In this document: one piece after another, positions 1-47,168 of the stretch
Layout of the letters: each line of letters opens with the position of its first letter
How positions within the stretch are numbered: the first letter of the stretch is position 1
Source of the DNA: Methanocorpusculum sp.
GTDB lineage: Archaea > Halobacteriota > Methanomicrobia > Methanomicrobiales > Methanocorpusculaceae
Assembly: GCA_029987395.1 (NCBI GenBank)
Contig: DALTVX010000035.1
Span: forward strand, 1 to 47,168
Length of the DNA stretch: 47,168 nt
Direction: 5' to 3'
Translations under genes and position numbers: made by a program
Notes under the pieces: model-generated
The model's database searches: none
What the model was told of the DNA's origin: nothing
What the model saw: only the letters and a program-made list of their open reading frames with translations

Positions 1-18
1 CTAGATAAAGCAGTCAAT

Positions 19-129
19 CCCGACTTAACTCAGCTGGTAGAGTGCGCGGCTGTAGAAAGAAATTAACGCCTGCGGGCGTACTGCGCGGCTACCGCGATGT
101 CCCCGGTTCGAATCCGGGAGTCGGGACCA
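19..129 (+). tRNA. tRNA-Tyr(GTA) with 35-nt intron (56..90) at canonical 37/38 position; CCA encoded
   Basis: Acceptor stem CCCGACT(19-25)/AGTCGGG(119-125); anticodon stem CGCGG(45-49)/CCGCG(92-96); GTA at 52-54; T-loop GTTCGAATC; ends ACCA. Confidence 0.95.
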
Positions 130-148
130 TTTTCAAGACGCAATCAAT

Positions 149-221
149 GCCCAAGTAGTGTAGTGGCCTATCATGCAGCCCTGTCACGGCTGCGACCCGG
201 ATTCGAATTCCGGCTTGGGCG
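149..221 (+). tRNA. tRNA-Asp(GTC)
   Basis: Acceptor GCCCAAG/CTTGGGC; anticodon arm CAGCC-CTGTCAC-GGCTG; T-arm CCGGA-TTCGAAT-TCCGG. Confidence 0.95.
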
Positions 222-288
222 TTTCGCTTTTAGAAACTGTTTTTGTATTATACTCCCAATCGGATAATAAAAAAGATAATGGCTGATT

Positions 289-1131
289 TTATTGACGCAT
301 GCTTTTTGCGTTCATCCATCTTACACGGATCTTGAACTCATCTTCAGGAGCCGGTCCGGCTACCAAAGCATCCGAATACATAGAGTATGCCTCGGCAAAG
401 TCTTTTAGTTGTTCAAAGATGATCCCTTTGAAGAACAGTACGAGCGCCCGGTTGTTTGGTCCCGCCAAAAGACAGGCGTCATAATATCTGAGTGCGTCGT
501 AGAGAAGTCCCTCTCCGCGAAGATTGTTTCCCCGCTCGAACAACTCTTCCGCCGTTCCCGAGGGTTTTCGCCAGTTTCCTGATTTGTATACCTTGGCAGC
601 ATAGGGTGGAGCAAAGGCTTTTCCAGCCTCTTTTGCGATATGGACCTTCGAAAGCCAGATCTGGGTCAACATCGTGTCGTCATGCAGAAAACACCACTCC
701 TCAGCACGGTAAAGACTATTTCCGGCCTCTTCATATTTTTTTTGCTGGGCATATGCCTGGGCACGTACTACCAGAGATGCCGCATCTGCTTCGCTAATTT
801 CGTCCGCCTCCTCCACCGTAAGGAGTGCCTCTTCCGGTTTATCCGTATATAATAGAGCCTCGGCTTTGAGAACGAGCAGCATCGAAGTGAATTTTGCAAG
901 CTGTTTCTCATCGATTATCCTGTTATCCCACACTGGTAGATACGTGATGGACTCATTCATGCATTCTGCACACTCCTCATATCGCCCTAATGCCTTGAGG
1001 ATCGATGCCTTTCCGACGTACGTCAGCGGATCAGTTGGATTTTTCTCGATCGCTTCGTCATATTTCTCGATCGCCTCCAGAAACTTACCAGAAAGAGCTA
1101 ACTCCTCTGCATCTTCGATAAGATCAGACAA
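289..1131 (-). CDS. Tetratricopeptide repeat protein
   Basis: Repeated TPR-like helices (G..LEAIEKYDEAIEKNP..Y.GKA.IL.ALGRYEE; GLLYDALRYYDACL..GP); TTG start overlapping cofC stop. Confidence 0.8.
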   Translation of the reverse strand: MSDLIEDAEELALSGKFLEAIEKYDEAIEKNPTDPLTYVGKASILKALGRYEECAECMNESITYLPVWDNRIIDEKQLAKFTSMLLVLKAEALLYTDKPEEALLTVEEADEISEADAASLVVRAQAYAQQKKYEEAGNSLYRAEEWCFLHDDTMLTQIWLSKVHIAKEAGKAFAPPYAAKVYKSGNWRKPSGTAEELFERGNNLRGEGLLYDALRYYDACLLAGPNNRALVLFFKGIIFEQLKDFAEAYSMYSDALVAGPAPEDEFKIRVRWMNAKSMRQ

Positions 1132-1762
1132 TTTCTTTACCGTCCCGGTGGACCTTCACTCGTCCATCCTTTACCGACAAGGTGAATCCATGTTCGTAGA
1201 GCCATTCGCGTGCATTTCCATGACCGTGGATCATCAGCTCGACCAGATCCGCGGGTTCGTCCACGTCCGTCGACATCCGCATGGAGTCGATGATCTCGAC
1301 GGTAAGGTCGAGCTCTTCGGCGATCTGAAGATGCCTCCTGAACGAAAAACCATAATACTCAACACGGAACTTCTCAGGATTCTTGACAAAAATCACATTT
1401 GTTCCGCCGCCAAGTCCCGGTACAATGGCCATATCCGCCTTCGTGGAGATGACTCTCTGGAGACTTCCCGGTGTCACCATCGGCAGATCCGACATGATAA
1501 TCAGAGCTGGGCAGTGGAACTGGGGGAGGGCCCAGTTGATCGCCTCGTTGAGTCCCTCCTTTCGTATCGCAACTAATGCGTTTAGGCATTCATACTTGGA
1601 TGTACAGAGGAGTGTTGCACTGCATCCTGTTCGCTTGACTGCACGGATAACGTCTTCAAGCATTATCCGTGCAAATTCCTCGCGTTCTTCCAAGGTCAAA
1701 ACAGATGAAAGCCGGGTCTTCGGGTTGACCGGTTTGAATGGAATCAGAGCGTGGAAGTACAT
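1124..1762 (-). CDS. cofC: 2-phospho-L-lactate guanylyltransferase (F420 biosynthesis)
   Basis: Motifs IPFKP..PKTRLS, GLNEA, SDLP, GGTN, SF.RH, DVDEPADL. Confidence 0.9.
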   Translation of the reverse strand: MYFHALIPFKPVNPKTRLSSVLTLEEREEFARIMLEDVIRAVKRTGCSATLLCTSKYECLNALVAIRKEGLNEAINWALPQFHCPALIIMSDLPMVTPGSLQRVISTKADMAIVPGLGGGTNVIFVKNPEKFRVEYYGFSFRRHLQIAEELDLTVEIIDSMRMSTDVDEPADLVELMIHGHGNAREWLYEHGFTLSVKDGRVKVHRDGKEIV

Positions 1763-1806
1763 AGTTACTACTATCTGGGGTTTTTCGATAATAGATACTT
1801 TTCTCC

Positions 1807-2610
1807 TTAGCGGTGTATCATCTGGAATACTTTGATGATGTCCATTGAAGGTGCGACATCATGGACCCGCAGAATGTTCGCGCCTCCCTCAAGAAGGGCA
1901 TAGAGAACGCCAAGTGATCCGTACAAGCGTCCATACGGTGGTTTATTCAGACAGTCTCCAATAAACTTCTTGCGGGATGCTGCCGCAAGAAGAGGGTATC
2001 CGTATACCTTTAGTTCGGAAAATCTGCGGCAGAGTTCCCAGTCTGCTTCACTTGATCGTTCTTCGACCCACTTTCCGATACCCGGGTCTAGGATCAGCTG
2101 GTCAATATTATACCGTTCTGCTCTGGTAATGATCTCTTTTAGGGCAGTATGGGTGGAGGCCATCTCGGTTGGATCTCCAGGACGTTTGCGCGCTGACATG
2201 GCAATAACTGGAAGACCGCTGTCCGCTACAATTTCTGCATATCGTTCATTTAATAGTCCACTGACATCGTTCACCGCGGCTATGTCATATCTGAGTGCAG
2301 CTTCAAGGACCTCCGGATACATCGTATCAAGGGAAAGGATTGCCCCTGAGTTACCCAGAGTTCTCAATGCATGAACGACCCGTTCCTTCTCCTCGGCAAC
2401 TGATATTGGTGGTGAGGTAAGGGCCGTGCTACGTGCTCCGATATCAATGATATCGGCACCTTCTCGAAGCATCTCTTCAACACGGGTCGTTATCTGTTCG
2501 TGGGGTGTGAACGAGTCTGAAAAAAAGGACTCGGGGCTGATATTGAGAACTCCCATTACCCTTGGTGGGTGCGCGCCTCCAATGCCGATCCCTTTGATGC
2601 TGACCTCCAT
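1807..2610 (-). CDS. folP: Dihydropteroate synthase
   Basis: VMGVLNISPESF, IDIGARST, LDPGIG, SRKKFIG, LRVHDV. Confidence 0.9.
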   Translation of the reverse strand: MEVSIKGIGIGGAHPPRVMGVLNISPESFFSDSFTPHEQITTRVEEMLREGADIIDIGARSTALTSPPISVAEEKERVVHALRTLGNSGAILSLDTMYPEVLEAALRYDIAAVNDVSGLLNERYAEIVADSGLPVIAMSARKRPGDPTEMASTHTALKEIITRAERYNIDQLILDPGIGKWVEERSSEADWELCRRFSELKVYGYPLLAAASRKKFIGDCLNKPPYGRLYGSLGVLYALLEGGANILRVHDVAPSMDIIKVFQMIHR

Positions 2611-3860
2611 TATAAGTTTCGGATCTCCGGATACAGCGGATATCTCAGACAGAATGCTGTCACTTCAGCTTTGACTTCGGTGATGACTTTCTTATCATCT
2701 ATGTGGTTTAGGACCTTGGCGATCCAGTCGCCTATCTGTTTACACTGCTCCTCTTTCATCCCTCGTGTGGTAATGGTCGGTGTTCCGATCCGAATACCTG
2801 AGGTCTCGAAGGGAGAGAGCGCCTGCCGCGGGATCGTGTTCTTGTTGACAGTGATCCCAGCTTTTCCGAGAGCTATCTCCGCCTCATGACCTGATATGTT
2901 GTGATCGGAAAGATCAAGCAGACAGAGGTGATTGTCGGTTCCACCTGAGACGAGCCGGAAGTTGTTTTCCTCCATGGTCGCGGCGAGCACTTTACAGTTT
3001 TTGACGACCTGTTTTGCATACTCTTTGTAGTCTTCTGTGAGAGCTTCGCGGAAACAGACGGCTTTTGCGGCGATCACGTGCATGAGGGGTCCGCCCTGCA
3101 TACCCGGGAAGACCGCTCTGTCGATAGAGTTTGCATACTCTTTGTTGCACATGATCACTCCGCCGCGTGGTCCTCGAAGGGTCTTATGGGTCGTCGATGT
3201 GGTGTAGGTGGTGACGCCGACCGGCGAATTGTGCAGTCCTGTGCAGCAAAGACCGGATATGTGGGCAATATCGGCCATCGACCGAGCACCTACATCCTCA
3301 GCGATCTCTGCGAATGCCTTGAAGTCTATCTCTCGGGGATAAGCAGACGCTCCGCAGACGAGAAGATCTGGTTTATTTTTTCGTGCGAGCTCCTCGATCA
3401 CACCATAATCAAGAGTTTCTGTGTCGAAGTCTACGCCATAAAAAGAGATATCATAGAATTTTCCCGACATGTTCGCCGGATCGCCATGGGATAGGTGACC
3501 GCCGTCGTTCAGGCTTTGGCTCATGATTTTGTCGCGCGGTTTCAGGCATGAGAGGTATACTGCTTCATTTGCTTGGCTGCCGGAGTGTGGCTGGACGTTT
3601 GCGTGTTGTGCGCCAAAAAGTTTGCAGAGCCTGTCGCGTGCTAGATTTTCGATCTGGTCATGGAACTCGCACCCTCCGTAGTAACGCTTTCCTGGGTAAC
3701 CTTCTGCATATTTATTGGTCAGAATAGTACCCATTGCTTCCATCACTTCACGTGCTACAACATTCTCTGATGCAATAAGTTCAAGCCCCTCAACCTGGCG
3801 CTTGTGTTCTTTGTTGATCAGTTCGAAAATTTCCGGGTCAAATAGTGCCAGGGACGACAT
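2610..3860 (-). CDS. glyA: Serine hydroxymethyltransferase (bacterial-type)
   Basis: [31 protein letters not shown]-lysine motif [13 protein letters not shown]. Confidence 0.97.
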
Positions 3861-3898
3861 ATTGTCTAAATGTTGTTAATGTAACGTGATAAAGGCGT

Positions 3899-5212
3899 CT
3901 ACTCCTTTCCTAGAGCATCGGAGGCGAGCCTTATCATAGAGTACATGCCATCTGGTGTTGGATGAACTTCCAGCATCGGGGAGAACTCATGGACAGTTAC
4001 ACCTTTACGTATCAGATACCCGAGATAGGTACCAACCGTGCTGGTAGAGGGTGCAGATGTAGCAAAACCACAGATCACCCCGTCTTCCTTTGATACCGTG
4101 AGATGCATCGAGCCGACCGATCCGTCCGCTACATGCCAGAACGATTCGGGTCCGGCTATGTTTGGGGAGGAGAAGGTCACACCATCAATGCCTTTTTTCG
4201 ATGGGCATATAGTATAATCCAGACCAAGTACGATCGTGAATGGGATCTGGGATAGATCCACACTGCGCGGCCGTCCAAGAATAGAATCTGCCGCTGCAAA
4301 GCCCTGAAGACGGGCGACCGGAGTGAAGTAAGGTGCTCCGGTCACATCTCCGGCGGCATAGATTCCCGGGATCGATGTCTCCATCTTTTCATCAACTTTG
4401 ATCGAACCATCAGCATTTTTCGACATGCCGGTGAAAAATGAGGTCTCGGCTTTCATGCCGGTCGCAAATAAAACCGCATCAAAGGGAATATCATCCCCGT
4501 TTATTCTGATCCCCTCGACACGATCCTTTCCGAGAATCTGCTCGATATTCCCATATAGGATTGTGACATTCGAAAGATCTCGGTGTACTGCTTTCATCAT
4601 CGCTTCGGGGACAACGGGCAGGAGGATACTTCTACAGATGATGGTCACGTCACATCCAAATGCCGCATAGATATAGGCGAACTCGACCGCAGATATCCCA
4701 CCTCCGATAACCGCTATTCTTTTTGGAAGTTCCGGCATCGTTCGAATTGTCTTAGCCGTGTAAGTTCCGGGCAGATCGTTTCCTGGGATGTCTGGAAAAT
4801 GTATGCCGGAACCTGCGGCGATGATAATGTTCTCTGCTTCGCGAGGGTGATTGTTTACGAACAGTTTTCCATCTCTGATTTCTGCCTCGGTCCCATACTC
4901 TATCACGACCCCTGCTGCTTTTGTTTCCCGTTCGAGAATGATCTCCAGTTTTCGCTGGATCCCTTCGAGTTTCTGGATGACATCAGGATACCTGACGGTC
5001 GCACCGCCATCAACAATCCCGGATTTTTTTAAAAAAGCTAGAGTATTGATGCTGCGGGCAACATCGTTCAACCCGCAGATAAGCATGCACCCGTCATGGA
5101 TGCATGTCCCGCCGATCGCCTTCCTTTCAAGAAGGGTGACCTGCTTTCCTGCTCCGGCAAGGCGAAGTGAAGCCATCCTTCCGGCAGGCCCTCCGCCGAT
5201 AACGTAGATCAT
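3899..5212 (-). CDS. Pyridine nucleotide-disulfide oxidoreductase, dihydrolipoamide dehydrogenase-like
   Basis: GGGPAG FAD motif, redox disulfide GGTCIHDGC, GGGISAVE, YAAGD, C-terminal HPT; ATG at 5212 preferred (right after upstream stop), alternative 5227. Confidence 0.8.
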   Translation of the reverse strand: MIYVIGGGPAGRMASLRLAGAGKQVTLLERKAIGGTCIHDGCMLICGLNDVARSINTLAFLKKSGIVDGGATVRYPDVIQKLEGIQRKLEIILERETKAAGVVIEYGTEAEIRDGKLFVNNHPREAENIIIAAGSGIHFPDIPGNDLPGTYTAKTIRTMPELPKRIAVIGGGISAVEFAYIYAAFGCDVTIICRSILLPVVPEAMMKAVHRDLSNVTILYGNIEQILGKDRVEGIRINGDDIPFDAVLFATGMKAETSFFTGMSKNADGSIKVDEKMETSIPGIYAAGDVTGAPYFTPVARLQGFAAADSILGRPRSVDLSQIPFTIVLGLDYTICPSKKGIDGVTFSSPNIAGPESFWHVADGSVGSMHLTVSKEDGVICGFATSAPSTSTVGTYLGYLIRKGVTVHEFSPMLEVHPTPDGMYSMIRLASDALGKE

Positions 5213-5213
5213 C

Positions 5214-6149
5214 TCAGAACACTTCACAGCCTTCGTCGGATGGAAGGCTCAGTATCTCACCTGAGTATGCGTTCACTTCCACAATGTCCTTTTTTCCTCT
5301 GACCTGCCATATCGGTACATAGACCTTCTTAAACGTCAGTTCAATGTTGTCATCACTTGGACGGAAGTCCTTCTCTTCCGCAAAGATCGCGTCTCCGGCA
5401 GTGGTCTTGATCCTGACCCGGCGGGTGAGCTTCTTTATGAGTTCACTTCTGATCCGTTCTTTTGCTTGATCCAGATTGATGACAACGGTCATTACCTCTG
5501 CATCATGAGGTAGCTCGGCCTCTTGCGGGACGACATCGCCAAACTGTCCTGGAAGATCATTGATCGCATTGATCCAGCCCGATCCCTCATCGTCGAAGGA
5601 GACGCTCTTTCCTTTGTAGGTTGCCTCTCCGCCGCTTTTGAAGTGGTAATACCAGTAAGGGATCATGCGCAGAATGGTTGTTCCCTGCTGGCGGGCAACA
5701 CGGGCAGCATCTTGTCCGGATACTCTGACCGGGAGAACAAGATCATATCCGATCGGCGTTTGTTTGGTACCTATATTTGTATAGGCATAACTGACCGCTC
5801 CCTCAATGTCGAATGGCATGCTCCATATACGTGCGGCAGCCGCATCTCCTATGTTTTTAATGAGCTTCTCCCTTGTCCAGAGATCAGACTCCTTAGGCTG
5901 GAAATAAGAGTTTCCAGTGAAAATAATCTTATCGCAGCGAACTTTTGTTCCGCTGAGATTGATCGTGTAGGGGGTCATGTCGAAGCGCTGAAGGAGATTT
6001 GTGTCGTCGGAACACATGACCAGGATGCATTTCGCACCCCGTACTGCCGAAAGATTGAACGGCGCCTCTTCATTCTCACAGTCATATCCGGCGGTTTCAA
6101 GAACGCGCCGTATCTCGGTCACCGCATGTGTGTGAATCAGTTCACCCAT
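5214..6149 (-). CDS. Hypothetical protein
   Basis: 311-aa ORF in operon orientation filling the gap; no confidently recognised catalytic motif. Confidence 0.7.
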   Translation of the reverse strand: MGELIHTHAVTEIRRVLETAGYDCENEEAPFNLSAVRGAKCILVMCSDDTNLLQRFDMTPYTINLSGTKVRCDKIIFTGNSYFQPKESDLWTREKLIKNIGDAAAARIWSMPFDIEGAVSYAYTNIGTKQTPIGYDLVLPVRVSGQDAARVARQQGTTILRMIPYWYYHFKSGGEATYKGKSVSFDDEGSGWINAINDLPGQFGDVVPQEAELPHDAEVMTVVINLDQAKERIRSELIKKLTRRVRIKTTAGDAIFAEEKDFRPSDDNIELTFKKVYVPIWQVRGKKDIVEVNAYSGEILSLPSDEGCEVF

Positions 6150-6214
6150 AATTAATTAGTATTGGTTCTCCAGTATCATTAAATCCGTTGTCTCGGTTTG
6201 GTGCTCTCGCTGAT

Positions 6215-6970
6215 TCAATGAAAGAGCCGGTTCGCCGCAGGGACCCTTTTGTGTCCAGAGCATTTGACAAGTTCGAGCACCTTTTTTTCTATATCGTTTT
6301 TGGCTATCCCGCCGCTTTGTTCAAGCGAAATCAGCGCTGTATCCAACTCTGTATAACTCATTCCTAGCTCACCTTCATCGCTCTGCCCCTCCCAAAATCC
6401 CGCACTCGGGGATTTTTTGATGATCGATTCTGGGATCTCAAGTTCCTTTGCGAGAAGATACACATCCTTTTTCCAGAGATGGAGGAGTGGTTGGATATCT
6501 GCCGCAAAATCCCCCCACTTCGTTGAGTACCCAATCATATATTCGGTTTTATTTGATGTCCCGCAGACGAGATATCCACGGGCCGCGGCGATATTATATA
6601 ATGTGATCATCCTAAGGCGTGCCGCCATATTTCCTCTGAGAACTGGGGAGTCGGTGATATGAGGTGCGGCAAGTAGAGCTGCTCTGACCTCTTCTAAGGG
6701 GACGGTGATCAGCTCCATTCCTAGGTTACGGCAGAGTTCTTCTGCATCCTTATGGTCTCCGGGATCGTTGGAGGCAACAGGCATATTCACTCCAATCACC
6801 CGTTCCGGAGAGACGGCTTTACAGCAGAGCGAACAGGCGACCGCTGAGTCGATACCCCCAGAGATACCAATCACCACTCCACTGGCGTTTGCTCCCCAGA
6901 TAGTATTTCTGATGAGATCTTTTATTTTTACGATCTCACATCCTATACATTCACAGGTTATTTCGGTCAT
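6215..6970 (-). CDS. nadE: NH3-dependent NAD+ synthetase
   Basis: GISGGIDS PP-loop, GN..ARLRM, GTSNKTE..IGY.TKWGD, PSAG.W.GQSDE. Confidence 0.95.
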   Translation of the reverse strand: MTEITCECIGCEIVKIKDLIRNTIWGANASGVVIGISGGIDSAVACSLCCKAVSPERVIGVNMPVASNDPGDHKDAEELCRNLGMELITVPLEEVRAALLAAPHITDSPVLRGNMAARLRMITLYNIAAARGYLVCGTSNKTEYMIGYSTKWGDFAADIQPLLHLWKKDVYLLAKELEIPESIIKKSPSAGFWEGQSDEGELGMSYTELDTALISLEQSGGIAKNDIEKKVLELVKCSGHKRVPAANRLFH

Positions 6971-7518
6971 TTATCCTCTGATTTTAATGTGTCCAAGAGA
7001 TTTTTCAGTGCGTAGTGTGTTCCGGGGTGGTCTCTGGTGAATTTTTCCAAAAATCCAGCAACGTCCCCGCTACCTTCGGGTCCGTGTCCGGTGTATCCAT
7101 GTCGCTTTGCGTACCAAAAAACTTCTTTTGCCGGTATCACCGAGAAAGGAGCTATCCTTCCCTTTCTGGAGATGAGTAGACTTTCCTGTGTTCCTGCGCA
7201 GACCGACTCTAACACGTGGAGTGCCGCATCGTTCAGTGTTGTTGGTTCAAGGATCAGTGTAGCTTCGTCAGATCTTTTCACATAGAGCAGATCAACCCTT
7301 GCTGAAAGAAGATCTGCCAGAAATATCCGCAAGGCAAAACTTCGAAACGTTTTGTCCTCTTCCACAAAGAGTTTTGTTCCTGAGGGGAGACCTCCTTTGT
7401 GCCGGATCTCTCTTTTGGCTTTTGCCGCTATGTCGGTGGCAGCATGGAGCTCGCAAAGGGAGAGACCTGAGTAAGGTTGGGTCATGATCGCCTCTTTACT
7501 ACATCTGCTGCATTTCAT
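6967..7518 (-). CDS. Degenerate TtuA/Ncs6 (TIGR00269-like) homolog
   Basis: N-terminal Zn finger MKCSRC...YSG..LC..H and segments RIAPF..IP.KEV..YA and HPGT resemble tRNA 2-thiolation proteins; PP-loop absent. Confidence 0.65.
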   Translation of the reverse strand: MKCSRCSKEAIMTQPYSGLSLCELHAATDIAAKAKREIRHKGGLPSGTKLFVEEDKTFRSFALRIFLADLLSARVDLLYVKRSDEATLILEPTTLNDAALHVLESVCAGTQESLLISRKGRIAPFSVIPAKEVFWYAKRHGYTGHGPEGSGDVAGFLEKFTRDHPGTHYALKNLLDTLKSEDK

Positions 7519-7604
7519 ACAAGAAGTATGGGGTCTTCAAAGATATGGATATTCCCGCCGGATCCTTCGGTTCGGGAACATAGATATTATTAAAAAAAAG
7601 TTTT

Positions 7605-8339
7605 TCAGAGTTTACGACAGACCGTCAGATATCCTGTATGCGAGACGCGTGTTGAAGGTCTCGTTCCGCGCTTGCTTCGTGTAAGTTCCCGCTCCATACA
7701 CTCAAACGTCAGAACCGACTCCTCGTCGAACAGTTCTCGGGCAGTGTCCATCACGCAGAAGGTCTGTTCGAGAAATGGTGTGTAGGTCGCAAAGTAGCCG
7801 CCTGTTTTTAAAAGCGGGTATGCATGTCGGATGTGTTCTGGCTGGATCTGCATGTCCAGATGAACTATATCGTATGGTCCGTCTGCGACCTCCAGAACAT
7901 CACAAGCTCGGCATTCAACATTGTCTAGGTCTGCGTCCCGGATGTTTCCTTCTGCAATTTTAGAGAACTCCGGTCTTGCCTCGCAGGTGACGACTGTCCC
8001 GGCACATCCACCAAAGAAAATCGCCGCGATCCCAGATCCCGTTCCTGCATCCAACACGCGGTCACGCCTGCACATGCCTGTATATGCCATCACCATGCCG
8101 ATATCCTTAGGCATCATAGGGGCTCCGGTCCGTTTCCCGTGTGAGAAAAAGTCAGTTGCCTTTGGTAGAAGAACCGTGAACGGTTTTCCAAGATGTGTCA
8201 AAACCGAATCGCCGCTTTCCAGTCCGGCGACCTCCGCCAAATCGACCATACCAAGATCCGTTGAGAGTTTTCCCTCGCCGGCTTTGACATAATACTCGCG
8301 TCCATGTCCGCGAACGATGACTCTGTTTGGCCCGATCAT
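7605..8339 (-). CDS. trmI: tRNA (adenine-N1) methyltransferase, TrmI/GCD14 family
   Basis: PKDIG, VLDAGTGSG, TRPSTRVSHTGYL. Confidence 0.9.
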   Translation of the reverse strand: MIGPNRVIVRGHGREYYVKAGEGKLSTDLGMVDLAEVAGLESGDSVLTHLGKPFTVLLPKATDFFSHGKRTGAPMMPKDIGMVMAYTGMCRRDRVLDAGTGSGIAAIFFGGCAGTVVTCEARPEFSKIAEGNIRDADLDNVECRACDVLEVADGPYDIVHLDMQIQPEHIRHAYPLLKTGGYFATYTPFLEQTFCVMDTARELFDEESVLTFECMERELTRSKRGTRPSTRVSHTGYLTVCRKL

Positions 8340-8674
8340 ACTGCGGTCAATTTTAAAATTGCCTCAGCAATGTCCCCATTACATTCAGTAAGAGCGGCAC
8401 GTGCGGCTTCTGGAGATACCGAGGTCTGTCCGGCAACGAGCTCCACATCCGACTCAGGGATCTCGACTGCTCCCTCTTCGAAGTGAACATCGCCGGTCAG
8501 CTGATACGATGTTTGACCCTGCATGGTGATCCCGACGACCTCGGCATTTTCGAAGACATAATTTCCGGACGCTGTGTATACCACAACTTTTGAGACATCT
8601 GCGATTTCGTCCATCTTCATGCCCATCTTCTTCATCGCTGCTTTCATCTGTTTGGGATTTACTCCTGGCATCAT
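8336..8674 (-). CDS. nac: Nascent polypeptide-associated complex protein
   Basis: NPKQM..AMKKMG, C-terminal UBA-like DVELVA.QT.VS..AR.AL....GDIAEAI. Confidence 0.92.
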   Translation of the reverse strand: MMPGVNPKQMKAAMKKMGMKMDEIADVSKVVVYTASGNYVFENAEVVGITMQGQTSYQLTGDVHFEEGAVEIPESDVELVAGQTSVSPEAARAALTECNGDIAEAILKLTAV

Positions 8675-8676
8675 TT

Positions 8677-9165
8677 TTAGTTCCTTCCTTGTCTAACTTT
8701 TACTGCTGTTCCGTAATTAAATCCAATCATTTCGCTTCCGGAAAGTACAGCCATACCGGTGGCAATAAGATTGTCCGATTCATCAACAACAAACACTTCG
8801 TCTTCTGCGTGAATATTTGGATCACTCGATATTACGTGTTTTGCCATCGCATTTTTGCCGTCGGCAACAAACGGTACCGCATCTTCCATGATCACGACCC
8901 GGTTTGCCGGAGTCGGCAAAAATGTATGCAGGGCCTGTGCTCCGAGATAGCCGAGCGTGAACCGGCCGTCATTTGCTCGGACGGTGACTAGCCGTTCCTT
9001 TGTGAGGTTCACATATCGTACTCGCTTTGTGGTCGAGTATGAGAACGTGACCGAATCCGGAAACAGGGCTTCTCCAGCTCCTCTTCCGAACTGGAAGTCA
9101 GCGATCCTTCGGACCCTCTGCAAACTGCCCTTCGACAAGTTCGTTAACTCTTCTGATGAAATCAT
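8677..9165 (-). CDS. PUA-domain RNA-binding protein (similar to ArcTGT C-terminal domains)
   Basis: R.IADFQFG.GAG, PUA domain ending G.AVKVRQG; start uncertain (ATG 9165 or TTG 9138). Confidence 0.8.
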   Translation of the reverse strand: MISSEELTNLSKGSLQRVRRIADFQFGRGAGEALFPDSVTFSYSTTKRVRYVNLTKERLVTVRANDGRFTLGYLGAQALHTFLPTPANRVVIMEDAVPFVADGKNAMAKHVISSDPNIHAEDEVFVVDESDNLIATGMAVLSGSEMIGFNYGTAVKVRQGRN

Positions 9166-10495
9166 GCTCGCATCCTTTGGGGATATATGCGCCGGCTGCA
9201 ATATTATGCCCTCCGCCTGCACCCCCAACCTCAGAGGCAGCTTTGACTAGGACCTCCTGCAGGTCGACCCCCTTGCGCAGGACCTTTTCATATGTACGCA
9301 TCGAGACTTTTATGAGGTCAGGCTCGTCGGTAACACTGCACATCACGAGGATAGGTTTGTCGGTGTCAAGTTTTGACAGAGCCATGCCCGCGCCGATACC
9401 GGCGATGGTATCCGGGTATTTATCACCGGTATGGATAGACTGAATCGAGCCTAGGTCATCCACTCCTTTTTCAGTGATATACTCACAGAGTTCCCGGATG
9501 ATGGATCTGTGGTGTCTGAGCATATGCTCGGCCTCTCGGTATTTTTGCCCCCGGTCGCCGAAACAGACCGCTTCACCGATTTTAGGCTTCGTCCACCTGC
9601 CGCAGGCATTCAGCATCGTTGCATATTCTGAAGCATTTCGAAGTGGTGTCTTTTCCATCTCTTTCGGGAAGAAATAATGTTCAGCAAACAACCCTTCTGT
9701 GGATTCTCCGTTTGCGATAACCTGCTCAGCGAGCGTGCTTGCAAGTGTTCGCATCTCCTCAGCGCTCAGCTCTTCCCAAATCCGTTGATCAGAAGGAGAC
9801 TGGTAGATACCGGTCCTAGAAAGCAGAGCGGCAGCTTCGGCTGGTTTTCCGGATATCCCTGGTATTCCGGGATCATCTGCGTTCGAAAGGCAGATATGGA
9901 GTGGTCTAGTTGAAAGGCCGTAACAGTTTATTCCGCGGCTGATCTTTACTTGGCCGCAGTCAGCTCCGTCCTCCGCTATCCATCTGGCAACTCCAACCAA
10001 TCCGCGATTTTCCCTCGCCATCATATCTCCGACGTTTCCCACAACAGATAGTTTTGCCAGATCCGTATTTGCCGCATCGAGCTTTCTCGCAACGAGATAG
10101 GCAATGCCCGCAGCGCTACATTTTGCGTAATCCTTTCCATAAAACTGTGTGTTGACCTGGAAGTAGTCGGTTCCGCCTGGGGCCGGTTGACTTATATGGT
10201 GGTCAAGAATGAGCACCCTTTCGGCGGAGATCCTTGCTTCTTCAAGCAAATTCTGTTGACCGCCGCCTAAATCGGTAAAGATCTTGAGAGTGTCGTCATC
10301 CGGGATATGCTTCATGGTCATCGGCTCGAGTTGGCGGACGAATACTGGTTTTACCGGGATCCCTAGTCGTGAAATTGCCATTGAGATGATAGCTTCGCTC
10401 GTGATCCCATCTGCGTCTATATGTGAGATGAGTGTGGCGGCGTCCGCTTCCTGAATTATCTTTGCGGCTCGGCTGACATCTTCAACAAATTCCAT
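9098..10495 (-). CDS. DHH-family phosphoesterase, RecJ/GAN-like
   Basis: SHIDADG, TDLG, ILDHH, LNACGR, DHHA1 GGGGHNIAAGA; start set at MEFVEDV. Confidence 0.9.
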   Translation of the reverse strand: MEFVEDVSRAAKIIQEADAATLISHIDADGITSEAIISMAISRLGIPVKPVFVRQLEPMTMKHIPDDDTLKIFTDLGGGQQNLLEEARISAERVLILDHHISQPAPGGTDYFQVNTQFYGKDYAKCSAAGIAYLVARKLDAANTDLAKLSVVGNVGDMMARENRGLVGVARWIAEDGADCGQVKISRGINCYGLSTRPLHICLSNADDPGIPGISGKPAEAAALLSRTGIYQSPSDQRIWEELSAEEMRTLASTLAEQVIANGESTEGLFAEHYFFPKEMEKTPLRNASEYATMLNACGRWTKPKIGEAVCFGDRGQKYREAEHMLRHHRSIIRELCEYITEKGVDDLGSIQSIHTGDKYPDTIAGIGAGMALSKLDTDKPILVMCSVTDEPDLIKVSMRTYEKVLRKGVDLQEVLVKAASEVGGAGGGHNIAAGAYIPKGCEHDFIRRVNELVEGQFAEGPKDR

Positions 10496-10557
10496 TCTTA
10501 TCAGGTGAGTCGTGCATGGGGAAAAATCATTACCCACGCAGACCCACACTAACATAT

Positions 10558-11931
10558 ATGCGGGATCTGGTTCAGTTCGGTCTTTCTGGTGTTGTTTCAG
10601 CAGAGACTATGCGTATCGTAGATAAAAACGCCGATGATCACGGGGTCTTTGCGGCCCAGCGCATGGAGAGTGCTGGTTGCGTCCTTGCCGAAGCGGTTCG
10701 ATCTGAGGATCCAGTGTCCGTGTCGATTTTTTGCGGAACCGGAAACAACGGAGGTGATGGTTTCGTTTGTGCCCGTCATCTTGCAAAGGAATATGCAGTA
10801 AAAGTTATCGTCGTTGGTAGCTCGAAGACACCCGAGAGCCGTGCGGCATTTTTCGCACTCTCTGGATGTCCGGTTGAGATCATTTCCTCATGGTCTCTTG
10901 CGGATTTCTCTGCCGATGTCATCGTGGATGCCTTGCTTGGTACTGGTGCATCCCTGCCTCTTCGGGAGCCGTATGGTTCTCTCGTGGATATGATGAATGC
11001 GGCCAAGGGTCGTGTCCTTGCCTGTGATATGCCGACTCCGGGGGTACGTGCCAATCGGGTGATCGCTTTCCATCTGGCAAAGACCGAAGGGGCTGAGGTA
11101 TACAGTATCGGGATTCCGCTTGGGGCTGAGGTTTTCTGCGGAACGGGTGATTTTTTTTCAGTTCCGAAGAAACCGTCCGGAGCACATAAGGGTTGGGCAG
11201 GTCACGTTCTGGTTGTTGGCGGCGGGCCGTATCAGGGTGCACCGTTTCTGGCAGGGTGCGCTGCTCTTCGCTCGGGTGTGGATGTGGTTCGGGTGGCGGC
11301 TCCGGTCGATGGATTCATGCCTGATCTGATTCTCGAAAGACTACCGGGCAGCAAAGTGGGCAAAGAGCATCTGGGCGGTCTTCTCTCCCTTGCAAAAAAT
11401 GCGGATGTGGTGATTGTCGGTCCAGGCCTTGGTACCGATCCGGAAAGTCTTGAAGTAGCGGCACAGGTGGTTTCCGCTGCAAAACGCGCGGTCGTGGATG
11501 CTGATCTTCTGCGTGATCCTCTACCTAGAGCGCGCGAACAGACGATATACACTCCGCATGCAGGCGAATTTACCCGCGTGTTTTGTCCATTGCCGGAAAA
11601 ACTATCTGAACGGGCGCTCGTCGTCCGGGAAGTGGCGAAGCGTGCTGGCGGGATAATCATCCTGAAAGGAGAGACAGACATCATCTCGGATGGTTATCGA
11701 GTGAAGTTCAATCGGTCCGGTGCTCCCGGAATGACCACGGGTGGTACTGGGGATGTTCTCGCAGGAGTTTGCGGCGGCCTTCTTGCGCGGATGGATGCCT
11801 TTTCTGCGGCGTGTGCGGCTGTATATGCCGCAGGAAAAGCTGGAGAACTGGCTGATGAAGACACGGGAGACGGTTTAATCGCAAGCGATTTACTTAAGCA
11901 CCTTGCATATATTCTGTATAAGGAGATTTGA
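10558..11931 (+). CDS. nnr: Bifunctional NAD(P)H-hydrate epimerase/dehydratase (YjeF/Nnr)
   Basis: [42 protein letters not shown]. Confidence 0.92.
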
Positions 11932-11932
11932 A

Positions 11933-12409
11933 ATGCCTATTTTTACTCATCTGAATGAAAATAATGAGGTCCACATGGTCGATGTGACGTCAAAGCCCGA
12001 TGTTTCCCGTGAAGCTACCGCAAAGGGGAGGATATATCTGCGGTCCGAGACGCTTGCGGCAATTGCCGATGGAAAAGCCGTGAAGGGAAACGTTCTTGCT
12101 ACTGCTCAGGTTGCCGGAACGCTTGCAGTAAAACAGACATGGGCCCTGATCCCGATGTGCCACCCACTCCCCGTTGGCGGTGTGAGCATCTGGTTTGAAC
12201 AGACGAACGATTACATCGAAGCGTTCTGCCGTGTGAAGACCTATGGTAAAACAGGAATCGAAATGGAAGCTCTGACCGGAGTTTCTCTCGCACTATTAAC
12301 GATCTGGGACATGGTCAAGTCCGCCGAGAAGGATGAAGCCGGCCAGTATCCTGTTACTCGCATCGAAGCGATCCAAGTCGTGGAAAAAATCAAGGGCAGC
12401 CCTGAGTGA
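11933..12409 (+). CDS. moaC: Cyclic pyranopterin monophosphate synthase
   Basis: [26 protein letters not shown]. Confidence 0.95.
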
Positions 12410-12434
12410 TCGTCTCCCTGATCATCAGGGATTA

Positions 12435-12440
12435 TTTATA
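12435..12440 (+). promoter_or_regulatory. Probable TATA box of the rpl15e superoperon
   Basis: TTTATA about 25-30 nt upstream of a structured leader. Confidence 0.55.
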
Positions 12441-12468
12441 CTACATAGCTCCTATAATATAGAGTTTA

Positions 12469-12525
12469 CAGCTAGCCGTATCCTGATACGGTCTGTATAT
12501 CACAGGAATGTAGCCTAGATGGCTG
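12469..12525 (+). ncRNA. Structured 5' leader of rpl15e (candidate eL15 ribosomal-protein leader)
   Basis: Closing stem CAGCTA/TGGCTG encloses hairpins GCCGTATC/GATACGGT and CTGT/ACAG; directly upstream of SD GAGGTGA. Confidence 0.6.
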
Positions 12526-12546
12526 AACCTGAGGTGAAACCAACAT

Positions 12547-13131
12547 ATGTCGAAATCAATGTATGGATATGTCCGTGACGCGTGGAAGAAGCCCGCTGAG
12601 TCCGGAGTAAAGAGACTCCTTTGGGAGAGAATGCAGACATGGCGCCGTCAGGGTGCCGTTGTTCGACTTGAGCGTCCGACCCGTATCGATAGAGCACGGG
12701 AACTCGGATATAAAGCAAAACAGGGCATTATTGTTGTTCGTGCATCCATCCGCCGCGGTGGCCGCAGAAAATCGAGATACATCCGTGGACGCAGAACCAA
12801 CCGTATGGGAATGCGCAAAGCAACCCCCGGCAAGAACCTGCAGTCTATCGCAGAAGAGCGCGCAGGAACCCGCTACCCGAACATGGAAGTGTTAAACTCC
12901 TACTGGGTCGGTCAGGACGGAAAGAGCAAATACTATGAGATCATCCTCGTTGACAGAAACAGCCCGTCTGTTCTCGCCGACAAGAATCTCGCATGGGTTG
13001 GAACCACCCGTGGACGTGTGTACCGTGGAAAGACCTCCTCGGGAAGAAAGGGACGCGGACTCCACAACCGTGGAACCGGAACTGAAAAGTGCCGGCCAAG
13101 TCTCACCTCCCATAAGAACCTGGGTAAATAA
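12547..13131 (+). CDS. rpl15e: 50S ribosomal protein L15e
   Basis: [38 protein letters not shown]. Confidence 0.97.
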
Positions 13132-13155
13132 CCCTGTTCTCATTTTTTTCACATC

Positions 13156-13800
13156 ATGACAACAGACGCATGCGTGTATGCGAATGAATCATCACACACA
13201 ACGCTTCGTCGATTTGCTTTGACCGCCGCTTCCTGCGGTTTTTCCCGTATCATCGCCTGTGATCCAATCGAGGATGTCTCAGAGTATGCCGGCGTTTCTA
13301 TCCAAAAAGGTAAATTGATCGGCAAGCTGAATGGAAAGGCATTCTTTGATGCGGTAAAAAAGACTCCTGCCGGAACCGTCGTGTTCGTGCAGGTCGGCGA
13401 AAACAATTTCAATCGTACGGCGATCACCACTAAAGGTGTACATCTTCTGACTGGTATTGCGGATCTCCCAAAAGGCGGGTTCGATCATATCGTTGCAAAG
13501 ATGGCGGCGCAGCATAACACCGGGGTCATTCTGGATTTTTCCCGAATCATTGACCCAAAGACTCGGCGAACAGCCCTGTCTCGGTATGTCGAGATCCTTG
13601 CATTTCATCGTAAATATCAGTTCCCGCTTCTTATCGCAAGCGGTGCCTCTGAATGTCTCGGTCAGAAAAATATCACGGAGATTGTTGCTCTTGCTGCTCT
13701 TTTTGGCATGACTCGTTCAGAGGTCGAAACATCTCTGAACTCTATTGACGGTATTCTTTACCCAAAAAAGACGGTCGAGATCGTGGAGGCAGGACAATGA
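13156..13800 (+). CDS. rnp3: RNase P protein subunit p30 (Rpp30)
   Basis: FNR, DHIVAKMAA, KYQFPLLIASGA; position in conserved superoperon. Confidence 0.85.
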   Translation: MTTDACVYANESSHTTLRRFALTAASCGFSRIIACDPIEDVSEYAGVSIQKGKLIGKLNGKAFFDAVKKTPAGTVVFVQVGENNFNRTAITTKGVHLLTGIADLPKGGFDHIVAKMAAQHNTGVILDFSRIIDPKTRRTALSRYVEILAFHRKYQFPLLIASGASECLGQKNITEIVALAALFGMTRSEVETSLNSIDGILYPKKTVEIVEAGQ

Positions 13801-14240
13801 GCGTCCTTCCTCCAACACTTCGCGAGAACTGGCGTTATGTCCTCTTTCGGGTCATCACTGAGGTGGACCCGACCCAAAAGGATATCTATCGAATCTTGGC
13901 AGACTCGGTCACCTCACTATTCGGAGACGTTGGAGCTGCAAAGATGCACCCCGCGGTCGTCTGGTCTGAAGGGGAGTATGCCATTGCCCGGTGTTCTCGC
14001 GGATATGAAGAGTCTCTTATCGCTTCACTGACGGTGATTACTAAGATCTGCGGCGAACCGGTTGCATTTCGATCTATCGCCACATCGGGCACTATCCTCT
14101 CACTGAAAAAGAAGGTCATTCCCGAGATCGCTGATGATACCACATATTCGGGGTATCTGTGTGCAGGTAAGAAGGTTGATAATCTCTCAAAAGAGAATGG
14201 GCATAGATATCTAACTAGAGATGATATAATTAAGGAGTAA
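13797..14240 (+). CDS. rnp2: RNase P protein subunit Pop5/Rpp14
   Basis: LPPTLRE..RY, LFGD.G, TSGTI. Confidence 0.9.
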
Positions 14241-14242
14241 AA

Positions 14243-15061
14243 ATGCAGCCACAACAATATCAAATGGGCGGATATGATCGTGCCATCACGATGTTCTCCC
14301 CCGATGGACGTCTGTATCAGGTCGAATACGCTCGTGAAGCGGTCAAACGGGGGACGACTGCGGTCGGGATCAAATGTAAAACAGGAGTTGTACTTCTCGT
14401 TGATAAACGAGTGAACTCTCGTCTTCTGGAACCCTCCTCGATCGAAAAGATCTTCCGGATCGATGAACACATCGCTGTCGCATCTTCGGGTCTTGTCGGT
14501 GACGCACGGATCCTTGTTGATCGTGCTCGTGTCGAGTCCCAAATCAATAGAGTCAGCTACGGCGAACCGATCGATGTGGAGACTCTTGCAAAGAAACTTT
14601 GTGATCACATGCAGAGCTACACTCTGTTTGGCGGAGCACGTCCCTACGGTACGGCACTTCTGATTGCCGGGGCGGAGTCCTCCCCAAGTGGACCAAAGTA
14701 TCATCTCTTCGAGACCGATCCTTCAGGTACCCTTCTGGAATATTCTGCCACCGGTATCGGTATTGGCAGACCCGCTGTCATAAAACTTTTCGAGCAGGAA
14801 TACAAAGAAAGTCTCTCCGCTGAAGAGGCAGTTCAGCTCGGCATGAAGGCCCTGCATACCGCCACCGAAGGTAAGTTCGATATGAACACCGTCGAGATCG
14901 GTATCGCCGGCGAATATTCAAAGAAGTCCTCCTCCAAAAAGGAGAGCGAGAGTCCGAACGGAACTAAAATATCGACCCTCTCATTCAGAAAACTGAATGC
15001 GGATGAATTAAAGGCAGCTGTTGCCAAATTTTCCAAGACAACTTCTGCGAAAAAGGAGTGA
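14243..15061 (+). CDS. psmA: Proteasome alpha subunit
   Basis: [34 protein letters not shown]. Confidence 0.97.
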
Positions 15062-15070
15062 GTTTATCAA

Positions 15071-15772
15071 ATGATTTCCCTTGATGATTCAGTAACTGCC
15101 CGTCTGGAATCACACGGACTGAAATTTGAGTTGTTGGTCGACCCTGAGCTTGCCGATAAGATGCGGCACGGAGCAGACTATGACATAGAAGATATTGTTG
15201 CAGCGATGTATGTATATGAAAACGCTTCACGCGGAGATAAGTCTCCTGACGAAGATCTGCTGAAAGTGTTCAAGACCACCGAGTTTTCGGAGGTCGCAAA
15301 ACATATCATTCTGAAAGGCGAAATCCATCTGACGACTGAGCAGCGGCGTCATCTGATAGAGGAAAAACGCAGACGCGTTATCTCCTTCATCGCACGAAAT
15401 GCTGTGAATCCTCAAACAGGCCTCCCCCATCCACTCATGCGGATCGAAATGGCTCTAGAACAGGTCAGGATAAATTACGATCCGTTCAAGTCGGTGGACG
15501 ATCTGGTGAAAGAGACCGTAAAAGCGTTGCGCCCCATCCTTCCGATTCGGTTCGAAGAACGGCGTATCGCCGCCAAGTTCCCGATGGACTTTGCGGCAAA
15601 AGCGTACGCGTCCATCTCCAGCGCGCCTTATGTCACAATGGACAAAAACGAATGGCAGAGTGATGGATCATGGATATGTGTCGTGACGATTCCGGCCGGC
15701 ATGCAGGAAGAGTTCTTCAATTTGGCAAACGCTGCGGCGAAAGGTGATGCTGAACTCAAGATACTTGAGTAA
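15071..15772 (+). CDS. Ribosome maturation factor SBDS
   Basis: FELLVDP, GEI.LT.EQRR, NPQT.LPHP..RIE.A, W..DGSW. Confidence 0.95.
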   Translation: MISLDDSVTARLESHGLKFELLVDPELADKMRHGADYDIEDIVAAMYVYENASRGDKSPDEDLLKVFKTTEFSEVAKHIILKGEIHLTTEQRRHLIEEKRRRVISFIARNAVNPQTGLPHPLMRIEMALEQVRINYDPFKSVDDLVKETVKALRPILPIRFEERRIAAKFPMDFAAKAYASISSAPYVTMDKNEWQSDGSWICVVTIPAGMQEEFFNLANAAAKGDAELKILE

Positions 15773-15831
15773 CGCATACTATTAAAACAACTAAGAACGA
15801 ATATTACTAGATATTTCTGGAGGAATAAAAA

Positions 15832-16116
15832 ATGGCATCTAAGAGTAAACATGTTGCAAAAGGACGCGTCACCGGCAGTGCCGGACGCTATGGTCCAAGA
15901 TACGGTCGTTTTGTCCGCAAAATAGTCAATGAGAGTGAAAAGATCTCCCGCGCGAAGCACCTGTGCCCAATGTGCGATACGGTCGCTGTAAAGCGTATCG
16001 GTACCGGCATCTGGGAATGCAGAAAATGCGGATACAAATATGCAGGCGGCGCCTACGTCCCGCAGACCCCCGGCCTTAAGGTCGTTCTTCGTGCCATCGA
16101 GACCAAAGGAGTATAA
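15832..16116 (+). CDS. rpl37ae: 50S ribosomal protein L37Ae (eL43)
   Basis: [25 protein letters not shown]. Confidence 0.96.
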
Positions 16117-16120
16117 CCTA

Positions 16121-16252
16121 ATGGTTGCTTATAAGTGTGCCCGCTGTAAAAATTTGGTTGACATCGGCACGAACATCCGTTGTCCCTTCTGCGGTCACCG
16201 TATTCTTTTCAAAGCCCGCGGAGCTGGCACGAGAGAACTTAAAGCCAGATGA
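16121..16252 (+). CDS. rpoP: RNA polymerase subunit P (Rpo12)
   Basis: YKCARC...[15 protein letters not shown] at 16121. Confidence 0.93.
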
Positions 16253-16650
16253 CTATCGTAACTTCATCGCGCAAACCGGTTGCGGAGGTCCGAAAACTAG
16301 CAAAGGAGATTGCCTTTGCTCTGGACTTACCGTATGTTCAGCGTGGTAAATCAGGTATTCATGATATAGGGGGAGATGATCCCCGTGTTATTTTTCTATC
16401 GGGCTCGAAACGGCAAGGTCCAGTATTTGATCTGATGTTCAATGGCTCCTTGGTTTTCTCTATGCTGATAACCAAGGTGATAGAGTCCGAACGTACCGGA
16501 CTGTTTACCAAAGGTTTTCTCACCCGGGAAAAAGACCTGTTCGATCACCTCTCGCCGCATGTTCCCATCACCTATGATGAGACTGCTGACGGTCCGATCG
16601 TTTTTTGCGGCACTCAGAAAAGACAGTACGTTTTGCAGGTCATGGTATGA
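16249..16650 (+). CDS. Brix-domain-like ribosome biogenesis protein (short)
   Basis: N-terminal IVTSSRKP...R.LAK...RGK; expected slot after rpoP. Confidence 0.7.
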
Positions 16651-16877
16651 ACCATACTGCAAACTTTGTCTTTGAAACCCCATTTGCAGCGAAATTGTAT
16701 GAAGTTCTTGCCCCGGAGATTGCCAGTGATCCCGGGGAAAAATCCAACATGCGGCTCACCCGCGATGACTCTTCCGTGTATCTCTTTGTAGAAGCGGAGG
16801 ATGCAGCGTCCCTTCGGGCGTCCCTCAATATGTGGCTGCGGTTGGTCAATGTATCCCATGAAGTATTGGAGTTGTAA
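16647..16877 (+). CDS. pcc1: KEOPS complex subunit Pcc1
   Basis: AEDAASLRASLN.WLRL; ATGA overlap with upstream gene. Confidence 0.85.
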   Translation: MNHTANFVFETPFAAKLYEVLAPEIASDPGEKSNMRLTRDDSSVYLFVEAEDAASLRASLNMWLRLVNVSHEVLEL

Positions 16878-16880
16878 AAA

Positions 16881-17258
16881 ATGACAGCACCCCAGCAGAC
16901 GGCGGGTATCCCGCCCCAGATTCAGCAGCAGCTTGGAATGTTCCAGCAGATCCAGCAGCAGCTTCAACAGGTATCGTCCCAGAAAATGCAGTATGAGATG
17001 ACGCTCCGTGAAACGAAGCGTGCCCTTGAGGAGGTCGAGTCCACGCCGGATGAAGCAGTGATTTTCTCAGCAGTAGGTTCAATCCTCATTCAGAAAGAGA
17101 AGGGCGTCGTGAAAACAGAACTTGAGGAGAAGATCGATTCTCTTGAACTTCGCGTCAGTTCTATGGACAAGCAGGAAAAGGCTATGACCACAAAAGCGAC
17201 TCAGCTCCAGAAGCAGATCCAGGAAGCCATCAGCACTGGTGTTCCGACTGCTCAGTAA
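16881..17258 (+). CDS. pfdB: Prefoldin beta subunit
   Basis: Coiled coil PPQIQQQL..FQQ.QQQLQ, VG.ILI. Confidence 0.92.
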   Translation: MTAPQQTAGIPPQIQQQLGMFQQIQQQLQQVSSQKMQYEMTLRETKRALEEVESTPDEAVIFSAVGSILIQKEKGVVKTELEEKIDSLELRVSSMDKQEKAMTTKATQLQKQIQEAISTGVPTAQ

Positions 17259-17259
17259 C

Positions 17260-17274
17260 TTTTTTTAAAAAAAA
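17260..17274. terminator. Probable bidirectional oligo-T terminator
   Basis: T7A8 between convergent stops of pfdB and the cofE-like gene. Confidence 0.55.
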
Positions 17275-18036
17275 TTATTTGCTAAGACAGAGGAACAGAT
17301 CCTCGTCGGCAGGAATAGTTTCGATCCTACAGTTCTCGCATTTGATATAGGGGTATCCGCGCACGAGCACGACCGGCACGCCTTCTGAGGACTCGCCCAT
17401 CAGAAGTTCCGCCGTGGAAGCGAGTGAATCGGCTATGGCTCGTCTCGTCACCTGAAGTTTATTCCCGTACAGATCCGGCTTTCCCCGCTCGTCGGTGATT
17501 GGCAGTATCCCTGAACAACCAATCGCCACTCCGGAGACTCCAAGACGCATCGAGTGGGTCCGGGAGTCGATGATGACGACGGCAGCGTCTTTTCCAGTCC
17601 GTTCGCGGATCTGGTCCCGCAGTCGCCGGGCACTTGCCTCCGGATCTACCGGAAGCCGGGTCACCCATCCGTCAGGGGCGTTCGACTCATCTACCCCGGC
17701 GTTGGGGAGAATAAGATCCCATTTCCCGGCGAGAAGATATCCTGGGATGCCGCCGACTATCGTATCGCTCTCATCTAGGATGACCTCAACGAGGCGGGGG
17801 TCCATCTGATACTTCTCCGCGAGGCTGTATGCCTCATCAGACGGGGTGACGTCATCCAGTTTCACGCTGCGTCCTTCGGTCGTAGAGAGTGGGGACTCGG
17901 CGAACAACAGAATATCTCCATCTTCTATTATCTTTGCGTCAGTATCTTCAAGGGAAGATATGACTCGGCTGATAATATCATCGCCGGATACAAGAAGGCC
18001 TGTAGAAACTCCGTATACAGAAAAAAAACCCGACAT
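17275..18036 (-). CDS. cofE: Coenzyme F420-0:L-glutamate ligase family protein (divergent paralog)
   Basis: DPRLVEVIL.ES, NAGVDESN, LPVDP..SA, DLYG..L.VT..AIAD.LAS.A.LLMGE. Confidence 0.85.
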   Translation of the reverse strand: MSGFFSVYGVSTGLLVSGDDIISRVISSLEDTDAKIIEDGDILLFAESPLSTTEGRSVKLDDVTPSDEAYSLAEKYQMDPRLVEVILDESDTIVGGIPGYLLAGKWDLILPNAGVDESNAPDGWVTRLPVDPEASARRLRDQIRERTGKDAAVVIIDSRTHSMRLGVSGVAIGCSGILPITDERGKPDLYGNKLQVTRRAIADSLASTAELLMGESSEGVPVVLVRGYPYIKCENCRIETIPADEDLFLCLSK

Positions 18037-18082
18037 ATGAGATAGATATGTTTTGAGATATTATGAGCTTTCGGATAAAAAA

Positions 18083-18679
18083 TTATTTTGTGGAAAAGAC
18101 CCGGATACTCTTCTCAGCAAAATCCAGGATCTTTTCCGGATCCTGTGCGGCATCGATCAGCAGGAACCGTTCCGGATCTTCGTTCATGCGTGCGATGTAG
18201 CATTTCTGGACCTCTTCGAGATTCTCTACTTTCTCAAAGTGATCCTTTACCTCTCTCCCGGAAAGCCGGCTCACTGCGACTTCCGGCGCCAGCAGAAGGA
18301 GGATCGTCAGGTCAGGGCGGATCGACCAGTCTTTGTGCACGGCAGTCAGCCATGCTTTAGGATCGGGATGAACATTTTTCAGCGAGTTCTGCTGGTAGGC
18401 AAACCTGCTGTCTGAGTACCGGTCGGATATGACCAGTCTTCCCTCCTCCAGCGCCGGGCGGACGACCGTCGCTAGATGAACTGCGTGGTCGGCGACAAAC
18501 AGAGCTGCCTCCACGAGTGGGTCGCCCCTATTATGGATAACTTCACGCACCGCGTCCCCAAGATACGGACTCCCCGGTTCGCGGGTAAACAGGGGGTCGA
18601 GGTCGGAGAGTCTCTCCTGTAGACCTTTAAACAGGGTCGATTTTCCCGACCCGTCGATTCCTTCTAGCGTGATTAGCAA
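18083..18679 (-). CDS. tmk: Thymidylate kinase
   Basis: ITLEGIDGSGKST, TREP, SDRY.DS..AYQ. Confidence 0.95.
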   Translation of the reverse strand: MLITLEGIDGSGKSTLFKGLQERLSDLDPLFTREPGSPYLGDAVREVIHNRGDPLVEAALFVADHAVHLATVVRPALEEGRLVISDRYSDSRFAYQQNSLKNVHPDPKAWLTAVHKDWSIRPDLTILLLLAPEVAVSRLSGREVKDHFEKVENLEEVQKCYIARMNEDPERFLLIDAAQDPEKILDFAEKSIRVFSTK

Positions 18680-19338
18680 AATGTTCCCTCGTGAATGATA
18701 CTGATTGGAATCTTTCCTTTATGGACGGCTGTAGAAATGATCACGCCGTCATATCCTGCATCGCAAAGGATCCGAAGATCCGTTTGTGCGTTCACGCCGC
18801 CTCCGTAGATCAGCGGCTTCTGTGTTGCGGCACGGATCTGCTTTACAAAGTCGAGATCTACTCCTGTTTCGGTACCGACCGAGGAGATGTTAAGGAAAAT
18901 AATACCGTCAAAGGCATAGCTGTCCGCCTCGCGAATCACCTCGATCGGATCACGACCGGAAGGAATCACCTTTCCATCCTTAACATCGACACTGAGGTAT
19001 CCGCCGGAAAATTCCTCGAATGGGGCGTCCGCCGTCTCGGTCCCTACGACGTTCTGGACACCCGGTAGATACTCTTCAGGAATACTGCAGCCCCGATCAA
19101 CCCAGAGCTTCTCAGGGGTCGATTTAAGTCTCAGGATCGTCTCGGTATGATCTCCGCACAGTCCGATCCGGTCAAGATCGGCCACATACGCGTATCTGGG
19201 CTTCATCACAGACATGTATGAATGCGGTTCGGCCGAGGGGGAAAGCCCCCAAGTCAACGGCCGGTACTCTTCCCTATTGCCACTTTTCCCGTGGACGACA
19301 TATCCGTCCATCAGGTCCATTGCTAAAATAACGTTCAT
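18673..19338 (-). CDS. HisA/HisF-related TIM-barrel protein (methanogen-type)
   Basis: DLMDG.VVHGKSG.R..YRP, YVADLD.I, VVGTET, YGGGV. Confidence 0.8.
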   Translation of the reverse strand: MNVILAMDLMDGYVVHGKSGNREEYRPLTWGLSPSAEPHSYMSVMKPRYAYVADLDRIGLCGDHTETILRLKSTPEKLWVDRGCSIPEEYLPGVQNVVGTETADAPFEEFSGGYLSVDVKDGKVIPSGRDPIEVIREADSYAFDGIIFLNISSVGTETGVDLDFVKQIRAATQKPLIYGGGVNAQTDLRILCDAGYDGVIISTAVHKGKIPISIIHEGTFC

Positions 19339-20082
19339 TTATCTTTTCATAACTTTTCTGATCAGATCTTCTTCCTTTGTGAAGTAGAGCGAGTCGTGAC
19401 CTTTCCATGTGCCGCACCCGGAGAACTTCACTGCCGGGATCCCGTTGTTGCTTTCTCCCATAATGAAGTTGGAGAAAGCAGCGATCTCATCCACCACGGC
19501 CTCTTCGGTTATCTTCAGCTCCAGACCAAAGAGATCATGGTCTCCGCGGAAGTCACGAATCGCGGTCATCCCGGCCCAACCGATCGCGTTGCCGCACTGA
19601 CCGCGGCGAAATGCCCTACCGCAGGTGTCGGTAACGATCACGCCCACATCCTTACCAGTGATTTTTTTGATAGCGATCTGGATCTCTCTGCACTCAGCTG
19701 CTGGATCTTTCGGGAGGATGATGATATTTTCCCCTTCTATATTGCTGTTATCCACACCAGCGCGCACACCAACATGGCCACAAGGGACTTCGGAGAGGAT
19801 GAATGGATACTCCATAATGATCTCGGAGGACGAATCCAGGATTCCCTGAATGAATCGCGGATCTTCTTTCGTGAGCCCGGAGATGCGCAATGCGTCTGGA
19901 GATGGCGTGATATCGGCGAGGGCGCGGGTATATCCCTTTGCCTTTGAAACGACTGTTGAGGCGATACAAAGTATATCCCCATCCTGAAATGTGGCATTTT
20001 TGCAGATTATTGCTGGAAGATCATCGCCTTTCTGAATGAGCGGGATCCCTGAAATTCCCGTTACCTGAACTGACATAGACAT
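19339..20082 (-). CDS. cofE: Coenzyme F420-0:L-glutamate ligase
   Basis: IP.I..GDDL, VVSKA.G, AGVD.SN, TDT.GR.FR.GQ, DLFG.EL.IT.EAV.DE.A. Confidence 0.9.
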   Translation of the reverse strand: MSMSVQVTGISGIPLIQKGDDLPAIICKNATFQDGDILCIASTVVSKAKGYTRALADITPSPDALRISGLTKEDPRFIQGILDSSSEIIMEYPFILSEVPCGHVGVRAGVDNSNIEGENIIILPKDPAAECREIQIAIKKITGKDVGVIVTDTCGRAFRRGQCGNAIGWAGMTAIRDFRGDHDLFGLELKITEEAVVDEIAAFSNFIMGESNNGIPAVKFSGCGTWKGHDSLYFTKEEDLIRKVMKR

Positions 20083-20171
20083 TTCATATTTACCTCTCGG
20101 GTAATAAAATCAAGGGTTTAGATACCGGGGGAATCTTTTTGACTCCTTGCGCTAATCATCATTTGATATCT

Positions 20172-20447
20172 ATGAGTACCTACCGGGTTATCCGTTGCCC
20201 CGGGTGTCGTCAGTTCACCTACACCGACTATTATGGAAAGTGGAAACTCTGTCCGGTCTGTGGAGAGGTGATCTCTGTTCGAAATGTTCCGGTGTATCTG
20301 GAGGTTAATGATTTTTCTGAGGCAGAACAGCTCATAAAAGAGGTCCAACGGTATCTGTCCCATACTGGACGGCTCGATCTGGCGAAGGAAGAGGTCGATT
20401 TGATCCGGGAACGGTATCTAGAATGGCTGAATGACCCGGCCGCATGA
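20172..20447 (+). CDS. Small zinc-ribbon protein (DUF1922-like)
   Basis: Y.VIRCPGC...CPVCG plus helical C-terminus; ATG at 20172. Confidence 0.75.
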   Translation: MSTYRVIRCPGCRQFTYTDYYGKWKLCPVCGEVISVRNVPVYLEVNDFSEAEQLIKEVQRYLSHTGRLDLAKEEVDLIRERYLEWLNDPAA

Positions 20448-20456
20448 GGGTCGGAT

Positions 20457-20609
20457 TTACCAAAGTTTTCCGCAATGTGGGCAGAGTATCGCCAATCGCC
20501 GGCCGCATCGTGGACAGTAGAGTTTTCCTCGCGTGTCCACGGTCAGTTCGGTGCCGCACTCTCGACAAAATATCTCGCGTTTAAAGCCGCATGTGTGCTG
20601 AACTACCAT
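20457..20609 (-). CDS. 50-aa double zinc-ribbon microprotein, not in ORF track
   Basis: Manual translation: MVVQHTCGFKREIFCRECGTELTVDTRGKLYCPRCGRRLAILCPHCGKLW*; fills the gap and stops 9 nt from the convergent gene. Confidence 0.8.
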   Translation of the reverse strand: MVVQHTCGFKREIFCRECGTELTVDTRGKLYCPRCGRRLAILCPHCGKLW

Positions 20610-20686
20610 AGAATATAATTGTTCATTCATCTACATTAATGCGAAGGTTCTTTTTGATCTCATGCTAATATCATAAAGTCAAAATA

Positions 20687-20770
20687 GCGAGGGTTGCCAA
20701 GCCAGGTCAACGGCGCAGGGTTTAGGACCCTGTCTTTAGGAGTTCAAGGGTTCGAATCCCTTCCCTCGCA
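20687..20770 (+). tRNA. tRNA-Leu(TAG)
   Basis: Acceptor GCGAGGG/CCCTCGC; anticodon arm CAGGG-TTTAGGA-CCCTG; long variable arm; GTTCGAATC. Confidence 0.95.
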
Positions 20771-20774
20771 TCAC

Positions 20775-20782
20775 TTTTTTTT
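20775..20782 (+). terminator. Oligo-T terminator after tRNA-Leu
   Basis: T8 run 4 nt after the discriminator base. Confidence 0.55.
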
Positions 20783-20946
20783 CTCTTCAGGTATTTTCTG
20801 TTTATCTGGTTGAACTGGTCAGGGTGCCGGATTCTGTCTTTTGTCCCTCTTCATTTAGCTTCACCTCGATTTTTTGGGGTCGGTGTGACAAATATCCCTA
20901 TCGTCAGGATACGTTTTTTTGCATGAGAAACGCATATATAAGTACT

Positions 20947-21831
20947 ATGAAAACCTTGCAGGAGTATCTTAACGCCTCACATGCCCCTGAAGATCTGGGG
21001 AAAATAATTACACTGATCGCGGATCAGGCTGGGCCAATTCGTTCCGCATTCATCAGTAACCAAAATTATGCGGGTTCCACCAACTCCTCTGGCGAGGATC
21101 AGGCAGAAATGGACACATGGGCCGACGCCCATATCACCTCTGTTCTTCAGAAGAGCAGGCTTGTCCGCGCCCTAGCCTCCGAGGAGCAGGAGGATATCGT
21201 GCAGATGTCCCCTTCCGCGAAGTATTCGGTCGTGATGGATCCTCTTGACGGCTCATCGCTGATCAAGGTGAACCTGAGCGTCGGAACGATTGTCGGGATC
21301 TATGAAGGCGATGTTCTTCAGGCGGGAAACCAGCTTCGTGCCGCGTTCTATATGCTTTACGGTCCGATGACCACACTGACTATCTCTCTAGGGAACGGTG
21401 TCTCGACCTTTGCGCTGAATGCAGAAGGGATCTATGTCCTCTTAAAAGAGAATATTCGGATCCCGGAAGGAACTCTTTGCGGGAGCGGAGGTCTGCGACC
21501 TGAGTGGATCCCAAAACATCTTCAGTATATGAATGAGATCGAGTGCGATGGTGGGAAGAACCGGTACTCTGGCTCCTTTGTTGCCGACTTCCACCAGATC
21601 TTGGAGTATGGGGGGGTGTATGCCTATCCAGCCACAATAAAATCGGCTTCCGGAAAGCTGCGGCTGGTCTTTGAGATCAACCCGATAGGGTTCCTCGCGG
21701 TTCAGGCTGGAGGCGCGGTTTCGAATGGTGAATCCTCGACCTTGGATATCGTGCCAAAAAAGGTTCATCAGAGAACGCCGGTGTATGTCGGTAGTAAAGG
21801 AATGATCGCCAAGATCGAGGCGATCCGCTGA
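20947..21831 (+). CDS. fbp: Class I fructose-1,6-bisphosphatase
   Basis: N.SGE.Q..D, ASEE, DPLDGSS, SVGTI, RYSGS.VAD.H, GKLRL.FE.NP, HQRTP. Confidence 0.93.
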   Translation: MKTLQEYLNASHAPEDLGKIITLIADQAGPIRSAFISNQNYAGSTNSSGEDQAEMDTWADAHITSVLQKSRLVRALASEEQEDIVQMSPSAKYSVVMDPLDGSSLIKVNLSVGTIVGIYEGDVLQAGNQLRAAFYMLYGPMTTLTISLGNGVSTFALNAEGIYVLLKENIRIPEGTLCGSGGLRPEWIPKHLQYMNEIECDGGKNRYSGSFVADFHQILEYGGVYAYPATIKSASGKLRLVFEINPIGFLAVQAGGAVSNGESSTLDIVPKKVHQRTPVYVGSKGMIAKIEAIR

Positions 21832-21833
21832 GT

Positions 21834-22493
21834 ATGAGGACAACGATTTCGGTCTATGCAAAATCAGTTGGCGGCGTCTGTGAGACCACTCGGGTCTTTC
21901 CAGATATCCTTCAGATGGCGGCAAAGATGCTCAAAAAGGAGGAAGGTGGGGCTTTTATCGATTCCTTTGTTACCCACACGGCCGATCGTTTGGTCCTCAT
22001 GATTACGCATGATCCAGATTATCTGCCTGATGATTTCATTGGAGAGGCCTTTTTAACGGCTCAGGAGATGTCTGAGAAACGTCATCTTTTCTGTGGTGCC
22101 GATCCTGTTTCACTCTGCCGTATCACGATCGAAGAGCGAGAGAACGAGCCGCTCATTTTGTTTATGGCAGGGTCGGATATGGTTCCGTGGGGTGAGGTGA
22201 TGCTCCCAAATCAGAATACTGTCTCGAACGGAGTCTTGTTCCTCACTCGTGCCGGAGGGGATTTTCCGTCCACGTCTGAGTTTTGTGAACGATTCGCGCG
22301 CCGCGGTCTAAATCAGCAGGGGATCAGCCCGTTAAGCCTCTGTGATTCATTGAATGTCAGATCAACGGTCATACCTGTTGTCGGACTCGGCTTTTCGCTC
22401 TGTAACGGAAAGCTAACCGGGCCGGTGGACCTCTTTGATACGCCGCTGTTTGACGCCCCGAGGTTTTGGGCTTCAGACCGGCATGTTGAGTAA
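21834..22493 (+). CDS. Degenerate, internally deleted FBP aldolase/phosphatase (class V FBPase) homolog
   Basis: TTISV, TH..D.L.L..TH, IEER..EP...FMA and GLGF...NGKL.GP.DLFD.P.FD match the family; catalytic residues absent. Confidence 0.75.
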   Translation: MRTTISVYAKSVGGVCETTRVFPDILQMAAKMLKKEEGGAFIDSFVTHTADRLVLMITHDPDYLPDDFIGEAFLTAQEMSEKRHLFCGADPVSLCRITIEERENEPLILFMAGSDMVPWGEVMLPNQNTVSNGVLFLTRAGGDFPSTSEFCERFARRGLNQQGISPLSLCDSLNVRSTVIPVVGLGFSLCNGKLTGPVDLFDTPLFDAPRFWASDRHVE

Positions 22494-22605
22494 GGGGACG
22501 AATAGACCCTATTTCCTCTCTCTTTTTTCGTATCTTTTTTAGTGGATATGTCTCGTGATTGCAATATCCTGTTTTTTCTCTTGGCACCGCTAATCATATA
22601 TCAGA

Positions 22606-23655
22606 ATGGCAAAACGCGGCCTGGAAAAATATGTGACCTATCCCTTGATTGTTCCGACGGAACAGTCTGGAACAATTCAGGTAAACATCGCGTTTCCGTA
22701 TCGTCATCTAAACTATTCTTTTACAATAGATGTACCCCTGTCCCTTTATGAGGGTGCGAGGCTTTCGGGAAAGTCTGCCCGGGTCCCTGCCGGGATCCAG
22801 GACGCCTGGCTAGCCGGTTATTACAAAGCTTTTGCGCTCGACTCTTCTCAATCAAAGGTGTATCAGACGCTTTTATCACAGTTTCGCAAAATAAGTAACG
22901 AGTATAACCTTAATGGTGATGAATATCTGGAGCTTTTGACTGCATATGTCCAGTCGCTCCCGTATGACACGAAAAAACTATCTTCGATAGAAATAGCTCC
23001 CCGTTTTCCGGTCGAAACGATCGTTGATGGGACCGGGATATGCAGTGATAAATCACTTCTCCTTGCAGGCCTCCTCTCTCACGAGGGCTATGCGATATCA
23101 ATTCTTCAGTTTGGAAAGGAAAATCATCTGACTGTCGGGCTTCCCGCTCCTGATGGTTATGATTTTGCCGGATGTGGTCAGTCAGTTGTTGAAACTACTG
23201 CTATATCGTATATTGGTCATCCCGCTGGAGAATATGCTGATACAACATCCAGACCTAAGGTATTCCCCATTGGTCATGGGACAAAACGATATGGCTGCAT
23301 TCGTGAGGTTGCTAAAATTCGTGCCACTCTCACCTCGCTCAACGAAAAATTATCCGAGGATGGGACACTTACCTGTGAGATCGTTCGTCTTCATGAGAAA
23401 CTTCTCCTGCTAAAAGAGGAATTGGCCGAGTCTCGGGATGCTCTCCCAGTCCTACTTGCCGAGGGCAAAACCGTTGAGCGTGAAAATCTTCGTTGTATCC
23501 ATAACAAAAACGTCGAGCGTTTAAAAAAGATGCTTGAATCATACAACAAACTCGTCGAGGAGTATCAGAAGCTTGCCGGACTCGCTGAGTTCATCCAGCA
23601 CAACCGACTAGATCGTCCGGCAGTCTCCCTAAAACTCAACGCATTGGATGAATAG
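22606..23655 (+). CDS. Transglutaminase-like protein with C-terminal coiled coil
   Basis: [34 protein letters not shown]. Confidence 0.65.
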
Positions 23656-23708
23656 TGCCTCGATTGTGTGGGAGGATTATATGTGAAGAAAAACAAAATC
23701 TATTCCAC

Positions 23709-26306
23709 ATGTTGACCGAGGAACTCCCAAAGACCTACGATTTTGCCTCTGTCGAAAAACGCTGGCTTGACCAGTGGGACGACAGTGACTTTTATTTCGA
23801 TAAAAACTCAAAAAAACCTCAATACATAATAGATACTCCTCCACCTTATCCGACAGGAAAACTCCACATTGGCCATGCTCTTAATTGGGTCTATATGGAT
23901 ATCATCGCCCGTTACAAACGCATGATGGGTTTTAATGTGATGTTTCCTCAGGGGTGGGATTGTCACGGACTTCCGACCGAGGTAAAAGTTGAAGAGACCC
24001 ATCACATCACAAAGAATGATGTATCGCGTGAAGAGTTCCGGGAAATGTGCCGGGAACTCACCGTCGAGAACATCACGCGAATGCGGCAGAGTCTGCGGAC
24101 GATGGGATTCTCCATTGACTGGAGTAATGAATACATCACGATGGAGCCGTATTATTACGCAAAGACCCAGCTTTCATTTTTGCGTATGCTCAAGGCTGGT
24201 CAGATTTATCAGGATGAACATCCGGTCAACTTCTGTACCCGCTGTGAAACGGCGATTGCCTTTGCTGAAGTTTCGTATTACGAAGGCGAGACGTATCTCA
24301 ACTTCTTCGACTTTGATGGCATTGAGATCGCATCGACCCGTCCAGAACTTCTCGCTGCTTGTGTTGGGGTCGCGGTCCATCCGGATGATGAGCGATACAA
24401 ATCTATCGTAGGGAAAACGCTCAAGGTCCCGATCTTTGGTCATGATGTTGTCATTGTCGCAGATGATGCTGTGGATATGGCTTTTGGATCAGGCGCTGTT
24501 ATGATCTGTACATTTGGTGATAAGACCGATGTGTTCTGGTGGAAAAAACACCACCTCCCGCTTAGAAAAGCTCTTACGACCAACGGCACAATGACCGCGA
24601 TCTGCGGAAAGTATGAAGGCATGCCTTCTAAGGAGTGCCGTGTAGCTATCCTTGCAGATATGAAGGAGCTTGGCATTCTCAAAGATCAGAAAAAGACTGA
24701 GCAGCGAGTCGGTGGATGCTGGAGATGCAAGACCCCGATCGAGATTCTTTCAGAAAGACAGTGGTTCGTGAAGGTGAACAGCGGGGAGATCGTCAAGGCT
24801 GCCAGAGAAATCAAATGGTATCCTGAACATATGCTCCAGCGTCTGGAAAACTGGGCAGAACAGATGGAATGGGACTGGTGTATCTCCAGACAGAGATTGT
24901 TTGCGACCCCTATCCCGGTATGGTTCTGTGATAAATGCGGTGAAGTTATCATTCCCGACGAGGCCGATCTCCCTGTTGATCCAACCGTTGACAAACCAAA
25001 ACATGCATGCCAAAAATGCGGTGGGACTGAGTTCACCGGCGAGAAGGATGTTCTTGACACCTGGATGGATTCATCCATCACTGATCTTCACGTCACTGGA
25101 TGGGACGGCAGCGGGAAACCTCCGTTCTTTCCGGCTCAGATCCGCCCACAGGGCCACGATATCATCCGCACCTGGGCATTCTATACTATTCTTCGAAGTG
25201 TTGCTCTGCTTGGTGAGAAACCGTGGGATGGAATACTGGTCAATGGGATGGTCCTTGGAGAAGACGGTTTCAAGATGTCAAAATCCCGTGACAATGTTAT
25301 CGGCCCGGAGGATGTTATGGGACCCTATGGTTTGGACGCCCTTCGACAGTGGGCTGCTGCAGGATCATCAACAGGTCAGGATATTCTTTTCACCTGGAAT
25401 GATGTGGTCGCCGCATCCAGATTCCAGACAAAGATGTGGAACATTGTCAGGTTCTCCCTGATGCAGATCCAAAAAGACTCTATGGTGCCGGAAACGGATG
25501 CTCCGTCAACGCTTATTGATCGGTGGATGCTTGCAAACCTCTCCAAGACTATCGTCGAAGTCACCGAGTCGATGGATGCTTATCTCTTCGATAAAGGATT
25601 GAAAACGATTCGTGACTTTGCCTGGAGTGTGATGGCAGATGAATATCTTGAGTTCATCAAAGGCAGGCTTTACAGTGAGGATCCATTACGTGCCGGTGCC
25701 ATCTACACGCTAAAGACGACACTTGATGCACTATGCACAATGCTCTCCCCTTATGTTCCGTTCTTTGCTCAGGAATGCTACCATCATTTATCCGGTGGAA
25801 AACGAATAATCGATCATCCCTGGACGACCTTCACCTACATGGATGAGGATGCTCTGCGCGATGGGGATCTCATTGTAAAGATCGTCAGTCTTCTGCGGAA
25901 GTACAAGCATGATTCTGGTCTTGCACTCAACGCTCCTCTTGGAAATGTCACAATCTATACTCCCTCACATGATATCGACGACTCTGGTGACCTTGGCAGG
26001 ACCATGAACGCAGTTGTTTTCTGGAAAGCAGAGGAACCGGCGCTTGAAAAGACGGTTGGTGATGTTGTGTTCAACAAAGGCGTGGTCGGTAAAAATCTCC
26101 GAAACAAAGCCGGTGCATTCATGACTGCCGTTAATGCCCTTTCGGATGCAGATAAGATCACCCCACCAGTGTCGATCATTGTTGACGGTGAGGAGATCAG
26201 TGTACCCGAAGGAGCTTGGTCCACCTCTTACATTTATTCAGTTTCCGGCGAATCGGTCGATGTCATTATGCTTGATGATGTGATGATCACCATAAAACGC
26301 ACCTGA
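23709..26306 (+). CDS. valS: Valine--tRNA ligase
   Basis: [28 protein letters not shown]. Confidence 0.97.
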
Positions 26307-26358
26307 TTTTTCAGGTGTACCACGTTTTTTATATTCTTCCCTCTAACTTACTAAGCAC

Positions 26359-28176
26359 ATGTCTGAAAGCTACGCATGTGGGACTTCACTGAAACCACTT
26401 CTGGGAAGTACCGTAGGATCCGTCTTGAACAGCATTGCGGCTAAATATCCCTGCAATGATGCTCTAGTTTCCTTTCATCCGAATCCATACAGTAAACGTT
26501 GTATGTCTGCCGCGGCAAATTACTGCCACGAAGGACTCGTATCCGACGAACCGAACTCGTATCGTGAGTCGGGGCTAACGCTAACAACTGTTGGGTCTAA
26601 GGTTCTCCGCTATACGTGGGCGGAGTTCCTTGCTGAAACGAATGCCGTAGCAAAAGGTCTTATGATGCTTGGTGTAGAACACGGGACCCGTGTTGCGATT
26701 TGGGCAATGAATTATGCCGAGTGGGTACTTGTACAGTTTGCGACCGCAAAAATCGGCGCTATTATGGTCAACATCAACCCAGCCTACCGAACATTCGAGC
26801 TGGAATATTCTCTCAAACAATCTGAGGTAGATACCCTGATTTTGCAGGGCAAGTTCAAAAATTCCGATTATGTTGGCATGTTCTACGAGGCATGCCCCGA
26901 AGCATTCGAGGCAAAACCAGGGAAGATCCGGTCCGAGAAGTTTCCCTATTTGCGAAATGTCGTTTTTATGGGTGAGATCATCTACAACGGTATGTACCGC
27001 TGGAGTGAACTTCTTGAGATGGGGGAGTATGTCTCCGACTTCGAGCTGGAAAACCGTGAAGAGAGCGTTTCGTTCGATGATGCACTGAATATCCAGTATA
27101 CCTCCGGGACGACTGGATTCCCGAAAGGAGTCGTCCTCTCTCATCACTCTGTGTTAAACAATGGGATGTCCATCGGAGCTGGTATGGGTTTTACTGAAAA
27201 TGATAAACTCTGTATTCCAGTGCCGTTCTATCACTGTTTCGGGATGGTCCTCTCAAATATTGCCTGTGTGACTCATGGTACAACAATGGTTATTCCATCT
27301 CCATTTTTCGATGCCGAGGCTGTTCTTCGTGCGGTCGAATCTGAGAAATGTACAGCTCTTCACGGCGTTCCGACCATGTTCATCGCTGAACTGGAACACC
27401 CGAACTTTGATCGGTATGATTTATCGAGTCTTAGAACCGGTATTATGGCAGGTTCGCCATGCCCAATCGAGAGGATGCGGGAGGTCGCCACACGAATGAA
27501 TATGAAAGACATAGTCATCGTCTACGGCCTTACCGAAACTGCCCCTGGGATCACCATGTCCACCACCTCCGACACTCTCGAGAACCGTGTTGCTACCGTC
27601 GGCAGAGCGTTTCCACACACCGAGATCAAGATCACTGATCCGAAGACCGGACGCATCGTATCATTCGGTGAAAAAGGTGAGATATGCGCACGTGGTTACA
27701 TGAAGATGAAATGTTACTACAACAATCCGAATGCAACAAAGCAGGTCATTGATAAAGACGGTTGGCTTCACACAGGTGATCTTGGAACTATGGATGAGGA
27801 AGGCTACGTTCGAATGACGGGCCGCCTGAAAGAGATGGTCATTCGCGGCGGAGAAAATCTTTATCCAAGGGAAATCGAGGAGTTCTTCCACCTTCACCCG
27901 AAGATCTCCGATATCTATATCATTGGCGTACCTGACGCAAAATACGGAGAGGAGCTGTGTGCATGGGTGAAAGCAGAACCAGGAACAACATTAACTGGTG
28001 CTGAGATCCGGGCATTTGCCGATGGGAAAATTGCCCGTCACAAGATCCCGCATTACTATAAATTCGTCGACTCATTCCCAATGACCGTCACAGGAAAGAT
28101 CAAAAAGGGCGAAATGCAGGAGATCTCCATCGCCGAACTTGGTCTTTTAGATGTCGCGAAGATAAAAACTGCTTGA
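26359..28176 (+). CDS. AMP-dependent acyl-CoA synthetase
   Basis: QYTSGTTGFPKG, YGLTE, WLHTGDLG, GR.K..IRGGEN, TGKI.K. Confidence 0.92.
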   Translation: MSESYACGTSLKPLLGSTVGSVLNSIAAKYPCNDALVSFHPNPYSKRCMSAAANYCHEGLVSDEPNSYRESGLTLTTVGSKVLRYTWAEFLAETNAVAKGLMMLGVEHGTRVAIWAMNYAEWVLVQFATAKIGAIMVNINPAYRTFELEYSLKQSEVDTLILQGKFKNSDYVGMFYEACPEAFEAKPGKIRSEKFPYLRNVVFMGEIIYNGMYRWSELLEMGEYVSDFELENREESVSFDDALNIQYTSGTTGFPKGVVLSHHSVLNNGMSIGAGMGFTENDKLCIPVPFYHCFGMVLSNIACVTHGTTMVIPSPFFDAEAVLRAVESEKCTALHGVPTMFIAELEHPNFDRYDLSSLRTGIMAGSPCPIERMREVATRMNMKDIVIVYGLTETAPGITMSTTSDTLENRVATVGRAFPHTEIKITDPKTGRIVSFGEKGEICARGYMKMKCYYNNPNATKQVIDKDGWLHTGDLGTMDEEGYVRMTGRLKEMVIRGGENLYPREIEEFFHLHPKISDIYIIGVPDAKYGEELCAWVKAEPGTTLTGAEIRAFADGKIARHKIPHYYKFVDSFPMTVTGKIKKGEMQEISIAELGLLDVAKIKTA

Positions 28177-28222
28177 TCCGAAAAAGAAAGAGAGATATAC
28201 TTCAATCTCTCATAATTTTCTT

Positions 28223-28558
28223 ATGAAAAAAATTCTTTTTGCAGCATTACTTGTTGTCCTGCTTGTATCTGTAGGATCTGCGGGTTGTATCGATAGTGAA
28301 CCTATTGTTGGCGACTGGCTCGTGTATGGTACCGATATTCCTGTTGTATTCAATGGGGATGGAACTGGGACCATGACAATCAGCTTCTTTGGCATCACAT
28401 CCACTATCCCTATGGGTTGGGAGAAGGTCAATGAGAAGACCTATAAGATCACTGGAACTACTGAAGCTTTCGATGCAGGTACCTATGCACTTTCATCTGA
28501 TGAGAGGTCTCTTGTGGATGTCTCCACTGGAATTATCTCCTTTGTTAAGATATCATAA
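28223..28558 (+). CDS. Small putative lipoprotein
   Basis: MKK + hydrophobic stretch + lipobox SAGC; PIVG.W. Confidence 0.7.
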   Translation: MKKILFAALLVVLLVSVGSAGCIDSEPIVGDWLVYGTDIPVVFNGDGTGTMTISFFGITSTIPMGWEKVNEKTYKITGTTEAFDAGTYALSSDERSLVDVSTGIISFVKIS

Positions 28559-28614
28559 CCCATATTTTTTTAAAATATCTTCTTCAGACGTGATCGGGTG
28601 CCTGTTTTTATGGC

Positions 28615-29358
28615 TTAGAATTCCCATTTCCATCCATCTGTTTTCATTAACTTCTCAACGTTACGATACTCTGGCATCAATCGTTCTACTTCTTCCCAGT
28701 ATGTTTTTTGATGATGACGGAACTTGAGGTGAACAATCTCATGGATTACCAGATATTCCGCCACAATCTTTGGCGCGAGTAACACACGTGCATTGATGAT
28801 TATCCCGTTTTTTGGTGTGCAGCAGCCCCATTTTTTCTTTTGAAGCCTCATGCGCAGATTTGGCTTTTCCACTCCGGTAAGCTCAGCATACATCTTCACA
28901 AAAGAATCCAGAACCGTCACCCCAAGGCGTCGATATAAAAGCATCACCTGATTCCGTGCGATAAGTTCGGCGTCATCCGGCGAAAAAGATCCAGGTATGG
29001 ATATTTTGAGATATTTTCCTGAAATTTCTGCCCGTGAGGGACCTGTGCTGCGTGCAATTATCAGCGTGTCTCCGAAAAACGGTATCAGATCTCCCTCTGC
29101 ATATCTGCGAGGCCCCGGCTCTCTTTTTTGAAACACAGAATGTTTTTTTGCGATCCATTCAGCCTTGTTTTGTGCTATCTCCCTCACCTTCTCTTCGGTG
29201 ACGCCGGATGGGACGCGGATAAGAACTTCACCAGTGGTTTTGACTTCGATTGACCAAGACCTTCTCCTATCTGAGTAGATGACCTGAATTGGAATCGTTT
29301 GCTCATTCCATACAACCGACAACACCATATGTGAAACATTATCTCTCTTACTCTCCAA
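28615..29358 (-). CDS. YgjP/DUF45 (M48-like) zinc metalloprotein
   Basis: Q...WG.C, I.IN..., YLVIHEIVHL...HH...YW..V. Confidence 0.85.
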   Translation of the reverse strand: MESKRDNVSHMVLSVVWNEQTIPIQVIYSDRRRSWSIEVKTTGEVLIRVPSGVTEEKVREIAQNKAEWIAKKHSVFQKREPGPRRYAEGDLIPFFGDTLIIARSTGPSRAEISGKYLKISIPGSFSPDDAELIARNQVMLLYRRLGVTVLDSFVKMYAELTGVEKPNLRMRLQKKKWGCCTPKNGIIINARVLLAPKIVAEYLVIHEIVHLKFRHHQKTYWEEVERLMPEYRNVEKLMKTDGWKWEF

Positions 29359-29372
29359 TATAAGTAACTGAA

Positions 29373-29744
29373 ATGTTAGCCCGTGCCATAGATCAGGAAG
29401 TGCTCGACCTCCTTTTGGAGATGGGTAAATCCAGTTTTCCTGATGAATATATCGTCATGTTGGGTATGGAAAAGGGCGTGATCAACGTCACCTATCCAAT
29501 ACCCGGCACCACCGTTTCACAGGATAGTGCCAACATCTTCATGGACATGATCCCTCTGGGCATGCATGTCGTTGGGACTGCACACAGTCACCCGAACGGA
29601 TGTTTATCCCCATCTGATGCAGATCTTTCAACATTTGCCGAGAGCGGACAGTGTCATATCATCGTCGGAGCGCCCTTCGATCAAAATTCATGGAAATGTT
29701 ACGGCAGAAACGGGAAAGAAAAAACTCTGGAAGTCATACCATGA
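29373..29744 (+). CDS. JAB/MPN+ (JAMM) metalloprotease
   Basis: E...HSHP....PS.AD JAMM motif. Confidence 0.88.
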   Translation: MLARAIDQEVLDLLLEMGKSSFPDEYIVMLGMEKGVINVTYPIPGTTVSQDSANIFMDMIPLGMHVVGTAHSHPNGCLSPSDADLSTFAESGQCHIIVGAPFDQNSWKCYGRNGKEKTLEVIP

Positions 29745-30163
29745 AAAAAATCGTCGCCACCGGGACCTTTGATATCCTTCACCCCGGTCATATATACTAT
29801 CTTGAAGAGTCAAAAAAACTTGGTGACGAGTTATGGGTCATCGTTGCGCGGGAAAAAAATGTTATTCATAAACCGCGTCCGATCGTTTCTGAAGATCAGC
29901 GTCTTCGCATGATCCAGAGTCTTCGGTGTGTCGATCACGCGATCCTTGGAGATCACGCCGATATGTACAAACCTATTCGGGAGATTGATCCTGATATCAT
30001 CACCATCGGTTTTAATCAGAAGTGGTCTTTGGAGAAATTAAGGTCCGAGATGAGTGAACGCGGTATCTGTGCAGAGGTCGTAAGGATCCATGAGTATACT
30101 GGAATGCCATTCACCTCATCAACAAAAATCATTCAGGAAGCAGTTCGGAGAAGGGCAAAATGA
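29741..30163 (+). CDS. ribL: Archaeal FAD synthase (cytidylyltransferase family)
   Basis: ATGTFDILHPGH, L.VIVAR, PDII..G..Q, SST.I. Confidence 0.88.
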   Translation: MKKIVATGTFDILHPGHIYYLEESKKLGDELWVIVAREKNVIHKPRPIVSEDQRLRMIQSLRCVDHAILGDHADMYKPIREIDPDIITIGFNQKWSLEKLRSEMSERGICAEVVRIHEYTGMPFTSSTKIIQEAVRRRAK

Positions 30164-30774
30164 AACAGAATAAGAAACAGGAAAAACTGGATAAAATTGC
30201 CGAGCTCGTCATGTTCATTGTCGAAAAAGGTGGCGATGCGACCATGATCTCTCCAAAAAATATTGTCACAGGGGAATGGGTCAGACAAAAATGCCTCTTT
30301 GGGTGTAATGGATTTGGCCGCAGATTTTCCTGCCCCCCCTATACTCCAACACCTTCAGAGACTCACAAAGTTCTGAAAGAATACAAAACCGCTATGCTCA
30401 TCAGATTTATTGGTGATGTTGGTAAAACCACCCCGGAACGCTTAGTTTCCCGTGAGATGACAACATATGTCCAGGATGTTATGTATAAGCTTGAGGAGAT
30501 GGCATTCTCCGCAGGTTTTTACAAAACATTCGGCTATACCGGTCACCAGTGCTCATTGTGTGCTCATTGTCCCGCAAAAGATGCATCTGCAGATATCACC
30601 AAATGCCTGAACCGGAAAAAAATGCGACCGAGTATGGAGGCGGCTGGGATCGATGTGTATGCCACTTGTGCAACCGCAGGCTGGGATCTTGATATTCTCT
30701 CCTGTACGGATGTTGAGGGTGGGTCTGTTCTGAACTCTCCGATGACAACCGTCATGCTCCTTTTAATCGAGTGA
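30160..30774 (+). CDS. DUF2284 Cys-rich metal-binding protein
   Basis: KC..GC..FG....CPP, C.LC..C, RPSMEA.GIDV. Confidence 0.8.
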   Translation: MKQNKKQEKLDKIAELVMFIVEKGGDATMISPKNIVTGEWVRQKCLFGCNGFGRRFSCPPYTPTPSETHKVLKEYKTAMLIRFIGDVGKTTPERLVSREMTTYVQDVMYKLEEMAFSAGFYKTFGYTGHQCSLCAHCPAKDASADITKCLNRKKMRPSMEAAGIDVYATCATAGWDLDILSCTDVEGGSVLNSPMTTVMLLLIE

Positions 30775-32198
30775 GTATTATGAAAAATTCTCCTTTTCTT
30801 GCTCCAGTTCCGTTTTATTGGTGTGACCGATGTCATACGCCGGTCATGGGGAAGCTCTGCTCCTGCGGAGAAAAAACTCGTCCAGTCTCAGTGACCCCCC
30901 CGGGGGATGTTCGTCCTGCATTTGATCGTGACAGAATTCTTGTGAACCGCCTTTTCGAAGAGCAGTTCGGTGTCCCGCTGATCCCTGATGGATTCCTTGC
31001 GATCCTAAATAAAGTTCCAGATGAGGATCGGATGGAAGAGGTCATCATTGGCGGAGCCGTTGTCTGTGCGATCAGATATCTCCCGGCTGAGTTCAGATGG
31101 GAGGTTCTCCCAAGGGAAGCGGCAGCAGATCTAGTTGTTCCGACCAAACGTTTCATCAAAGTTACAGATGATGCGGCCGGCTATATCAAAGATGGAAACA
31201 GTGTTCTGATGCCGGGTGTAACCTTTGTGTCTCCTAATATTTCTACTGGTGATAGTGTATTTGTGATCTCCGAGTCTGGCGAATGTGTGGCAGTTGGAAG
31301 AGCAAAAATGTCATATCAGGAAACTGTAGGCGCGACCCGCGGTCAACTAGTTCGGACCCGTCGGACCCAGAAACCGATTGTTGATGTTGCCCCCTCAACG
31401 TGGGATGACGCGGTTGCCGCAAACAAAAACATCCTCGATCTTTATGAAAGGAAATCGATCGAGTTCATCCATGACGTGATCGCCAAAAATCCAGGGATAC
31501 AGCCGACCGTCTCCTATTCCGGAGGAAAAGACAGTCTTGTAACGCTTCTCGTCACCCTAAAGACCGGGCTTCGATTTCCGTTGATTTTTGCGGATACTGG
31601 GCTTGAGTTTCCAGAAACCATCGAAAACGTCCGCATGGTATCTGAACTCTTTGAACTTCCATTGATCGAGGAGTCTGGGGCCGCCGGATTCTGGGAAGGC
31701 TTTGAGATGCAGGGCCCCCCTGCGGTCGATTTTAGATGGTGCTGCAAAGCATGCAAACTCACTCCGGTCAAGACCCTCATTGAAAAAGAATGGGGAATGG
31801 CGATCTCCTTCATCGGTCAACGTAAGTTTGAGTCAGCAAAACGGATGCAGAGTCCGCGTGTATGGAGAAACAGGAATGTTCCATGTCAGATCTCAGCTGC
31901 TCCGATCCAACACTGGACAGCTATGCATGTCTGGCTGTATCTTTTTCAGGAAAAAGCTCCCTACAATCCGCTCTATGAACTGGGTCTGGATCGAATCGGC
32001 TGTTTCATGTGTCCCTCCTCGGATATTGCCTGTATGAAAGATATCGAGGCACGGTATCCGGAGATGTGGGGCGACTGGGAACAGAAGCTGAAGGCATGGG
32101 GCGATGCAAATGGCAAATCCTCCGAATGGGCTTCGAAAGGTTTATGGAGGATCCGTGAAACAAATGAAGAAGACAGAGATATAGATGGCCACTTCTGA
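30771..32198 (+). CDS. PAPS-reductase-family protein with N-terminal Zn knuckle and PUA domain
   Basis: WCDRC..P....C.CG, PUA-like G.SVL.PGV...AVG.A.M, SYSGGKDS, DTGLEFPET, WCCKACK, RIGCFMCP. Confidence 0.85.
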   Translation: MSIMKNSPFLAPVPFYWCDRCHTPVMGKLCSCGEKTRPVSVTPPGDVRPAFDRDRILVNRLFEEQFGVPLIPDGFLAILNKVPDEDRMEEVIIGGAVVCAIRYLPAEFRWEVLPREAAADLVVPTKRFIKVTDDAAGYIKDGNSVLMPGVTFVSPNISTGDSVFVISESGECVAVGRAKMSYQETVGATRGQLVRTRRTQKPIVDVAPSTWDDAVAANKNILDLYERKSIEFIHDVIAKNPGIQPTVSYSGGKDSLVTLLVTLKTGLRFPLIFADTGLEFPETIENVRMVSELFELPLIEESGAAGFWEGFEMQGPPAVDFRWCCKACKLTPVKTLIEKEWGMAISFIGQRKFESAKRMQSPRVWRNRNVPCQISAAPIQHWTAMHVWLYLFQEKAPYNPLYELGLDRIGCFMCPSSDIACMKDIEARYPEMWGDWEQKLKAWGDANGKSSEWASKGLWRIRETNEEDRDIDGHF

Positions 32199-32793
32199 AA
32201 TCGCTATTCTGGATTATGGGTTAGGAAATCTTCGAAGTGTGATTCGCGGTCTCGAAGCGGCAGGAGCTCGCCCGAAGATCACAAATGATCCTGAGACGAT
32301 CAGTTCAGCTGACGGGCTTCTCCTTCCTGGTGTGGGGGCCTTTGCTGAAGGAATGAACAAACTTAGCCCCCTGATCGACTTGGTGAAAGAAGAGGCGGCA
32401 AAGAAACCTCTTCTGGGGATTTGCCTTGGCATGCAGATGCTTTTAGACGAAAGTGAGGAGTATGGTCTCCACAAAGGGCTTGGTTTTGTGCCCGGGAAGG
32501 TTCGTCTGTTTCCAAAACAACTTGGTATGAAGATCCCTCAGATGGGGTGGAACACGATCTCACCTTCAAGCCACCCGCTTTTTGAAGGAATACCTGATGA
32601 AACGTATGTCTACTTCGTCCACTCGTATTATGCTGATACAATTTCCGAATATACGATCGCAACGACCGATTACATAGTATCATACGCCTCGGCGGTCTCT
32701 TTCGGAAACGTCATGGGTGTTCAGTTCCATCCGGAAAAAAGTGGGAATGTCGGTATTAAAATTTTGAAAAATTATGTTCAGATGACTGAGTAA
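32185..32793 (+). CDS. hisH: Imidazole glycerol phosphate synthase glutaminase subunit
   Basis: DYGLGNL.SV, LPGVGAF, GICLGMQ, YFVHSY, QFHPEKS. Confidence 0.96.
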   Translation: MATSEIAILDYGLGNLRSVIRGLEAAGARPKITNDPETISSADGLLLPGVGAFAEGMNKLSPLIDLVKEEAAKKPLLGICLGMQMLLDESEEYGLHKGLGFVPGKVRLFPKQLGMKIPQMGWNTISPSSHPLFEGIPDETYVYFVHSYYADTISEYTIATTDYIVSYASAVSFGNVMGVQFHPEKSGNVGIKILKNYVQMTE

Positions 32794-33055
32794 TAATACA
32801 GACTATACTTATCTTTTCCGTCCATCTAAAAAACATCTGTTTTGCTGCCTTCTGTATTAGAACAGTAGAAAATTCTCTCTCTCTCTTTCAGGCACTTTAC
32901 AATAGGGATTTTCCTTATGGTTCACCCACATTAATAAGGAATCCGCACTAATATAATAATGAAAATATCTTTTTGAAAATCGCTTTCGAAGATGTTAATC
33001 ATTTTCGAAATAGAACTCAAATATCTGTCCAATTGACATGGAGAACCAAACTTAG

Positions 33056-37475
<4,420 letters not shown>

Positions 37476-37477
37476 TC

Positions 37478-37491
37478 TTTTTCTTTTTTTT
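37478..37491 (+). terminator. Oligo-T terminator after gyrA
   Basis: TTTTTCTTTTTTTT immediately after the stop codon. Confidence 0.55.
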
Positions 37492-37608
37492 GAATTAATT
37501 CGTGTATATTATCTAGAATATTTCTTTTCGCCATTACTGTATCCCAACTGAGAAGAAAAATCTAAGTAACATCTTTAATGTACAATCCCGCCAAATAGTA
37601 CAGCACCT

Positions 37609-37938
37609 ATGTCCTACATCGACCCGATAGTAATAATCATTGCCTTTGGTGCAGTTTCAGTATCATTTCTTTGGTTAAGGGACACCCGCATCTTTGTTCG
37701 TACCGGCAAAGATGGATACCGAAAAGCTGCCTATCAAGGTGTTCTTTACTCCGCTCTAGGCTGGTTTGGCTGTGCTCTTGCCGGTTTTGCTGAATATACA
37801 TTTATGTATCTGGGTGTTGGTTGTGTATTGATCGCTCTGTATCTCCAATCCAGATTGAAGAAAGAGGATGTATGGGTTGGAAAAGAATCTGCGTGGACCC
37901 GATTCATTGGATCAGCCCCCAGGCAGGAGAGAAAATAA
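37609..37938 (+). CDS. Small membrane protein (about 3 TM)
   Basis: Three hydrophobic segments; stop 2 nt before hisS ATG. Confidence 0.7.
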   Translation: MSYIDPIVIIIAFGAVSVSFLWLRDTRIFVRTGKDGYRKAAYQGVLYSALGWFGCALAGFAEYTFMYLGVGCVLIALYLQSRLKKEDVWVGKESAWTRFIGSAPRQERK

Positions 37939-37940
37939 AT

Positions 37941-39173
37941 ATGATACAAAAACCCCGCGGAACAAGGGACTTCCTCCCACAAGAAATGGCGCAGCGCAGG
38001 TTTATTGAACAAAAAATGCGTGCCGTTGCTGCATCCTTTGGGTACGGCGAGATCGTGACACCCATGTTCGAAGATCAGGAACTCTTCACTATTAAATCCG
38101 GAGAAGGGATCATCGGTGAGATGTACGCTTTCGAGGATAAGGGCGGCCGAAAGATCACGCTCCGTCCCGAACTCACCGCCCCGGTTCTCCGTGCCTATGT
38201 CAATGAGGCGCAGATGGCGCCAAAACCTCTACGGTGGTTTTATTTTGCCGAATGTTTCCGCTATGAACGCCCGCAGAAAGGACGTTACCGGCAGTTCTGG
38301 CAGTTTGGTTCCGAACTTATTGGTGCCGACTCGGCCGCAGCAGATGCAGAAGTCATCGCTCTTGCTTATGCACTATTATCCTGTACTGGTGTACGCTTTG
38401 TTTTGAAAGTCGGTCATCTTGCACCGATGAAACATCTTCTTTTGAATTTGGAGCCTTCAGCCCAGAAAAGGGTGATGGGTGCTCTTGATAAACGTGATAT
38501 GGAACTACTTGAAACAACGCTTGCCGCTCTTGGCCACTCTGATCTGTTTGAGCCGCTAAAGGTTCTCACTACAGCAAAAACTCTCTCAGAAGTATTTGCA
38601 GTTACTGGGGATATTCCGGAAAAGTCAAGGATAGAAGAGACCTTCGGGTATCTCGAAGCACAAAACATTCCTTATGAACAGAACTTCGGCATTGCCCGAG
38701 GTCTCGACTACTACACTGGTATGGTTTTTGAAGGATTTGCTGACAATCTTGGAGCAGAAAATCAGATCATTGGCGGCGGCGGGTACCGACTTGCTCATCT
38801 TTTTGGCGGCAAGGATGTTCCTTCCTGTGGGTTTGGGATCGGTTTTGATCGGGTCCTTGTTTCTTTGGGTGAATTCACCCCTCAGACAAAGCCGGTTGTC
38901 GCCGTGGTTTGCACGCCGTTAACACGTTTAGCGGCATACAAAGCGGCTTTGGGGCTGCGTTCTGCTGGCATAACGGCAGTGATGGATCTGCTTGATAGGG
39001 GATTTGGAGCCCAGTTATCTTCTGCACTGAAGTCGGGAGCATCGTTTGCTGCGGTGATTGGAGAAAAAGAGGCAGATGCCGGAACGATAACACTTAAAGA
39101 TCTTAAATCTGCAGTCCAGACTGAGATGTCGCTTGAATCTGCCATCGAGGTAATCCATGGTTCTTGCAGATGA
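37941..39173 (+). CDS. hisS: Histidine--tRNA ligase
   Basis: PRGTRD, LRPELT, FRYERPQKGR.RQF.Q, RGLDYYTG. Confidence 0.97.
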   Translation: MIQKPRGTRDFLPQEMAQRRFIEQKMRAVAASFGYGEIVTPMFEDQELFTIKSGEGIIGEMYAFEDKGGRKITLRPELTAPVLRAYVNEAQMAPKPLRWFYFAECFRYERPQKGRYRQFWQFGSELIGADSAAADAEVIALAYALLSCTGVRFVLKVGHLAPMKHLLLNLEPSAQKRVMGALDKRDMELLETTLAALGHSDLFEPLKVLTTAKTLSEVFAVTGDIPEKSRIEETFGYLEAQNIPYEQNFGIARGLDYYTGMVFEGFADNLGAENQIIGGGGYRLAHLFGGKDVPSCGFGIGFDRVLVSLGEFTPQTKPVVAVVCTPLTRLAAYKAALGLRSAGITAVMDLLDRGFGAQLSSALKSGASFAAVIGEKEADAGTITLKDLKSAVQTEMSLESAIEVIHGSCR

Positions 39174-40959
39174 ACTTGCCAAGAAACAGAGAAGCATAAG
39201 TGTAGCGGAATTTTTTGAGAAAAATAAACAGATGCTTGGTTTTGATTCCCCAACTCGGGGGATCATAACCACCATAAAAGAGGCGATCGACAACTCTCTT
39301 GATGCCTGTGAAGAGGCACAGGTTCTTCCAGATATTCTCGTCTCGGTAAGGCGTATCTCGAATGATGTGTTCCGTGTTGTTGTTGAGGACAACGGTCCGG
39401 GGATCGTTCCCGAAAAAATGCCGAGTGTTTTTGCTAAACTTCTATACGGATCACGTTTTCACCAGGTCAGACAGACCCGCGGCCAGCAGGGGATCGGGAT
39501 ATCTGCGGCAGTTTTGTATGCCCAGCTTACCACCGGAAAACCGACGATCGTAACGTCCCGGATTGATGCGAAGAGTAAGGCCCACACGATGTCGCTCGTC
39601 ATCAAGACGGAAACAAACGAGCCTGAAGTCCTCTCCCATGAAGAAGTTGATTGGATCCTTCCTCACGGGACCCGTATCCAGCTTGAGTTCAAAAGCAATA
39701 TCGCGGCAAAGAAAAAACTCATCGAGTATCTCAAATATACCTCAATCGTCAACCCTCATGCTAAATTCCGAGTTGAGATCGAAGACGAATCATTCACATT
39801 TGAGCGTGTGTCATCCGAGGTCCCGCCTTGTCCTGTTTCGATAAAACCTCACCCCTACGGAATTGAACTTGGTGTCTTAAAACGAATGGCGACCGCTTCT
39901 GATCTGCCGCTCAAAGAGTTTTTAGTTGAAAGTTTTTCGAAAGTCGGGGAGAAAACCGCTCTTGAGATATGCGGGTCCTCAAAACTTGATCCTGGGGCAA
40001 AAGCTACATCTCTTAGTCTTGAATCGCTCAATCTTCTTCTCGATGCAATGCAGACTACCAAGATACCGGCACCTTCGGCATCACAATGTCTGTCTCCCAT
40101 CACTGACGAACTAATTGTCAAAGGGATGGAGAAAGAGTTTGAACTGGATTTCATCAAGGCTCGAACTCGCCCTGGAAGTGTGTACGGTGGTCACTCATTC
40201 ATCGTTGAAGCTGCAATTGGATATGGTGGAAAACTTCCATCTGAAGGAAGTGCGCTCCTCTTGCGGTTTGCAAATCGCGTTCCGCTACTTTACCAACAGG
40301 GGGCCTGTGCGATCACGAACGCAGTTCAGAATGTGAACTGGAAATCCTACGGCATTTCTCAATCAGGGCTTCCTACCGGACCCATACTGATCCTCGTTCA
40401 TGTGGCGGCAACAAGCGTCCCGTTCACGAGTGAATCGAAGGATGCGGTCGCGGCAATCCCGGAAATTGAGCGTGAGATCACTCTTGCTTTGCAGGAACTT
40501 GGACGCGACCTGAAGACGTTTTTGTCTCGCCGCGACAAAAACAAACTTCAGGATGATCGTGCCCGTGCGATCTGTTCGGTCATTCCTCTTATCGCCGTAA
40601 AAGTGGGGGAGATCGTAGAGCTCCCAACTCCTGACACTTCTCTTATCGAGGGAAGAATTATGCGCAGGGTAGTTCTCAAGAAAAGCTCAGCAGGCGGCAA
40701 AGTTATGTTTCATATCGACAACTACACAACAAAAGAACAGGAGATATCGTTGTATGATATCTCTGGAGACAACGCAGGTGATGCGATTATCCCTCCAACG
40801 TTTGTATCAGAAACGGATGGTGAGTTCACGAAGATCTGGAAGTTGACTCTTGCGGCAGGCAAAACGTTCGAAGTGACCTATACAGGACTCGGCGGAGGAA
40901 TGGTCGAGATGCAGGGCGTAGCGGAAAATCTCAAAGTGGTGGTGGATTTGGATGTCTGA
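39157..40959 (+). CDS. top6B: DNA topoisomerase VI subunit B
   Basis: [43 protein letters not shown]. Confidence 0.96.
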
Positions 40960-42049
40960 TCTAACAGAACGAGACTTGGCAACGAAGCAGCGTCTGATGG
41001 AGATAGCTAAGGTTTGGTATGATCAGATGGAAAGCGGTGAAATCCCGTCGATCACTCTTCCAACTCGAACAAAATACAATATTGAATACGACGATGAATC
41101 TGAGGTCTGGAAATATGGTGATAAAGAGTCGGTCAGAAATGCCGGGACTGCGAAATCGGCCATGCATATGCTCAAGATGGCGTATGTCATCTGGTTCATA
41201 AAGACTCAGCTGCAAGAGAACCGTTCCTCGACATTAAGAGAAATGTATTACATATCTGAGGGCTGGAAACAGGCGAAGTTCGGCGCTCAGAATGAGAGTA
41301 ACTATCTGATCGAGGATCTAGAGATCGTCACATCTCTACAGAGGGAATTTTTCCATATGCGTCCGGAAGAGGACGGCGCTTCGATTTTTGGACCGATCCG
41401 TGTTCGGGAAAATACACGGCGCGGCATGAAAGAGATCCACTGTCAGGATGATGTGGGAGAAGCAGGATATAATATTCCAAATAACGTGGAAAATGTTGAG
41501 CTTGTCGATCATGATGCCTCTTGTGTTATCGCCATAGAAACAGGTGGTATGTTTTCCCGTCTGCAGGAAAATGGCTTCGATGAAGAGTACAATGCTGTTC
41601 TCCTTCATCTGAAGGGTCAACCTGCTCGGGCTACAAGGCGTATGCTCAAACGAATGAATGAGGAGCTCGGGATCCCGGTTGTGGTTTTCACCGACGGGGA
41701 CCCTTGGTCCTACCGTATTTATGCATCAGTTGCTTACGGCTCGATAAAGTCCGCTCACATGTCCGAGCTCCTGGCTACACCTTCTGCCAAATTTATTGGG
41801 GTAAAGCCTTCAGATATCCAGCGGTATGATCTGCCTGCAGATAAACTTACAGAACAGGATGTTGCTGCGCTGAGGTCTGAACTGACCGATCCCCGCTTTG
41901 ACACCGACTTCTGGAAAAAAGAGATCAATCTTCAGCTCCAAATGAATCTGAAATCAGAACAGCAGGCCTTTGCAAGCCGCGGTCTTGACTTCGTTACCAA
42001 GGAGTATCTTCCATCGATGCTTTCAGAAATAGGTGTTCTAAAACGATGA
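40952..42049 (+). CDS. top6A: DNA topoisomerase VI subunit A
   Basis: [33 protein letters not shown]. Confidence 0.96.
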
Positions 42050-43140
42050 TAAAAATTTCTAAAATTGCTATTTATTTGGGAGTTTTCGCCTCAATGGCGC
42101 TCTCAAATTCTGTTGTACCAATTCTTTCAATGATCACGCCAGATGCCGCTATGCAGGGAGCCCTCTTTTCTGCTTACTTTTTAGGAGCATTTTTGATGGT
42201 TTTTCCAGCCGGGTGGATCTCCGATATGATCGGCCGTGCTCCTCTCATCAAAATAGGGCTTGCTGGAACATTTGTGTCTGGGCTCCTGATTTGGTTTTTC
42301 TCAGGCGATCCTTTATTTATCGTTGGTCTCAGGTTCGTGGGGGGTTTGTTTACAGGAATGTTTGTGTCCTCCTCCCTCTCCTACGTAAACTCGGAACCTG
42401 ACCACAAAAAACTGTCAGGTGTGTATATGGCTTTGCTGAACGTTGGTCTGGTTGCGGGGCTTATTATTTCGGGAGCCCTCGTCGTTTTTGATCCTTATAC
42501 TGGTGTGCTCGTGTTTAGCATTTTGACTGGAGCTGCTTTTCTTGCCGGGATCTTCTTCAAAGACTCTGCCGGATTTATTTCCGCAATGGTGCCGTTAAAG
42601 ACGATTTTTTCGATCACACAGTATCATAAATGGCTTTGGATAACACTCTTTGTTTTTTCGGGAGCCACAGGCGTTGTTCTAAGTATGTATCCGGAAATGT
42701 CCGGGTATTCGGCTGATATTTCTGGTGTCGTGACTGCACTGATGAGTTTAGCCACTGCTGTTTGTGTCTTCGCCGCATCGCGTTTCGCCCTTATGAATTC
42801 ACTCGGGATCATCCGGAAATCTGCGGTTCTTCTTGCCGTTTCAGTTCCGCTTGTCTTCTTTACACCCATTGGTTTGATCCTTGTTGGGGCTGTATTTGGG
42901 GTAATAACTGTTGCCATATTGAATTATATCGCTGGCACGTCTCATCCACAGGGCGTAATGAATGGTCTCTTCACGATGATGCAATATGCCGGAATGGCGG
43001 TTTTGCCGTTTATCGCTGGCTTGATTGTTTTGCCAATCGGATATTTGGGAGTGTTTATTATAGTTGGAGTTGTGGTTTTGGTTGGCGGGCTCTTGGTCGT
43101 CCGTTGTCCGTGTTATATACCTGCAATAAATAGAGAATGA
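42046..43140 (+). CDS. MFS transporter
   Basis: Multiple TM segments; MFS motif A-like G.ISD.IGR. Confidence 0.85.
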
Positions 43141-43150
43141 TCGATATTAT

Positions 43151-44368
43151 TTATTTTTTTCTTTTTGGATGAAAACGGTATTTAGGTACAACATTTCCTT
43201 CTGGAACTGGGGGTTTTCGTCCTTCAAGACAATCTTTCACAGGAGTATTACAATACTCTAACACACTTAGTTCCCGTTCGGATCCAAGTGTCGACTTAGT
43301 CGCTTCAAGCCACAAATAGAATCCTACTCGAGACGGGGTTGGACGTTCATATTTGAAACCACCTGTTTTTGAAGGAATCATCTTCAGATATGTCCGCTGT
43401 TTTTTTGGTTTGAGATAAACCACAGGTGACATCTCAGGAAAGTCTATAGCAAGGATGACCTTACTGTAGTTTTCCTGTATTGAATCTATATCAAGAATCT
43501 CCGATTTTACTCGAAGACCATAGTTTGTGATCAATGTTTTGATTGCCGAAGGGTGCAATCCTCCACAGATCACTTTCTTCACCAATGGGGAAACGGAAGG
43601 GTCTGAGAAGTACTGGTCGGGCGACATATTATGGTCCATGGCGAAAAATAGCTTCGTAAGTGCGTCGTCATGAAGTTTTTTGTAATCGAAGTCACGTATT
43701 TTTAAGGTCTCAGATGGGATGAGTGCCGGATTTTTTTCGGGTTGTGTTGGGATGGAGGTGATCCGAAGGCCTTTCAGGCAAGACTTCATCACTTCACACT
43801 CATGGGTCCCTATGTATACATTATCGGGATCGGCAACAAGTCTCCGGACGACCTGCGTCCCGGAGATATCAACGGATGAGAAAAGCATAAATCCTACATG
43901 CTCCTGATTGAACATGTAGCCAAAGAGTTTTTTCTTATAAATGATCTCTGCCTCAAGATCTTTAAGATCGGCCGGGCTTGTTACGATTTCGCTGAAGACG
44001 ACCTGCTTATCTTTATCGAAAAGAAGGAGATCCACCTCCGCCAGATCCTGACCGTTTCCTCGAACCCTGATGTCACCTTTTTCAGCAGAATATATTCCAT
44101 TTACTCCAAGTCTAATTTTTTCGTGGTGTTTTGGAACATCGGCACCTTTTCTTACGACCTTTTTTATGGTGTCAGTTTTCTCCGCGATCCTGATGAGCTG
44201 TTCGTATATTAGATTTTCAAACCAGTATCCTTCTGCCGTTCTCATCAACATGATGTCTTCCGAGAAAAGATTTTTACGTTCCACTGGACGCATATGACGT
44301 AGCGCTCTTACGGCGATCGCCCGGTCGGGTTTGTAGTGGCTGAACTGCTCACTAATCCACGAGAGCAT
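43151..44368 (-). CDS. Hypothetical protein, possible PD-(D/E)XK-like fold
   Basis: 405-aa ORF; G.WFE ... EVDLLL ... FSEI pattern. Confidence 0.65.
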   Translation of the reverse strand: MLSWISEQFSHYKPDRAIAVRALRHMRPVERKNLFSEDIMLMRTAEGYWFENLIYEQLIRIAEKTDTIKKVVRKGADVPKHHEKIRLGVNGIYSAEKGDIRVRGNGQDLAEVDLLLFDKDKQVVFSEIVTSPADLKDLEAEIIYKKKLFGYMFNQEHVGFMLFSSVDISGTQVVRRLVADPDNVYIGTHECEVMKSCLKGLRITSIPTQPEKNPALIPSETLKIRDFDYKKLHDDALTKLFFAMDHNMSPDQYFSDPSVSPLVKKVICGGLHPSAIKTLITNYGLRVKSEILDIDSIQENYSKVILAIDFPEMSPVVYLKPKKQRTYLKMIPSKTGGFKYERPTPSRVGFYLWLEATKSTLGSERELSVLEYCNTPVKDCLEGRKPPVPEGNVVPKYRFHPKRKK

Positions 44369-44401
44369 TACAACTCTCCTCTTTCTTGTTTCATAATATA
44401 T

Positions 44402-45355
44402 TTATGCGAGGACGAGTATCCGCCGCGTGAGACTTTTATGCACTCTCTGTTCGTAGTATTCGACGACTTCAAAGTGATCTTTTGCAAGTGATCTGATATC
44501 TTTGTGAGTTATTATGACCGCCCTGCCCCCTGGTTTTAGAACTCGCCTGATTTCTTTCAGGGATCCAGTGTAGAGGGTATCGATGCTTTCGGCACCGATG
44601 GTGGTCGACTGACCATACGGCAGATCTGTTGCAATAGCATCAAATGCTCCGTTTGGATAAGGCATATTTGTTGCATCTGCTCGCACGTATGCTCCATTCG
44701 GGAGATTCTGCCTACATCCAATGAGCATCTCCAGATCATAATCACTTCCGATCGCTTCGATACCCATCATATCACATTCAAGGAGCATACCGCCTGTTCC
44801 ACAGAAGGGATCACATAACAACTCCCCAGGTTCAACATGGGTCAGATTGACCATAGTTCGTGCCATTAGGGGCATCATCACTCCAGGATGGAAAAATGCT
44901 CTCCTTTGAGGATTTCGATATGCATAGGATCCGCGGTCTATGGTGTGAAGTACTTCTCCGAAAAAGCATCTATCGTTTGTGAATACTGCACGATATTCTA
45001 TCTCGGGATTTTTGAGGTCAACAATACCGTGAATTTTTTGTCCCATCATGCGCTCGAGTTCCAATTGGGATGCATTGACGGAGACGGGGTGAATCTTTCT
45101 TGCTCTGCAACAGAACGTGCCTTGGGCTGTGAGGGCGAGACCTTCAAGGAGAATTTCCAGGTCTTCCTTTGTAGCATTGCACTCACCTAGGAGACGCATT
45201 ACTACATGCGTCTGTGCGAGCCTTGTCGTCCTCTCTGGGTCATCGACCTCCACAACTGCAATACCATTTTCCGTGCAGGTCACATTTCCCACACAGGATA
45301 GTTCGGCGGTTGCCAGAGGCAGGTTCTCTCCTGAGAGTTCAAACAACAGATTCAT
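44402..45355 (-). CDS. tRNA G10 N2-methyltransferase (Trm11/TrmG10; THUMP + MTase)
   Basis: FELSGE...LA..E, R.FFHPG.M.P.AR..VNL, DPFCGTGG, DLPYG, RVHKSLTR. Confidence 0.9.
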   Translation of the reverse strand: MNLLFELSGENLPLATAELSCVGNVTCTENGIAVVEVDDPERTTRLAQTHVVMRLLGECNATKEDLEILLEGLALTAQGTFCCRARKIHPVSVNASQLELERMMGQKIHGIVDLKNPEIEYRAVFTNDRCFFGEVLHTIDRGSYAYRNPQRRAFFHPGVMMPLMARTMVNLTHVEPGELLCDPFCGTGGMLLECDMMGIEAIGSDYDLEMLIGCRQNLPNGAYVRADATNMPYPNGAFDAIATDLPYGQSTTIGAESIDTLYTGSLKEIRRVLKPGGRAVIITHKDIRSLAKDHFEVVEYYEQRVHKSLTRRILVLA

Positions 45356-45441
45356 CCGCTTTATAGATGTGCGGTCTGGCTAATAATATCTGTGGGGTCA
45401 AAAGGCATACGTAGCAGTTTTGACTTTTCTGTCATCTTATT

Positions 45442-46344
45442 TTATACAATCTCTTTGCGTTTGATGTACCAGGTTTTGGCACATTTTTGCGGGTGATAGC
45501 GAAGTTTTGCTTCACGGAGTCCTGGAACATCCATGTCGGACTCTCGATTTATCCACTCATATCTGCCTAAGAGCAGTTTGGCAGTTTCCTGATTTATCAC
45601 TTTGTAGATGCCTTTGTATTGTGTGATACCTTTCTCAAAATGTATAACTGCAGTTTCATGATTCATCTCTCCCCATATCGCGACCGCTCCTATCTTATTT
45701 TTTGGAAGAATACGAATTACTATCCCTTCGCACCCTAGTCTATCCCAGTTTTCAAGAGCTGTGTGTGCTGCGTCCACTTCTTCTTTCAGGACAATGTTTG
45801 CCTCGGTGTTTTTGGCATCGCTCCATTTATCCAGCATATCATGAATTTCTGAGATGATCTCCGGTGTTATAAGCTCGGTTGTATACTGATATTTTGTTTT
45901 GAACTGGTTGATCTGTCTTCGAATGTTAAGGTATTTTTGTCCAGAGAGTTCAGCGAGTTCCTCGGTTCTGTAATAATATTCGCTGCATCCGCGTGATTCG
46001 TAGACTGGGGTCTCGGGATGATATGCTTTCATATAGGGAATATATTTGTCTTCATAGAATGCAATAGCGCAATCTCCGGTATGTTTTTTGGCGAAAAGTA
46101 GCTGTTCTTCAAAGAGGCCTGGGTCAAACTCGCCGATGGGTGTATGACAGGTGGTCTTGCCTTTGATTGAGTGGGAGAGGAGCAGGTGATCATTTATCAG
46201 GGTATATTCACATGGGGAGTAATGTTCCCAACAGAGTAGGGTGAGAAAGTTGTGTTGTGAGTGATACTGGGGATATCGCCGAAAGTAGTCGTCAAAAATG
46301 GATTTTTCCGCGATGGTTATATTTGTGAAGTCAGTTTTTTTCAT
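45442..46344 (-). CDS. DUF2156 / aminoacyl-phosphatidylglycerol-synthase C-terminal-like protein (soluble)
   Basis: EY.Y...ELAELSG.KY...R..IN.F, IHFEKG, INRE.D..V.GLR.AK..Y.P; no TM domain. Confidence 0.8.
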   Translation of the reverse strand: MKKTDFTNITIAEKSIFDDYFRRYPQYHSQHNFLTLLCWEHYSPCEYTLINDHLLLSHSIKGKTTCHTPIGEFDPGLFEEQLLFAKKHTGDCAIAFYEDKYIPYMKAYHPETPVYESRGCSEYYYRTEELAELSGQKYLNIRRQINQFKTKYQYTTELITPEIISEIHDMLDKWSDAKNTEANIVLKEEVDAAHTALENWDRLGCEGIVIRILPKNKIGAVAIWGEMNHETAVIHFEKGITQYKGIYKVINQETAKLLLGRYEWINRESDMDVPGLREAKLRYHPQKCAKTWYIKRKEIV

Positions 46345-46756
46345 TTTCAAAGAGCATAGATGTATAGTTTTTCATTTCAGAGAAACCTGCTCTGAGGTAG
46401 ATCGATTCTTTGTCGGGTGCAGAGATGAGGCCAATCCATGTCAGTCCGTGCGCCGACCCAAGTCGCCGGAGGGTGGTTGCTATGCGCTCTCCAATTCCAT
46501 GTCCACGATATTCGGGAAAGACAACGACATCCTGAATATATCCGTCAGCCACTCCATCGGCGATTATCCGCCCCATTCCGACTGCGCGATTTTGTGTGTC
46601 ATGGGCGATTATGAAGATGAAACTTCTATCAAGGATATGCGCGATTCGGTCTGTACTCCATCCCATTTCCCACCATCCTCCGGTTCGATAAAGATCGACT
46701 ATTTCAGATGCATGCCATGAATGGACTTCGCTAAGGGTTATATCATCATATACCAT
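46331..46756 (-). CDS. GNAT family N-acetyltransferase
   Basis: VGMGR...DG....YIQDVVV.PEYRG.GIG, Y.RAGF. Confidence 0.88.
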   Translation of the reverse strand: MVYDDITLSEVHSWHASEIVDLYRTGGWWEMGWSTDRIAHILDRSFIFIIAHDTQNRAVGMGRIIADGVADGYIQDVVVFPEYRGHGIGERIATTLRRLGSAHGLTWIGLISAPDKESIYLRAGFSEMKNYTSMLFENEKN

Positions 46757-47050
46757 AGGTATTTCATCCTGTCACTAGCTTTTATTATTTTTGTGTGGTC
46801 CGTGATAATGATTTTTATGGTCTTGTTTTGATCACAAAACCATTATCTATATATGCCATCCATTCTAACATTATTACCTCACAGGTCAACTTGACAGATT
46901 GTGAACATCTAGGGTTTTTCTCTTGATGTTTCCCTTCTGCTTCGGTGGATTAATAAGTGATTAGGGGTAATATTGTTACCTCTCAAGGCTTTCGAATAGG
47001 CCTTGAAGACTCGTGCATCTATGATGCGCCGAGTCTTCGAGGCTTGTGTT

Positions 47051-47066
47051 CGAAGACTATATAAGG
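47051..47066 (+). promoter_or_regulatory. Candidate BRE/TATA promoter
   Basis: CGAAGAC-TATATAAG; followed by a GC-rich hairpin and no evident ORF. Confidence 0.5.
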
Positions 47067-47168
47067 CGAAGACGCCGATATAGTAGAGCTGTTTAAGTGG
47101 AGGACTCGACGCGAATCATCCGGGTAAGGCCGGAGTGATTGTTGGTCCTGACGTTGGTATTGTGGCGA

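What the first reader, a model, noticed from the sequence alone, without database searches (positions are those of the whole stretch)
20947..22493. Class I FBPase coupled to a catalytically stripped archaeal FBP aldolase/phosphatase
Seen: a 219-aa intact ORF starts 2 nt after the class I fbp stop. It keeps scaffold motifs of the archaeal bifunctional FBP aldolase/phosphatase (TTISV; THTADRLVLMITH vs TH.GDD..L.MTH; IEERENEPLILFMA; GLGFSLCNGKLTGPVDLFDTPLFD). Metal ligands are lost (KADxG->AKSVG, GH lost, DD->DR, MADK->MAGS), and the Schiff-base YVGKDD segment and C-terminal loop are missing. Known: the normal enzyme is roughly 360-380 aa and is the usual archaeal gluconeogenic FBPase. Inference: a bacterial-type FBPase replaced the ancestral one in place, and the old gene was kept frameshift-free, possibly as a regulatory or scaffold partner.
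Basis: partly seen in the sequence, partly recalled or inferred. Interest (0 to 1): 0.8.

Follow-up and report, generated by a model that had tools for sequence, protein, structure and literature searches.

The report
Shrunken dead enzyme beside FBPase gene
A gut and wastewater methanogen keeps a shrunken, catalytically dead copy of its ancestral sugar-building enzyme directly behind the bacterial-type enzyme that took over the job, and selection still preserves it, so it probably has a new non-enzymatic role.

Summary
Window 21834-22493 (+) encodes a 219-aa homologue of the archaeal FBP aldolase/phosphatase (FBPA/P, PF01950). It starts 2 nt after the stop of an intact class I FBPase gene (20947-21831). 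It lacks the Schiff-base loop, a middle domain, the C-terminal lid and 7 of 8 catalytic motifs. Even so, it is predicted to fold (pLDDT 90) into the bare FBPA/P core (Z 25, rmsd 1.8 A to 1UMG/3R1M).

It is not a pseudogene:
- An intact ortholog lies behind fbp in 24 of 24 Methanocorpusculum genomes examined.
- Protein identity among these orthologs falls to 40%.
- Median dN/dS is 0.15, against 0.06 for fbp.

Across Methanomicrobiales the family forms a graded series: canonical 365 aa, full-length but dead, then 300, 280, 260 and 219 aa. Degenerate or missing FBPA/P occurs only where class I fbp is present. Degenerate genes abut fbp (-4 to +9 nt in 41 of 43 loci).

So replacement by a neighbouring class I FBPase is well supported. 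What the remnant does now is not shown. My best guess (about 0.4) is a non-catalytic partner of the FBPase. Public databases name the protein "fructose 1,6-bisphosphatase", which is almost certainly wrong.

The parts
20687..20770 (+). tRNA-Leu (anticodon TAG). It marks the upstream boundary of the two-gene unit and is context only.
   Evidence: ARAGORN.
20947..21831 (+). Class I fructose-1,6-bisphosphatase gene (294 aa, stop TGA at 21829-21831). It is apparently intact and is the likely working FBPase.
   Evidence: PF00316 121.9 bits and PF18913 116.2 bits, both above cut-off. The best NCBIfam hit is NF006786, 'class 1 fructose-bisphosphatase', at 246 bits, below its cut-off of 428. Identity is 68-93% in 24 congeners. 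dN/dS median is 0.06. The DPLDGSS and GKLRL..E.NP columns are invariant in A3; reading those motifs as catalytic is from recall.
21832..21833 (+). 2-nt spacer between the fbp stop and the start of the remnant gene, suggesting translational coupling.
   Evidence: Sequence. The same tight spacing (-4 to +9 nt) is found in 41 of 43 degenerate loci with a verified start codon.
21834..22493 (+). 219-aa catalytically stripped core remnant of FBP aldolase/phosphatase (stop TAA at 22491-22493).
   Evidence: AF2 model: pLDDT 90.2, pTM 0.89. VIA-align: Z 25.0, rmsd 1.8 A over 216 residues to 1UMG.
21858..21875 (+). Residues 9-14, AKSVGG, in place of the canonical KADxGS. The first metal-ligand Asp and the Lys are lost.
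   Evidence: A1 and the motif table. The role of these residues is recalled from the ST0318 structure papers, which were not read here.
21972..21989 (+). Residues 47-52, THTADR, in place of TH.GDD. One Asp is kept and the second is Arg.
22161..22178 (+). Residues 110-115, FMAGSD, in place of FMADKT. The Asp-Lys pair is lost.
22215..22232 (+). Residues ~128-133. This is the junction where the ~75-aa middle domain and the TSTQRL..YVGKDD Schiff-base loop of canonical enzymes are missing.
   Evidence: A1 columns 150-235 are gaps in all 20 short forms. The 279-281-aa congeners still have the middle domain but not the loop.
22419..22463 (+). Residues 196-210, GPVDLFDTPLFDAPR. This is the most conserved block and is shared with canonical enzymes (GP.DMFDDP.FD..R).
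   Evidence: G196, P197, D199 and D202 are invariant in all 36 rows of A1. The block is kept in every degenerate lineage.
22510..22541 (+). T-rich tract with two runs of 6 T after the stop; a likely archaeal terminator that ends a bicistronic unit.
   Evidence: Sequence. Reading oligo-T as an archaeal terminator is general knowledge and an inference here. The next gene is not conserved in congeners.

Best explanation
Shown: the 219-aa protein is a pseudoenzyme. It is the folded beta-alpha core of the ancestral FBP aldolase/phosphatase with the catalytic loops, the middle domain and the C-terminal lid removed.

Inferred history: in Methanomicrobiales a class I FBPase gene came to lie next to the FBPA/P gene. 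Together with a separate DhnA-type aldolase it took over FBP synthesis and hydrolysis. Freed from catalysis, the FBPA/P gene lost its active site and shrank, but in Methanocorpusculaceae it stayed under purifying selection.

Inferred, not shown: it is made together with the FBPase from one bicistronic, translationally coupled message. It acts without catalysis on or with that FBPase, as a stabilising, assembling or regulatory subunit.

My confidence in the identity and history is about 0.85-0.9. For the partner mechanism it is about 0.4, and that is the figure given below.
For: Identity:
- PF01950 match at E 4e-18; profile of reduced forms against 3R1M at E 1e-34.
- AF2 model with pLDDT 90.2.
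- All seven solved FBPA/P entries are the top structural matches: Foldseek E 4e-14 to 1e-11, TM normalised by the query 0.78-0.83; VIA-align Z 24.2-25.0, rmsd 1.8-2.0 A, 216-219 of 219 residues aligned; the next match has Z 9.2.

Loss of catalysis:
- 13 of 13 canonical relatives keep all 8 motifs, whereas the window protein keeps only one Asp of GDD.
- Tyr347 of ST0318, needed for both activities (passages of PMC8740755), lies in the deleted C-terminus.

Selection:
- Intact orthologs in 24 of 24 congeners and in 43 of 44 in a larger draw, with identity falling to 40%.
- NG86 dN/dS is 0.058-0.283, median 0.15, in the 43 of 300 pairs with dS<1.5. For fbp it is 0.010-0.109, median 0.06.
- Sister genus g13: 0.13.

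Replacement:
- No other PF01950 hit in the own genome.
- A DhnA-type aldolase is present (NF005321, 521.7 bits against cut-off 420).
- Class I fbp was found in 18/18, 8/8, 10/10 and 1/1 genomes of the genera that hold only degenerate forms. It was found in 0/8 and 0/27 genomes of the families that hold only canonical FBPA/P.
- A canonical FBPA/P lies directly behind the same fbp type in G256 and G197.

Link to fbp:
- fbp abuts upstream in 25/25 Methanocorpusculum loci and 3/3 g3 loci.
- It also does so in 18 of 18 complete degenerate loci among 21 genomes that I picked for their weak E-values.
- The gap is -4 to +9 nt in 41 of 43 degenerate loci, against +115 and +127 nt for canonical genes.
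- Only fbp and the remnant are conserved as a unit.
Against: - No binding evidence of any kind was obtained.
- Adjacency is inherited from the ancestral fbp-FBPA/P arrangement, so it is not independent evidence of partnership.
- Six f4 genomes carry the same fbp clade with nothing FBPA/P-like downstream (HMM E>0.01), and G100 has lost it too. The FBPase therefore works without it in those lineages.
- Degenerate FBPA/P homologues in five Actinomycetes MAG loci are not near any class I fbp. In at least 3 of the 5 they precede a sugar nucleotidyltransferase gene. Dead FBPA/P cores can therefore be kept for reasons unrelated to FBPase.
- In g3 and the degenerate g38 group constraint is weaker (dN/dS 0.37 and 0.40).
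- Transcription is supported only by one 154-nt contig in one RNA library.
Confidence: 0.4

Rival explanations
1. The remnant has a non-catalytic function that does not act through the FBPase. It could be a small-molecule (sugar-phosphate) binding or sensing module, or a homo-oligomeric scaffold. Its position behind fbp would then be only a historical leftover that also secures co-expression with gluconeogenesis.
For: - Purifying selection and a compact, confident fold.
- The N-terminal half (residues 1-100) is a ferredoxin-like beta-alpha-beta-beta-alpha-beta unit. It matches ferredoxin-fold proteins at Z 8-9 and, weakly, ACT-type regulatory domains (Foldseek E about 1e-3, TM 0.2-0.36). That resemblance is a lead only.
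- Dead FBPA/P cores are kept away from any fbp in Actinomycetes MAGs.
- f4 FBPases do without the remnant.
Against: - The segments that carry the substrate-contacting motifs of the canonical enzyme are deleted or replaced (MADK, YVGKDD, RGSHHGP, C-terminal Tyr). No obvious ligand site therefore remains.
- The spacing to fbp tightened from more than 100 nt to a few nt in the degenerate lineages. A mere leftover does not predict this.
Confidence: 0.27
2. The remnant is still an enzyme, with a residual or new activity, for example a phosphatase on another substrate. The Coxiella homologue CinF became a protein phosphatase in this way.
For: - Precedent: the family can change substrate. CinF has lost FBPase activity and dephosphorylates a protein (PMC8740755, passages read).
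- A few acidic or polar residues are kept in all 36 rows of A1 or nearly all of them: D43, H48, D51, E101, R139, D171, D199 and D202.
Against: - CinF is full length (382 aa) and needs the C-terminal Tyr.
- Here 7 of 8 catalytic motifs, both mobile loops and the lid are gone.
- The conserved residues are also conserved in canonical enzymes, so they look structural.
- NCBIfam scores 66 bits against a cut-off of 520.
Confidence: 0.1
3. The ORF is a functionless relic on its way to loss. It stays open only because it is short and is translated in the wake of fbp.
For: - Complete loss has happened in f4 and G100.
- The series of ever shorter forms looks like progressive decay.
- Constraint is relaxed in g3 and the degenerate g38 group (dN/dS 0.37-0.40).
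- In two g3 genomes homology runs past an in-frame TGA.
Against: - dN/dS is 0.15 with saturated dS across a genus of more than 40 species.
- There were no frameshifts or stops in the 25 Methanocorpusculum genes aligned.
- The dN/dS is similar to that of canonical enzymes (0.125).
- A well-packed predicted fold is kept.
Confidence: 0.08

Closest known systems
Canonical bifunctional FBP aldolase/phosphatase (class V FBPase; Pfam PF01950, NCBIfam NF041126; structures 1UMG/3R1M of S. tokodaii ST0318 and 3T2B-G of T. neutrophilus)
   Same: Clear homology. The same core fold, with all 219 residues superposing at 1.8 A and Z 25. The GP.DLFD.P.FD..R block and the VRA, W119 and TH motifs are shared.
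   Different: It is 219 aa against 360-385 aa. It lacks the middle domain, the Schiff-base loop with its Lys, the Gln loop, the SHH segment and the C-terminal lid with the essential Tyr. It has lost all but one metal-ligand Asp. It scores 66 against 520 bits on the equivalog model. It cannot work as the enzyme does.
CinF (Cbu0513) of Coxiella burnetii, an FBPA/P homologue turned protein phosphatase (PMC8740755; passages read)
   Same: It is a member of the same fold family that no longer acts on FBP. It shows that the family can be re-used for something else.
   Different: CinF is full length (382 aa, about 39% identical to ST0318), still catalytic and dependent on the lid Tyr. The window protein has lost the catalytic apparatus altogether. 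No sequence comparison with CinF was made here.
Pfam PF27658 'Uncharacterised conserved protein UCP005278' (Pfam 38.1, seen only through the ESM Atlas labels)
   Same: 28% of the members of the query's own Atlas cluster, and 81% of a neighbouring 244-aa archaeal cluster, carry this label. Database curators have therefore probably already set such short FBPA/P-like proteins apart as a family of unknown function.
   Different: The model is not in the Pfam copy available here, so membership could not be scored. No paper mentions it. No function is attached to it.
Pseudoenzyme partners encoded next to the enzyme they serve, such as GatZ/KbaZ with the tagatose-bisphosphate aldolases GatY/KbaY, or HisZ with short HisG (recalled, not checked here)
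   Same: What it may work like: a catalytically dead relative of a metabolic enzyme, co-encoded with an active enzyme of the same pathway and kept under selection.
   Different: Those partners are paralogues of the enzyme they assist or of a tRNA synthetase, and their binding is shown. Here the dead protein is unrelated in fold to the class I FBPase, and binding is not shown.

Membership tests
FBP aldolase/phosphatase (PF01950 / NF041126) | Sequence match to the family profile above Pfam's gathering score | tested here: met
   66.2 bits against a cut-off of 25, E 4e-18, in two stretches.
FBP aldolase/phosphatase (PF01950 / NF041126) | Equivalog-level score, meaning the same function is expected | tested here: not met
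   NF041126 scores 66.4 bits against a cut-off of 520.
FBP aldolase/phosphatase (PF01950 / NF041126) | Core fold of the solved enzymes | tested here: met
   Z 24.2-25.0 and rmsd 1.8-2.0 A over 216-219 residues to all 7 entries. TM-score 0.78-0.83 normalised by the query and 0.45-0.52 by the target.
FBP aldolase/phosphatase (PF01950 / NF041126) | Schiff-base lysine loop (YVGKDD). Its role is recalled from the 2011 structure papers, which are not held here. | tested here: not met
   The loop is deleted in all 28 reduced forms and present in 13 of 13 canonical relatives.
FBP aldolase/phosphatase (PF01950 / NF041126) | Metal- and substrate-binding motifs KADxGS, PGHS, GDD, AGQD, MADK and GSHHGP (roles recalled) | tested here: not met
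   The motifs read AKSVGG, CETT, ADR, deleted, MAGS and deleted. Only one Asp (D51) remains.
FBP aldolase/phosphatase (PF01950 / NF041126) | C-terminal lid with the essential Tyr (Tyr347 of ST0318; PMC8740755) | tested here: not met
   The protein ends about 40 residues before the EMEYTT position of canonical relatives.
Class I FBPase (upstream gene) | N- and C-terminal FBPase domains above Pfam cut-offs | tested here: met
   PF00316 at 121.9 bits against 34.8; PF18913 at 116.2 bits against 27.
Class I FBPase (upstream gene) | NCBIfam curated cut-off of a class 1 FBPase model | tested here: not met
   The best hit is NF006786 at 246 bits against a cut-off of 428. All 9 class-1 models score below their cut-offs. 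It is a divergent archaeal subfamily, and its activity was not tested.
PF27658 (UCP005278) | Match to the Pfam 38.1 model | not testable with these tools
   The model is absent from the local Pfam copy. Only the Atlas cluster labels are available: 28% of the query's own cluster.
Pseudoenzyme subunit of a metabolic enzyme (GatZ/HisZ-like role) | Physical association with the active enzyme and an effect on its activity or stability | not testable with these tools
   This needs co-purification and kinetics. Here there is only gene adjacency and spacing.

The most novel reading that the evidence does not exclude
Archaeal class I FBPases of Methanocorpusculaceae and several other Methanomicrobiales lineages are hetero-oligomers. 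Their second subunit is the recycled, catalytically dead core of the very enzyme they displaced. The displaced enzyme was repeatedly converted, in at least two or three lineages, into a regulator or assembly factor of its successor.
Probability: 0.3. Interest if true: 0.75.

Novelty: new variant of a known kind. Interest (0 to 1): 0.6.

Why it matters
1. Annotation. Public records call these proteins 'fructose 1,6-bisphosphatase' or 'FBP aldolase/phosphatase'. Metabolic reconstructions of Methanocorpusculum and of the other Methanomicrobiales lineages that carry these degenerate forms therefore credit them with an enzyme they almost certainly lack.

2. Evolution. The order offers an unusually complete natural series of non-orthologous gene displacement:
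- canonical enzyme alone;
- canonical enzyme next to its replacement;
- full-length but dead;
- progressively miniaturised;
- gone.
This lets one ask what decides between loss and re-use of a displaced enzyme.

3. Protein structure. The 219-aa form defines the minimal stable core of the FBPA/P fold.

4. Regulation. If the remnant does bind the class I FBPase, it would be a new kind of FBPase regulation in archaea, where control of gluconeogenesis is poorly understood.

Tried and rejected
- Complex prediction of the class I FBPase (A3) with the remnant (A2), 1:1. The verdict was 'no answer' (score 0.00 against a mark of 0.32) and the controls were not run. This is neither support nor evidence against binding.
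- Expression. There were 19 DNA holders in wastewater, manure and other metagenomes. Two RNA runs gave nothing. One RNA-library run gave a single 154-nt contig inside the remnant gene (22018-22171, 0 differences, depth 4) and nothing on fbp. That is too little to claim transcription, and DNA carry-over is not excluded.
- Earlier findings of this scan: none by sequence or by words.
- Literature. Ten searches found no description of truncated or inactive FBPA/P homologues other than CinF. The two 2011 Nature structure papers and the review I tried by id are not held, so residue roles other than Tyr347 are recalled. Supplements were not consulted. PMC8927339 was a false hit.
- Bacterial promoter and terminator scan: not above shuffles and not applicable to archaea.
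- One or several origins of the strongly degenerate forms: unresolved. Quick trees put them on one side of a branch (support 72 with 87 rows; 98 with 55 rows). The careful free tree did not, but the AU test does not reject one clade (p 0.84). Long-branch warnings apply throughout. The fbp tree places the degenerate-linked and canonical-linked fbp of genus g38 in one clade (100), which argues for separate in-situ decay there.
- fbp dN/dS in g3 and g38 is inflated by ORFs with spurious N-terminal extensions, so I do not rely on it.
- Phylum-wide scan with the reduced-form profile (301 genomes, 175 with a match). All listed matches outside Methanomicrobiales lie in frames of 359-543 aa; 72 matches were not listed.
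Full report
**What is there**

One search lists a 219-aa ORF at 21834-22493 (+), directly after a class I FBPase frame. The ATG at 20947 gives a 294-aa FBPase, and orthologs share that start. Its stop TGA (21829-21831) is followed by 2 nt and then the ATG at 21834. A tRNA-Leu lies upstream at 20687-20770. Two runs of six T follow the second stop. The downstream gene is not conserved in relatives. The conserved unit is therefore fbp plus the short gene. Source names given to close relatives place the organism in Methanocorpusculum.

**Homology and what is missing**

The short protein matches Pfam PF01950 at E 4e-18 (66 bits, cut-off 25) in two stretches, covering profile positions 1-89 and 236-323 of 361. 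It scores only 66 of the 520 bits required by NCBIfam's equivalog model. It matches the solved enzymes ST0318 and TnFBPAP by sequence. A profile of 28 reduced forms matches them at E 1e-34.

I aligned the window protein with 19 further short forms, 5 intermediate forms, 3 reduced forms of another family and 8 canonical enzymes (A1), and tabulated motifs over 87 family members. These show:
- 13 of 13 canonical Methanomicrobiales enzymes keep KADxGS, PGHS, GDD, AGQD, MADK, YVGKDD, GSHHGP and EMEYTT.
- The window protein has AKSVGG, CETT, ADR, a deletion, MAGS, a deletion, a deletion and a truncation at those positions.
- A ~75-aa middle domain is also absent.

Tyr347 of ST0318 is needed for both activities (PMC8740755, passages). 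It lies in the missing C-terminus. The roles of the other motifs are recalled from the 2011 structure papers, which are not held here.

**It still folds**

AlphaFold2 with the 36-row alignment gives mean pLDDT 90.2 and pTM 0.89.
- Foldseek ranks all seven FBPA/P entries first, with E 4e-14 to 1e-11 and TM normalised by the query of 0.78-0.83.
- VIA-align gives Z 24.2-25.0 and rmsd 1.8-2.0 A over 216-219 of 219 residues. The next match has Z 9.2, a generic ferredoxin-like fold covering residues 1-100.

The protein is thus the bare core of the fold without its catalytic appendages.

**It is not a pseudogene**

- All 24 congeners searched have an intact ortholog, as do 43 of 44 in a larger draw. 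Nineteen of the 24 are 212-223 aa and five are 279-280 aa; the longer ones retain the middle domain. Identity to the window protein falls to 40-41%.
- Nei-Gojobori dN/dS for the 43 of 300 pairs with dS<1.5 in both genes is 0.058-0.283, median 0.15. For fbp it is 0.010-0.109, median 0.06.
- For comparison, canonical FBPA/P gives 0.125 over 57 pairs, and the degenerate form of sister genus g13 gives 0.13 over 5 pairs. The value is 0.22 in g26 (1 pair), 0.37 in g3 (15 pairs) and 0.40 in the degenerate g38 group (6 pairs).

**The wider pattern**

In 301 Methanomicrobiales genomes, PF01950 matches fall into classes:
- Canonical, at E about 1e-180: families f2 and f5 and most of f6.
- Weak or degenerate: f1 (g1 43/44 and g13 9/9), f3 (g3 12/12), g26 (2/2) and part of g38.
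- Mostly none: f4, 4 of 39.

Class I fbp was searched in 121 genomes, nearly all at least 90% complete. It was found in f1 26/26, f3 10/10, f4 21/22, f2 0/8, f5 0/27 and f6 14/27. Degenerate or absent FBPA/P is therefore seen only where class I fbp exists. Lineages without class I fbp keep the canonical enzyme.

Gene order:
- fbp abuts the degenerate gene in 25/25 Methanocorpusculum loci and 3/3 g3 loci.
- It does so in 18 of 18 complete degenerate loci among 21 genomes that I picked for weak E-values. Two of the 21 were contig-end fragments. In G195, fbp lies one gene away.
- In two g38 genomes the order is PFK, DhnA-type aldolase, class I fbp, canonical FBPA/P.
- In g12/g9 the order is fbp, class II aldolase, canonical FBPA/P.
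- The gap from the fbp stop to the partner start is -4 to +9 nt in 41 of 43 degenerate loci with a verified start. It is +115 and +127 nt for the canonical g38 genes.
- Six f4 loci and G100 have nothing FBPA/P-like after fbp.

The window's genome has no second PF01950 hit (83% complete). It has a DhnA-type aldolase above its NCBIfam cut-off and an ADH synthase, and no class II aldolase was found.

**Stages and origins**

Three proteins are full length (360-364 aa) but have lost the Lys, His and Tyr positions: G195, G238 and the metagenomic P0045. They sit inside the clade of canonical enzymes, so they look like recent, separate inactivations.

Whether the strongly reduced forms (g1, g13, g26, g3, part of g38) arose once or several times is open:
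- Their own tree does not reject one clade (p-AU 0.84; long-branch warnings apply).
- The fbp tree puts degenerate-linked and canonical-linked fbp of g38 together (support 100). That argues for decay in place within that genus.

Outside the order:
- A phylum sample listed only canonical-length frames.
- A profile search of 1.84 billion representatives found 193 hits. These include other reduced forms, for example a 282-aa protein of Thermodesulfobium narugense.
- Five Actinomycetes MAG loci have a 309-324-aa degenerate form with no class I fbp within 4 kb. In at least three of them a sugar nucleotidyltransferase gene follows it.

**Interpretation**

This fits the published idea that FBPA/P mainly serves to remove heat-labile triose phosphates (Say and Fuchs 2010, as cited in PMC12965863; passage read). 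The Methanocorpusculum context is mesophilic: the DNA holders are wastewater and manure metagenomes.

What the remnant does now is not shown. I favour a non-catalytic role with the FBPase for three reasons:
- the coupling tightened when catalysis was lost;
- the pair is the only conserved unit;
- constraint in Methanocorpusculaceae is as strong as on the working enzyme.

The f4 losses and the actinobacterial cases keep a function independent of the FBPase a serious rival. A residual or new enzymatic activity, or a slow-decay relic, are less likely for the reasons given in their entries.

**Known or new**

No paper found in ten searches describes such forms (listed under Tried and rejected). 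The only reported re-use of the fold is CinF, a full-length, still catalytic effector. ESM Atlas labels suggest that Pfam 38.1 already separates some of these proteins as PF27658/UCP005278, with function unknown. That model could not be scored here. I rate the finding as a new variant of a known kind: a pseudoenzyme derived from class V FBPase.

Noticed in passing
window 17275-20082 (-): Two F420-0:gamma-glutamyl ligase (CofE, PF01996) paralogues (253 and 247 aa) flank a thymidylate kinase and a HisA/HisF-like (PF00977) gene in one minus-strand row.
   Followed up: partly
window 20139-20447 (+): 102-aa zinc-ribbon ORF with a sub-threshold DUF1922 match (29.1 bits against cut-off 30). It is conserved next to fbp in only a few congeners.
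   Followed up: partly
window 22606-23655 (+): 349-aa ORF with a weak transglutaminase-like (DUF553) hit and a coiled-coil-like C-terminus. It was not found in the loci of congeners.
   Followed up: partly
L074 (G256) 242-4101; L033 (G039) 1031-4264: Sugar-phosphate gene clusters in relatives: PFK, DhnA-type aldolase, class I fbp and canonical FBPA/P in one; class I fbp, class II aldolase and canonical FBPA/P in the other. Two deeply separate class I fbp lineages exist in the order.
   Followed up: partly
L080-L083, L086, L087, L085: Where FBPA/P is gone (f4, G100), a small ORF of about 115 aa follows fbp or the aldolase. It has a conserved '...PEGVLQSELWKLL.IDSRKCSR..KKL' N-terminus and looks like a winged-helix regulator (my reading, not scanned).
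   Followed up: no
L118-L121, L176 (Actinomycetes MAGs), about 4000-5900: A separate lineage of degenerate FBPA/P homologues of 309-324 aa. Some keep GDD and DK but lack the Schiff-base loop. A PF00483 sugar nucleotidyltransferase gene follows, and PNP/MTAP-like and BacA genes lie upstream.
   Followed up: partly
P0091 (Thermodesulfobium narugense, 282 aa); P0064/P0093 (249-250 aa); P0078 (266 aa): Further short, motif-poor FBPA/P homologues in bacteria and unplaced metagenomic contigs. P0091 is publicly named fructose 1,6-bisphosphatase.
   Followed up: partly
G026:C1:351478-352263 and G031:C1:864478-865266 (L038, L040): In two g3 genomes the profile match runs on past an in-frame TGA at the end of the 260-aa ORF. 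This suggests a recent further C-terminal truncation or read-through.
   Followed up: no
P0002 (291 aa, JGI contig of 1780 nt): A Methanocorpusculum-type short form with an internal tandem duplication of about 70 residues. It is probably an assembly artefact or a rare variant.
   Followed up: no
G050:C11:448209-450044 (L097): A rare f4 genome (g16) has a roughly full-length FBPA/P-like gene directly after class I fbp. It scores better with the reduced-form profile (E 8e-49) than canonical enzymes do (about 1e-28), so it may be a transitional form.
   Followed up: no
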